The translations under genes were made by a program, and so were the position numbers. Positions 1 to 64,000 of a stretch of DNA of 64,000 bases are shown piece by piece. Source of the stretch: Escherichia coli (lineage in GTDB: Bacteria > Pseudomonadota > Gammaproteobacteria > Enterobacterales > Enterobacteriaceae); assembly GCF_024298765.1 (NCBI RefSeq), contig NZ_CP101210.1, one strand, 5' to 3'. The notes below the pieces were generated by a model. The model made no database searches. It was not told where the DNA came from and worked only from the letters and a program-made list of their open reading frames with translations. Each line of letters begins with the position of its first letter. Position 1 is the first letter of the stretch.

Positions 1-683
1 CTATTTCGCTGGGTTACATCGGCATCCACGAAACCATTAACGCGCTGTTCGGCGGCGAGCATGTTTACGACAACGAGCAGCTGCGCGCGAAAGGTATTGC
101 GATTGTTGAGCGTCTGCGTCAGGCGGTGGATCAGTGGAAAGAAGAAACTGGCTACGGTTTCAGCCTCTACAGTACGCCGAGTGAGAACCTGTGCGACCGC
201 TTCTGCCGTCTCGATACCGCTGAGTTTGGCGTGGTGCCGGGCGTGACCGATAAAGGTTACTACACCAACAGTTTCCACCTTGATGTGGAGAAAAAGGTGA
301 ACCCGTATGACAAGATCGACTTTGAAGCGCCTTACCCGCCGCTGGCGAACGGTGGTTTCATTTGCTACGGCGAGTATCCAAACATTCAGCACAACCTGAA
401 GGCGCTGGAAGATGTCTGGGATTACAGCTATCAGCATGTACCGTATTACGGCACCAATACGCCGATCGATGAGTGCTACGAGTGTGGCTTTACCGGTGAG
501 TTCGAGTGCACCAGCAAAGGCTTCACTTGTCCGAAATGTGGTAACCATGACGCCTCCCGTGTGTCGGTGACTCGCCGCGTGTGCGGATATTTAGGTAGCC
601 CGGATGCACGTCCATTTAACGCCGGTAAGCAGGAAGAAGTTAAGCGCCGCGTTAAACATTTGGGGAATGGGCAGATAGGTTAA
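1..683 (+). CDS. nrdD: Anaerobic ribonucleoside-triphosphate reductase NrdD, C-terminal part (5' end lies before the window)
   Basis: Open frame from window start to stop at 681-683; translation ends with the glycyl-radical-type C-terminus; followed by nrdG as in E. coli. Confidence 0.9.
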   Translation, partial: ISLGYIGIHETINALFGGEHVYDNEQLRAKGIAIVERLRQAVDQWKEETGYGFSLYSTPSENLCDRFCRLDTAEFGVVPGVTDKGYYTNSFHLDVEKKVNPYDKIDFEAPYPPLANGGFICYGEYPNIQHNLKALEDVWDYSYQHVPYYGTNTPIDECYECGFTGEFECTSKGFTCPKCGNHDASRVSVTRRVCGYLGSPDARPFNAGKQEEVKRRVKHLGNGQIG

Positions 684-704
684 TCTTCACTCTGCGTTAA
701 GCAA

Positions 705-800
<96 letters not shown>

Positions 801-840
801 GGATGCAGCCTACACGCGGACTGATAAGCCAGGCGAAATA

Positions 841-1305
841 ATGAATTATCATCAGTACTATCCTGTCGACATCGTCAACGGCCCCGGCACTCGCTGCACC
901 CTGTTTGTCTCCGGGTGTGTTCATGAATGCCCCGGTTGCTATAACAAAAGCACCTGGCGGGTAAATTCCGGTCAGCCATTTACCAAAGCAATGGAAGACC
1001 AGATCATTAACGATCTGAATGACACTCGCATCAAACGCCAGGGTATTTCCCTCTCCGGCGGCGATCCGCTGCATCCGCAAAACGTGCCGGATATTCTGAA
1101 ACTGGTACAACGCATCCGCGCCGAATGTCCGGGTAAAGACATCTGGGTGTGGACAGGCTATAAACTCGACGAACTCAACGCTGCGCAAATGCAGGTTGTT
1201 GATTTGATTAACGTGCTGGTCGACGGCAAATTTGTGCAGGATTTAAAAGACCCTTCCCTGATCTGGCGCGGCAGCAGCAATCAGGTGGTGCATCATTTGC
1301 GATGA
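841..1305 (+). CDS. nrdG: Anaerobic ribonucleotide reductase activating protein (radical SAM)
   Basis: 154 aa ORF with N-terminal CxxxCxxC-like cysteine cluster (GCVHECPGCYN); downstream of nrdD. Confidence 0.92.
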   Translation: MNYHQYYPVDIVNGPGTRCTLFVSGCVHECPGCYNKSTWRVNSGQPFTKAMEDQIINDLNDTRIKRQGISLSGGDPLHPQNVPDILKLVQRIRAECPGKDIWVWTGYKLDELNAAQMQVVDLINVLVDGKFVQDLKDPSLIWRGSSNQVVHHLR

Positions 1306-1310
1306 TAAGT

Positions 1311-1340
1311 TCCCTGTTACCTGAGTGCAGGCAACAGGGA
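1311..1340. terminator. Imperfect hairpin between convergent nrdG and cybC
   Basis: TCCCTGTT...AACAGGGA inverted repeat with inner CCTG/CAGG; no clean T-tract. Confidence 0.3.
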
Positions 1341-1349
1341 AATAAGGAA

Positions 1350-1739
<390 letters not shown>

Positions 1740-1918
1740 TCACTTCCTTTTTTATTTACACTTCATCCTTCACACTGCCTCATCGACGGCTACGCTCATT
1801 CGCCCGAGTCACGTACTGCGAGTACGCTCCCCGGTCCTCATTCACTTTCCGTCTCGATGCAGTGCGAATGATTTTGTGTAATTTTTTAGTTTATAGCGCG
1901 GCAGGTCGCGCCAGTTTT

Positions 1919-3271
1919 TTACTGCCCGGCGATTTTCATCTCCGGCAACAGCACAGAACCACACTGTATATTACTGCGTGTTTCAATATCGTTACCGACG
2001 GTGACAATATTGCGCCACATATCTTTTAAATTACCTGCGATGGTGATTTCGCTAACCGGATACTGAATTTCGCCATTCTCTACCCAGAAGCCCGCTGCAC
2101 CACGGGAATAATCACCGGTAATGGCACTCACGCCCTGGCCCATCAGCTCCGTCACCACCAGCCCGGTGCCCATCTCTTTGAGCATTTGTTCGAAGCTTAG
2201 CCCTTGTCCGGCAATCCGCCAGTTGTGAATACCGCCCGCATGTCCGGTGCTTTTCAGCCCCAGTTTCCGCGCCGAGTAGCTGGTCAGCAGCCACTGAGTC
2301 AGGATGCCATCTTTAATAATATCGCGACGCTCGGTGCGCACACCTTCGCTGTCGAATGGCGTAGAGGCCAGCCCTTTCAGCAGATGCGGATGCTCTTCAA
2401 TGGTCAGCCAGTCCGGCAGAATTTGTTTACCCAGCGAATCCAGCAGGAAGGTAGATTTACGGTAAACCGATCCACCCGCTATCGCCCCCACCAGATGCCC
2501 AAAAAGCCCGGTTGCCACTTCATTGGCAAAAATGACCGGCGCTTTCATGGTGGAGAGTTTACGCGGTGACAGACGCGATAAAGTGCGGCGAGCACAGTCG
2601 GCCCCGACCCACTCTGGCGTTTGCAGATCGCTCATCGCACGACCAATGGTGTAGGCGTAATCACGCTCCATATCGCCATTTTCTTCGGCAATTACACAGC
2701 TGGAGAGCGAATGACGCGTAGAGCAGTAACCCTGCAACATGCCGTGGCTGTTGCCAAAAACTTTGACACCGTAGTGGCTGTTAAAGCTGCCACCTTCGGT
2801 ATTGGTGATGCGTTTGTCCGCCTGCAATGCTGCCTGTTCTGCGCGGGCCGCCAGTTCAATGGCTTCATCCGGGGAAACTTCCGCAGGGTGGAACAAGTCG
2901 AGATCCGGTGCGTCAAAGGCCAGCAGCTCTTTGTCTGCCACGCCGGCACAGGGATCTGGCGAGGTATAACGGGCAATATCTAGCGCCGCCTGTACGGTGC
3001 GGGCAATGGCCTGCGGGCTTAAATCGGTAGACGATGCGCTACCTTTGCGGTTCTGGTGATAAACAGTGATCCCCAACGCGCCATCGCTATTGAATTCAAC
3101 ATTCTCCACTTCACCATAACGCGTGCTTACGCTAATGCCGGTGGTCTTGCTGACGGCAACTTCTGCACCGTCCGATTTGCCTGAGGCCAACTCCAGCGCA
3201 GTCGAAACTGCTTCTTCCAGAATCTTGCGCTGCGCTTCAACTTGAGAGATTACTTTCATTGCAAGTGCCAT
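1919..3271 (-). CDS. pmbA: Metalloprotease PmbA/TldE
   Basis: 450 aa ORF; conserved position between cybC and yjgA. Confidence 0.92.
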
Positions 3272-3364
3272 AATGTAGAGAGTTTCTCTGAAGTCTAACA
3301 GAGAACCGTTTTTCAGTGCGCATCTTAACTGGTAACATTAGCCTCTTTTTTTAAGGAGCCTGAG

Positions 3365-3916
3365 ATGACTAAGCAGCCCGAAGACTGGCTCGACGACGTT
3401 CCCGGTGATGACATCGAAGACGAAGACGATGAAATTATCTGGGTCAGTAAAAGTGAAATTAAACGCGATGCCGAGGAGCTAAAACGCCTTGGCGCGGAAA
3501 TTGTTGATCTGGGGAAAAACGCGCTGGATAAGATCCCGTTAGATGCGGATCTGCGCGCGGCTATTGAGCTCGCCCAGCGTATTAAGATGGAAGGTCGCCG
3601 CCGCCAGTTGCAGCTCATCGGTAAGATGCTGCGCCAGCGCGATGTTGAGCCTATTCGTCAGGCGCTGGATAAGCTGAAAAACCGCCACAACCAGCAAGTG
3701 GTGTTGTTCCATAAACTGGAAAACCTGCGCGATCGTCTGATCGAGCAAGGTGATGACGCCATCGCTGAAGTATTGAATCTGTGGCCCGATGCCGATCGTC
3801 AGCAACTGCGTACTCTGATCCGTAACGCGAAGAAAGAGAAAGAAGGGAATAAGCCGCCGAAATCCGCGCGCCAGATTTTCCAGTATCTGCGTGAGTTAGC
3901 GGAAAACGAAGGGTAA
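3365..3916 (+). CDS. yjgA: Ribosome-associated DUF615 protein YjgA (DarP)
   Basis: 183 aa acidic/basic ORF divergent from pmbA. Confidence 0.88.
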
Positions 3917-3942
3917 TTTTCGTTGTTGATGTGAGTATGGTT

Positions 3943-4047
3943 TGCCGGATGCGGTGCACCTGTAGGCCTGATAAGACGCATCAAGCGTCGCATCAGGCAC
4001 TATGCTCAAATGCCGGATGCGGCGTGAACGCCTTATCCGGCCTACAC
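3943..4047. repeat. REP/BIME cluster
   Basis: GCCGGATGCGG...CCTTATCCGGCCTACA units plus GGCCTGATAAGACGC...GCGTCGCATCAGGC unit. Confidence 0.8.
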
Positions 4048-4073
4048 ACACTCTATCAGGCTGAGGCTGTGAA

Positions 4074-5447
4074 TTACTGCGCGGCTTCCGCTTTCTTCGC
4101 TAACCCATCCAGCAGTTTCTGATGGATCCCACCAAAACCGCCGTTACTCATCACCAGAATGTGATCGCCCGGCTGAGCGGTTTTCACCACCATATCTGCC
4201 AGCGTATCCACATCGCCGCTCCAGTGTGCAGGCTGAACGCAGGCTTCTGCCACTTCTGCCACCTGCCACGGAATATGCGCCGGTTGCAGCAGGAAGACTT
4301 CATCGGCACGACCTAATGAAGGTGCCAGATCGTCTTTGCAGATCCCCATTTTCATGGTGTTTGAGCGCGGTTCCAGCACGGCAATAATGCGCGCCGTACC
4401 ACCAACTTTGCCACGCAGCGCCGCAAGCGTTGCCAGAATCGCCGTCGGGTGATGGGCAAAATCGTCATATACCGTCACACCATTCGCTTCACCACGCAAC
4501 TCCAGACGGCGACGAGCATTAATAAACGAACCCAGCGCGTTAGCGGCATCTGCCGGCGCTACACCAACATGGCGAGCCGCCGCAATCGCCATCAGGCCAT
4601 TGTGCATATTATGTTCGCCTACCAGCGACCATTTCACTTCGCCCACTTTTTCGCCATCCAGCAAGACTTCCCATTCGGAAGCATCGGTGGTCAGCTTTTT
4701 CGCCTGCCAGTGACCTTGCTCGCCCACCAGCTCCTGCTCGCTCCAGCAGCCCATCGCCATGGTCTGTTTCAGGTTGATGTCATTTTCCGGCCAGATAATA
4801 CGGCCCTGCCCCGGAACGATACGCACCAGATGGTGGAACTGTTTCTGGATCGCTTTCAGGTCGTCAAAGATATCGGCGTGATCGAACTCAAGGTTGTTGA
4901 GGATCAGCGTACGCGGGCAGTAATGGACAAATTTAGAGCGTTTGTCGAAGAAGGCGCAGTCATACTCATCCGCTTCGATAACAAAGAAGTCGCTTTCGCC
5001 CAGACGCGCCGAAACCTCAAAGTTCCCCGGCACACCGCCGATCACAAATCCCGGTTTGTAACCGCACTGTTCCAGAATCCAGGTTGCCATTCCCGCGGTG
5101 GTGGTTTTGCCATGTGTACCGGCAACGGCCAGCACCCAGCGGTCGCGCAGCACAAAATCGTGCAGCCACTGCGGACCTGACATATAAGGGATGTTTTTTT
5201 CCAGTACCGCTTCCACACACGGATTTCCACGGGTCATGGCGTTACCAATAATCACCAGATCCGGCTGTGGATCGAGCTGGCTGGCATCGTAACCCTGAAT
5301 CAGTTCAATGCCTTGCTTCTCAAGTAAGGTGCTCATCGGCGGATACACATTGGCGTCCGAACCCGTTACTTCATGGCCTAACTGGCGCGCCAGCATCGCC
5401 AGACCGCCCATAAACGTGCCACAAATTCCTAAAATATGAATGCGCAT
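4074..5447 (-). CDS. mpl: UDP-N-acetylmuramate:L-alanyl-gamma-D-glutamyl-meso-diaminopimelate ligase (murein peptide ligase)
   Basis: 457 aa ORF with Mur ligase P-loop (GTHGKTTT). Confidence 0.92.
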   Translation of the reverse strand: MRIHILGICGTFMGGLAMLARQLGHEVTGSDANVYPPMSTLLEKQGIELIQGYDASQLDPQPDLVIIGNAMTRGNPCVEAVLEKNIPYMSGPQWLHDFVLRDRWVLAVAGTHGKTTTAGMATWILEQCGYKPGFVIGGVPGNFEVSARLGESDFFVIEADEYDCAFFDKRSKFVHYCPRTLILNNLEFDHADIFDDLKAIQKQFHHLVRIVPGQGRIIWPENDINLKQTMAMGCWSEQELVGEQGHWQAKKLTTDASEWEVLLDGEKVGEVKWSLVGEHNMHNGLMAIAAARHVGVAPADAANALGSFINARRRLELRGEANGVTVYDDFAHHPTAILATLAALRGKVGGTARIIAVLEPRSNTMKMGICKDDLAPSLGRADEVFLLQPAHIPWQVAEVAEACVQPAHWSGDVDTLADMVVKTAQPGDHILVMSNGGFGGIHQKLLDGLAKKAEAAQ

Positions 5448-5622
5448 ACGTCACTATCCTTTTTTAATCTGGCGCTCATTTTACGCATATGTCGGGCAAG
5501 TGAGAAACGCATTTCAGGATAATCCGTAATTTGCTGGCGCGATTCACCTGAGCGCAACATTGGGATTATTTGTTAAGATTGTTGCGGTCGCTTTACTCCA
5601 TAAACATTGCAGGGAAAGTTTT

Positions 5623-6621
5623 ATGAAAACGTTAGGTGAATTTATTGTCGAAAAGCAGCACGAGTTTTCTCATGCTACCGGTGAGCTCACTGCTTTGCTG
5701 TCGGCAATAAAACTGGGCGCCAAGATTATCCATCGCGATATCAACAAAGCAGGACTGGTTGATATCCTGGGTGCCAGCGGTGCTGAGAACGTGCAGGGCG
5801 AGGTTCAGCAGAAACTCGACCTGTTCGCTAATGAGAAACTGAAAGCCGCACTGAAAGCACGCGATATCGTTGCGGGCATTGCCTCTGAAGAAGAAGATGA
5901 GATTGTCGTCTTTGAAGGCTGTGAACACGCAAAATACGTGGTGCTGATGGACCCACTGGATGGCTCGTCCAACATCGATGTTAACGTCTCTGTCGGTACC
6001 ATTTTCTCCATCTACCGCCGCGTTACGCCTGTTGGCACGCCGGTAACGGAAGAAGATTTCCTCCAGCCTGGTAACAAACAGGTTGCGGCAGGTTACGTGG
6101 TATACGGCTCCTCTACTATGCTGGTTTACACCACCGGATGCGGTGTTCACGCCTTTACTTATGATCCTTCGCTGGGTGTTTTCTGCCTGTGCCAGGAACG
6201 GATGCGCTTCCCGGAGAAAGGCAAAACCTACTCCATCAACGAAGGAAACTACATTAAGTTTCCGAACGGGGTGAAGAAGTACATTAAATTCTGCCAGGAA
6301 GAAGATAAATCCACCAACCGCCCGTATACCTCACGTTATATCGGTTCACTGGTCGCGGATTTCCACCGTAACCTGCTGAAAGGCGGTATTTATCTCTACC
6401 CAAGCACCGCCAGCCACCCGGACGGTAAACTGCGTTTACTGTATGAGTGCAACCCGATGGCATTCCTGGCGGAACAAGCAGGCGGTAAAGCGAGCGATGG
6501 CAAAGAGCGTATTCTGGATATCATCCCGGAAACCCTGCACCAGCGCCGTTCATTCTTTGTCGGCAACGACCATATGGTTGAAGATGTCGAACGCTTTATC
6601 CGTGAGTTCCCGGACGCGTAA
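5623..6621 (+). CDS. fbp: Fructose-1,6-bisphosphatase class I
   Basis: ORF 5560-6621; start taken at [10 protein letters not shown] (332 aa) rather than the upstream ORF start. Confidence 0.92.
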
Positions 6622-6629
6622 TCTCCTGC

Positions 6630-6655
6630 GCCTCTCCACACGGAGAGGCGTTTTT
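6630..6655 (+). terminator. Rho-independent terminator after fbp (may act bidirectionally for yjfF)
   Basis: GCCTCTCC-ACAC-GGAGAGGC stem-loop followed by TTTTT. Confidence 0.65.
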
Positions 6656-7649
6656 ATCGCTGCGCAATGTTGACTCTTGTCACAGGCGAACTCTGACGAT
6701 TCTCCCACAGCACCGTTAATCCACGCTGTAATGCTATAAAAATAAACAACAAAATACCGATGGCGATTTTCGTCCACCATGAGCTCAGCGTGCCATCAAA
6801 GTTTATGTAAGTCTGAATCAGTCCCTGAATCGCCACGCCAAAAAGCGTCCCTAATACCGTTCCAACGCCACCACTCAAAAGCGTACCGCCAATTACCACT
6901 GAGGCGATAGCATCCAGTTCCACACCTACGCCCGCCAGCGCATATCCGGCCTGGGTATAAATCGAGAAGACAATCCCCGCCAGTGTCGCCAGCCCGGTAG
7001 AGAGCATATAAATGCGAATAGTGGTGCTGCGAGTGGAAATCCCCATCAGGTTCGCCGACGTTGCGTTGCCGCCAATGGCGTACACCTGATTACCAAAACG
7101 CGTACGATGCGCGAGGAATATGCCGATAACCACCACCGCCAGCATCAGCAGCCCCATCGCACTTAAGCGACCGCCGCCAGGGATTTTCCACGCAAGGCTT
7201 GAGAGCGTGTCATAAACAGGATGGTTTATCGGGATCGACTCTTCCGAAACGAGATAGCTGACGCCGCGCAAAAAGAACATCCCCGCCAGGGTAATGATAA
7301 ATGCCGGGATCTTCAGGGCGTCGATCAAAAGCCCCATAAATGCGCCGAAGGCACAGCCCATCACCAGCACCAGTGGAAACGCCAGCAGCGGCGAGAGGCC
7401 GAAATCGCCAATCACTTTTGCCAGAAACACGCCGGTAAAGGCGATCACCGAACCGACGGAGAGATCGATCCCACCGGAGAGGATCACAAAGGTCATACCA
7501 ACGGCGATTATCCCAAGAAAGGCATTATCAGTCAGGATATTGCAGATCACTCTTGTGGAAGCAAAACCGGGAAACTGGGTCAGACAGTAGAGATAACCCA
7601 ACACAAAGACGCCGATGGTGATCATCAGTGGCAAATTACGTTTTATCAC
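6654..7649 (-). CDS. yjfF: Sugar ABC transporter permease (galactofuranose system)
   Basis: 331 aa multi-TM ORF; last gene of ytfQRT-yjfF cluster. Confidence 0.9.
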   Translation of the reverse strand: MIKRNLPLMITIGVFVLGYLYCLTQFPGFASTRVICNILTDNAFLGIIAVGMTFVILSGGIDLSVGSVIAFTGVFLAKVIGDFGLSPLLAFPLVLVMGCAFGAFMGLLIDALKIPAFIITLAGMFFLRGVSYLVSEESIPINHPVYDTLSSLAWKIPGGGRLSAMGLLMLAVVVIGIFLAHRTRFGNQVYAIGGNATSANLMGISTRSTTIRIYMLSTGLATLAGIVFSIYTQAGYALAGVGVELDAIASVVIGGTLLSGGVGTVLGTLFGVAIQGLIQTYINFDGTLSSWWTKIAIGILLFIFIALQRGLTVLWENRQSSPVTRVNIAQR

Positions 7650-8658
7650 GGTTACGTACCCCTTTAATCAGACTGATAAAGCGTTGCGACTGGACAATCA
7701 GCACGCAAAGCACCACCACCGCTTTCACCACCTGGTTCATCTCCGGCGGAAAGCCAGAAAGCAAAATTCCGGTGTTCATTCCCTGAATAATCAGCGCCCC
7801 CACCACCGAAAGCAGCAGGTTAAAGCGCCCGCCCATCAGCGATCCGCCGCCAATCACCACTGCAAGAATGGCGTCCAGCTCCAGCCATAATCCGGCATTG
7901 TTGGCATCGGCACCGCGAATATCCGCCGCCACGATAATGCCCGCAATCGCCGCACATAGCCCGCTCAACACGTAGGTGAGCATGACGATGATCCGCGTGT
8001 TTACCCCGGCATTTTTTGCCGCCCGAATGTTGATACCAACGGCTTCGATAAACATCCCCAGTGCCGTTTTGCGGGTCAACAGCCAGAACAGGAGAAGCGT
8101 CAGCACCGCAATAATGACTGGCGTTGGCAGGAACAACAGCGATCCACTGCCGAACCAGGAGAGATCCGGTGAGTTAAATGTGACGATCTGTCCGGAGGTG
8201 ATCAGTTGCGCCACGCCGCGCCCGGCGACCATCAGGATCAGGGTGGCGACAAACGGCTGAATTTTGAGGATCGCTACCAGTATGCCGTTCCACAATCCTG
8301 CCAGGATGCCAGTGCCCAGGGCGCTTAACAAAACAATTGGCAGGCTGAATCCCGCGACCGTCATCGCAGCCGTTGTGGCTCCGGCGATAGCCATCACCGC
8401 CCCTACGGAGAGATCAATCCCACCGGTGGCGATAACCAGCGTCATGCCAATCGCCAGTAGCGCAACGGGGGCCGCACGGTTAAGAATGTCGATAGGGCTA
8501 CCGAACAAACGCCCATCCTGAAGCACCACCTGCCAGAAATGTGGGGCCACCAGGCTATCAACCAGCAGCACCAGCAACAGTGCCGCCAGCTGCGGCATTC
8601 CTGTTGGCCAGCGAAAACGCCTTTTCGGCGGCGTAGTGTCCGGGAGAGATTGAGGCAT
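7636..8658 (-). CDS. ytfT: Sugar ABC transporter permease
   Basis: Multi-TM ORF; start placed at ATG (MPQSLP...) preceded by GGAGA Shine-Dalgarno, 340 aa; ORF track starts 8 codons upstream at TTG. Confidence 0.88.
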   Translation of the reverse strand: MPQSLPDTTPPKRRFRWPTGMPQLAALLLVLLVDSLVAPHFWQVVLQDGRLFGSPIDILNRAAPVALLAIGMTLVIATGGIDLSVGAVMAIAGATTAAMTVAGFSLPIVLLSALGTGILAGLWNGILVAILKIQPFVATLILMVAGRGVAQLITSGQIVTFNSPDLSWFGSGSLLFLPTPVIIAVLTLLLFWLLTRKTALGMFIEAVGINIRAAKNAGVNTRIIVMLTYVLSGLCAAIAGIIVAADIRGADANNAGLWLELDAILAVVIGGGSLMGGRFNLLLSVVGALIIQGMNTGILLSGFPPEMNQVVKAVVVLCVLIVQSQRFISLIKGVRNRDKT

Positions 8659-8671
8659 CACACTGTTCTCC

Positions 8672-10174
8672 TTACGCCGCAATGGCGTTCATGATCGCCG
8701 GAACGGAAAGCTCTGCCAGCGGGATCTCCGCCACCTGTTTGCGATCGCGCATGATAATCACCCGATCGGCATAGCCCACCAGCTCTTCCAGCTCGGAGGA
8801 GATCACCAGCAGCGCCAGCCCATCGGCGCACAGCGTTTCAATCAGGCGGATGATCTCGGCGTGGGCACCAACATCAATTCCGCGCGTTGGCTCGTCGAGA
8901 ATCAGAAATTGCGGTCGGGTCAGTAGCCAACGTGAAAGCAACACTTTTTGCTGATTGCCGCCGGAGAGAAATTCAATCGGTTGTTCGGTGGAAGGTGTGC
9001 GAATGCCAAGCTGGCGGATAAAGCGTTCGGCAATCTCTTGCTGTTCTTTACGGGAAATAGGTCGTAGCCAGCCGCGCTGGGCCTGGAGAGCGAGGATGAT
9101 ATTTTCCCGCACCGAGGCGGCGGCGATAATGCCATCGGTTTTCCTGTCTTCCGGGCAGAAGCCAATGCCCAGTACCGAAGCCTGATGTGGCGAGCGTAGC
9201 GTTTGCAGTTTGCCTTTGATCAACGCCGTGCCGCTATCAGCAGGTTTGATACCGAAGATCACTTCGGCGGTTTCGGTACGTCCTGATCCCAGCAAGCCTG
9301 CCAGACCGACGATCTCGCCGGGGCGTACTTCGAGATCAAACGGCGCGATCGTTCCTTTTTTGCCGTAATTTTTGAACGCGGCAACAGGTTTGTCGCTCAG
9401 CAATGTTCTCCCGGCACGCTGAAGCGCGTGGGTGTCCAGTTCACGCCCCAGCATCATTTTTACCAGTTCGATCTGCGGTAGCTCGCGGGTTTCCCGACAG
9501 CCCACAAAACTGCCGTTACGTAAGACGGTGATCCGATCGCTGACCTGATAGACCTGATCGAGAAAGTGAGTGACGAAGATCAGACTGACGCCGCGATCGC
9601 GAAGCTGACGCATCAGGCCAAACAGTAACTCTACTTCCTGAGTGTCGAGACTGGCGGTGGGTTCATCGAGGATCAGCACTTTGGCGGAGAGATCGATAGC
9701 CCGGCAAATGGCGACGATTTGCTGCATCGCGACTGAAAAGCGGTTGAGCGGTTCGCGCACGTCGAGGGAGAAACCGTAAGATGCCATCAGTTCGGTGGCG
9801 CGCTTTTCTATCTCTTTACGGCGTAGAAGGCCGAAACGTTTGGGTTCGCGACCTATGAATAGATTATCAGCGACCGACATATTGGGTAGCAGGTTGACTT
9901 CCTGATAGACGGTGCCGATGCCGAGTTGTTGTGCGTGGGCGGTGTTTTTCGGTGAGATAGCCTGGCCTTCCAGCCAGATAGTGCCGCGATCGGCGTGGTA
10001 TACACCGGTTAATGCTTTGATGAGCGTCGATTTTCCCGCCCCGTTTTCACCGAGCAGCGCCATGATTTCACCACGGCGCAGGCTGAAATCAACGTTGTCT
10101 AACGCTTTGACACCGGGGAAAAATTTACTTAATCCTTCGGTGCGGAGGATTTCCTGGTGTTGGTCGGTCGTCAT
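8672..10174 (-). CDS. ytfR: Sugar ABC transporter ATP-binding protein (duplicated ABC domains)
   Basis: 500 aa ORF with two Walker A motifs (GENGAGKST and GLLGSGRTE) and two LSGG signatures. Confidence 0.92.
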   Translation of the reverse strand: MTTDQHQEILRTEGLSKFFPGVKALDNVDFSLRRGEIMALLGENGAGKSTLIKALTGVYHADRGTIWLEGQAISPKNTAHAQQLGIGTVYQEVNLLPNMSVADNLFIGREPKRFGLLRRKEIEKRATELMASYGFSLDVREPLNRFSVAMQQIVAICRAIDLSAKVLILDEPTASLDTQEVELLFGLMRQLRDRGVSLIFVTHFLDQVYQVSDRITVLRNGSFVGCRETRELPQIELVKMMLGRELDTHALQRAGRTLLSDKPVAAFKNYGKKGTIAPFDLEVRPGEIVGLAGLLGSGRTETAEVIFGIKPADSGTALIKGKLQTLRSPHQASVLGIGFCPEDRKTDGIIAAASVRENIILALQAQRGWLRPISRKEQQEIAERFIRQLGIRTPSTEQPIEFLSGGNQQKVLLSRWLLTRPQFLILDEPTRGIDVGAHAEIIRLIETLCADGLALLVISSELEELVGYADRVIIMRDRKQVAEIPLAELSVPAIMNAIAA

Positions 10175-10204
10175 GGTTTCCCCCGGTGTAAAGCGTGCTC
10201 CCAG

Positions 10205-10305
10205 TAGGCATGATAAGACGCGGTAAGCGTCGCATCAGGCTTCAGCGCACCACCGCCGGATGCGGCGCGAGCGCCTTATCCGGCCTACGAATCGGCATCA
10301 GGCAT
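10205..10305. repeat. REP/BIME cluster
   Basis: GATAAGACGCG...CGTCGCATCAGGC and GCCGGATGCGGCGCGAGCGCCTTATCCGGCCTAC units between ytfR and ytfQ. Confidence 0.8.
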
Positions 10306-10313
10306 AGCAACCC

Positions 10314-11270
10314 TCAATACCCCATATTTTTCTTCTTCTCTAACTCTTCTTTTGCGGTATCAGGCAGATAAAGGATGGATTTGGTCAGAGTTAGCTTTTC
10401 AGGCATGGTGCCGTCTTTTTTATATTTCTCCAGCGCATCAAAAGCGGGGCCTGCCATGTTCGGCGTCAGTTCAACGCTGGCGTTCGCTTCGCCATCAATC
10501 ATCGCTTTGTAGATGTCCGGCACGCCGTCGATAGAGCCTGTCAGGATATCTTTGCCCGGTTTCAGGCCCGCTTCTTTAATTGCCTGAATTGCACCAATCA
10601 CCATGTCATCGTTATGGGCGTAAACCATGCAGATGTTTTTGCCGTTGTTTTCCGCTTTGATAAAGCTCTCCATCACTTCTTTGCCTTTGCTGCGGGTGAA
10701 GTCACCTGACTGCGAGCGGATAATTTTGATATTTGGCGCATTCTTAATGGCTTCGGCAAAGCCTTTCTTACGGTCAATGGCGACGCTGGCCCCAACGGTG
10801 CCCTGCAGCTCCACCACGTTGCATGGTTTGCCATTCACTTCTTTTACCAGCCAGTCACCAATCAACTTGCCTTCGAGGATGTTGTCGGCGGTGACAGTGG
10901 TCATATAGAGAGATTTGTCTTTCACATCGATGGAACGGTCAAGCAAGAAGACCGGGATTTCGGCATCTTTCGCCTCTTTTAATACCGGTTCCCAACCCGT
11001 CGCCACCACCGGAGCGATAAAGATCGCATCCACCCCTTGTGCGACGAAGGAACGTACCGCTTTAATCTGGTTTTCCTGCTTTTGCTGACCATCGGCAATT
11101 TTCAGTGTGATACCGCGTTTTTCGGCTTCACTTTTCGCCACATTGGTTTCTGCGGCGCGCCAGCCGGATTCCGATCCGACCTGCGAAAATCCTACGGTTA
11201 ATGGAGCGGCCAACGCCATAGACGACATGGCTGCCGAGACTGCAGAGACTACAAGTAAGCGTTTCCACAT
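10314..11270 (-). CDS. ytfQ: Periplasmic sugar-binding protein (galactofuranose ABC transporter)
   Basis: 318 aa ORF with N-terminal signal peptide; heads the ytfQRT-yjfF cluster. Confidence 0.92.
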   Translation of the reverse strand: MWKRLLVVSAVSAAMSSMALAAPLTVGFSQVGSESGWRAAETNVAKSEAEKRGITLKIADGQQKQENQIKAVRSFVAQGVDAIFIAPVVATGWEPVLKEAKDAEIPVFLLDRSIDVKDKSLYMTTVTADNILEGKLIGDWLVKEVNGKPCNVVELQGTVGASVAIDRKKGFAEAIKNAPNIKIIRSQSGDFTRSKGKEVMESFIKAENNGKNICMVYAHNDDMVIGAIQAIKEAGLKPGKDILTGSIDGVPDIYKAMIDGEANASVELTPNMAGPAFDALEKYKKDGTMPEKLTLTKSILYLPDTAKEELEKKKNMGY

Positions 11271-11341
11271 AGGGTTGTCCTCGTCGGGGTAATTATTATT
11301 GGTGAAAAGATGTTCGCGAAAAAACTATAGACAATTCGTTA

Positions 11342-11360
11342 TGTAACGGATTGCGTTACA
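11342..11360. promoter_or_regulatory. Inverted repeat TGTAACG-gattg-CGTTACA in ytfQ upstream region, candidate operator
   Basis: 7-5-7 perfect palindrome ~70 bp upstream of the ytfQ start. Confidence 0.3.
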
Positions 11361-11510
11361 TCACACTTCAAAAAAGTAAATAAAACGTTAATCACAAGTT
11401 TGTAATCGCTTTCATCTCACTATGAAAAATGCGGCTACGGTTATGGATTTTCCTGCTCTGTATACCGTCTTAAAACTGGCGAAAAAGGAAAATGAAGACG
11501 AAAACAAGCG

Positions 11511-11538
11511 AAGACATTCGGCGCGAGTTGGCTATAAT
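11511..11538 (+). promoter_or_regulatory. Putative sigma70 promoter of ppa
   Basis: -35 AAGACA (11511-11516), 16-nt spacer, -10 TATAAT (11533-11538), ~40 nt upstream of the ppa ATG. Confidence 0.4.
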
Positions 11539-11579
11539 ACTCGGCACTTGTTTGCCACATATTTTTAAAGGAAACAGAC

Positions 11580-12110
11580 ATGAGCTTACTCAACGTCCCT
11601 GCGGGTAAAGATCTGCCGGAAGACATCTACGTTGTTATTGAGATCCCGGCTAACGCAGATCCAATCAAATACGAAATCGACAAAGAGAGCGGCGCACTGT
11701 TCGTTGACCGCTTCATGTCCACCGCGATGTTCTATCCGTGCAACTACGGTTACATCAACCACACTCTGTCTCTGGACGGTGACCCGGTTGACGTACTGGT
11801 CCCGACTCCGTACCCGCTGCAGCCGGGTTCTGTGATCCGCTGCCGTCCGGTTGGCGTACTGAAAATGACCGACGAAGCCGGTGAAGATGCGAAACTGATT
11901 GCTGTTCCGCACACCAAGCTGAGCAAAGAATACGATCACATTAAAGACGTTAACGATCTGCCAGAGCTGCTGAAAGCGCAAATCGCTCACTTCTTCGAGC
12001 ACTACAAAGACCTCGAAAAAGGCAAGTGGGTTAAAGTTGAAGGTTGGGAAAACGCAGAAGCCGCTAAAGCTGAAATCGTTGCTTCCTTCGAGCGCGCCAA
12101 GAATAAATAA
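11580..12110 (+). CDS. ppa: Inorganic pyrophosphatase
   Basis: 176 aa ORF recognised as E. coli Ppa ([32 protein letters not shown]...). Confidence 0.95.
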
Positions 12111-12451
12111 GTTCTTCTGGCGCAATAACCCTGAACACCGGGCTTCGGTTAGTAAGGGTTTTTTTATGCCCGCAATTTATAAACTCTCTACTCCACTATT
12201 ATTATTTTCAGCAGTTGAAAGGCTTGAACGGTAAGAACAAGCTAAACTCGACCACCATTTTGCTGTTCATAGCCACTTGCTGGAAGTTAGCCGGCCTCAC
12301 TCATACTCACCGTTCAAAGCGTGTCCCCGTTTTACCCCTGTACATTTGTTAACGCCAGCAGAGTTTTTTATGCGATTGCAGATATGGAAAGCGGCCCGGA
12401 GAGAAAAGCAAAAGATGGGAAAGTTACAAAAAAAATCGCGAGATACATCGC

Positions 12452-12478
12452 ATAAAACAACGCCACCCGAAGGTGGCG
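12452..12478 (-). terminator. Rho-independent terminator downstream of ytfP (bidirectional in appearance)
   Basis: CGCCACC-CGAA-GGTGGCG hairpin flanked by T-rich sequence on both strands. Confidence 0.6.
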
Positions 12479-12489
12479 TGCTTTTATTA

Positions 12490-12831
12490 TTACTTATCCC
12501 TGTCTAACCAGTCGCCGCTTTCAATTAGCTTTAATCCATCGACGGGTCGTTGATAAACGTACATCCATGCACTCCCGTACGGCGTCTGAATCAACTGGCG
12601 CGCGTATTCACCGCCCCTGGTGCGCAAGGCATCAAGTTCGGCCAGCGTGGCGTTATCAATACGATAAACTTCACCGTGTACTGTTCCGTTCCCCGGAACT
12701 GCGCCTGGATAGTGGCCCAGGCTATACAACTGGTAGTTATCGATACTGAAATCGCCCAGTAACTGGGCATTGGTCATCCAGTGACTGTTGCCTTGTTTGT
12801 GGCGTAAACTGCCGTAGACAAATATTCGCAT
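12490..12831 (-). CDS. ytfP: Gamma-glutamylcyclotransferase-family protein
   Basis: 113 aa ORF immediately downstream of tamB. Confidence 0.88.
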   Translation of the reverse strand: MRIFVYGSLRHKQGNSHWMTNAQLLGDFSIDNYQLYSLGHYPGAVPGNGTVHGEVYRIDNATLAELDALRTRGGEYARQLIQTPYGSAWMYVYQRPVDGLKLIESGDWLDRDK

Positions 12832-12833
12832 TG

Positions 12834-18385
<5,552 letters not shown>

Positions 18386-18548
18386 TTAAACGGCTTAACA
18401 AAAATCCAGTAATATGGATTAAAAAGCAGACTAAACCCAAAATATTTCTTATGTTTTACTTTAGACCTATTCACGGTGGTTATTGTGTGCAAATACGCCT
18501 CTTGTTACAACCTTAACCCCAATGACCGATTTTCGGGAGAGCGACACC

Positions 18549-19187
18549 ATGAGTTTATTTGATAAAAAGCATCTGGTTTCCCCCGCCGATGCCCTGCCTG
18601 GACGTAACACCCCGATGCCCGTAGCCACACTGCATGCGGTCAACGGTCACTCAATGACCAATGTACCTGACGGAATGGAGATTGCCATTTTTGCGATGGG
18701 TTGTTTCTGGGGTGTGGAGCGTCTGTTCTGGCAGTTACCCGGCGTTTACAGCACCGCCGCAGGCTATACCGGCGGCTATACGCCAAATCCGACTTATCGG
18801 GAAGTGTGCTCCGGCGATACTGGCCATGCCGAAGCGGTGCGCATTGTTTACGATCCATCCGTCATCAGCTATGAGCAGTTGCTACAAGTATTTTGGGAGA
18901 ATCACGATCCCGCCCAGGGAATGCGTCAGGGCAATGACCACGGCACGCAGTATCGTTCAGCGATTTATCCGCTGACCCCAGAACAGGATGCCGCCGCTCG
19001 CGCCAGTCTGGAACGTTTTCAGGCGGCGATGCTTGCCGCCGATGACGATCGTCGCATCACCACGGAAATCGCTAACGCCACACCGTTTTATTATGCCGAA
19101 GATGACCACCAGCAATATCTGCATAAAAACCCGTATGGTTACTGTGGAATTGGCGGAATTGGCGTCTGTCTGCCGCCGGAAGCATAG
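18549..19187 (+). CDS. msrA: Peptide methionine sulfoxide reductase A
   Basis: Start taken at [10 protein letters not shown] (212 aa); contains GCFWG active-site motif. Confidence 0.92.
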
Positions 19188-19232
19188 CGTTACGGGTACA
19201 AATGTAGATTGTTGATAAAGTGCATTTTGTTT

Positions 19233-19335
19233 ATGCCGGATACGGCGTAAACGCCTTGCCCGGCCTACAAAATCGTCCAAATTCAATATATTGCGGGGAC
19301 TGCGTAGGCCTGTTCGGCATAGCGCATCAGGCAGT
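19233..19335. repeat. REP cluster
   Basis: GCCGGATACGGCGTAAACGCCTTGCCCGGCCTACA and GTAGGCCTG...CATCAGGC palindromic units. Confidence 0.75.
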
Positions 19336-19509
19336 TTTTCATTTTTCAGCTGTCTGAATTTTAACCCTCTGGCGGCTTTACAGTACCTTACGCTATACTA
19401 GCCACTGAAAATGCCGGTTCACTTTCTTCGAATCGGCTTTCAATGTGTATTTCACACAAATTAATCAACTTCCCCTTCCGAGGATCTGGCCTGAAAGGTC
19501 GGATAAGAT

Positions 19510-20853
19510 ATGTTAAACAGTATTTTAGTCATACTCTGTTTGATCGCTGTAAGTGCGTTCTTCTCGATGTCCGAGATCTCGCTTGCCGCCTCACGCAAAA
19601 TCAAACTTAAACTGCTGGCTGATGAAGGCAATATAAATGCCCAACGCGTTCTGAATATGCAGGAAAATCCCGGCATGTTCTTTACCGTGGTCCAGATCGG
19701 TCTGAACGCAGTGGCGATTCTCGGCGGTATCGTCGGTGATGCGGCATTTTCTCCAGCTTTTCACAGCCTGTTCTCCCGCTATATGTCGGCAGAACTCTCT
19801 GAGCAACTGAGCTTTATTCTCTCTTTCTCGTTAGTGACTGGCATGTTTATCCTGTTTGCGGATTTAACCCCGAAACGCATCGGTATGATTGCGCCAGAAG
19901 CTGTGGCTTTGCGTATCATCAACCCGATGCGCTTCTGCCTGTACGTTTGCACCCCGCTGGTGTGGTTCTTCAACGGACTGGCGAACATAATCTTCCGTAT
20001 TTTCAAACTGCCAATGGTACGTAAAGATGACATCACTTCTGATGATATCTACGCGGTAGTGGAAGCCGGTGCGCTGGCGGGCGTGTTACGTAAACAGGAA
20101 CACGAGCTGATTGAAAACGTCTTTGAGCTGGAATCCCGTACCGTTCCGTCTTCAATGACACCGCGTGAAAACGTGATTTGGTTTGATCTCCACGAAGATG
20201 AGCAAAGTCTGAAGAATAAGGTGGCGGAACATCCGCACTCTAAGTTTCTCGTCTGTAATGAAGATATTGACCACATCATCGGCTATGTCGATTCTAAAGA
20301 CCTGCTGAACCGCGTGCTGGCTAACCAAAGCCTGGCACTGAACAGCGGCGTACAAATTCGCAATACGCTGATTGTGCCGGATACGTTAACCCTTTCAGAG
20401 GCGTTGGAAAGTTTTAAAACCGCAGGTGAAGACTTCGCGGTGATCATGAACGAGTACGCACTGGTAGTGGGGATCATCACCCTCAACGACGTGATGACCA
20501 CGCTGATGGGCGATCTGGTCGGTCAGGGGCTGGAAGAGCAGATTGTCGCCCGTGATGAGAACTCATGGCTGATAGACGGCGGCACGCCTATTGACGACGT
20601 CATGCGCGTGCTGGATATTGACGAGTTCCCGCAGTCGGGCAACTACGAAACCATCGGCGGCTTTATGATGTTTATGCTGCGTAAGATCCCGAAACGCACC
20701 GATTCGGTGAAATTCGCCGGCTACAAATTTGAAGTGGTGGATATCGATAACTACCGCATCGACCAGCTGCTGGTGACCCGAATCGACAGCAAAGCCACCG
20801 CCCTTTCGCCAAAACTGCCTGACGCTAAAGATAAAGAAGAAAGCGTCGCGTAA
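19510..20853 (+). CDS. ytfL: Inner-membrane CNNM/HlyC-CorC family protein with CBS domains (polyamine exporter PaeA)
   Basis: 447 aa ORF with N-terminal TM region. Confidence 0.9.
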   Translation: MLNSILVILCLIAVSAFFSMSEISLAASRKIKLKLLADEGNINAQRVLNMQENPGMFFTVVQIGLNAVAILGGIVGDAAFSPAFHSLFSRYMSAELSEQLSFILSFSLVTGMFILFADLTPKRIGMIAPEAVALRIINPMRFCLYVCTPLVWFFNGLANIIFRIFKLPMVRKDDITSDDIYAVVEAGALAGVLRKQEHELIENVFELESRTVPSSMTPRENVIWFDLHEDEQSLKNKVAEHPHSKFLVCNEDIDHIIGYVDSKDLLNRVLANQSLALNSGVQIRNTLIVPDTLTLSEALESFKTAGEDFAVIMNEYALVVGIITLNDVMTTLMGDLVGQGLEEQIVARDENSWLIDGGTPIDDVMRVLDIDEFPQSGNYETIGGFMMFMLRKIPKRTDSVKFAGYKFEVVDIDNYRIDQLLVTRIDSKATALSPKLPDAKDKEESVA

Positions 20854-20868
20854 CCCCAGAAACATCAA

Positions 20869-20896
20869 CGGCTCCTGAATCAGGAGCCGTCTTATT
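20869..20896 (+). terminator. Rho-independent terminator after ytfL
   Basis: CGGCTCCTG-AAT-CAGGAGCCG hairpin followed by T-rich tract. Confidence 0.6.
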
Positions 20897-20930
20897 ACTG
20901 CATAGCACTTTTTACTGCATAGCACTTTGG

Positions 20931-21137
20931 TTAAGCCATCTCTGTTTGCAGACGCATAACCTGACGGTTAACTTCGGACATCACTGACAAATGCAGCTTA
21001 TCCTTCACTTTTGGGATAAGAATCTTACCCTTATCAAATTCAAAAGCGCCAACGTCCTTGATGTATAACCGTCCACGGAACAGGATCTTTACGTACTTCG
21101 CCACCTGAAGTGGGTTGTACCGTTGGAAAATTTTCAT
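20931..21137 (-). CDS. ytfK: Small DUF1107 protein YtfK
   Basis: 68 aa from [15 protein letters not shown]...; ORF track extends 22 codons upstream. Confidence 0.85.
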
Positions 21138-21461
21138 TGTTATCTCCTGCTGAGTATTACGCCTTTGCGGTGCCACAATCGGCCCAACTATTATGAGGCG
21201 CAAATTTTAATGCCTAGTGACTATAGACTATCCGGGCAATGTTTCCACCGCGTATAACTTTTTTTACCTAAAGGTTACAATTATTCAGAATTATCTTTTT
21301 ACCGAAGCGCGGTCTTCAGTATAAGCATTCATTTTTCATATGATTTGTGCGCTTGACCGCAAACTGGCATCACACTTGCGGGAAATTCGATAAATAGCAC
21401 ATATGATTAAAACTCAGACCCAAGTGGTCGGATCACCTGCATATCATAAGAAGGAAACACC

Positions 21462-22016
21462 ATGACCCTACGCAAGATTCTGGCACTCACCTGCCTGCTG
21501 TTGCCGATGATGGCTTCCGCACATCAGTTCGAAACCGGTCAGCGAGTGCCGCCGATTGGCATCACCGATCGTGGCGAGTTGGTGCTTGATAAAGATCAGT
21601 TTAGCTACAAAACCTGGAACAGCGCGCAGTTAGTGGGAAAAGTGCGAGTACTGCAACATATTGCTGGTCGCACCTCTGCAAAAGAGAAAAACGCGACGCT
21701 GATTGAAGCGATTAAATCAGCGAAGTTACCGCACGATCGTTACCAGACCACCACCATTGTTAACACCGACGACGCGATTCCGGGTTCCGGCATGTTTGTG
21801 CGCAGCAGTCTGGAGAGTAATAAAAAGCTTTATCCCTGGTCGCAGTTTATTGTCGATAGCAATGGCGTCGCGCGCGGTGCCTGGCAGCTGGATGAAGAAA
21901 GTTCCGCTGTAGTGGTGCTGGATAAAGACGGTCGCGTGCAATGGGCCAAAGACGGGGCACTCACACAGGAAGAGGTGCAGCAAGTGATGGACCTGCTGCA
22001 AAAGTTGCTCAAATAA
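21462..22016 (+). CDS. ytfJ: Periplasmic protein YtfJ
   Basis: 184 aa ORF with signal peptide MTLRKILALTCLLLPMMASA. Confidence 0.9.
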   Translation: MTLRKILALTCLLLPMMASAHQFETGQRVPPIGITDRGELVLDKDQFSYKTWNSAQLVGKVRVLQHIAGRTSAKEKNATLIEAIKSAKLPHDRYQTTTIVNTDDAIPGSGMFVRSSLESNKKLYPWSQFIVDSNGVARGAWQLDEESSAVVVLDKDGRVQWAKDGALTQEEVQQVMDLLQKLLK

Positions 22017-22037
22017 TGGCAATAACATAAATTCTGC

Positions 22038-22069
22038 AAAAATAATTTTCCCCTATCGTTATCTATGGG
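22038..22069. terminator. Hairpin between convergent ytfJ and ytfI
   Basis: TTCCCCTATC-gttatctatg-GATAGGGGAA inverted repeat. Confidence 0.45.
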
Positions 22070-22105
22070 ATAGGGGAATTAAGCCTCTGAGTTCTTACGC
22101 CGAAC

Positions 22106-22861
22106 TCATACTGGTAACGCTAGTTGCTTTTTTTTAAACGCCTCAATGGTTGATTTATATTTCTCGCAAATCTCCTCTTCGGTAATATCACTATCTACGG
22201 CCAGATTCGCACTTACTATCGCATCCACTTGTTCGGCTAATTCCACTTGTTGGCAACCTGCATTAACCAGAAAATTATAAATAAGAGAGTAATCTTCATC
22301 CTCCAAAACAACAGAGGAACCATTACGAAAACGTTCATCCCCTCCATAGATTTTAAGCGCAAAGCCCAAAGATTCTATGACTATGGCAAAATTATCATCA
22401 ATTATTTTTTCGTAAATATACCATCCATCGCATTCTTTAATTCCACCTCCTGGTATTTGGAGGTCAAATTTACCCCGTTTTAATTTACTTACTATATCAT
22501 CCAATACAGCATAACCTAAAGACACGTCACCAAACGCCTGGCGAATATAACCTTTAATCCTTTCCGGTATGTCAGACTGTTTTTTCTGCAGAATATCCCA
22601 GGCATACAATCTTCTGTTTTGTTCTAACGGAAACTCGCGGTTTTTGAAATCCATGAATGAGTTATACTCATTTATTGTTATGGGAATTTCTTCGTATTCA
22701 AATCCACTGCCTCGCAATGTCATTATATATTCGGCACCGTTATCTTTAAGGCTGAAACTGATAAGAAACTTATCCATGGCGTTAACAGTTTCATTTTTTG
22801 ATGAAAGTACCTGATAACTATTTTTATCAATCTGAGTTGCGCAACGAAAGAACTCCCTCAA
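22106..22861 (-). CDS. ytfI: Uncharacterised protein YtfI (AT-rich gene; 5' region apparently frameshifted, see findings)
   Basis: 251 aa ORF from a TTG start; reading frame stays open 43 codons further upstream and an ATG-initiated ORF in another frame precedes it. Confidence 0.7.
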   Translation of the reverse strand: MREFFRCATQIDKNSYQVLSSKNETVNAMDKFLISFSLKDNGAEYIMTLRGSGFEYEEIPITINEYNSFMDFKNREFPLEQNRRLYAWDILQKKQSDIPERIKGYIRQAFGDVSLGYAVLDDIVSKLKRGKFDLQIPGGGIKECDGWYIYEKIIDDNFAIVIESLGFALKIYGGDERFRNGSSVVLEDEDYSLIYNFLVNAGCQQVELAEQVDAIVSANLAVDSDITEEEICEKYKSTIEAFKKKQLALPV

Positions 22862-23227
22862 AGTTAACAGGCTATCATAATTTGAAGTCCAATCTTTTTT
22901 ATTAAATGCATGCTGGATATTGTTAAAAAATTGTTTGAATGTGTTTTTGTATGCGATGATTTTACGAATAACTCCACCGCACCAATAAAATTATTGTGTC
23001 TGATCCTGGGTAACATATGGCTACCTTATTTTATTTGGTTATTTTATGTCGCCATTAAATATCTCATTATAGAAGTAAACTATCAAAAAACGCTCATTAT
23101 TAAAATATAACTTATTAGTAATTGAATTTTTGCACTTTAAATACAATCTCTTTTTATTTATAACTTTTTAGGTTGGGAGAAATCAGGATGGCAGAATCAG
23201 GAAATACACTGTTTCTGCCATCTGAAT

Positions 23228-23968
23228 TTAGTAAATAGACACTCTGAACCCCGGATTCAGGAACGACTCGCGCGGAGTGTAATCCAGCGGTTTACCCTGC
23301 CAGTCGTGAACGTGCGCTCCGGCAGCTGCGGCCACAGCATGTCCAGCGGCGGTGTCCCAAATATTCGTTGGTCCGAAGCGCGGGTACAGCTGCGCCTGCC
23401 CTTCCGCCACAAGGCAGAATTTCAGCGAAGAGCCGATGGACGTGGTCTGATGTTCGCCAAGCTGTTGCAGATACTCTTTCAGCTCCGCATCTGCATGGGA
23501 TCGGCTAATAACGACCAGTGGCGGGCGCGCATCACGGACCTGAATCTGCTTGCGCACGCCGCACTCTTCTTTCCACGCTTTGCCTTCTGCCGCGCTGTAC
23601 ATTACGTTCATTACCGGCGCATACACCACGCCTATAATCGGTTTGCCGTGGTCGATGAGCGCAATGTTAACGGTGAATTCGCCATTGCGTTTAATAAACT
23701 CTTTAGTACCATCCAGCGGGTCTACCAGCCAGTAACGCTGCCAGTGCTGACGGACTTCCCAACCGGGAGGATCTTCTTCAGAAAGGACCGGAATATCCGG
23801 TGTCAGCGTACGTAAACCGTCCATGATAACGGTGTGTGCGGCAATATCCGCTGCCGTTACCGGAGAATTGTCCGCTTTGCTGACGACGTCCATCGGTTTC
23901 GTCCCGTCGTAGACCTGCATAATGGCATCGCCTGCATTCCGTGCAAGCTGGCATACTTGATCTAACAT
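23228..23968 (-). CDS. cysQ: 3'(2'),5'-bisphosphate nucleotidase
   Basis: 246 aa ORF, inositol monophosphatase family motifs (WLVDPLDGT). Confidence 0.92.
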
Positions 23969-24157
23969 TTCTCCACCTCGTCTCTGTGAGCGGTGTTAAC
24001 TTATTGTTTTACTTATACCCTATCGTTAATGAATGCGCCAACTGTGATAGTGTCATCATTTTCAAAGCGTAAAATTGTGGCATTCTTCACTGTTCTATAA
24101 GTAAGACGTTTATTCTCCCTTTTCTTTCGTATTCCCGATGATAAAAGGATGTCCCTG

Positions 24158-26101
24158 ATGATTAAGTTTAGCGCAACGCTCCTGGCCACGCTGATTGCCG
24201 CCAGTGTGAATGCAGCGACGGTCGATCTGCGTATCATGGAAACCACTGATCTGCATAGCAACATGATGGATTTCGATTATTACAAAGACACCGCCACGGA
24301 AAAATTCGGACTGGTACGTACGGCAAGCCTGATTAACGATGCCCGCAATGAAGTGAAAAACAGCGTACTGGTCGATAACGGCGATTTGATTCAGGGGAGT
24401 CCGCTGGCAGATTACATGTCGGCGAAAGGATTAAAAGCAGGTGATATTCACCCAGTGTATAAGGCATTAAATACGCTGGACTATACCGTCGGCACGCTTG
24501 GCAACCATGAGTTTAACTACGGTCTGGATTACCTGAAAAATGCGCTGGCGGGAGCGAAATTCCCTTATGTAAATGCCAACGTCATTGACGCCAGAACCAA
24601 ACAGCCAATGTTTACACCGTATTTAATTAAAGACACCGAAGTGGTCGATAAAGACGGAAAAAAACAGACGCTGAAGATTGGCTATATTGGCGTCGTACCG
24701 CCGCAAATCATGGGCTGGGATAAAGCTAATTTATCCGGGAAAGTGACGGTGAATGATATTACCGAAACCGTGCGCAAATACGTGCCTGAAATGCGCGAGA
24801 AAGGTGCCGATGTCGTTGTCGTTCTGGCACATTCCGGGCTGTCTGCCGATCCGTATAAAGTGATGGCGGAAAACTCAGTTTATTACCTCAGTGAAATTCC
24901 GGGCGTTAACGCCATTATGTTTGGCCATGCTCACGCCGTTTTCCCAGGTAAAGATTTTGCTGATATCGAAGGAGCTGATATCGCGAAAGGCACGCTGAAT
25001 GGTGTTCCGGCGGTAATGCCAGGCATGTGGGGCGATCATCTTGGTGTGGTCGACTTACAACTCAGTAATGACAGCGGTAAATGGCAGGTAACACAGGCGA
25101 AAGCGGAAGCACGACCGATTTACGACATCGCTAATAAAAAATCCCTCGCGGCGGAAGACAGCAAGCTGGTAGAAACACTCAAAGCCGATCACGATGCCAC
25201 ACGCCAGTTCGTCAGCAAGCCAATCGGTAAATCTGCCGACAATATGTATAGCTATCTGGCACTGGTGCAGGACGATCCGACCGTGCAGGTGGTGAACAAC
25301 GCGCAAAAAGCGTATGTCGAGCATTACATTCAGGGCGATCCGGATCTGGCAAAACTGCCAGTGCTTTCAGCTGCCGCACCGTTTAAAGTTGGTGGTCGCA
25401 AAAATGACCCGGCAAGCTATGTGGAGGTGGAAAAAGGTCAGTTGACCTTCCGTAATGCCGCCGATCTTTATCTCTATCCCAATACGCTGATTGTGGTGAA
25501 AGCCAGCGGTAAAGAGGTGAAAGAGTGGCTGGAGTGCTCCGCCGGACAGTTTAACCAGATTGATCCTAACAGCACGAAACCACAGTCACTCATCAACTGG
25601 GATGGTTTCCGCACCTATAACTTTGATGTGATTGATGGTGTGAATTATCAGATTGATGTTACCCAGCCTGCCCGTTATGACGGCGAGTGCCAGATGGTTA
25701 ATGCCAATGCGGAAAGGATTAAGAACCTGACCTTTAATGGCAAGCCAATTGATCCGAACGCCATGTTCCTCGTTGCCACCAATAACTATCGCGCTTACGG
25801 CGGCAAATTTGCCGGTACGGGCGACAGCCATATCGCTTTTGCTTCACCGGATGAGAACCGCTCGGTGCTGGCAGCGTGGATTGCTGATGAGTCGAAACGT
25901 GCGGGGGAAATTCACCCGGCGGCAGATAACAACTGGCGTTTAGCACCAATAGCTGGCGATAAGAAACTGGATATCCGTTTCGAAACCTCTCCATCAGATA
26001 AAGCCGCGGCGTTTATTAAAGAGAAAGGGCAATATCCGATGAATAAAGTCGCGACCGATGATATCGGGTTTGCGATTTATCAGGTGGATTTGAGTAAGTA
26101 A
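24158..26101 (+). CDS. cpdB: 2',3'-cyclic-nucleotide 2'-phosphodiesterase / 3'-nucleotidase (periplasmic)
   Basis: Start at [19 protein letters not shown] (signal peptide), 647 aa; metallophosphatase plus 5'-nucleotidase C-terminal region. Confidence 0.92.
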
Positions 26102-26113
26102 TACACTTCTTTT

Positions 26114-26212
26114 TCGGCCTACAAATCATCAACCGCATCCGACACTTTTGTCGGATGCGATGCTGGCGCATCTTATCCGTCCTACAAGTCATACACCGTA
26201 GGCCGCGCATCC
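26114..26212. repeat. REP-like palindromic units
   Basis: CGGATGCG...CGCATCCGAC-type inverted repeats between cpdB and ytfH. Confidence 0.6.
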
Positions 26213-26217
26213 TGCAG

Positions 26218-26598
26218 TTACGCCGCACGTTCATCCCGCACCGCCAACACCTCGGGCAAATTCAACTCAATCCAGTCCGCCAGTGCAGCAACCTTTTCGC
26301 TCACCTGCTCGCCCAGCGGCGTGAGGCTATATTCCACATGCGGCGGCACCACCGGATACGCGATACGGTTAAGAAAACCATCCTGCTCTAGCGCCTGTAA
26401 CGACTGCGCAAGCATCTTTTCACTCACCCCGCCCATTTTGCGCCGCAGGTCGCTAAAGCGATGAGTACCTTCGCGTAGCGCCACCAGAATCAACACCCCC
26501 CAACGGCTGGTGACGTGTTTCAAAACCTCGCGCGACGGACACTGTTCAGCGAAGAGATTTCCCTCTTTCAGTTGTTGCGACAGGCTAACCTGACTCAT
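26218..26598 (-). CDS. ytfH: HxlR-family transcriptional regulator
   Basis: Start at MSQVSLSQQLKEG (126 aa); divergent from ytfG. Confidence 0.88.
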   Translation of the reverse strand: MSQVSLSQQLKEGNLFAEQCPSREVLKHVTSRWGVLILVALREGTHRFSDLRRKMGGVSEKMLAQSLQALEQDGFLNRIAYPVVPPHVEYSLTPLGEQVSEKVAALADWIELNLPEVLAVRDERAA

Positions 26599-26686
26599 CT
26601 CATACTTACCTTTTTGTACGTACTTACTAAAAGTAAGTTTAGGTGTTAGCGTATTTAAACACAAGACAAAACGATGGAGACTTCCT

Positions 26687-27547
26687 ATGATCGCAATTAC
26701 TGGTGCCACTGGCCAACTTGGTCACTATGTTATTGAATCCTTGATGAAAACGGTTCCTGCCAGCCAAATAGTGGCTATCGTTCGTAATCCGGCAAAAGCC
26801 CAGGCACTGACAGCACAAGGCATTACCGTGCGTCAGGCTGACTACGGCGATGAAGCCGCACTGACATCTGCACTTCAGGGAGTGGAAAAACTACTGCTGA
26901 TCTCTTCCAGCGAAGTGGGTCAACGTGCCCCGCAGCATCGTAATGTTATTAATGCCGCAAAGGCGGCTGGTGTGAAATTTATCGCTTATACCAGTCTGCT
27001 TCACGCGGATAAATCTCCGCTCGGCCTCGCCGATGAGCACATTGAGACGGAGAAAATGTTGGCTGATTCTAGCATCGTTTACACCCTGCTGCGCAACGGC
27101 TGGTACAGCGAAAACTACCTCGCCAGCGCCCCGGCAGCACTGGAACACGGCGTATTTATCGGTGCGGCGGGCGATGGCAAAATCGCCTCAGCAACGCGGG
27201 CAGATTATGCGGCAGCTGCGGCACGCGTGATTAGCGAAGCCGGTCACGAAGGCAAGGTTTACGAACTGGCGGGCGATAGTGCCTGGACGCTGACACAGTT
27301 AGCGGCAGAACTCACCAAACAGAGCGGCAAACAGGTTACCTATCAAAACCTGAGCGAAGCTGATTTCGCTGCGGCACTGAAAAGCGTCGGACTGCCTGAT
27401 GGACTGGCGGATATGCTGGCGGATTCTGACGTTGGCGCATCGAAAGGCGGTCTGTTTGATGACAGCAAAACGCTTAGCAAATTGATTGGCCGCCCAACGA
27501 CAACGTTAGCCGAAAGCGTAAGCCATCTTTTTAATGTTAATAACTAG
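26687..27547 (+). CDS. ytfG: NAD(P)H:quinone oxidoreductase (NmrA-like)
   Basis: 286 aa ORF with N-terminal Rossmann motif ITGATGQLG. Confidence 0.9.
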   Translation: MIAITGATGQLGHYVIESLMKTVPASQIVAIVRNPAKAQALTAQGITVRQADYGDEAALTSALQGVEKLLLISSSEVGQRAPQHRNVINAAKAAGVKFIAYTSLLHADKSPLGLADEHIETEKMLADSSIVYTLLRNGWYSENYLASAPAALEHGVFIGAAGDGKIASATRADYAAAAARVISEAGHEGKVYELAGDSAWTLTQLAAELTKQSGKQVTYQNLSEADFAAALKSVGLPDGLADMLADSDVGASKGGLFDDSKTLSKLIGRPTTTLAESVSHLFNVNN

Positions 27548-27654
27548 TTAATTAAAGTGGCATCCTCCCGCATCCTCTCTGATAATGACGGGATGCCGGG
27601 AGCAATCATGTCTGCTTCCTGAACTTTCTTCTGACAGACCAATGGATGCCAGTA

Positions 27655-28620
27655 ATGATTAGCGGCGTGCTGTACGCCCTGTTAGCAGGGTTGATGTGGG
27701 GGCTTATTTTTGTCGGGCCGTTGATCGTACCGGAATACCCGGCGATGTTGCAGTCGATGGGGCGTTACCTGGCGCTAGGGTTAATTGCGCTGCCCATTGC
27801 CTGGCTGGGACGCGTGCGTCTGCGTCAGTTGGCGCGTCGCGACTGGCTTACCGCCTTGATGCTCACCATGATGGGCAACCTTATCTATTACTTCTGCCTT
27901 GCAAGTGCCATTCAACGTACTGGCGCGCCTGTTTCCACGATGATTATCGGCACCCTGCCGGTGGTGATTCCCGTTTTTGCCAATCTGCTTTATAGCCAGC
28001 GCGACGGCAAACTCGCATGGGGAAAACTCGCCCCGGCACTGGTTTGTATTGGCATCGGCCTGGCGTGTGTGAATATTGCTGAGTTAAACCACGGACTCCC
28101 CGATTTTGACTGGGCACGTTATACCTCAGGCATCGTGCTGGCGTTAGTTTCCGTAGTCTGCTGGGCATGGTATGCCCTGCGCAACGCCCGCTGGCTGCGG
28201 GAGAATCCCGACAAACATCCGATGATGTGGGCGACGGCGCAGGCGCTGGTCACGCTGCCGGTTTCTCTCATCGGCTATCTCGTCGCCTGTTACTGGCTGA
28301 ATACGCAAACGCCGGGCTTCTCCCTACCCTTTGGCCCCCGTCCGCTGGTGTTTATTAGTCTGATGGTTGCGATAGCCGTGCTTTGCTCATGGGTTGGCGC
28401 ACTCTGCTGGAACGTCGCCAGCCAGCGATTACCGACAGTGATTCTCGGGCCGCTGATTGTTTTCGAAACGCTGGCAGGCTTGCTGTACACCTTTTTGTTA
28501 CGCCAGCAAATGCCGCCGCTAATGACGCTGAGCGGTATCGCGCTGTTAGTGGTTGGCGTGGTCATTGCAGTCAGAGCAAAACCAGAAAAACCTTTAACTG
28601 AATCTGTCTCAGAAAGTTGA
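27655..28620 (+). CDS. ytfF: Inner-membrane DMT/EamA-family transporter
   Basis: Multi-TM ORF; start taken at MISGVLYALL (321 aa). Confidence 0.85.
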   Translation: MISGVLYALLAGLMWGLIFVGPLIVPEYPAMLQSMGRYLALGLIALPIAWLGRVRLRQLARRDWLTALMLTMMGNLIYYFCLASAIQRTGAPVSTMIIGTLPVVIPVFANLLYSQRDGKLAWGKLAPALVCIGIGLACVNIAELNHGLPDFDWARYTSGIVLALVSVVCWAWYALRNARWLRENPDKHPMMWATAQALVTLPVSLIGYLVACYWLNTQTPGFSLPFGPRPLVFISLMVAIAVLCSWVGALCWNVASQRLPTVILGPLIVFETLAGLLYTFLLRQQMPPLMTLSGIALLVVGVVIAVRAKPEKPLTESVSES

Positions 28621-28678
28621 CACGCTGGCAGTGAGTTAAATAAGCCTCTGCTACGTAAGGGTTATAGCTTTTGCCTTA

Positions 28679-28701
28679 AAGATGCATTTAAAATGCATCT
28701 T
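28679..28701 (+). promoter_or_regulatory. NsrR operator upstream of ytfE
   Basis: Perfect 11-1-11 palindrome AAGATGCATTT-A-AAATGCATCTT, 27 nt upstream of the ytfE ATG. Confidence 0.7.
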
Positions 28702-28727
28702 ATCTTATTAAGAATGAGGTATCAGCT

Positions 28728-29390
28728 ATGGCTTATCGCGACCAACCTTTAGGTGAACTGGCGCTCTCTATTCCTCGCGCTTCGGCTCTGTTTCGTAAAT
28801 ATGATATGGATTACTGCTGTGGCGGTAAGCAGACGCTGGCGCGCGCGGCGGCACGTAAAGAACTGGATGTTGACGTCATTGAAGCCGAACTGGCAAAGCT
28901 TGCTGAACAACCGATTGAGAAAGACTGGCGTAGCGCCCCGCTGGCAGAAATCATCGACCATATCATCGTGCGCTACCACGATCGCCATCGCGAGCAGCTG
29001 CCGGAGCTGATCCTGCAAGCGACTAAAGTCGAGCGCGTTCACGCCGACAAACCGAGCGTGCCAAAAGGGCTGACAAAATACCTGACTATGCTGCATGAAG
29101 AGCTTTCCAGCCACATGATGAAAGAAGAGCAGATCCTCTTCCCGATGATCAAACAAGGCATGGGCAGCCAGGCAATGGGGCCAATCAGCGTAATGGAAAG
29201 CGAGCACGATGAAGCGGGTGAACTGCTGGAAGTGATCAAACACACCACCAATAACGTCACACCGCCGCCAGAAGCCTGCACCACCTGGAAAGCGATGTAT
29301 AACGGTATCAATGAATTGATTGATGACCTGATGGATCACATTAGTCTGGAAAATAATGTACTGTTCCCGCGCGCGCTGGCGGGTGAGTGA
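28728..29390 (+). CDS. ytfE: Iron-sulfur cluster repair di-iron protein (RIC)
   Basis: 220 aa ORF; hemerythrin-like His/Glu-rich repeats; NsrR box upstream. Confidence 0.93.
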
Positions 29391-29403
29391 TTTGTTCGAT
29401 CAA

Positions 29404-29434
29404 CGCACCTGGTTTACACAATCAGGTGCGTTTT
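29404..29434 (+). terminator. Rho-independent terminator after ytfE
   Basis: CGCACCTG-gtttacacaat-CAGGTGCG hairpin followed by TTTT. Confidence 0.65.
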
Positions 29435-29636
29435 CAAATGCTTTGAGTTATTCACCACTCCGGGACAATCTTTTGTATCTACTGAACTGGGAAAATTCAT
29501 TATTCAGCCAATAATAAGTTCCTTCAACGGTTACTAACTTATTTTTTTCATTAATATAATTACTTATTCATCGCTCCTGTATAAGCCAGAATAAAATCAC
29601 CCATTCCCTAGTTTTTACGTGTACATCCAGCTACCG

Positions 29637-30704
29637 CTACGCTTCCACCCACACCGACCCGCCATCATGGCGGTTCATCAGCGACCACAGCACATGGAAT
29701 TTCTCGCCTCTTTTATACTCCCCCTCCATTTTCCTGTCCGTCCATTCTGGCATCTGCTCTCCCTGCTCCAGTGTCACCGTCGCTTGTCTACCTTCTACAA
29801 AAATCGACCACTCCCCGCTATGAGGACAAGCTTCACCGCTAAAGGCCGCTATCCGCTGCCGGTCTGTAACATACTGCGCTTCGCGCTGTGGCCAGTTGTA
29901 CAACTCCTCCGGCATGCCCTGTGGGAAAAATCCCTCCGGCGGCACATTGATAAATCGGTTTGCCACCCGCCGTATACGTTTCCAATTGCATTTTGCCCAC
30001 GCCCCGCTTTCCCAGTAATATTCTTGTATCCCAGCCTCGTTGACATACTTCGTTCGTACCCGCCCCTGCCAAGCCTCGGGAATATGTTCACTCCGGTACA
30101 ACAGTTGGGCGCTGGCATCTGGGATATCCGGCAGATACAGGCCAGCCACCGTTACCGGGTCATCCTCACGCAGGTATACGCTACTATCCAGCTCATACAA
30201 CGGTAATTGCATCGGCAGGGCCAGCGGGCCGTGCAGACTTTCCTCATAATAATAAGTCAGTTCGCCGTCATACCAGTATCCGCCCGAGGTACGTCTGATT
30301 AAATTATTATAATGTGCACCTCGCCATTTCAGTCTGTCATACTGTTTTTGCGCGGCGAGTGACATCCAGTCCGACGGATAATCAATTAGTCCTTTCATAT
30401 CACTGCTAATATTGCCCCCGGATTGCAGTACCCGCAGGTCCCCCTGCTGTAGCTGAATAAAGTCATACTGTACCGACTTTAAAGTACTGCGGATATTGGG
30501 CAACACTCGCCCGCCCCAGACGACGTCAATCTGCTCGCACAGCGGACGACGGCGCACATCCAGCGGCATGGCCTTGCTCCACTCTGCCACCTGTCGCTCG
30601 CACAGCTCGACAAACTCCTGCCACCCCTCAAAACGACGCCGATAATATTCCGGCGACATTATTCTTTCCAGCAACCAGCACTCCTGTGGATGTAATATAG
30701 CCAC
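29637..30704 (-). CDS. Hypothetical Trp/Tyr-rich cytoplasmic protein (355 aa from GTG with AGGAG Shine-Dalgarno; ORF track gives 373 aa from ATG at 30758)
   Basis: Long ORF in the ytfE-cycA insertion; no signal peptide, no TM segment, no motif I recognise; 16 Trp by my count. Confidence 0.6.
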   Translation of the reverse strand: MAILHPQECWLLERIMSPEYYRRRFEGWQEFVELCERQVAEWSKAMPLDVRRRPLCEQIDVVWGGRVLPNIRSTLKSVQYDFIQLQQGDLRVLQSGGNISSDMKGLIDYPSDWMSLAAQKQYDRLKWRGAHYNNLIRRTSGGYWYDGELTYYYEESLHGPLALPMQLPLYELDSSVYLREDDPVTVAGLYLPDIPDASAQLLYRSEHIPEAWQGRVRTKYVNEAGIQEYYWESGAWAKCNWKRIRRVANRFINVPPEGFFPQGMPEELYNWPQREAQYVTDRQRIAAFSGEACPHSGEWSIFVEGRQATVTLEQGEQMPEWTDRKMEGEYKRGEKFHVLWSLMNRHDGGSVWVEA

Positions 30705-30958
30705 TTTATCTCCTGATTTATTAATTAATTGTCTATTGATACTTTTATTTCGGTACATAAATATTTGTTTGCAACTGAGACACAGCTATATACATATCCA
30801 CTTCATCTATCATCGGTACGCTGACCGTCAAAATAGACGCTGCGTTTATCGGCAGCGAAAGCGCCGAATGCCTGAAAACTGGCGGCATCAACATTAGGTT
30901 CACCGGATGGATTTTTCAGGACTTTGCCTGCCCAAAGGACAGAACGTCCATCGGTGAG

Positions 30959-31237
30959 TCAGGTATGCTGGCAATCCCCCTCATCATCGCAATCGAACTT
31001 ATCGGGATTAAAATCGGACAGTAACCGGGAATCTTGTTTATTGGCTAAATTGGCAATGCGCCAGAGGCGGGACAAATTAACGTCCGGCAGTTCGGAGAGG
31101 ATCTCATCTTTTTTCCCCTTCTGTTCGGCAACGTAAACAGTGCCTTTCTCCTGCTGGCGGTAATAAAAATCCGCGCCCCAGGAAGGTGAAATGGAGAGAG
31201 GTAATGCGGCGATTAATAACCAACTGCGCTTAACCAT
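30959..31237 (-). CDS. Hypothetical small secreted protein (signal peptide, acidic Cys-containing C-terminus)
   Basis: ORF 30959-31261; start taken at ATG giving MVKRSWLLIAALPLSISPSWGA signal peptide; C-terminus DCDDEGDCQHT. Confidence 0.5.
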   Translation of the reverse strand: MVKRSWLLIAALPLSISPSWGADFYYRQQEKGTVYVAEQKGKKDEILSELPDVNLSRLWRIANLANKQDSRLLSDFNPDKFDCDDEGDCQHT

Positions 31238-31321
31238 AATGAACTCTGCAATGAGTGGCAAAGATTCACGGTAAGCCCGCGCCTGGGGGGATGTCGATGA
31301 CGGTAAGTTTTTTTAGGAATG

Positions 31322-31350
31322 TATAAAGACAAAGGCACCCGCAGGTGCCT
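31322..31350 (-). terminator. Putative terminator downstream of cycA
   Basis: AAGGCACC-CGCA-GGTGCCTT hairpin followed on the minus strand by a T-rich tract. Confidence 0.5.
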
Positions 31351-31371
31351 TTCAGAGTGATAAACGCGGCA

Positions 31372-32775
31372 TTACTTCGCCATGCGTTTTTTACCAATAA
31401 ACAACCAGCCCAGCCCCAGCAAGATAAACCATAACGGGGTAACTATCAGCGCCTGGCGAGTGTCATCTTCCAGTGTCAGCAGCACGATCACGAACACAAA
31501 GAACGCCATACATACCCAGCACATCAGCTTACCGAGCGGCATCTTGTAGATTGATTTCTCATGCAGGTGCGGACGCTGTTTGCGATACACCAGGTACGAG
31601 CAAAGGATAATCGTCCAGACGAACATAAACAGGATCGCGGAAACCGTCGTGATCATCGTGAACGCACCAATCACGCTGGGATTCACATACAACATCACCA
31701 CGCCGCCGAGCAGACAGATGCAGGAGAAGGTCAGCCCTTTCGCGGGTACTGCGCGCTTAGAGAGTTTAGCGAACGCTTTCGGTGCCACACCTTCCTGCGC
31801 CAGACCAAACAGCATACGGCTGGTAGAGAAGACGCCACTGTTAGCGGAAGACGCCGCAGACGTCAGCACCACAAAGTTAATCACGCTTGCGGCAGCAGGC
31901 AGACCTACCAATACAAACAGTTCAACAAACGGGCTTTTCTCCGCGACCACCGAACTCCACGGCGTCACAGACATAATCACAATCAGCGCGAAGACGTAGA
32001 ACATAATGATACGGATCGGAATGGAGTTAATCGCGCGTGGCAGTGATTTCTCCGGATCTTTGGTTTCCGCAGCTGTTGTACCTACCAGCTCAATCCCCAC
32101 GAAAGCGAAAACCGCTATCTGGAATCCGGCAAAGAAGCCACTTAAACCTTTCGGGAACCAGCCGCCATCATTCCACAAATGCGTGAATGACGCTTCCACG
32201 CCAGTCGGTGACTGGAAGTGCATCATCACCATGATCAAACCAACGACAATCAGTGACACGATGGCGACAATTTTGATCATCGCAAACCAGAACTCCATCT
32301 CACCGAACATTTTTACCGTGGCGAGGTTTAGAACCAGTAACAGAATGATCACGGATAACGAAGCAACCCAGTCAGAAAGCCCAGGGAACCAGAATTGCGC
32401 ATATGCGGTAATGGCAACGACATCTGCCATCCCGGTTACTACCCAACAGAACCAGTAGGTCCAACCAGTAAAATACCCTGCCCACGGCCCCAGTAGATCG
32501 GAAGCGAAGTCACTAAAAGATTTGTATTCCAGATTCGAAAGCAGCAATTCCCCCATTGCTCGCATCACGAAAAAGAGCATAAAACCGATGATCATATAAA
32601 CGAAGATGATCGACGGTCCGGCAAGACTGATTGTTTTACCGGAACCCATAAACAGCCCCGTACCAATGGCCCCACCAATGGCAATAAGCTGGATATGTCG
32701 GTTTGTGAGATTGCGCCGTAGCGACTGTTCAGCCGGAGCCTGTTCTTCGGCAACGACTTTTACCTGATCTACCAT
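31372..32775 (-). CDS. cycA: D-serine/D-alanine/glycine:H+ symporter (APC family)
   Basis: 467 aa 12-TM ORF recognised as CycA (MVDQVKVVAEEQAPAEQSLRRNLTNRHIQLIAIGG...). Confidence 0.93.
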   Translation of the reverse strand: MVDQVKVVAEEQAPAEQSLRRNLTNRHIQLIAIGGAIGTGLFMGSGKTISLAGPSIIFVYMIIGFMLFFVMRAMGELLLSNLEYKSFSDFASDLLGPWAGYFTGWTYWFCWVVTGMADVVAITAYAQFWFPGLSDWVASLSVIILLLVLNLATVKMFGEMEFWFAMIKIVAIVSLIVVGLIMVMMHFQSPTGVEASFTHLWNDGGWFPKGLSGFFAGFQIAVFAFVGIELVGTTAAETKDPEKSLPRAINSIPIRIIMFYVFALIVIMSVTPWSSVVAEKSPFVELFVLVGLPAAASVINFVVLTSAASSANSGVFSTSRMLFGLAQEGVAPKAFAKLSKRAVPAKGLTFSCICLLGGVVMLYVNPSVIGAFTMITTVSAILFMFVWTIILCSYLVYRKQRPHLHEKSIYKMPLGKLMCWVCMAFFVFVIVLLTLEDDTRQALIVTPLWFILLGLGWLFIGKKRMAK

Positions 32776-33083
32776 GTTTTTTTCTTCCTGTACCTGTCTG
32801 TGTTGTTCAGGCTCTGCGGCCTTTTGTACGTCTATGATACGACGAATCTGTATCGGGACTCATCGATATTAGGTAAGAATAAGCGGGATGAATACTAAGA
32901 TTTAAATATTATGTTAATTACATGTTGAATTTGAGGGTCATATCACTCTGGTAACGCGAAACAGCTCACAAAAATAACCGCAACAGAGCCATTTGCAACA
33001 TAAAATATCGACAGTAAGCAAATTCTAGTTTTTACGCTCTGTTGTCCATTCCCCTCAAATCTGAGGGGAACAGAATGCGCTGC

Positions 33084-33704
33084 TTAGAGGATTTCCAGCA
33101 GTTCGACTTCAAACACCAGGGTGCTGAACGGAGGGATGGACGCGCCTGCGCCACGCTCGCCATATGCCAGTTCCTGCGGGATAGTCAGTTCCCATTTAGA
33201 ACCTACCGGCATCAGAGTCAGTGCTTCAATCCAGCCAGGGATCACGCCATTAACCGGGAATTCAGCTGGCTCGCCGCGAGCAACGGAGCTGTCAAACACG
33301 GTGCCGTCGATCAGTTTTCCGGTGTAATGAACACGAACGCGGTCGGTACGTGCCGGAATTGCGCCTTCACCCTGGTTGATCACGCGGAATTGCAGGCCAG
33401 ATTCGGTGCTATTTACACCTTCTTTTTTGGCGTTTTCTTCCAGGTATTTCACACCTTCAGCAGCCATCGCCTGGAAACGCTGACGACGAACGGCATCGGC
33501 GCGTTCGTGGATTTCACGCAGCGCGCGGTGCACCACATCAACCGGAACAGCCGGATGTTTGCCTTCCAGCGCATCGGCAATGCCTGCAACCAGTGCTTCT
33601 GGCAGCAGCCCTTCCAGGCCAGATTCACTCAGTTGTTGCCCTACCTGCAAACCAATGCCGTAGCTTGCTTGCGCTTCGATGGTGTCAAAAGTTGGGGTGG
33701 TCAT
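33084..33704 (-). CDS. fklB: FKBP-type peptidyl-prolyl cis-trans isomerase
   Basis: Start at [18 protein letters not shown] (206 aa); FKBP domain at C-terminus. Confidence 0.92.
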
Positions 33705-33921
33705 CGTATTTCCTTTCTTAGGGTATAAAGTAGCGGGCAGCATATCAGCCACACTTCTTTGGGTAAAACTTTGTCGCGGGAATGATGACAAATCCCGGGG
33801 AAAAAGAAACAATAGCAATATCCCGTATGAATATAATAAAGGCGGGTTTACCACGGACATCATAGCGTTAGCTTATTCATAGGCTATGATTGAGGAACAA
33901 GACGCGGAGCAGGAGGAAACC

Positions 33922-34560
33922 ATGCCCGGGCGCTTTGAACTAAAACCAACCCTGGAGAAAGTCTGGCACGCGCCGGACAATTTTCGCTTCATGGACCCGC
34001 TGCCGCCGATGCATCGTCGGGGGATCATTATTGCCGCCATTGTATTGGTGGTCGGATTTCTGCTTCCATCTGATGATACGCCCAACGCGCCGGTGGTGAC
34101 GCGTGAAGCACAGTTAGATATTCAGTCGCAATCACAACCACCGACAGAAGAACAGCTGCGGGCGCAATTAGTTACGCCACAAAATGATCCTGATCAGGTG
34201 GCTCCGGTCGCTCCAGAACCAATACAGGAAGGCCAGCCAGAAGAACAGCCGCAAACCACCCAAACGCAACCATTCCAGTCAGATAGCGGAATTGATAATC
34301 AATGGCGCTCCTATCGTGTCGAACCTGGTAAAACGATGGCGCAACTGTTCCGCGACCACGGACTGCCCGCTACCGATGTCTATGCCATGGCGCAGGTAGA
34401 AGGCGCGGATAAGCCACTGAGTAATTTGCAAAACGGGCAGATGGTGAAAATCCGCCAGAACGCCAGCGGCGTGGTGACGGGCTTAACCATTGATACGGGG
34501 AATAATCAACAGGTCCTGTTTACCCGCCAGCCGGATGGCAGTTTTATTCGTGCGCGGTAG
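33922..34560 (+). CDS. ytfB: Cell-division-associated protein YtfB (OapA/LysM-like C-terminus)
   Basis: Start at [10 protein letters not shown] (212 aa); single TM segment and Pro/Gln-rich linker. Confidence 0.88.
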
Positions 34561-35191
34561 ATGAAGGGTCAACCAAAAGCCAGCTAAGGATTGTCTCTTT
34601 GATGACCTTACGTCTGGCTTCCAGTGCCTGGGGTGAAACCATACTGATGTGATAAACCAGGCCAAGCGTATGCTGGTTGATCAAATAATATCCCCCAAGC
34701 GCAGCAATATTAATATTCACCTGCAATGGGTCGATATCTGGCTTAAAAATATTGTGTTTCTTCCCTTCATCCAATAAGGATTCCATTAACTGCAAGTGCG
34801 CATGGTTAATTTCTAAGAGACGCTGTGATTTTGCATAATGCACACCTTTACTTTGATTTTCACTATGCACAATTTTTAAAAACCAGGGATTAGAAATATA
34901 ATAATCCCATGTAAAATCGATTATTTTCTCAATGGCTTTCTGTGGCGGAAGATCTGAGAAATCAAGGGCCTTTTCTTTTTGTCGAATATCGTTCCAGGTA
35001 TATTCCAGTACTTCGATAAATAAATTTTCTTTATTACCAAAGTGGTGATAAACCGTCTGTTTACTGCACCCCGCGGCCTTGACGATATTATCGACTCTGG
35101 CCCCTTCGTAACCATATTCGGCAAATTCATTAACCGCGCATAACAGCAGCTTTTCTTTCAGGCTCTGTACGTTGCTGGTATCAAGATACAT
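34544..35191 (-). CDS. TetR/AcrR-family transcriptional regulator
   Basis: HTH region [44 protein letters not shown]; start taken at [11 protein letters not shown]-rich; divergent from the downstream operon. Confidence 0.8.
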
Positions 35192-35313
35192 AACGCTTCC
35201 CCACGACCTCTTCGTGGTGACTATCATAACCTGATTTGATTTCAGCTTCAGAAAAAAGGGCAAAAACTTGTACTTTCATCAGGTTATCAAATGTCCTGTG
35301 ATCGCCATCGCAT

Positions 35314-35335
35314 ATCAACCAACTAGATGGTTGAT
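35314..35335. promoter_or_regulatory. Candidate TetR operator (inverted repeat ATCAACCA-actaga-TGGTTGAT)
   Basis: Perfect 8-bp arms in the divergent intergenic region between the TetR gene and the SDR gene. Confidence 0.35.
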
Positions 35336-35403
35336 CTTTTTATCCTCCAGTCGCAAGCTAATCATCACTAAGGAAACAAAATTCAAAAAAAGAGAGCTAT
35401 TGT

Positions 35404-36195
35404 ATGAAATCCACTCGTCCTGTTGCCGTGATTACCGGAGCCGCACGTGGTATTGGAAAGGGCTGTGCGCTGGAGCTTGCGCGTGGCGGATTTAATCTGC
35501 TGATTAATGATCGTCCGGATACCGATAGCGTAGAAAAATTACATGCCACACAACAAGAATGTCTGGCGGAAGGCGTGGAAGTGATTTGCTTCCCTGCTGA
35601 TGTTGGCGATCTCTCCCTGCATGAAGAGATGCTCGACGCAGCGCAAAACCAGTGGGGACGTCTGGACTGCCTGCTCAACAACGCAGGCATTTCAGTGAAA
35701 AAACGCGGTGATCTTCTCGACCTCGAACCAGACAGCTTCGACCAAAATATTGCCATTAACACCCGCGCACCGTTCTTCCTCGCTCAGGCATTCAGTAAGC
35801 GCTTACTGGCACAGCCGAAACCGGAAGCAGAACTGCCGCACCGCTCGATTATTTTCGTCAGTTCCATCAACGCCATCATGCTGGCGATGAATCGCGGCGA
35901 ATATACCATTGCCAAAACTGCCGTCTCTGCCGCTGCTCGTCTGTTTGCTGCTCGCCTTTGTAATGAACAAATTGGCGTTTATGAAGTGCGTCCTGGTCTC
36001 ATCAAAACCGATATGACTATTCCGGCAACGGCCTATTACGACGAACTGATTGCCAAAGGTCTGGTGCCGTGGGGACGTTGGGGTTATCCGGCTGATATTG
36101 CTTCCACTGTCCGCGCGATGGCGGAAGGTAAACTGATTTACACCTGTGGTCAGGCGGTCGCCATCGACGGCGGCTTAAGTATGCCGCGCTTCTGA
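35404..36195 (+). CDS. Short-chain dehydrogenase/reductase (SDR) family oxidoreductase
   Basis: 263 aa; TGAARGIG cofactor motif near the N-terminus. Confidence 0.85.
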   Translation: MKSTRPVAVITGAARGIGKGCALELARGGFNLLINDRPDTDSVEKLHATQQECLAEGVEVICFPADVGDLSLHEEMLDAAQNQWGRLDCLLNNAGISVKKRGDLLDLEPDSFDQNIAINTRAPFFLAQAFSKRLLAQPKPEAELPHRSIIFVSSINAIMLAMNRGEYTIAKTAVSAAARLFAARLCNEQIGVYEVRPGLIKTDMTIPATAYYDELIAKGLVPWGRWGYPADIASTVRAMAEGKLIYTCGQAVAIDGGLSMPRF

Positions 36196-36204
36196 GGCTG
36201 AATC

Positions 36205-37047
36205 ATGAGAGATCTGTTACAACGCCCGGATTTATTCAGTATCAATACCGCGACACTGGGCTATAAAACGCCGCTGCCCGCCATTATTGATGCCTGCGCC
36301 GCACGCGGTATTGGCGCCATTGCCCCCTGGCGCAGGGAGTTGCAGGGTGAAGATCTCCAGCAAATCGCCCGCCAGCTTGCTGCCAGTAACATAAACGTTT
36401 CCGGTTTGTGCCGTAGCACCTACTACACCGCACCGACGCTGGCGGAGCGCAAACTGGCGATTGACGATAACCGCCGGGCGCTGGACGACGCCGCTGTACT
36501 GAACGCCGCCTGTTATATGCAGGTGGTTGGCGGTCTGCCAATGGGAACAAAAGATCTGTATGAAGCGCGGGAACAAGTGAAACAAGGGATTCGCCAGTTA
36601 CTGCCACATTCGAAAGAGGTCGGCGTGCCGATTGCGCTGGAGCCGCTACACCCGATGACCGCAGCCGATCGTTCCTGTTTGTGCACGTTACGTCAGGCGC
36701 TGGACTGGTGTGATGAACTCGATCCCGATGGCGAATTTGGCCTCGGCGTGGCGGTAGATGTCTACCATGTCTGGTGGGACCCGGATCTCGCCAGTCAGAT
36801 CCTGCGTGCCGGAAAACGCATCCTCGCGTTTCATGTTTCCGACTGGTTAGTGCCGACCACCGATCTGGTCAATGACCGTGGAATGCCGGGAGATGGTGTC
36901 ATCAATATTCCGTCAATTCGTCGGCTGGTTGAAAACGCCGGATTTAATGGCGCTATTGAACTGGAAATATTCTCACCGTACTGGTGGCAGAAAGATATTA
37001 ACAGCACGCTGGATATTAGCGTCGATCGCATCGCACATTATTGTTAA
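36205..37047 (+). CDS. Sugar phosphate isomerase/epimerase (xylose-isomerase-like TIM barrel)
   Basis: 280 aa; family assigned from overall resemblance only; 9-nt gap to SDR gene. Confidence 0.7.
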   Translation: MRDLLQRPDLFSINTATLGYKTPLPAIIDACAARGIGAIAPWRRELQGEDLQQIARQLAASNINVSGLCRSTYYTAPTLAERKLAIDDNRRALDDAAVLNAACYMQVVGGLPMGTKDLYEAREQVKQGIRQLLPHSKEVGVPIALEPLHPMTAADRSCLCTLRQALDWCDELDPDGEFGLGVAVDVYHVWWDPDLASQILRAGKRILAFHVSDWLVPTTDLVNDRGMPGDGVINIPSIRRLVENAGFNGAIELEIFSPYWWQKDINSTLDISVDRIAHYC

Positions 37048-37056
37048 GGAATAATC

Positions 37057-37833
37057 ATGAGTGACCAACCCGTTCTGTTCAGCAGAGCGGCGGCTTCTTG
37101 CCGCCTGACATTGAACCGTGAAGATAAATGTCATGCTATTAATGAAGAAATGATCGAATCTCTCGACCATTATTTAAATGAAATTGAAAACGACACCACA
37201 TTACGATTAGTCGAATTAACGGCAACCGGCGATAAATTCTTTTGTGCGGGCGGCGATATTAAATCGTGGTCGGCCTATTCGCCATTAGATATGGGCAGAA
37301 AATGGATTAAACGCGGTAACGAGGTTTTTAATCGCCTGCGCAACTTACCCCAATTAACCGTTGCGAATCTCAACGGTCATACCATCGGTGGCGGTATTGA
37401 ACTTGCCTTGTGCTGCGATATTCGTATCGCTCGCCCCGGCGCGAAATTCTCTAACCCGGAAGTGATGCTCGGCATGGTGCCTGGCTGGATGGGCATTGAA
37501 CGCGTGCTTAATCAGGTTGGCCCGGTGGTCGGTCGCCAGATGCTGATGCTGGGTAAACGCCTGACGGCGCAGGAAGCTCAGGTGGCGAATTTAATTGATG
37601 AAGTGGTAGAAAAAGAACAGGTGGAAAGCTGGATGGCGAACCAGTTAGCGCAGCTGGAAAAATGTGGTCCGGTGGCACTGGCACATATTAAGCAACTGAT
37701 TCTGGCGCTGGAAAATAAACACGCCGATTACTCCCACCAGTTACTGGCTGGATTAATGTCCGCCACTCAGGATTGCCAACAGGCGACGCACGCATTTGCC
37801 GAAAAAGCCGGCGTGAGCTTCCACAATCAATAA
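37057..37833 (+). CDS. Enoyl-CoA hydratase/isomerase (crotonase) family protein
   Basis: 258 aa; crotonase-fold motifs (FCAGGDIK, GHTIGGGIELAL). Confidence 0.85.
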   Translation: MSDQPVLFSRAAASCRLTLNREDKCHAINEEMIESLDHYLNEIENDTTLRLVELTATGDKFFCAGGDIKSWSAYSPLDMGRKWIKRGNEVFNRLRNLPQLTVANLNGHTIGGGIELALCCDIRIARPGAKFSNPEVMLGMVPGWMGIERVLNQVGPVVGRQMLMLGKRLTAQEAQVANLIDEVVEKEQVESWMANQLAQLEKCGPVALAHIKQLILALENKHADYSHQLLAGLMSATQDCQQATHAFAEKAGVSFHNQ

Positions 37834-37842
37834 GGAAATTGT

Positions 37843-39384
37843 ATGCGTAAGTTATCAACCGCCGAGACACTGGCGGCGCAAATTCAGGACGGCGCAACCA
37901 TTGCCATTAGCGGCAACGGCGGCGGCATGGTGGAAGCTGACCATATTCTGGCCGCCATTGAAGCGCGCTTTCTGCAAACCGGACACCCGCGCGATCTGAC
38001 ATTAATCCACTCGCTGGGTATTGGCGATCGCGACAGCAAAGGCACTAACCGTTTTGCTCACGCCGAAATGCTCAAACGCATTATTGCCGGACATTTTACC
38101 TGGTCGCCCAAGATGCAGGAACTGGTGAAAAGCAATGCTATTGAAGCCTACTGTTTCCCTGGTGGCGTAATTCAGGCACTGCTGCGGGAGATCGGTGCCG
38201 GACGTCCGGGGCTTTTTACCCACGTTGGGCTGGGATCGTTTGTTGATCCACGCAATGGTGGCGGTAAGTCGAATGAATGCACGACCGACGACCTGGTAGA
38301 ACTGATTGAAATCGACGGTGAAACCAAACTCCGCTATCGCCCTTTCAAAGTGGACTACGCGATTTTGCGCGGCACCTATGCCGATCCGCGTGGCAACGTT
38401 AGCCTCGAAGAAGAAGCGATTGATATGGATAGCTATTCGATGGCGCTGGCAGCACACAACAGTGGCGGCAAAGTGTTTGTACAGGTGCGCGATGTACTGG
38501 AAGCTGGCGCCATTGAACCTCGCAAGGTCAAGCTACCGGGGATTCTGGTCGATGGTATCGTTGAACACCGCGAACAACCGCAAACCTATCTTGGCGGTTA
38601 CGACCTGACCATCAGCGGTCAGCATCGCCGTCTAAGTTCTAACGACGCTATTGAACTGGTTAGTCATCCGGTGCGTCGCCTGATTGCCCGTCGGGCAGCG
38701 CGGGAACTGGCGGCAGGTGCTTCAACCAACTTTGGCTTTGGTATTCCCGGCGGTATTCCTGGGGTTGCACTGCGCGAAGGCGTGCCTTATCAAAGTTTGT
38801 GGCTGAGTGTAGAACAGGGTGTACATAACGGCATGATGCTGGATGATGCTCTGTTCGGCTGCGCCCGTAACGCCGATGCCATTATTCCATCACTCGATCA
38901 ATTCGAATTCTACAGTGGCGGCGGTATCGATATCACCTTCCTCGGCATGGGAGAGATGGATCGGTACGGTAACGTCAACGTATCCCATCTCAATGGCAAT
39001 CTCATTGGCCCCGGCGGCTTCCTCGAAATTGCGCAAAACGCCCGTAAAGTGGTGTTCTGCGGTACGTTCGACGCTAAAGGCAGCAAGATTGATGTAACGC
39101 CTGATGGCCTGCATATCGCCCAGTCAGGTCAAATCCCCAAACTGGTTACCCAGGTGGAAAAAATTACTTTTAGCGCCGCATACGCACAGCAAAGCAGTCA
39201 GGAAGTGCTGTATATCACCGAACGTGCGGTATTCCAGTTAACGGCAGAAGGCGTTGAATTAATTGAGATCGCCCCTGGCGTAGAGATTGACCGCGACATT
39301 CTGCCGTATATGGCCTTCCGTCCGATTATCAGGCACCCACGCCTGATGGAAAGTAGCCTGTTTACGCCAATGGAGGATGCATGA
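37843..39384 (+). CDS. Family I CoA-transferase (fused alpha/beta; propionate/acetate CoA-transferase-like)
   Basis: 513 aa; assigned by resemblance to YdiF/Pct-type CoA transferases. Confidence 0.75.
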   Translation: MRKLSTAETLAAQIQDGATIAISGNGGGMVEADHILAAIEARFLQTGHPRDLTLIHSLGIGDRDSKGTNRFAHAEMLKRIIAGHFTWSPKMQELVKSNAIEAYCFPGGVIQALLREIGAGRPGLFTHVGLGSFVDPRNGGGKSNECTTDDLVELIEIDGETKLRYRPFKVDYAILRGTYADPRGNVSLEEEAIDMDSYSMALAAHNSGGKVFVQVRDVLEAGAIEPRKVKLPGILVDGIVEHREQPQTYLGGYDLTISGQHRRLSSNDAIELVSHPVRRLIARRAARELAAGASTNFGFGIPGGIPGVALREGVPYQSLWLSVEQGVHNGMMLDDALFGCARNADAIIPSLDQFEFYSGGGIDITFLGMGEMDRYGNVNVSHLNGNLIGPGGFLEIAQNARKVVFCGTFDAKGSKIDVTPDGLHIAQSGQIPKLVTQVEKITFSAAYAQQSSQEVLYITERAVFQLTAEGVELIEIAPGVEIDRDILPYMAFRPIIRHPRLMESSLFTPMEDA

Positions 39385-41453
39385 GTCAGCTTGATGAGGC
39401 CATCCTTGATGCACTGACACACGTTACTTTCCCAAAGGGTTTTGCACAGGCAGAACCCGCATGGGTTGTCACGGTAGACGGTGTTGATTACCCACTCTGG
39501 AAAACAGATGCCCTGGTAGTCGGCAGTGGTGCAGCCGGGCTACGTGCAGCTGTGGAACTTAAACGCCGCCAGCAAAATGTGTTAATCGCCACCGCCGGGT
39601 TATATATGGGGACATCGGCATGTTCTGGCTCTGATAAACAAACACTGTTTACCGCCGCTACCGCGGGCAACGGCGACAACTTCGCCAAACTGGCAGAGGC
39701 ACTGGCGAGCGGTGGGGCGATGGATCACGACACCGCTTATGTCGAAGCGGTAGGTTCTCTGCACACTCTTGGCGGGTTGCAATATCTTGGTCTGGAATTA
39801 CCGGAAGATCGCTATGGCGCGATTCTTCGTTATCAAACCGACCATGACGAAGCCGGGCGTGCAACCTCGTGTGGGCCGCGTACCTCAAGGTTAATGGTGA
39901 AAGTGCTGCTGGAAGAAGTACAGCGTCTTGCTATCCCAATGTTGACCAGTGCAACAGTGATTAAACTGCTGCATCAGCGTGACGAAAACGGTGAAGACCG
40001 TGTGGCGGGGGCAATCCTCGCGACCGGTCATCGCGCCCATAACCCATGGGGGCTGGCAATTGTGACTGCGCCCAATGTGGTACTGGCAACAGGAGGGCCT
40101 GGCGAGCTTTATCGCGACAGTGTGTATCCACACAAATGTTTCGGCTCGCTGGGGCTGGCGCTGGAGGAAGGTCTGACGCTAACCAATCTGACTGAAAGCC
40201 AGTTTGGTATCGGCACACCGCGCAGCACGTTTCCGTGGAATTTGTCCGGCACCTATGTGCAGGTGATCCCGTATATCTATTCCGTGGATGCCGAGGGCAA
40301 CGAGTATAACTTCCTCGCGGATTACTATCGCACCACCCAAGAGCTGGCTTCAAACATTTTCCGTAAAGGCTATCAGTGGCCGTTCCACGCCACGCGGGTA
40401 ATGGATTTTGGCTCCAGCTTGTTAGATATGGCGGTGGCGCAAGAGCAGCAACATGGTCGCCAGGTGTTTATGGATTTCAATCGCAATCCTGAAGTGGTGC
40501 CGGGTGACCTGCCCTTCTCATTAGATCGACTGGACGACGACGTTCGCGCGTATCTGGAAAATAACGACGCTCTGGCACCATCGCCCATCGAACGACTGCA
40601 ACGAATGAATCCGCTGTCTATCTCGCTGTATAAGATGCACGGTTACGATCTCACCACGCAGCCATTGCAGTTTGCCATGAATAATCAGCATATGAATGGC
40701 GGCATTGAAGTGGATATCTGGGGACAAACATCTCTGCCCGGTTGTTTTGCTGTGGGGGAAGTTGCTGGCACACACGGCGTCACCCGACCTGGCGGTGCGG
40801 CATTGAATGCCGGGCAGGTTTTTGCTGTTCGTCTGGCACGTTTTATTGGTTGCACGCAAAAGCGGAATATTGATGGAGATATAGCACAGCTGGCAGCTCC
40901 GGCACTGGCTTCTATAAGAGAGATCATTACTCAGGCGCACGATAACGGAACCGGGATGCCGTTGTCGGTTGTGAGGGAAAAAATTCAGGCACGAATGTCT
41001 GACCATGCGGGATTTATTTGTCATGCCGATAAAGTCCGACGCGCCACTCGTGATGCCCTGCTATTGAGTGAATTTGTGCAACGGCATGGATTGGCAATCA
41101 AACATGTGGGTGAAGTTGCCGAGCTGTTTATGTGGCGGCATATGGCGCTGACTTCTGCCGCGGTATTAACACAATTAACGCATTATATTGATGCTGGTGG
41201 TGGTAGCCGTGGGGCGCGTATGGTTATAGATCCACAAGGCAAATGCCTACCACAAACTCGTCGCGGCGCAAAAGAAGAATGGCGTTTTCGCTCTGAACTC
41301 GCTGAAGACAAAAATCACAAATTAACAATTCAATATTCGCAAGGTTCTTTTATTACCGAAGTAAAGTCTTTACGTATTCAACCGTGTATTAACGGTATTT
41401 ACTTTGAAAAAAACTGGCCAGACTTTTTAAAGGGAGACATTTACACACAATAA
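39381..41453 (+). CDS. FAD-dependent oxidoreductase (fumarate reductase/succinate dehydrogenase flavoprotein-like)
   Basis: 690 aa; dinucleotide-binding motif VVGSGAAGLRAAVEL; ATGA overlap with the upstream CoA-transferase. Confidence 0.75.
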   Translation: MSQLDEAILDALTHVTFPKGFAQAEPAWVVTVDGVDYPLWKTDALVVGSGAAGLRAAVELKRRQQNVLIATAGLYMGTSACSGSDKQTLFTAATAGNGDNFAKLAEALASGGAMDHDTAYVEAVGSLHTLGGLQYLGLELPEDRYGAILRYQTDHDEAGRATSCGPRTSRLMVKVLLEEVQRLAIPMLTSATVIKLLHQRDENGEDRVAGAILATGHRAHNPWGLAIVTAPNVVLATGGPGELYRDSVYPHKCFGSLGLALEEGLTLTNLTESQFGIGTPRSTFPWNLSGTYVQVIPYIYSVDAEGNEYNFLADYYRTTQELASNIFRKGYQWPFHATRVMDFGSSLLDMAVAQEQQHGRQVFMDFNRNPEVVPGDLPFSLDRLDDDVRAYLENNDALAPSPIERLQRMNPLSISLYKMHGYDLTTQPLQFAMNNQHMNGGIEVDIWGQTSLPGCFAVGEVAGTHGVTRPGGAALNAGQVFAVRLARFIGCTQKRNIDGDIAQLAAPALASIREIITQAHDNGTGMPLSVVREKIQARMSDHAGFICHADKVRRATRDALLLSEFVQRHGLAIKHVGEVAELFMWRHMALTSAAVLTQLTHYIDAGGGSRGARMVIDPQGKCLPQTRRGAKEEWRFRSELAEDKNHKLTIQYSQGSFITEVKSLRIQPCINGIYFEKNWPDFLKGDIYTQ

Positions 41454-41545
41454 TTTCCAATATTTCCTCTGTACCTGATTTTTATTGCCTATTACATGGA
41501 AATACCAACAACCAGGGTTTATTAATATAATTAAAAGGTTTAAAA

Positions 41546-42823
41546 ATGAATAAAATAAAGAATTATCGATGGTATATGATTGCCCTCGTATGCTTTATCA
41601 CTGTAATCAATTATCTGGACAGAACGGCGTTAGGTATTGCGGCTCCAACGATTATGGAGACAACCGGAATAACCAAAGAACAATATTCATGGATTGTCAG
41701 TGCATTCCAGTTGGCCTATACATTAGGGCAACCGGTAATGGGCTTCTTTATTGATACCGTGGGTCTGAAGTTAAGTTTTGCGATATGTGCCGCAATTTGG
41801 GGCCTGGCGACAATGGGCCATGCACTAACCGGAACGTGGTCTGGTCTGGCATTTATGCGCGCCCTGATGGGTTTCAGCGAAGCGTCGGCAATTCCGGCGG
41901 GTGTAAAAACCGCATCAACATGGTTCCCGGCAAAAGAGCGTGGCGTGGCGACAGGTGTTTTCAATATGGGCACCTCACTCGGCGCGATGCTTGCTCCACC
42001 GTTGATTGCCTGGTGCATTATGTTTCATAGCTGGCAATTTGCGTTTATTGTTTCAGGTAGCCTTGCTTTGCTCGCGGCTTTATTTTGGTTCTTTTGTTAT
42101 AAAGATCCGAAAGATGCCAAACGCCTTTCTGATGAAGAGCGCCACTATATTGAATCAGGACAAGAACAGCATCTTAAAACAGATAAGAAAGAAAAAACAT
42201 CAATCAAGCATATCCTCAGCCAACGTAATTTCTGGGGGATTGGCATCGCGCGTTTTCTCGCAGACCCGGCATGGGGAACCATTAACTTCTGGGTGCCGAT
42301 TTTCTTCGTCGAAACGCTGCATTTTAGCCTGAAAGAAATTGCCATGTTCGTCTGGCTGCCTTTCCTGCTGGGCGATCTCGGCTGTTTAGCCAGTGGTTTT
42401 GTCGCGAAGTTCTTCCACGATCGCGGCGTGAGTTTAATTAACTCACGAAGAATTACCTTCACTATTGCAGCCGTCATTATGATGACGATTGGCCTGGTGA
42501 GTATTGTCGAAAATCCCTACATTGCCGTATTACTGATTAGTATTGGCGCGTTCTCGCATCAATGCCTTTCTACTGTAGCAGCAACTCTGGGTGGCGATCT
42601 GTTCAAAAAAGACGAAGTAGCTACCGCAGTGGGTATGGCAGGAGCCTGTGCGTGGAGCGGTCAGTTGATTTTCAACCTGTTCATCGGGGCATTCGTTCAC
42701 ATTATCGGCTTCGCGCCGTTCTTTATTGCCCTGGCTTTCTTTGACATTATTGGCGCCATTGCGCTGTGGATGCTTATCAAAGTTAAAGACGAAGAACTAC
42801 AAGTACAGTTAGCGACAAGCTAA
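41546..42823 (+). CDS. MFS transporter (anion:cation symporter family, hexuronate/glucarate-transporter-like)
   Basis: 425 aa 12-TM ORF; N-terminus NYLDRTALGIAAP typical of ExuT/GudP-like carriers. Confidence 0.82.
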   Translation: MNKIKNYRWYMIALVCFITVINYLDRTALGIAAPTIMETTGITKEQYSWIVSAFQLAYTLGQPVMGFFIDTVGLKLSFAICAAIWGLATMGHALTGTWSGLAFMRALMGFSEASAIPAGVKTASTWFPAKERGVATGVFNMGTSLGAMLAPPLIAWCIMFHSWQFAFIVSGSLALLAALFWFFCYKDPKDAKRLSDEERHYIESGQEQHLKTDKKEKTSIKHILSQRNFWGIGIARFLADPAWGTINFWVPIFFVETLHFSLKEIAMFVWLPFLLGDLGCLASGFVAKFFHDRGVSLINSRRITFTIAAVIMMTIGLVSIVENPYIAVLLISIGAFSHQCLSTVAATLGGDLFKKDEVATAVGMAGACAWSGQLIFNLFIGAFVHIIGFAPFFIALAFFDIIGAIALWMLIKVKDEELQVQLATS

Positions 42824-42832
42824 TTATTTTAC

Positions 42833-42875
42833 ATAGAAACGCTATAATTTAGCTTTGTAGCGTTTCTATTTTTCT
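42833..42875 (+). terminator. Rho-independent terminator after the MFS gene
   Basis: ATAGAAACGCT...AGCGTTTCTAT 11-bp stem followed by TTTTCT. Confidence 0.6.
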
Positions 42876-42960
42876 CATAAATTAAACGTCTCTTCCAAAA
42901 CGTTCAGTATCTACTGGCATTGCTTCGCAAATTTATGATTTAGATATCAAAATAACTATT

Positions 42961-44228
42961 CTAAATTGCCCCCCTGAATGCCTCTGCCATTAACTCTTGC
43001 TCACGACCAGGTAATCGAAGACGCTCGGCAATGATTCGCCACTGACTGACAATCCCTCTAAAATTAGCAATAATGTCATCTGCTTCTGTCAAACCAAGTC
43101 GAAAATACTCCGCAACTTCTCGAGCTAATTCCAAATCAAGTGCATTATCATTTCTGTAATATTGAGTTTTAGACCGTCAGACCTGGCAACAGGATTCAAA
43201 TCATATGCCTCAGAAAGCCGCCAACCTTTTCCCGGTATCAAGATATATCCATGATTACGTAAATGGTCATCGGTATTAGAAACAAGAATATTAAAAACAA
43301 TCCTGGACCAGAGTTCCTTAAGGTCAGTATTAGTCTGCGCTCCATGTCTGATAAGAACATCTGCTAATTCCAGATAACTCACACCTGTAGAGGCATCTTC
43401 ACCATCCTGATGCCTGGTTAGTGTCATAGCCGAAGCAAAATGCAGACGCCTTCCCGCATTAGTGCGGTCAAAACGACGAACCATAAAACAATGGTAATTG
43501 CTGGCAAATTTATGCGCCTGAGCAGGTGCAACATTCAGTCCACAGCCAACAGCAAGTGCATTAACGACCATTTCCCATCCACCAACATCATACTCATCTT
43601 TTACACTGGGAAATTTAGCGATGTAGAGATGCCCAGCTTCATCAACAACACTGGCTTTCGGACGTGCCCCCCCTAATGATCCCCCCGGAGCGATTAGCAT
43701 TCTTAACCATTTTTGCCCCATTAGCTCTTTATTATCAGGATCTTCTTCAATTGCCCGGCTAGCCCTTTCCAGACTCGCTATTTCGGTAAATGGTGGGGCT
43801 GCAACATCAATGCGATTATCAAGAAACTCTCCAGCGTCTTCACGTTTGTATCGAAGAGCCCCAACCCGATAAAGATCATGAACACCTAGTAGATAATCAG
43901 ACTCATAAAGGTGGGAGTCTTTATCACATAACCCGTCTCGAATATCCCTCTCAAAACGACGCTTCATTAGCATACGCCCCCAACGATCCGGGCAGGAATC
44001 ACTAAATGCACCAAATTTATCCTTTGGAGGAATTGGGTACTGTGCTCCCTCATACAACATTATTTCAGGATCTAACTGAATGAAATTAAGTGAAGGATCT
44101 GCAAGCGCCTTTTTATCGTACTCAAACTCAAATATCTCACGCGTCCGAGTGCGGCGACTGTGTAAATAACCAATCCGCTCCGGACCATCCAGGCCTTCCC
44201 AATCCGCATACACTCCGATTAATGCCAT
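42961..44228 (-). pseudogene. HipA-family serine/threonine kinase toxin, frameshifted (367-aa ORF plus ~56 codons continuing in another frame)
   Basis: HipA motifs (APGGSLGGARPK, DDHLRNHG, AYDLNP); ORF stops at 43125 but frame continues to stop at 42961 after a 1-nt shift in an A run near 43151-43153. Confidence 0.7.
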
Positions 44229-44230
44229 AA

Positions 44231-44722
44231 TTAATTTCCTTTTAACGGTTTTTTTATCGGTTTTAATAGTGCTGCAAGAGAGGTTGATGTTTCTCCTGTA
44301 ATAGATGGCGTCGAGCCTTCTGCCAGTGCTGTTAAATCCGTGGTGAGATGACCTTCTTTCTCGTGCCTCATCTGCAATGAGGCTGTCTGAGAACCTTCTT
44401 CATTCTTACTTGATGCACGAGAAAGCCCTCTTTTTTTAATCAAACGGGAATCCTGGAGCTGACGCCCTAAGTCGTCTTCAGCTGCAAGCTTATTTAAATC
44501 CGTTTCCAGGCCCAAAACCTGCATCACAGACAAATATGCCCCTATCGTGACCCCTGCACTTCCTGACTCCAGAGAGCGCAATGTTATTGGCGACATCCCA
44601 GCACGTTCAGCAACTTGCTTTGCGGTAAGCCTGCGTCGTAAACGAGCAAGTTTCAGCCGCTCACCAAATTCACTAAGCATCTGATTCGTATAAGGGAGTA
44701 ACGGTGCTGTTTTTTTACCCAT
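44231..44722 (-). CDS. HipB-like XRE-family HTH antitoxin with long Ser/Thr-rich C-terminal extension
   Basis: 163 aa; [26 protein letters not shown]; stop 2 nt before hipA-like start. Confidence 0.75.
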
Positions 44723-44742
44723 AGTGATAATATTTTATCTTT

Positions 44743-44763
44743 TTATGGCTATGATAGCCATAA
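44743..44763. promoter_or_regulatory. Perfect 21-bp palindrome TTATGGCTAT-G-ATAGCCATAA upstream of hipB-like gene (candidate autoregulatory operator)
   Basis: 10-bp arms, 21-41 nt upstream of the hipB-like start codon. Confidence 0.4.
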
Positions 44764-45076
44764 TATTAGCATTTATTGGATTGAACGCACCTGCAAAGCG
44801 TTCAAGATTACGAAAGTGATGGTATTTTATCTTTTTATATATAAAAACAATAAAATAACAGCACATTCATATATAACATATTGTTTTTATTATCATACAA
44901 GTGAGACGATCGCTGTATTGATGCTTTTGTCGTGTTTTACGCGTAAAAAACATGACACGAACTACCAGCGGCGAGGCTGGGGGCCAGGTATGGGTACTGC
45001 GAACTTTTTATAAAAGGAATAGCAAGAGATTTATGGAGGGAACGTCTGTTTCTGCGGTTTTTATCACTTAAAAGCA

Positions 45077-45103
45077 AAACGCCGACCACTGGTCGGCGTT
45101 TTT
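45077..45103 (-). terminator. Rho-independent terminator downstream of rplI (bidirectional in appearance)
   Basis: GCCGACC-ACT-GGTCGGC hairpin flanked by A-run and T-run. Confidence 0.65.
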
Positions 45104-45123
45104 ACGTCTCGTTGAATAACGAA

Positions 45124-45585
<462 letters not shown>

Positions 45586-45614
45586 TCAAAGTCGTATTAA
45601 TGGACCGTGACCGA

Positions 45615-46161
<547 letters not shown>

Positions 46162-46167
46162 CAGAAA

Positions 46168-46581
<414 letters not shown>

Positions 46582-46661
46582 TTATTCAGCCTCCTGTCTG
46601 GGTCAGCCGAATCCCGGGGAGGCAAGGAACGTGTTAAAGGTCGGCTGAAAAATGACGCGTT

Positions 46662-46690
46662 ATAGTACTGACATACCCCGCTAAACTCAA
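46662..46690 (-). promoter_or_regulatory. Putative sigma70 promoter of the rpsF-priB-rpsR-rplI operon
   Basis: On the minus strand: -35 TTGAGT, 17-nt spacer, -10 TACTAT, ~95 nt upstream of rpsF. Confidence 0.35.
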
Positions 46691-46890
46691 GGCCAGCCGA
46701 CAAATAAATCTCATCCTTCACCAAATCGTACTAACACGCTGATTTGAAGTTCATCACACTTCATCATGGTGTTTTTTTGAACAACTGCATCAGAAATGGT
46801 CACCATCCACTTCTTTATCATTGATTAAAATTAAATCAGAAGATCACCACAAGAGGAGAGCACACAAAGTCAGCCGTCGAGGAGGTATCT

Positions 46891-47166
46891 ATGTTCAGCC
46901 GTGTTTTAGCCCTTCTGGCTGTGCTTTTGCTAAGTGCAAATACATGGGCAGCCATTGAAATTAATAACCACCAGGCCAGAAATATGGACGATGTGCAAAG
47001 CTTAGGCGTGATTTATATCAATCATAATTTCGCCACTGAAAGCGAAGCGCGTCAGGCATTAAATGAAGAGACAGATGCGCAGGGCGCAACGTACTACCAC
47101 GTGATTCTGATGCGGGAACCGGGGAGTAACGGCAATATGCACGCCAGCGCGGATATTTATCGCTAG
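46891..47166 (+). CDS. yjfY: Periplasmic DUF1471 (YdgH/BhsA/McbA-like) protein
   Basis: 91 aa ORF with signal peptide. Confidence 0.88.
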   Translation: MFSRVLALLAVLLLSANTWAAIEINNHQARNMDDVQSLGVIYINHNFATESEARQALNEETDAQGATYYHVILMREPGSNGNMHASADIYR

Positions 47167-47206
47167 CACCAGGTATAACCAACGAAACATTGCCATAGTT
47201 TGCTTT

Positions 47207-47231
47207 GCCCCCTTTTCAGGGGGCTTTTTTT
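47207..47231 (+). terminator. Rho-independent terminator after yjfY
   Basis: GCCCCC-TTTTCA-GGGGGC hairpin followed by TTTTTTT. Confidence 0.7.
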
Positions 47232-47294
47232 GAAAAACGGCTGCGGACTTAGACCAGTTATCTCCCGAAGAAGGAAATCTCCGCAGCGCGTGTT

Positions 47295-47981
47295 TTACTT
47301 CTGCCCGTAATAGGCGTTGGGACCGTGCTTACGCATGAAGTGTTTATTCATGAGATAGCTGTCGATGTGATTCAGTTGCGGGTTAATGCCGCGGGCAATC
47401 CACGCCATTTTCGCCACTTCTTCCATCACCACCGCGTTATGCACCGCATCGTGAGCATCTTTCCCCCAGGCGAATGGCCCGTGCTGATACACCACAATTC
47501 CCGGCGTATGCAGCGGCTCGGCGTCACCCAGCGTTTCGATAATCACTTTGCCAGTGTTTAGCTCGTATTCCCCCTGCACTTCTTCTTCGCTTAACCCGCG
47601 CGTACAGGGGATATCGCCAAAGAAGTAGTCAGCGTGCGTGGTGCCTAATGCCGGGATAGCCAGCCCCGCCTGCGCCCATGCGGTGGCATGCGTGGAATGG
47701 GTATGGACAATGCCGCCAAGCGACGGATAACGGCGGTAGAGTTCAAGATGCGTCGCGGTGTCGGAAGACGGACGATACTCCCCTTCCACCACCTTGCCGC
47801 TCATATCAACCACCACCATATCGTCTGCTTTCATGGTTTCGTAGGCAACGCCGCTGGGCTTGATCACCACCAGCCCGCGTTCGCGGTCAATGGCGCTGAC
47901 GTTGCCCCAGGTAAAGGTCACCAGCCCGTAGCGCGGCAGATCCATATTGGCTTCAAATACCTGCTGTTTTAGCTTTTGCAT
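47295..47981 (-). CDS. ulaF: L-ribulose-5-phosphate 4-epimerase
   Basis: Start at [15 protein letters not shown] (228 aa); class II aldolase fold; 1-nt overlap with ulaE stop. Confidence 0.9.
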
Positions 47982-48835
47982 TATGCCGCCTCCACCATGC
48001 CGGCTTTGGCCATGCGCGCTTTCACCCAATCACGCGCTTTCGCCACTTCTGCCGCCGGGTCTTCCGCCGTTTCGCTCCACATCTCAATCAGGTACGGCCC
48101 GCAATAACCACTCTGTTTGAGCGTTTCGAAGCAACGTTCGAAATCCACTACACCTTCGCCAAACGGGACGTTTTTGAAGACGCCTGGTTTGGTGTCTTTC
48201 ACATGCACCGCGACGATATGCCCGATCCCGGCCTGCAACTCCATCTGCACGTCGTTGTCCCACGCCGACAAGTTGCCGATATCCGGGTAGAGCTGGAACC
48301 ACGGGTTGTTAAGATAGTGCGCGTAACCCAGCGCCTTGCTGATGGAGTTCATCAACGGGTAATCCATGATCTCCATCGCCAGCGTCACCTGCGCGCGGCT
48401 TGCCATCTCAACGCTCTCTTTCAGGCCGTCACGGAAACGACGACGCGTTTCGTTATTGGCTTCCTGATAGTAAACGTCGTAGCCCGCCAGTTGGATCACG
48501 CGAATACCGACATCCTGGGCGAACTGGATAGCTTTGCGCATAATCTCCAGCCCCTGCGCCCGCACTGCGTCATCTTCGCTGCCCAGCGGGAAACGACGAT
48601 GAGCAGAAAGGCACATGGACGGCACGCGCACGCCGGTTTCAACAATCGCGTTCACCAGCGCCAGACGCTGCTCGCGGCTCCAGTCGAGGCGCGACAGGCG
48701 ATCGTCCGTTTCATCTACCGAAATCTCGACAAAATCGAAGCCTAACGTTTTTGCCAGTTGCAGCCGTTCCAGCCAGCACTCCCCGGCGGGGAGCGCTTTT
48801 TCATAGATGCCAAGCGGGATTTGTTTGGACAACAT
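47981..48835 (-). CDS. ulaE: L-xylulose/L-ribulose-5-phosphate 3-epimerase
   Basis: 284 aa TIM-barrel ORF in ula operon. Confidence 0.92.
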
Positions 48836-48844
48836 ATCCGCTCC

Positions 48845-49495
48845 TTAGCCCCACAGTTCAGCGATGGAACGTTTGAACTGACGTGCGGCCTCCACCGGAG
48901 AAGCGGCATCACGAATGCTGCGACCAGCGATAAACACATGAATCGGAATGCCTTTAAACAACGGCAGATCTTCCAGCGCCAGACCACCGGTGACGGTGAC
49001 TTTGAAGCCCATATCGGAAAGACGTTTGATCGCGGTAATGTCCGCTTCGCCCCACGCCACACCTGCGGCCTGTGCGTCACGGCTGCGGTGATAAACCACC
49101 TGCCCAATGCCTGCGTCGCGCCACTGTTGCGCCTGTTCCCAGGTCCAGTAACCGGTCAGTTCGATCTGCACGTCGCCGTTAAACTCTTTTGCCACGTCCA
49201 GCGCACCTTTAGCTGTGTTGATATCCGCACAGCAAATCACGGTCACCCAGTCAGCGTTAGCTTCGAAGCACATACGAGAAAGGATTTTGCCCGCATCGGC
49301 AATTTTGGCGTCTGCCAGTACGATTTTGTGCGGGTAAAGCGCTTTCAGATCGCGAACCGCACGCACGCCTTCGCCCACGCACAGAATGGTACCCACTTCG
49401 ATAATGTCGACTTCTTCGGCAATCAGGCGAGTGGTTTCATAGGCGCTATCCATAGTCTGGTTGTCCAGCGCGACCTGCAACATCGGTAATGACAT
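48845..49495 (-). CDS. ulaD: 3-keto-L-gulonate-6-phosphate decarboxylase
   Basis: Start at [14 protein letters not shown] (216 aa). Confidence 0.9.
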
Positions 49496-49508
49496 TTTCA
49501 ATTCCTTC

Positions 49509-49973
49509 TTAAGCTGCCGCGTTGGTGCGGTCAATGAGATCCAGTACTTCCTGCTCGGTACGGCAGGCACGTAAACGGTCGAAATTCTCTTCATCTTCAA
49601 ACAGATTGACGATCTGCATGATGCCCACTTCCTGGTGAGTGTTGGCATCGACCGCCGCCATGGTGATGAGGATATCCACCGGATCGTTATCTTCGTGGTT
49701 GAACTCCAGCGGCTTTTTCAGCGTCACCAGCGCAAAACCGGTTTTCTTAACGCCCTCTTCCGGGCGACCGTGCGGCATTGCCAGGCCGGGTGCGAGCACA
49801 AAGTACGGACCGTGCTGTTCAACCGCATCCAGAATCGCCTGGTAGTAACGCGGCTCGACAACATCCGCCGCCACCAGCAGGTCAACGCCGATTTTTACTG
49901 CGTCCTGCCATGTCTCAGCTTCAGCCTGCAGGCGGATGGATTTATTCTCCGCCAGCGAATCACGTAATTTCAT
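49509..49973 (-). CDS. ulaC: Ascorbate-specific PTS EIIA component
   Basis: 154 aa ORF. Confidence 0.9.
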
Positions 49974-49982
49974 GGCGCGTCC

Positions 49983-50288
49983 TTACTTCACGTCCTGCGG
50001 AAAATGCTCTTTGATCACTTCCAGCAATTTCGGGCCAAAGTCGGCAGGAGAGAGCATATTGCGCACGCCAACCACATATTTGTTGCCGGTCACAGTGATT
50101 TCGCCCGCAATATGGGTAGAAGCGATGATGATATCCGCGCCGCTCAACTCGCTTTTGTATTCGCCAACCGCGCAGCTGTTTACCGTGTGGTCAATGTTCG
50201 ACTGGGTTAAAAACTGGTCCACTTTCATTTTCATGATCATGGAACTGCCTTGTCCGTTGCCACACACAGCCAGAATACGTACGGTCAT
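49983..50288 (-). CDS. ulaB: Ascorbate-specific PTS EIIB component
   Basis: Start at [16 protein letters not shown] (101 aa), phospho-Cys motif. Confidence 0.9.
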
Positions 50289-50303
50289 AATCAAAACTCC
50301 TTA

Positions 50304-52055
<1,752 letters not shown>

Positions 52056-53120
52056 ATGAGTAAAGTGAAAAGTATCACCCGTGAGTCCTGGATCCTGAGC
52101 ACTTTCCCGGAGTGGGGTAGCTGGCTGAATGAAGAAATTGAGCAAGAGCAGGTCGCCCCTGGCACTTTCGCAATGTGGTGGCTCGGCTGTACCGGGATCT
52201 GGTTGAAATCGGAAGGTGGCACCAACGTTTGCGTTGATTTCTGGTGCGGTACTGGCAAACAAAGTCACGGTAACCCGTTCATGAAACAGGGTCACCAGAT
52301 GCAGCGCATGGCTGGCGTGAAAAAACTGCAGCCAAACCTGCGCACCACCCCGTTTGTTCTTGATCCGTTTGCGATTCGCCAGATCGACGCGGTACTGGCA
52401 ACTCACGATCACAACGATCATATCGACGTCAACGTCGCTGCTGCCGTGATGCAGAACTGTGCTGATGACGTACCGTTTATCGGACCGAAAACCTGCGTGG
52501 ATTTATGGATTGGCTGGGGAGTACCGAAAGAGCGTTGCATCGTGGTCAAACCAGGCGATGTGGTAAAAGTGAAAGACATTGAAATTCATGCCCTTGACGC
52601 GTTCGATCGTACTGCACTGATCACCCTACCAGCGGATCAAAAAGCGGCTGGCGTGCTGCCAGACGGCATGGACGATCGCGCAGTAAACTATCTGTTCAAA
52701 ACACCGGGCGGTTCTCTGTATCACAGCGGCGATTCCCACTACTCTAACTACTATGCAAAACATGGCAACGAGCATCAGATCGACGTGGCTTTAGGTTCAT
52801 ACGGCGAAAACCCACGCGGTATTACCGACAAAATGACCAGTGCTGATATCTTGCGTATGGGCGAAGCGCTGAATGCTAAAGTAGTGATCCCGTTCCACCA
52901 CGATATCTGGTCAAACTTCCAGGCCGATCCGCAAGAGATCCGCGTGCTGTGGGAGATGAAAAAAGATCGCCTGAAGTATGGCTTCAAGCCGTTTATCTGG
53001 CAGGTCGGCGGCAAATTTACCTGGCCGCTGGATAAAGACAACTTCGAGTACCACTATCCGCGTGGTTTCGATGATTGCTTCACTATTGAACCAGATCTGC
53101 CGTTCAAGTCGTTCCTGTAA
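52056..53120 (+). CDS. ulaG: L-ascorbate-6-phosphate lactonase (metallo-beta-lactamase fold)
   Basis: Start at [21 protein letters not shown] (354 aa); HDHNDH metal-binding motif. Confidence 0.92.
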
Positions 53121-53132
53121 TCTGTCGCTTGT

Positions 53133-53161
53133 ACCGGATAGCGTGGAGATGCTCGCGCTAT
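53133..53161 (+). terminator. Hairpin downstream of ulaG
   Basis: CCGGATAGCG...CGCTATCCGG 10-bp inverted repeat; no clear T-tract. Confidence 0.4.
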
Positions 53162-53227
53162 CCGGCATAGTATTTCCTGGCTATTTCAAATATCATCTAA
53201 AAAAATCAAATTTTATCGGAATAGCTC

Positions 53228-53983
53228 ATGACTGAAGCACAAAGACATCAAATCCTCCTGGAAATGCTCGCACAATTGGGCTTTGTGACCGTTGAGAAAG
53301 TCGTTGAGCGTCTGGGAATTTCGCCTGCCACTGCACGACGCGATATCAATAAACTTGACGAAAGCGGCAAACTGAAAAAAGTGCGCAATGGCGCAGAAGC
53401 TATTACCCAACAGCGCCCGCGCTGGACGCCGATGAATCTGCATCAAGCGCAGAATCACGATGAAAAAGTACGTATTGCTAAAGCGGCCTCGCAGCTGGTT
53501 AATCCGGGCGAAAGCGTAGTCATCAACTGCGGCTCCACCGCGTTTCTGCTTGGGCGGGAAATGTGTGGCAAGCCAGTGCAAATCATCACTAATTATCTAC
53601 CGCTGGCAAATTACCTGATCGATCAGGAGCATGACAGCGTGATCATTATGGGCGGACAGTACAACAAAAGTCAGTCCATCACTTTAAGCCCGCAAGGCAG
53701 CGAAAACAGTCTCTATGCCGGGCACTGGATGTTTACCAGCGGCAAAGGGCTGACAGCAGAAGGGTTGTATAAAACCGATATGCTGACGGCAATGGCAGAG
53801 CAGAAGATGCTAAGCGTGGTAGGGAAACTGGTGGTACTGGTTGAGAGCAGTAAGATCGGCGAACGCGCGGGAATGCTTTTTAGCCGTGCCGATCAAATCG
53901 ATATGCTGATCACCGGCAAAAATGCTAACCCGGAAATCCTGCAACAACTGGAAGCGCAAGGGGTCAGCATTCTGCGTGTTTAA
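53228..53983 (+). CDS. ulaR: DeoR-family repressor of the ula regulon
   Basis: 251 aa; N-terminal HTH ([22 protein letters not shown]). Confidence 0.92.
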
Positions 53984-54729
53984 AGATGCTGGCGGAAAAA
54001 TGTCACGGCAGCATCTAACGCCTCAGGCGTAATGCGGTGACGCACGCCTGGCTGCCATGAACAGGTTAGCAGTTTATCCCGTCCCGTCTCGCTTAAGGCC
54101 TGCTGCAAACGTAGTGATTCGTCGGCAGGCACGACGTCATCGTCAAGGCCATGCCACAGCAGTAGAGGTCTGTCACCAAGTTGTTCCAGGTGGTTTGTCG
54201 CTTCCCACTCTGCCAGCGGCGCGACAATGTTATTGAATTCATTCTGCTGTGCTGCCGTTTCAGATATCAGCGGTGGAAACAGTGAACGGGCGAGCGATGT
54301 AAAATAGCCCGATCCCATCATGCTGGCGGTACATTTCACCGTGGGGTGGCGAGCGGTAATTCCCAGTGCCGTCATCGCGCCCATCGACGCGCCACCGACT
54401 GCCAGACGGTCATCAAGCAGCCAGTTTTCTTCGGCTATTGCCGCACGTAAAGTAGTGAATTCCTGCATACTTTGTAGCAAGATTTGCCAGAATTGATTTA
54501 ACCGCCGCGCTGCGTCGCCACTAAAACGACTACCGTGATCGGGCGCATCCGGCATGATCACCCGCAAACCAGCCTGCGCCAGCGCAACGGCAAAATAGCT
54601 ATACACCAGACTGGACGAAGTAAAGCCGTGATAAAAAATCGCGCACGGTAACGGGGTATCTTTTTGCCCGACAGGATAAGCATGAAGAACGGGAATATCT
54701 GCCAGCTCGCGTGATTCTATTTCAATCAT
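53980..54729 (-). CDS. yjfP: Alpha/beta-hydrolase-fold esterase
   Basis: 249 aa; GASMG nucleophile-elbow motif; 4-nt convergent overlap with ulaR. Confidence 0.9.
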
Positions 54730-54910
54730 CTGTCTCTCCTTTTTGTCTGGTATGACATGAAGAAATCCTTAGCACAAGTTTCTGCTGGCGGTATTAGTTC
54801 ATAATGTTGAGAAGTGGGTTACGCTTTCATCACGTTTTCATTCGAAAATCGCGTACCAGGTAACAATTCGGGAACATTCCCCCAAAGTTAAATTAATAAG
54901 GCACTACACT

Positions 54911-55240
54911 ATGGTTAGCAGGAAACGTAATAGCGTTATTTACCGGTTTGCCAGTTTATTATTGGTGTTGATGTTAAGTGCCTGTAGCGCACTGCAAGGT
55001 ACGCCACAGCCAGCACCGCCAGTAACCGACCATCCGCAAGAGATTCGCCGCGACCAGACGCAAGGGTTACAGCGAATAGGTAGCGTAAGCACGATGGTTC
55101 GGGGTTCTCCGGATGACGCATTAGCAGAAATCAGAGCGAAAGCTGTCGCTGCAAAAGCTGATTATTACGTTGTCGTCATGGTGGACGAAACCATCGTCAC
55201 AGGACAGTGGTATTCACAAGCCATTTTGTACCGTAAATAA
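54911..55240 (+). CDS. bsmA: Biofilm/stress lipoprotein BsmA (YjfO)
   Basis: 109 aa; lipobox LLVLMLSAC. Confidence 0.88.
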   Translation: MVSRKRNSVIYRFASLLLVLMLSACSALQGTPQPAPPVTDHPQEIRRDQTQGLQRIGSVSTMVRGSPDDALAEIRAKAVAAKADYYVVVMVDETIVTGQWYSQAILYRK

Positions 55241-55388
55241 ATCAGACAACTTACATAGTCAGCTTTACATTGCTTTGCGTCCCTATGCGTTTACCTGTGC
55301 ACAATAAATTACCGGCTGGAAGCCTGGGCGTTTATTACCGCGATGGAATGCCCTGCAACATGTGGGGAAACGAAAAATGGAGCTGACG

Positions 55389-55664
55389 ATGAAACAATTC
55401 CTTGCCTCACCCTCGCTGCAATTAGTGACTTATCCTGCGAGCGCCACGGCACAGTCTGCAGAATTCGCCAGTGCTGACTGCGTGACAGGCCTGAATGAAA
55501 TAGGTCAGATCTCAGTTAGCAATATTTCAGGGGATCCGCAGGACGTGGAACGTATCGTGGCGTTAAAGGCTGATGAACAAGGTGCGTCATGGTACCGCAT
55601 TATTACCATGTACGAAGACCAGCAGCCTGATAACTGGCGCGTACAGGCGATCCTGTATGCGTGA
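55389..55664 (+). CDS. yjfN: Periplasmic DUF1471 protein YjfN
   Basis: Start at MKQFLASPSLQL preceded by GGAG (91 aa). Confidence 0.85.
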   Translation: MKQFLASPSLQLVTYPASATAQSAEFASADCVTGLNEIGQISVSNISGDPQDVERIVALKADEQGASWYRIITMYEDQQPDNWRVQAILYA

Positions 55665-55689
55665 GTGTCATCTACAGCAAATGAACAAT

Positions 55690-55722
55690 GCCGGATGCGG
55701 CGCGAGCGCCTTGTCCGGCTAA
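55690..55722. repeat. REP element
   Basis: GCCGGATGCGGCGCGAGCGCCTTGTCCGGC palindromic unit between yjfN and aidB. Confidence 0.75.
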
Positions 55723-55771
55723 CAATTTTCACATATTTCATTGAGTTAATCGAAACCAGCGTCGTATACAC

Positions 55772-57415
55772 TTACAAACACACTCCTCCCGTCGCCCGCA
55801 GCAATAAATCATTCTGGATCTGCTCTGACAACCGTACGCCGCCGCGCGTATCTAACATCACCTGACACCACGCCTGCGCCATTGGCGGAGAGGCATATTT
55901 CAACATTTGCGCACCGCAGCCCAGCAGGAATAGCTGATGAGTAATCTCTCGCCCCAGTTCTTCAGCAGGCTTACGCAGCTGCTGCTGTAAACGACGAACC
56001 GCGCGATCAAAATAGCGATCCTGCCCTTTCACTTCCACAAATGCTTCCGACAATAAGTCGTATACACCCGCTTGCTTATTGAGCACGCGCAGTACATCCA
56101 GGCACATAATATTACCGGAACCTTCCCAAATACTGTTTACCGGCATCTCCCGGTAAAGCCGCGGCAGCTCGCTCTCCTCGCAATAACCAATGCCACCCAG
56201 CACCTCCATCGCTTCGGCCACAAACGGCATACCTCGTTTGCAGATCACAAATTTCGCCGCAGGCGTAAATAAACGCGCCCACAGGGCTTCTTTGGCATCG
56301 GCACGCCGGTCCCAGGCTCGCGCAAGACGAAACAGCAACGCCGTTTGCCCTTCAAGCTGAAGTGCCATGCGACTTAAGACATGACGCATAAGGGGCTGTT
56401 GGATCAATGGATTACCAAAAACATGGCGTTGATGTGCATGATAAATCGCTAGCGAAAATGCACGGCGCATCATGGCATGGCTACCCAGGGCGCAATCAAA
56501 ACGCGTCATCCCACCCATTTTCAGGATCAGACGAACTCCTTCCCCTTCCTGCCCCAACAACCAGCCAATGGCATCCTGAAACTCCACTTCGCAGCTGGCG
56601 TTAGAGCGATTACCCAGCTTATCTTTCAGCCGCTCGAGGCGAATCGCGTTGCGTTGCCCGTCAGGCAAAAAGCGCGGCACAAAAAAGCAGGACAAACCGC
56701 CCGTAGTCTGCGCCAGCACCAGATGCGCATCGCTTTGCGGCACCGAGAAAAACCATTTATGCCCCACCAGCCGATAAGAGCCATCTTCCAGGCGCTCTGC
56801 GCGGGTGGTGTTGCTCATGACATCGGAACCGCCCTGCTTTTCCGTCATTCCCATGCCAATCAACAAACCGCGTTTTTGCCCACCTGGCAATAAGTGAGAA
56901 TCGTAGCGATCGCTCAACAGCGGCGTGGTCCAGTCCTGAAACGGCGCGGGTAACATCTGTAACAGCAATGGCGTGGCGGCAAAGGTCATCGTTATCGGAC
57001 ATAACGACCCTGCCTCAACCTGTGCGTGCAACATAAAACGTGCCGCGCGCGCCACAAATGCGCCGGAGCGAGCGTCTTCTTCCCAGGCAAGATTGTGCAC
57101 CCGATTGGTACATAGCGCCTGCATCAGCAGGTGCCAGGCGGGGTGAAAACGCACATCGTCCAGACGCCGCCCCTGGGCATCGTAGCGCAATAATTCAGGC
57201 GGATTCACATTCGCCAGCCGCCCCAGTTCAAGGGATTCAGCCGTCCCTAACTGCTGACCAATACTGGCTAGAAAATCGCTATCCCAGCCAGCACCTTCAC
57301 GCGTTACCGCTTCGCAGAGCGCGCCATCAGACAGGTATAAGTTGCTGTTATTTAATGGTATAGGTTGATTAAAAACGGTGTGAGTTTGCCAGTGCACTGT
57401 GTCTCCCTCCATCAA
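55772..57415 (-). CDS. aidB: Acyl-CoA dehydrogenase-family protein AidB (adaptive response)
   Basis: 547 aa ORF; exact start uncertain (possibly a few codons downstream). Confidence 0.9.
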   Translation of the reverse strand: MMEGDTVHWQTHTVFNQPIPLNNSNLYLSDGALCEAVTREGAGWDSDFLASIGQQLGTAESLELGRLANVNPPELLRYDAQGRRLDDVRFHPAWHLLMQALCTNRVHNLAWEEDARSGAFVARAARFMLHAQVEAGSLCPITMTFAATPLLLQMLPAPFQDWTTPLLSDRYDSHLLPGGQKRGLLIGMGMTEKQGGSDVMSNTTRAERLEDGSYRLVGHKWFFSVPQSDAHLVLAQTTGGLSCFFVPRFLPDGQRNAIRLERLKDKLGNRSNASCEVEFQDAIGWLLGQEGEGVRLILKMGGMTRFDCALGSHAMMRRAFSLAIYHAHQRHVFGNPLIQQPLMRHVLSRMALQLEGQTALLFRLARAWDRRADAKEALWARLFTPAAKFVICKRGMPFVAEAMEVLGGIGYCEESELPRLYREMPVNSIWEGSGNIMCLDVLRVLNKQAGVYDLLSEAFVEVKGQDRYFDRAVRRLQQQLRKPAEELGREITHQLFLLGCGAQMLKYASPPMAQAWCQVMLDTRGGVRLSEQIQNDLLLRATGGVCL

Positions 57416-57480
57416 TGGCAGTCACCATTAGTATGGTCACTGCCATGGATTCATGACAGAAAGAGATTGCTAAAACATTC

Positions 57481-58644
57481 TTATCCAGCAATGTAATGCG
57501 GAACGAAACGTGAGGTGTCTTTGGTGATCAGCGTGTTATCTTCACGGATCCCCATTCCGCACGCTTCATCATCGACAATCCAGCTACCGATGAGTGTGTA
57601 GCTATCGCCAAATCGCGGCAGAGGTTGAAACGCCTGGTAGATCATCGGTTCATCGGCGTAATCACCATCAGCGTGGTCAACAACGTTATTCTGACCGTCG
57701 AAAATGGTGACGTTTCCGCCTTCGCGCGAGTAAATCGGTTTACGCACATAGCTTTCGCCAGCGGCAATCTGCGGTTTTTCACCATCGAACCAGGATGCAA
57801 GAAGGTTAGGATGACCAGGGAAGAAGCGCCAAAGCAGCGGCATTAGCCCTTTATTACTCAAGATACTTTTCCATAACGGCTCCACCCATTGCTCGCGACG
57901 CTTGCGCAGCAGCGGACCGTTATCGTCACGCATCATCCACTCCAGCGGATACAGCTTAAATGCACGCTGGATGACATTATCATCAAGATCGGTCAGCACA
58001 CCGCCGACGCCCAAACCGAGATCTTCAATGTAGATAAACCGCGACTCCTGCCCTGCCTGCTCGGCGCAGTCCTGCAAGTACAGCACGGTACTCCTGTCTT
58101 CGTCGGTGTCCTGACAGCAGCAAAAATAAAACGGTTCCCGACTGTAAAGCTCGCTAAAGCGTGAAATCAGGCGCTCCTGAATGGCATTGTACTGATCGGC
58201 ATCGCGCGGAATAACGCCGCTGCGCCGGGCATCTTCCAGCCACAACCACTGGAAATAAGCCGACTCGTACAATGAAGTTGGCGTATCGGCGTTGTACTCC
58301 AGCAACTTAACCGGTGCATTACCACACCAGGCAAAATCCATACGGCCATACAACGAAGGATCGCGTGCGCGCCAGCTTTCGGCGATCACATCCCAGTACA
58401 ACGGCGGGATCGCCAGTTGCGTCAGGATCTCTTCGTCTTTAACCGCGCGATCCACCACCTCAAGGCACATCTGATGCAGTTCCGCAGTCGGTTTTTCGAT
58501 CTGCTCTTCAATCTGGCGCAGAGTAAAACGGTAAGCTCGACTCTCGTCCCAATAGATTTCATTGTCGATGATATGAAAGTCGAAACCGTTGTCAGCGGCG
58601 ATCTGGTCCAGATCCCGCCGTACAGGAACGTTGTGTCTCAGCAT
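57481..58644 (-). CDS. yjfC: Glutathionylspermidine synthase-like ATP-grasp protein
   Basis: Start at MLRHNVPVRRDLDQ (387 aa); last gene of the yjfI-yjfC cluster. Confidence 0.88.
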   Translation of the reverse strand: MLRHNVPVRRDLDQIAADNGFDFHIIDNEIYWDESRAYRFTLRQIEEQIEKPTAELHQMCLEVVDRAVKDEEILTQLAIPPLYWDVIAESWRARDPSLYGRMDFAWCGNAPVKLLEYNADTPTSLYESAYFQWLWLEDARRSGVIPRDADQYNAIQERLISRFSELYSREPFYFCCCQDTDEDRSTVLYLQDCAEQAGQESRFIYIEDLGLGVGGVLTDLDDNVIQRAFKLYPLEWMMRDDNGPLLRKRREQWVEPLWKSILSNKGLMPLLWRFFPGHPNLLASWFDGEKPQIAAGESYVRKPIYSREGGNVTIFDGQNNVVDHADGDYADEPMIYQAFQPLPRFGDSYTLIGSWIVDDEACGMGIREDNTLITKDTSRFVPHYIAG

Positions 58645-58646
58645 GA

Positions 58647-59285
58647 TTAGCCTCCCCAATGCCCACGGGCGCTGGAAGAACGACCATAGCCGCCGCGGGA
58701 AACGGTTGACACTTTTTTGGTGGTAAAGCCGCCCGAAGAGTAAGACTCTTTTTTGCCAGAACCGGAGCGCCAGGAGTAATCACCAGAAGTGTTGCGCCAG
58801 ACGGGGCGCGAAGCAAATGAGGATCCGCCGCTGTTATAGACGAACGGCTCATCGCGATCTTTACGAATAACCCGGCTTAACAAAAATCCAGAAACGACCG
58901 GGATCCAACTCTGTTCAACATTGTCGTAGTAGCAATTTTCGTACTTAGACTGACAATTCTGCTGAGTCATATTCTTCGGAACATCGGCATAAAACGCCGC
59001 TTTGGCGTTGTTCCAGCCACGCGCGCAAATGTCTGCATTATTACCGTCATCAATACAATCCTGCACAGTCGCGTAAAACGTTCCGTCGCCGTCGTTATCG
59101 ACATCGCCACTATCTCCACAACCTTTCAATACGAAAAAAGCGGCACCGCCCATTAGCGCCAACGTTAAGTATTTTTGTGCGTAGCGATTGCGGCGCGGCT
59201 CAAAAGGATTATGCGGTCTACCAATGCGACTGATTGCCCCATGTCCGATATTTTTGTTATTTCTGGATTTGCGTTTTCTGGCCAT
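58647..59285 (-). CDS. yjfM: DUF1190 protein YjfM
   Basis: 212 aa; Gly/Ser-rich C-terminus, one TM segment. Confidence 0.88.
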   Translation of the reverse strand: MARKRKSRNNKNIGHGAISRIGRPHNPFEPRRNRYAQKYLTLALMGGAAFFVLKGCGDSGDVDNDGDGTFYATVQDCIDDGNNADICARGWNNAKAAFYADVPKNMTQQNCQSKYENCYYDNVEQSWIPVVSGFLLSRVIRKDRDEPFVYNSGGSSFASRPVWRNTSGDYSWRSGSGKKESYSSGGFTTKKVSTVSRGGYGRSSSARGHWGG

Positions 59286-59294
59286 GATCGTCCA

Positions 59295-59693
59295 TTACCA
59301 TGTCATACAAGCTGCGTTAAAAATACCGCCAGCCAGCGCGGCGGTTCCCATAAACATTCCTGCTGCGGTATTGTGATTAATAATTTTTTCGCTTAATGCG
59401 GGCATATAAAGCCTGACGCCAGCAAAAACGAGTAATTGAATCACCAGAGCAATCCCGCCCCATGCGAAATAGTCTGGAATACTCACCGCATTGATTGCCG
59501 CACTGGATAAGGGGATCACGTACCCCAACAATGTTCCGCTGAACGCCAGTGCCGCCGCGGTGTTATTATTTTTGATTAACTGCCATTCGTTGTGCGGTGT
59601 AATTTTGGAGTAGATAAACAGAAAAATAATCACCATAGCCACGCCAATAAAAAAATAAGCGCTAAAGGCAAGAAATGAATCCAGTATATGCAT
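59295..59693 (-). CDS. yjfL: DUF350 inner-membrane protein YjfL
   Basis: Start at MHILDSFLAFSAYFF (132 aa), four predicted TM helices. Confidence 0.85.
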   Translation of the reverse strand: MHILDSFLAFSAYFFIGVAMVIIFLFIYSKITPHNEWQLIKNNNTAAALAFSGTLLGYVIPLSSAAINAVSIPDYFAWGGIALVIQLLVFAGVRLYMPALSEKIINHNTAAGMFMGTAALAGGIFNAACMTW

Positions 59694-59710
59694 CGTAAAC
59701 GTCCTTGTAA

Positions 59711-60370
59711 TTAACCAATAATATGAAGTGATGTCAGCGGGATATCGACCCCCAGCGCGCGCGAAAATAACCACTCCGGCTCGCCGAGATCATTAAAAGA
59801 TTCCTCACCATTTAACAGCAGATATTCGTAAGTATCTTCGGTCACTTGCCGTTGATAGCCCATGGTAAAATTATGGACCTCCCATTTGGCATGGTTTTGA
59901 TTTTCTACTTTTTCCAGCATGTAGACGGGTTCGATATTTCCCGGTTCTTCGCTATTAAAAAATCGCTGCCAGCGTTTTTCCTGCCAGTTTAAGGTCATTG
60001 CCCCCATCGCTTTGGCATTGATCGCCTCGCGCCAGTGACTCTCTTTACTGATACCGTAGCTCTCTTCATAGACAAAGAGCTTGATATCATCAATGTCATC
60101 AATATCTTCGCCGCCAGTGGTATTGATTTGCAGAAACTCATCGCCTGAAGTGTAGTAGCGGAAAATCTGGCTACCGCCGCCCAGATCGATGCGGCTGACA
60201 GCGGCTACCGTAAATTCCTCACCCGGCAGCGCAATCAGCAATTCATCTTCCAGCAAACGAAACGCTAACGTGTCGAGCGTAAAGCCACTATTGAGATGAA
60301 GTCCCAGAGGACCGCGAGCGATAGCAGGCTTATTATCCTTGCCAAACAGACGCTGGAAAAAACCAGACAT
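59711..60370 (-). CDS. yjfK: DUF2491 protein YjfK
   Basis: 219 aa ORF. Confidence 0.88.
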   Translation of the reverse strand: MSGFFQRLFGKDNKPAIARGPLGLHLNSGFTLDTLAFRLLEDELLIALPGEEFTVAAVSRIDLGGGSQIFRYYTSGDEFLQINTTGGEDIDDIDDIKLFVYEESYGISKESHWREAINAKAMGAMTLNWQEKRWQRFFNSEEPGNIEPVYMLEKVENQNHAKWEVHNFTMGYQRQVTEDTYEYLLLNGEESFNDLGEPEWLFSRALGVDIPLTSLHIIG

Positions 60371-60419
60371 ATTTTATCCTTAAAATAGTTGCCAGCCTTG
60401 CAGTGAGGCTGGCAAAAAA

Positions 60420-61118
60420 TTACTCGCCCTGTTGGCGTTGCAGTCTTGCTAATACATCCTGGGCGCTACTTTTATTGCTACCGCCAATTCCGGCTTCCGC
60501 CAGCTTTTCATCAAGATCGCGACCGTCTGCGACTTTTTCCAACTGTGCGGCAGCATCCAGGCGAGCCTGACGTTCGGCCTGACGCGTTTGCAGGCGTTTT
60601 AAGGATTCTGCCGCTGTCGAAACGCTGGAAGATGCGCCAACGGTAGAGGTCGTTACAGCCTGTTGTGCACGCTGCATGGCTTCAGTAGCTTTAACGACTT
60701 CCATTTGCTGCTCAAACTGAGCGATACGCTGCGCTGTCGCTGTAACTGCTTTTTCCACGCCATCACGAGAGACTTCCAGATTCGACAACACTTGCTCTTC
60801 AGCGGTAATGAGATTCTCAAGGCGCGCGATTTCTTCAGCAACTTCGTTAATCAACGACGGATTAACGTTCTTGCTTAACGCTTCCAGCGCACGAGCTTCC
60901 AGACTGGCTTTGCGCTCACGTAAATCTTTCAGCTTATCGTGACTTAATTTCACCCGCGCCAGCAGATCAACGCGAGATTTTCCGGCTTTATCGAGTTCAG
61001 CTTTAGCGTCACGAATATGCTGTTCCAGCATGCGCACGCCCTGGGTTTCTTCAATGGATTCTTCCGCCTGGGAGATAAACGATTTCCCCAGCGTAAATAA
61101 ACTTTTTAAAATCCCCAT
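60420..61118 (-). CDS. yjfJ: PspA/IM30-family protein YjfJ
   Basis: 232 aa; extended coiled-coil-like sequence. Confidence 0.9.
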   Translation of the reverse strand: MGILKSLFTLGKSFISQAEESIEETQGVRMLEQHIRDAKAELDKAGKSRVDLLARVKLSHDKLKDLRERKASLEARALEALSKNVNPSLINEVAEEIARLENLITAEEQVLSNLEVSRDGVEKAVTATAQRIAQFEQQMEVVKATEAMQRAQQAVTTSTVGASSSVSTAAESLKRLQTRQAERQARLDAAAQLEKVADGRDLDEKLAEAGIGGSNKSSAQDVLARLQRQQGE

Positions 61119-61136
61119 AAATACCCGTCCTTGTAA

Positions 61137-61538
61137 TTAGTGTGAATATTCTTCTGTAATTTCAGCCAGATCCAATGCGTTATCTACCAGCGAGGTTATC
61201 TCAAGCAGGATATCTTCAAGAGAAGATTTAAGCGATAACGCACCGAAAACAATGTAATACTCTTCCTGTTGCACGCTGGAGATCCCTACCGATGACAATG
61301 GCATCATCTTCTGATTTCTTAATAAGAAGGTATTAAATTCATCTGTATTGCTGATACAACTTACCGGACAAATAAAGGTTTCGATAATCATTTGGCGGGA
61401 AGTAAATAGAATATTGATTTGCAAATCGCCATAATCATTCATTTTAATAATTAATGCGTTCTCGCTATTTGTTACATCAATATTTTGTTCAGGTACAGTT
61501 TGCAGCGCCGTCGCCAGCGCCAACGGATTCCATGTCAT
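61137..61538 (-). CDS. yjfI: DUF2170 protein YjfI
   Basis: 133 aa; first gene of the cluster. Confidence 0.88.
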   Translation of the reverse strand: MTWNPLALATALQTVPEQNIDVTNSENALIIKMNDYGDLQINILFTSRQMIIETFICPVSCISNTDEFNTFLLRNQKMMPLSSVGISSVQQEEYYIVFGALSLKSSLEDILLEITSLVDNALDLAEITEEYSH

Positions 61539-61618
61539 ATATTATTCCATATAAATTAAGTTTAAATATTAATAAAATGAATATTTGCAGTACGTAATTA
61601 TCTTACCAGCTATAGACA

Positions 61619-61649
61619 AAAAAAAACCATCCAAATCTGGATGGCTTTT
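61619..61649 (-). terminator. Rho-independent terminator downstream of rlmB (bidirectional in appearance)
   Basis: A8 - CCATCCA-AATC-TGGATGG - CTTTT. Confidence 0.7.
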
Positions 61650-61664
61650 CATAATTCAGAGGAA

Positions 61665-62396
61665 CTAGCTGCGCTGACGAACCGCTTCAAATAAGCAAAT
61701 TCCGGTTGCAACCGAAACGTTCAGGGAAGAAACACTTCCTGCCATTGGGATGCTGATCAACTCATCGCAATGTTCACGGGTCAGGCGACGCATACCTTCA
61801 CCTTCCGCGCCCATCACCAGCGCCAGGCGTCCGGTCATTTTGCTCTGATAGAGTGTATGATCCGCCTCGCCTGCCGTACCGACGATCCAGATATTCTCTT
61901 CCTGCAACATACGCATGGTGCGCGCCAGATTAGTCACCCGAATCAGCGGAACGCTTTCTGCCGCACCACAGGCCACTTTTTTCGCCGTGGCGTTGAGCTG
62001 TGCGGAGCGATCTTTCGGCACAATCACCGCATGAACACCAGCGGCGTCCGCGCTACGCAGGCACGCGCCGAGGTTGTGCGGATCGGTTACGCCGTCGAGG
62101 ATCAGCAGGAACGGTTGATCGAGCGAAGCGATCAGATCCGGCAGATCGTTTTCCTGATACTGCCGTCCTGGCTTCACACGAGCGATAATGCCCTGATGCA
62201 CGGCACCGTCGCTTTTCTCGTCGAGATATTGGCGGTTTGCCAACTGGATAACCACGCCCTGAGACTCAAGGGCGTGAATCAGCGGTAACAGACGTTTATC
62301 TTCACGGCCTTTTAAAATAAAGACTTCCTGAAAACGTTCAGGGGCGCGCTCCAGCAGGGCCTGCACTGCGTGGATGCCGTAAATCATTTCGCTCAT
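61665..62396 (-). CDS. rlmB: 23S rRNA (guanosine2251-2'-O)-methyltransferase (SpoU/TrmH family)
   Basis: 243 aa ORF immediately downstream of rnr. Confidence 0.93.
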
Positions 62397-62486
62397 TAAT
62401 GTACTCGTTATTTACGTTTTGCCGGGAGCGCCACGCTTGCCCGGCCTACGGATAATTCACCCTCTTCTGTTTGAAGAGGGTAATGA

Positions 62487-64000
62487 TCACTCTGCCACTT
62501 TTTTCTTCGCCGCACGCTTCGCTTTGGTCGCTGCGGCTATTTTCTGCGTTTTCGCCGATGGCTTTTTCGCTTTTCTCGCGTCTTTCTTCGCTGCTTTCGG
62601 CTTCGGTTTTTTCTCGCCGCGGAAGGCGCTGTCTGGCTCAAAGTTGACCTTTTTGCCGACCTGACGCCGCTTGCCGCCTTTTTTGCCTGCATCGCCTTTT
62701 TTCGCTTTCTCGCGCGCCGTTTTACCGACGTTGCGCGGTGCGCGTTCGCTGGAGATCAGGCTAAAGTCGATTTTGCGCTCGTCCATATTAACCGCTTCGA
62801 CGCGAACTTCCACGCGATCGCCCAGGCGATAAGTCTGGCCGCTGGATTCGCCCATCAGGCGTTGCCCCACCTGGTCAAAGCGATAGTAGTCATTGTCCAG
62901 CGAAGAGACATGGACCAGACCATCAATGAACAAGTCATCCAGGCGAACAAAGAAGCCAAAACCAGTGACGCTGGAAATTACGCCTTTAAAGACGTTACCT
63001 ACCTGGTCGAGCATGAAGTCACACTTCAGCCAGTCAGCCACATCGCGCGTTGCTTCGTCGGCACGACGTTCCGCCATCGAACAGTGCTGACCCAGTTGCA
63101 GCATCTCTTCCATCGAATAATGGTAGCCGCCGGTTTCAGTGGTATTCCCCTGATGCCCCTGCTCTTTCGCCAACAGATACTTAATGGCGCGGTGCAGCGT
63201 CAGGTCAGGATAACGACGAATCGGCGAAGTAAAGTGCGCATAGGACTGCAATGCCAGACCGAAGTGACCACGGTTTTCCGGATCGTAAATCGCTTGTTTC
63301 ATCGAGCGCAACAGCATGGTTTGCAGCATTTCTGCGTCAGGACGGTCAGCAACCGATTCCAGCAGTTCCGCGTAGTCACGCGGTTCCGGCTTGTTACCGC
63401 CAGGCAATTCCAGCCCCAGTTCCGCCAGCACTGAACGGAAAGAGGTTATTGCTTCAGTGCTCGGCTTGTCGTGAATACGGAACAGTGCCGGTTCTTTGGC
63501 CTTCTCAACGAAACGCGCCGCCGAGATATTCGCCAGAATCATGCACTCTTCAATTAACTTGTGTGCGTCGTTACGCTGGGTCTGTTCGATACGCTCAATA
63601 CGGCGTTCAGCGTTGAAAATGAACTTCGCTTCTTCGCTCTCAAACGAGATCCCGCCGCGTTCTTCACGGGCTTTATCCAGCACTTTATAGAGGTTATGCA
63701 GCTCTTCGAGGTGCTTAACCAGCGGGGCGTACTGCTCGCGCAGATCCTGATCGCCCTGCAGAATATGCCAGACTTTGGTGTAGGTCAGACGCGCGTGAGA
63801 GCTCATCACCGCTTCATAGAATTTGTAGCCCGTCAGGCGACCTTTCGACGAAATGGTCATCTCACACACCATACACAGGCGGTCTACCTGCGGGTTGAGC
63901 GAGCACAGGCCGTTAGAGAGCACTTCCGGCAGCATCGGGATAACCTGCGAAGGGAAGTACACCGACGTACCACGGTTACGCGCTTCTCTGTCCAGCGGTG
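62487..64000 (-). CDS. rnr: Ribonuclease R, C-terminal part (5' end lies beyond the window)
   Basis: Frame open to window edge; S1 domain and Lys-rich basic tail ([12 protein letters not shown]...[12 protein letters not shown]). Confidence 0.92.

Follow-up and report, generated by a model that had tools for sequence, protein, structure and literature searches.

Comparison of many genomes suggests that in Escherichia coli the target of the ATP-grasp enzyme YjfC is the tail of YjfM, whose gene immediately precedes yjfC. We infer that this tail is the natural partner of YjfC and probably its substrate, via amidation of the C-terminal glycine with spermidine. This link, absent from a preliminary description of the DNA, is the most informative one in the yjfI-J-K-L-M-C cluster, which is otherwise a known and already partly characterised system; the YjfC-YjfM tail pairing adds one testable new hypothesis to it. 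Under our whole explanation, offered tentatively and as a little short of an even chance, the cluster would represent, in E. coli, a modular envelope-stress system of a known kind with two parts, yjfIJKL and yjfMC, with YjfC amidating the YjfM C-terminus and transcription arranged in tiers.

The locus and its gene order across species

The cluster spans positions 57481-61538 on the minus strand of the window, the 64,000-nucleotide stretch of E. coli chromosome that was analysed (Table 1). Coordinates and strand of the six co-directional genes bear out the preliminary description, and all six domain assignments made there score far above the curated Pfam cut-offs. The spacers are 18, 49, 17, 9 and 2 nt in the order yjfI to yjfC, the last separating the yjfM stop codon from the start of yjfC. 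A yjfK/yjfL overlap claimed earlier was the product of an over-extended ORF, arising only if the longest ORF is used, with the yjfL start moved upstream to a GTG (59774). RefSeq and K-12 both place this start at the ATG at 59693, which is preceded by an AAGGA Shine-Dalgarno sequence, and yjfL orthologues have the corresponding short length, which gives the real 17 nt spacer. The label "largely uncharacterised" is likewise outdated, given the annotation and structures of YjfC (7UK6/7UK7), the BacA structure 8Q8O and the published operon class. The 5-kb stretch carrying the cluster is present in 5,425 of 5,426 complete E. coli genomes and is 100% identical to that of E. coli strain 104.

Table 1. 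Genes, coding motifs and transcription signals of the yjf cluster (positions in the window)
Feature	Position	Strand	Description
yjfI	61538-61137	-	133 aa, DUF2170 (Pfam 4.6e-44)
yjfJ	61118-60420	-	232 aa, PspA_IM30 (Pfam 5.3e-58, full-length match)
yjfK	60370-59711	-	219 aa, DUF2491 (Pfam 7.7e-71)
yjfL	59693-59295	-	132 aa, DUF350 (Pfam 6.2e-34)
yjfM	59285-58647	-	212 aa, DUF1190 (Pfam 5.2e-17)
yjfC	58644-57481	-	387 aa, GSP_synth (Pfam 5.9e-149)
YjfM K191-G201 codons (KVSTVSRGGYG)	58683..58715	-	family RGG[FY]G motif, predicted YjfC dock
YjfM W210-G211-G212-COOH codons	58650..58658	-	proposed acceptor carboxylate for spermidine
rlmB intrinsic terminator	61621..61650	-	13-bp stem, T9 tract 61618-61626 (terminator scan)
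Candidate sigma-70 promoter of yjfI	61544..61572	-	TTAATA-17-TGGAAT, hexamers from PMC3946193, located by eye
GC-rich hairpin	60389..60415	-	10-bp stem, weak T tail, in 49-nt yjfJ-yjfK spacer

For comparison across species, 80 species-level loci were sampled via the ligase gene, and the sample is therefore unbiased for DUF1190. Of these loci, 77 have a recognised DUF1190 gene, in most cases directly upstream of the ligase gene, with a median spacing of 5.5 nt; 63 of the 76 pairs on one strand lie no more than 30 nt apart. The three other loci hold DUF1190-like ORFs too; two of these are minimal, without the Cys-rich domain but with the RGGFG motif, a GG end and the N-terminal segment retained. 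Architectures among the 80 loci were M-C (35, including the tolC-ygiBC paralogue), L-M-C (14) and I-J-K-L-M-C (27), with a yjfL-type gene accompanying the M-C pair in 45. The order I-J-(K+ channel)-K-L-M-C, seen in Alteromonadales, Vibrio, Marinomonas, Endozoicomonas, Pseudomonas and one Desulfurivibrionaceae genome among the 27 loci, usually leaves no more than 30 nt between neighbouring genes. Judged from these comparisons, the gene arrangement is far beyond chance, because 27 of the 80 loci, belonging to several bacterial orders, share it; the DUF1190-ligase pair appears as the ancient, invariant core, and yjfL, then yjfIJK, as add-ons. Coupling between the yjfIJKL and yjfMC parts is loose, since yjfMC lies outside the yjfIJKL expression module and M-C pairs occur without any PspA gene. 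Within E. coli, a K+ channel gene lies between yjfJ and yjfK in 19 of 5,426 genomes and is not present in the window. In this seven-gene variant the channel gene starts on the final base of yjfJ and shares its last 4 nt with yjfK.

YjfC and the conserved tail of YjfM

YjfC is a stand-alone glutathionylspermidine-synthetase-like ATP-grasp enzyme, annotated in K-12 as peptide--spermidine ligase. It joins spermidine to peptide C-termini in vitro, according to the work cited in the part of PMC11762307 considered here and to PMC12568646. PDB entries 7UK6 and 7UK7 are crystal structures of YjfC itself (match 2e-274), and 7UK6 and the AF2 model of the enzyme can be superposed at 0.9 A. The ATP-grasp fold is shared with Gss and trypanothione synthetase (Foldseek 1e-30, TM about 0.76, 24% identity; phmmer 1e-32 to 1e-38), whose chemistry is also that proposed for YjfC, namely activation of a Gly carboxylate (in Gss, the Gly of glutathione) and amidation with spermidine. 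Unlike Gss, YjfC has no amidase (CHAP) domain, and the NCBIfam model of the bifunctional enzyme is matched only in its C-terminal part, scoring 162.6 bits where the cut-off is 882. RimK, acting on ribosomal protein S6, and tubulin tyrosine ligase are ATP-grasp enzymes that modify the C-terminal carboxylate of a protein. The mechanism proposed for YjfC would by analogy resemble theirs, although they belong to different ATP-grasp subfamilies and add amino acids, not a polyamine.

According to alignments, charge and hydropathy analysis and an AF2 model, YjfM has a basic N-terminal end that leads into a hydrophobic stretch (signal or anchor) with an LKGC lipobox-like site; an acidic domain containing four invariant Cys follows, and the tail is basic and disordered. 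Family-wide, a lipobox is found in 70 of 78 DUF1190 members, and the four Cys of the acidic domain are invariant. The tail carries an RGG[FY]G motif in 76 of 77 DUF1190 proteins. Among the 77 that adjoin a ligase gene, 68 end in GG (3.1 expected) and 64 in a hydrophobic residue followed by GG (0.5 expected), the expectation being obtained by shuffling the last 30 residues. A GG end is also found in 107 of 140 family representatives (50% identity clustering), and the WGG end is invariant across 13 enterobacterial YjfM orthologues. One exception is a Pseudomonas clade with SSS in place of GG (6/77). Tails contain 2.0% D+E and 15% K+R after the motif, and in 47 of 76 the terminal alpha-carboxylate is the sole carboxylate in this stretch. 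The distance from motif to C-terminus ranges from 8 to 41 residues, with internal SWGG-like copies in the longer tails.

The tail was modelled with AF2 in a construct consisting of YjfC, a 25-aa linker and YjfM 173-212. YjfC adopts its crystal fold and the linker shows no order, while YjfM 191-200 forms a beta strand at a pLDDT of about 91, compared with 43-52 for the same residues in YjfM alone. The last five residues, G208-G212, are below pLDDT 50, and AF2 therefore leaves the carboxylate unplaced in the active site. In the mechanism we propose, YjfC, as a cytoplasmic ATP-grasp acid-amine ligase, would bind the RGG[FY]G motif in the basic YjfM tail, as predicted by the model, and would then use ATP to activate the carboxylate of the terminal Gly in the hydrophobic-Gly-Gly-COOH end and join spermidine to it through an amide bond. 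Because YjfM looks exported, modification would come before or during export. In the mature protein the tail is probably periplasmic, away from the ATP-dependent enzyme, since the AF2 model shows residues 126-138, which are hydrophobic, as beta strands within the globular domain instead of a second TM helix. This topology, along with the lipobox and the Cys-containing acidic domain of the family, counts against the proposal, as do the unplaced carboxylate, the SSS ends, the variable distance from motif to end and the loose coupling of the two parts.

A second pair of the same two families, in the same order and tightly spaced, is found in E. coli tolC-ygiB-ygiC (locus L049). YgiC is 49% identical to YjfC (structure-based alignment) and has structures of its own (7UK8, 7UKA), and YgiB keeps the RGGFG motif and an SMGG end. 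The two tails differ in motif-to-end length (23 residues in YgiB, 11 in YjfM), in their ends (M-G-G versus W-G-G) and in one acidic residue right after the YgiB motif. Unlike yjfMC, ygiBC lies behind tolC with no PspA, DUF2170, DUF2491 or DUF350 partner. The tolC growth defect becomes more severe when yjfMC and ygiBC are lost, the two pairs acting in parallel. [quoted passage not shown]

Alternatively, YjfC might make glutathionylspermidine-like peptide-polyamine conjugates from small soluble peptides or metabolites, with YjfM only a co-functioning envelope protein (e.g. a sensor, binder or product-export partner) and its GG, for example, a periplasmic recognition or processing signal. Free peptides are the sole demonstrated YjfC substrates in the same part of PMC11762307, and YjfM and YgiB look exported, yet the enzyme requires ATP; the terminal residues left unplaced by AF2 and the internal SWGG-like copies, as possible processing sites, fit such a role as well. 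We nevertheless regard it as unlikely. The high-confidence, enzyme-dependent docking of the motif and the near-absence of non-terminal carboxylates in the tail would be left unexplained, and the minimal DUF1190-like proteins retain motif and GG beside the ligase gene after losing the globular domain. More doubtful still is that the tail serves as a docking or regulatory subunit, with RGG[FY]G recruiting or controlling YjfC at the membrane for modification of a different target, which might be a lipid head group, a precursor of the cell wall or some other protein. AF2 confidence for the motif alone, 8-41 residues from the end, and not for the C-terminus would agree with this, as would the universal pairing of tightly spaced DUF1190 and ligase genes and the membrane segment, the other feature universally kept. 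However, the hydrophobic-GG-COOH end, which is the strongest conserved feature, would then have no explanation, and the topology problem is the same as for YjfM as a substrate.

The yjfIJKL part and a proposed tiered transcription

For yjfI, J, K and L, family memberships and a heat phenotype have been established. The four genes form a co-regulated expression module, with yjfMC outside it, that is up-regulated in heat-evolved strains, and their plasmid-borne over-expression results in faster growth at 42 C. YjfI matches the DUF2170 protein BacA (PDB 8Q8O) at 1.5e-16 and is assigned a CesT/Tir-like, i.e. type III secretion chaperone, fold in the part of PMC11237479 considered here, which also describes the CesT/Tir-PspA dyad. 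Against the BacA equivalog model, YjfI stays below the threshold (93.8 bits, cut-off 300). YjfJ is counted among bacterial ESCRT-III members (PMC13051332); the solved PspA/Vipp1 chains are too distant to be found with it by phmmer. YjfK is a soluble protein for which a sequence search found no PDB relative; its alignment shows conserved D33, R71, Y73, D76, Q81, W138, E153, R174, E182 and E189 and no conserved Cys or His. YjfL is annotated in K-12 as an inner membrane protein and has a conserved C-terminus, NAACMT[YW]. By analogy with PspA-PspBC, LiaH-LiaI and BacA-BacB, we infer that YjfJ, being of PspA/ESCRT-III type, would bind and stabilise the inner membrane, that YjfI would hold it as a CesT-like chaperone or regulator, and that YjfL and YjfK would act as a 4-TM membrane partner and a soluble adaptor, respectively.

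Of the CesT/Tir-PspA operon class with polyamine genes, as given in the part of Ravi et al. (mSystems 2024, PMC11237479) considered here, the DUF2170-PspA dyad, the ATP-grasp ligase, DUF350, DUF1190 and DUF2491 are present in the cluster, whereas the K+ channel is lacking in the window and in all but 19 of the 5,426 E. coli genomes. The DUF1190 C-terminal motif and the ligase-tail pairing, which are not mentioned in this part of the paper, are new here. A PspA/IM30 effector is shared with pspF-pspABCDE and Bacillus LiaIH, and the nearby small membrane protein is reminiscent of PspB/C or LiaI. Unlike classical Psp, the yjf cluster has no PspF, PspB or PspC and no sigma-54 promoter upstream of yjfI, and the partner is a CesT-like chaperone. 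In the biofilm-associated bacABCDEF cluster of P. aeruginosa, the first two genes encode DUF2170 (BacA) and a PspA homologue (BacB), as in yjfIJ. The fold of BacA has been solved and its interaction with BacB reported (PMC10948618). The bac operon has been demonstrated by RT-PCR, with BacA exerting negative control over the downstream proteins, which are de-repressed in a bacA mutant. No polyamine enzyme is mentioned in the published description of the bac cluster, and its promoter is proposed to be of sigma-54 type, whereas a search upstream of yjfI found no sigma-54 site. The general idea of the preliminary description, that a PspA-like protein and an ATP-grasp ligase together form a stress or modification system at the membrane, fits the published comparative genomics, the phenotypes and the synteny.

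The recorded operon is nsrR-rnr-rlmB-yjfIJ (PMC3946193). The rlmB terminator, identical in K-12, folds as RNA at -16.9 kcal/mol (z -4.1). The -10 element of the candidate yjfI promoter, taken from published hexamers and not flagged by a consensus scan of the sequence, ends 5 nt before the ATG. The yjfJ-yjfK hairpin (-17.1 kcal/mol, z -3.0) has the same stem as in K-12 and a loop differing at three bases, occupies the site of the K+ channel gene of other species and of the 19 E. coli genomes, and is likely, to judge from its sequence, a partial terminator or attenuator. Transcription would thus be leaky and tiered: read-through from rnr-rlmB past the rlmB terminator and a local promoter would supply yjfIJ, and partial termination after yjfJ would lower yjfKLMC expression. 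It is improbable that the six genes are independent neighbours (yjfIJ at the end of the rnr-rlmB operon, yjfKL and yjfMC), as the recorded operon, the terminator-like hairpin, the restriction of the expression module to yjfIJKL and the common MC-only and LMC-only loci might indicate, because the I-J-(channel)-K-L-M-C order is kept, usually with short gaps, in 27 loci, the channel gene abuts yjfJ and overlaps yjfK in the seven-gene variant, and the part of PMC11237479 considered here, an independent study, arrives at the same grouping. Still, the six genes do not form an indivisible whole.

If YjfM is modified by YjfC as we propose, the result would be an envelope protein tipped with a polyamine, giving it a cationic tail.

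The yjfIJKLMC genes and their PspA-type part

RefSeq and K-12 annotation show exactly the six genes named in the preliminary description, all on the minus strand (see table), with intergenic gaps of 18, 49, 17, 9 and 2 nt in the direction from yjfI to yjfC. The six domain assignments held as well, all Pfam matches being far over threshold. In case of the proposed yjfK/yjfL overlap, we found that it arises only when yjfL is begun at the first GTG of its longest ORF; the annotated ATG is preceded by a good Shine-Dalgarno sequence and yields a length that matches orthologues. The 5-kb stretch carrying the cluster is 100% identical to strain 104 and was found in 5,425 of 5,426 complete E. coli genomes. 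Over 57000-62000, identity of at least 99% is reached in only 77 of 5,425 E. coli genomes, compared with 5,327 genomes at 95-99%. In this stretch the window thus carries a minority allele. An exact 14-nt minus-strand repeat, TAATTACAAGGACG, at 61126-61139 and 59700-59713 (2 copies observed vs 0.03 expected in the window) is composed of a stop codon and a Shine-Dalgarno sequence and makes up the yjfI/yjfJ and yjfK/yjfL junctions alike.

Coordinates of the cluster genes in the window and of related features in loci L002, L071, L080 and L082
Feature	Locus	Coordinates	Strand	Remark
yjfI	window	61538-61137	minus	
yjfJ	window	61118-60420	minus	
yjfK	window	60370-59711	minus	
yjfL	window	59693-59295	minus	
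yjfM	window	59285-58647	minus	
yjfC	window	58644-57481	minus	
K+ channel gene	L082	4500-5570		
K+ channel gene	L002	3070-4140		
minimal DUF1190-like ORFs, tandem pair	L071	9215-9643 and 9752-9973		Bradyrhizobium viridifuturi, upstream of ligase gene
minimal DUF1190-like ORF	L080	about 3860-4230		another proteobacterium, upstream of ligase gene

The gene cluster is textbook E. coli K-12 content and its operon class has already been published. Passages of Ravi 2024 (PMC11237479) describe a CesT/Tir-PspA polyamine operon class that joins a CesT/Tir-like chaperone (YjfI, DUF2170) and a yjfJ-type PspA with a GSP-synthetase-related ATP-grasp ligase, a YjfL-family DUF350 protein, a DUF1190 lipoprotein, DUF2491 and a K+ channel. 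DUF2170-PspA, the ATP-grasp ligase, DUF350, DUF1190 and DUF2491 are likewise co-directional in the window whereas the K+ channel with its cytoplasmic ligand-sensing (TrkA/RCK) domain is absent. At its position, the window has the 49-nt yjfJ-yjfK spacer (60371-60419) with a hairpin, as does K-12 (spacers of 49-50 nt). Of the 5,426 complete E. coli genomes, 19, among them EC42405, have a K+ channel family gene (Ion_trans_2, 356 aa) between yjfJ and yjfK. In this seven-gene variant, the first base of the channel gene is also the final base of yjfJ, and at the other end there is a 4-nt overlap with yjfK. The channel gene is present in many other genera, and the seven-gene layout resembles that of Vibrio, Glaciecola and Pseudomonas. 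Because operon class, structures, ligase annotation and phenotypes are already published, the cluster counts as known, and calling it largely uncharacterised was an overstatement: YjfC and YjfI-family structures have been solved and phenotypes reported. The suggested membrane stress or modification system is supported in part: it matches the published class and phenotypes. The expression module consists of yjfIJKL without yjfMC.

YjfJ matches the PspA_IM30 profile with 196.7 bits (cut-off 33.9) over residues 2-232 and is, by its sequence, a member of the PspA/IM30 (bacterial ESCRT-III) family. A phmmer search with YjfJ returned no relative of solved structure, and for its helical-hairpin ESCRT-III fold the literature offers homology models only (PMC12492005, PMC13051332). 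No sequence relative with a solved structure was found for YjfK. The YjfI family has one in BacA of P. aeruginosa (PDB 8Q8O), where the DUF2170-PspA pair opens the operon and BacA controls it negatively. A sigma-54-type promoter has been proposed for the bac operon whereas none was found upstream of yjfI, the region 61539-61665 containing no TGGCAC-N5-TTGC-like site. The classical Psp regulon is characterized by a sigma-54 promoter with PspF control and by PspB/PspC, all of which yjfIJKLMC lacks; PspB, PspC and PspF are encoded neither in the cluster nor in the adjoining rnr, rlmB and aidB. Plasmid-borne yjfIJKL leads to faster growth at 42 C (PMC11472167).

Transcription of the cluster

The operon has been recorded as nsrR-rnr-rlmB-yjfIJ, and a weak internal promoter, TTAATA-17-TGGAAT, ending 5 nt before the yjfI ATG, has been proposed for yjfI (PMC3946193). 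The published -10 element TGGAAT is located at 61544-61549 and the yjfI ATG at 61538; with just 5 nt between them, mRNA initiated at this promoter would have no leader or almost none. A sigma-70 consensus scan flagged no promoter between rlmB and yjfI. The 3' end of rlmB carries a strong intrinsic terminator (61650-61618) that includes a T9 tract. The hairpin in the yjfJ-yjfK spacer has a GC-rich stem of 10 bp, the same in K-12, and is followed by a weak T tail. Based on the rlmB terminator, the weak yjfI promoter and the hairpin after yjfJ, expression is probably tiered, with yjfIJ above yjfKL(MC), in agreement with the expression module. This module is strongly up in E. coli evolved at 45 C, with yjfMC outside it, and in heat-evolved hypermutator strains a 1-nt deletion 80 bp upstream of yjfI raises yjfIJKL (PMC12492005). 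We mapped the deletion site to the T9 tract at 61618-61626, at its 3' end; K-12 has the identical tract, whose end is 81 nt upstream of the yjfI ATG. Given this position in the rlmB terminator, the heat-adaptive deletion may weaken the terminator and cause read-through from rnr-rlmB rather than act as a promoter mutation. No terminator was seen 3' of yjfC. The 83-nt yjfC-aidB spacer is filled by a highly stable stem-loop (minus strand, 57402-57466; -35.3 kcal/mol, z -5.1) that lacks a U tract and pairs with the ribosome-binding region of aidB. Such a structure might regulate aidB or act as an RNA-stability element.

The DUF1190-ligase pair and the YjfM tail

YjfC homologues were aligned, 80 species-level loci were retrieved via the ligase, and their ORFs were searched with profiles of the six proteins. 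M-C alone was observed at 35 of 80 loci (the tolC-ygiBC type and alphaproteobacteria), L-M-C at 14 and I-J-K-L-M-C at 26, or 27 for the full set if one rearranged locus is included. Three loci looked like L-C only; on closer look these too encode DUF1190-like proteins, and the ligase was never seen without a DUF1190-like gene at the 80 loci. In most of them the DUF1190 gene lies directly upstream of the ligase gene (median gap 5.5 nt). Since the gene combinations vary around M-C, the DUF1190-ligase pair is the invariant core, DUF350 the next layer, and chaperone, PspA and DUF2491 the outer layer. Outer-layer loci come from Alteromonadales, Vibrio, Marinomonas, Endozoicomonas, Pseudomonas and a Desulfurivibrionaceae genome. 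YjfK, which often ends in G (IG, NG or HG), was rejected as a ligase substrate, the ligase occurring without YjfK at 52 of 80 loci. The minimal DUF1190-like ORFs (see table) encode a basic N-terminus, which reads MKRS… for two of the three, a hydrophobic segment and a Ser/Gly-rich linker; they lack the four-Cys domain and retain the GGFG motif (RGGFG) and a GGG-COOH end.

YjfM is a member of the DUF1190 (YgiB/YjfM) family with four Cys, an RGG[FY]G tail motif and a hydrophobic-GG end: it matches DUF1190 with 63.1 bits (Pfam cut-off 22), carries the family-invariant C77, C87, C111, C118, R197, G199 and G201, and ends in WGG. Thirteen enterobacterial YjfM orthologues share the invariant end …SRGG[YF]G…WGG-COOH. 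A homologue search with YjfM reached only Enterobacteriaceae; the wider family, with 573 members, emerged from searching 1.8 billion representative proteins with a profile. Among the best 150 of these 573, 107 of 140 newly retrieved DUF1190 proteins have a GG end (63 WGG, 17 FGG), and most non-GG exceptions are fragments. In the ligase-chosen sample, 68 of 77 DUF1190 proteins end in GG and 64 in hydrophobic-GG, compared with 3.1 and 0.5 expected from shuffling the last 30 residues (maxima of 11 and 4 in 2,000 shuffles). A Pseudomonas clade has an SSS end in place of GG. Of the 77 proteins, 76 carry an RGG[FY]G-like motif at a distance of 8-41 residues from the end. The segment from motif to end is 2.0% acidic and 15% basic, and 47 of 76 tails have no carboxylate in this segment besides the terminal alpha-carboxylate.

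Two A6 runs are located in the yjfM tail at 58713-58718 and about 58751-58756. Many deposited E. coli sequences, including one cluster of 130 members, are frameshifted at these runs, which destroys the RGGYG/WGG tail and leads to read-through into yjfC. Such frameshifts may reflect loss of function in nature or mistakes in assembly. Three proteins of 548-601 aa (P0115, P0116 and P0166) that could be read as DUF1190-ligase (Rosetta-stone) fusions turned out to result from frameshifts in these runs and are no true fusions.

YjfC and its candidate substrate

YjfC belongs to the glutathionylspermidine-synthetase-like ATP-grasp ligases, with a GSP_synth Pfam score of 496.7 bits and an AF2 model that fits crystal structure 7UK6 at 0.9 A and E. 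coli Gss with a TM of about 0.76. Crystal structures exist for YjfC (7UK6 and 7UK7) and its paralogue YgiC (7UK8 and 7UKA). Bifunctional Gss has an N-terminal CHAP amidase domain whereas YjfC (387 aa) falls outside the Gss definition, scoring 162.6 bits against the NCBIfam Gss equivalog (cut-off 882) with only the C-terminal part of the model matched. The K-12 RefSeq product name of YjfC is "peptide--spermidine ligase", and apart from YjfC and YgiC no peptide-spermidine ligase is known. Passages of two citing reviews attribute this activity, the ATP-dependent joining of spermidine to the C-terminus of a peptide, to Pederick 2023, and the reviews give the natural substrate as unknown (PMC11762307, PMC12568646). 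YgiC is reported, in a passage of the former, not to synthesise glutathionylspermidine (PMC11762307).

We tentatively favor a two-part system in which a PspA-type protector is combined with an enzyme/partner pair and the C-terminal Gly of YjfM is amidated with spermidine. YjfI, J, K and L would form a PspA-type membrane protector with chaperone and membrane partners, while YjfM and YjfC would represent a dedicated partner protein and the ligase that amidates the Gly at the end of its tail. The proposed reaction is glutathionylspermidine synthetase chemistry carried out on a protein end, as RimK acts. That YjfC uses a small molecule rather than the YjfM tail seems rather unlikely.

The contact between ligase and tail was modeled with AF2 using YjfC, a 25-residue Gly/Ser linker and the last 40 YjfM residues as input, with 28 paired sequences. 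The YjfC part reproduced the crystal structure at 0.9 A and the linker was disordered. YjfM residues 191-200 (KVSTVSRGGY) formed a beta strand with a mean pLDDT of about 91, compared with only 43-52 for the same residues when YjfM was modeled by itself with 60 sequences; the last five residues stayed below 50. The prediction is suggestive of a specific YjfC-tail contact via the conserved motif, with the C-terminus not placed in the active site. A tail serving as docking subunit only would be compatible with both features of this model and is, alongside the conserved GG end, an unlikely reading.

The main difficulty for YjfM as a substrate is topology. DUF1190 proteins consist of a basic MKR[ST]K N-terminus, a hydrophobic segment, an acidic four-Cys domain and a strongly basic tail. 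A permissive lipobox match was found in 70 of 78 members. Taking the canonical lipobox as [LVI][ASTVI][GAS]C preceded by a signal-type hydrophobic segment, most YgiB-type members are canonical (L[AS][GA]C); the lipobox-like site of YjfM, LKGC, has an atypical Lys at -2, and some relatives lack the Cys. A two-TM YjfM topology with a cytoplasmic tail, prompted by net charges of -6.6 for the loop vs +9.5 for the tail around a conserved hydrophobic segment, was largely rejected because AF2 places residues 126-138 in beta strands of the globular domain (pLDDT about 81-93) and because of the short length and modest hydrophobicity of the segment (KD about 1.0). The globular domain itself has no PDB match. 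YgiB has been detected in vesicles of a tolA mutant and is described as a predicted outer-membrane lipoprotein (PMC11762307). If the tail is periplasmic, the cytoplasmic ATP-dependent ligase would have to act before or during export. Cytoplasmic modification prior to Sec export has precedents in HMW1C and Aah.

A more specific version of the favored reading, possible yet doubtful, would have DUF1190 proteins (YjfM, YgiB and relatives) as dedicated substrates, made on the ribosome, of the neighbouring ATP-grasp ligase: the ligase would dock at RGG[FY]G and cap hydrophobic-Gly-Gly-COOH with spermidine before export, and the tail would act in the envelope. Capping would thus deliver a polyamine-tipped cationic tail to the envelope which, in the full system, would work with the PspA-type membrane protector and, ancestrally, the K+ channel. 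Purely speculatively, the polyamine-tipped tail could be a tethered polyamine channel blocker or an envelope attachment handle. Glutathionylspermidine is a chemical parallel to the proposed capping, and so are the spermidine conjugates of ubiquitin-like GG termini that have been reported in eukaryotes. The growth defect of tolC mutants is made worse by combined loss of yjfMC and ygiBC. Dhamdhere and Zgurskaya, in 2010, reportedly found the tolC ygiBC yjfMC defect accompanied by PspA induction and NAD+ depletion. That the six genes are without real functional unity, a view to set against the 27 loci with the full set and beside a module that leaves out yjfMC, is improbable.

As textbook K-12 content belonging to a published operon class, the cluster adds little as a finding. 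The added value lies in the GG end and the predicted docking motif, which give a testable candidate substrate for peptide-spermidine ligases. The location of ygiBC in the tolC operon makes this relevant to efflux and antibiotic tolerance, and yjfIJKL raises heat tolerance. If true, the proposed capping would be a previously undescribed bacterial protein C-terminal polyamination and would link polyamines mechanistically to envelope stress protection.
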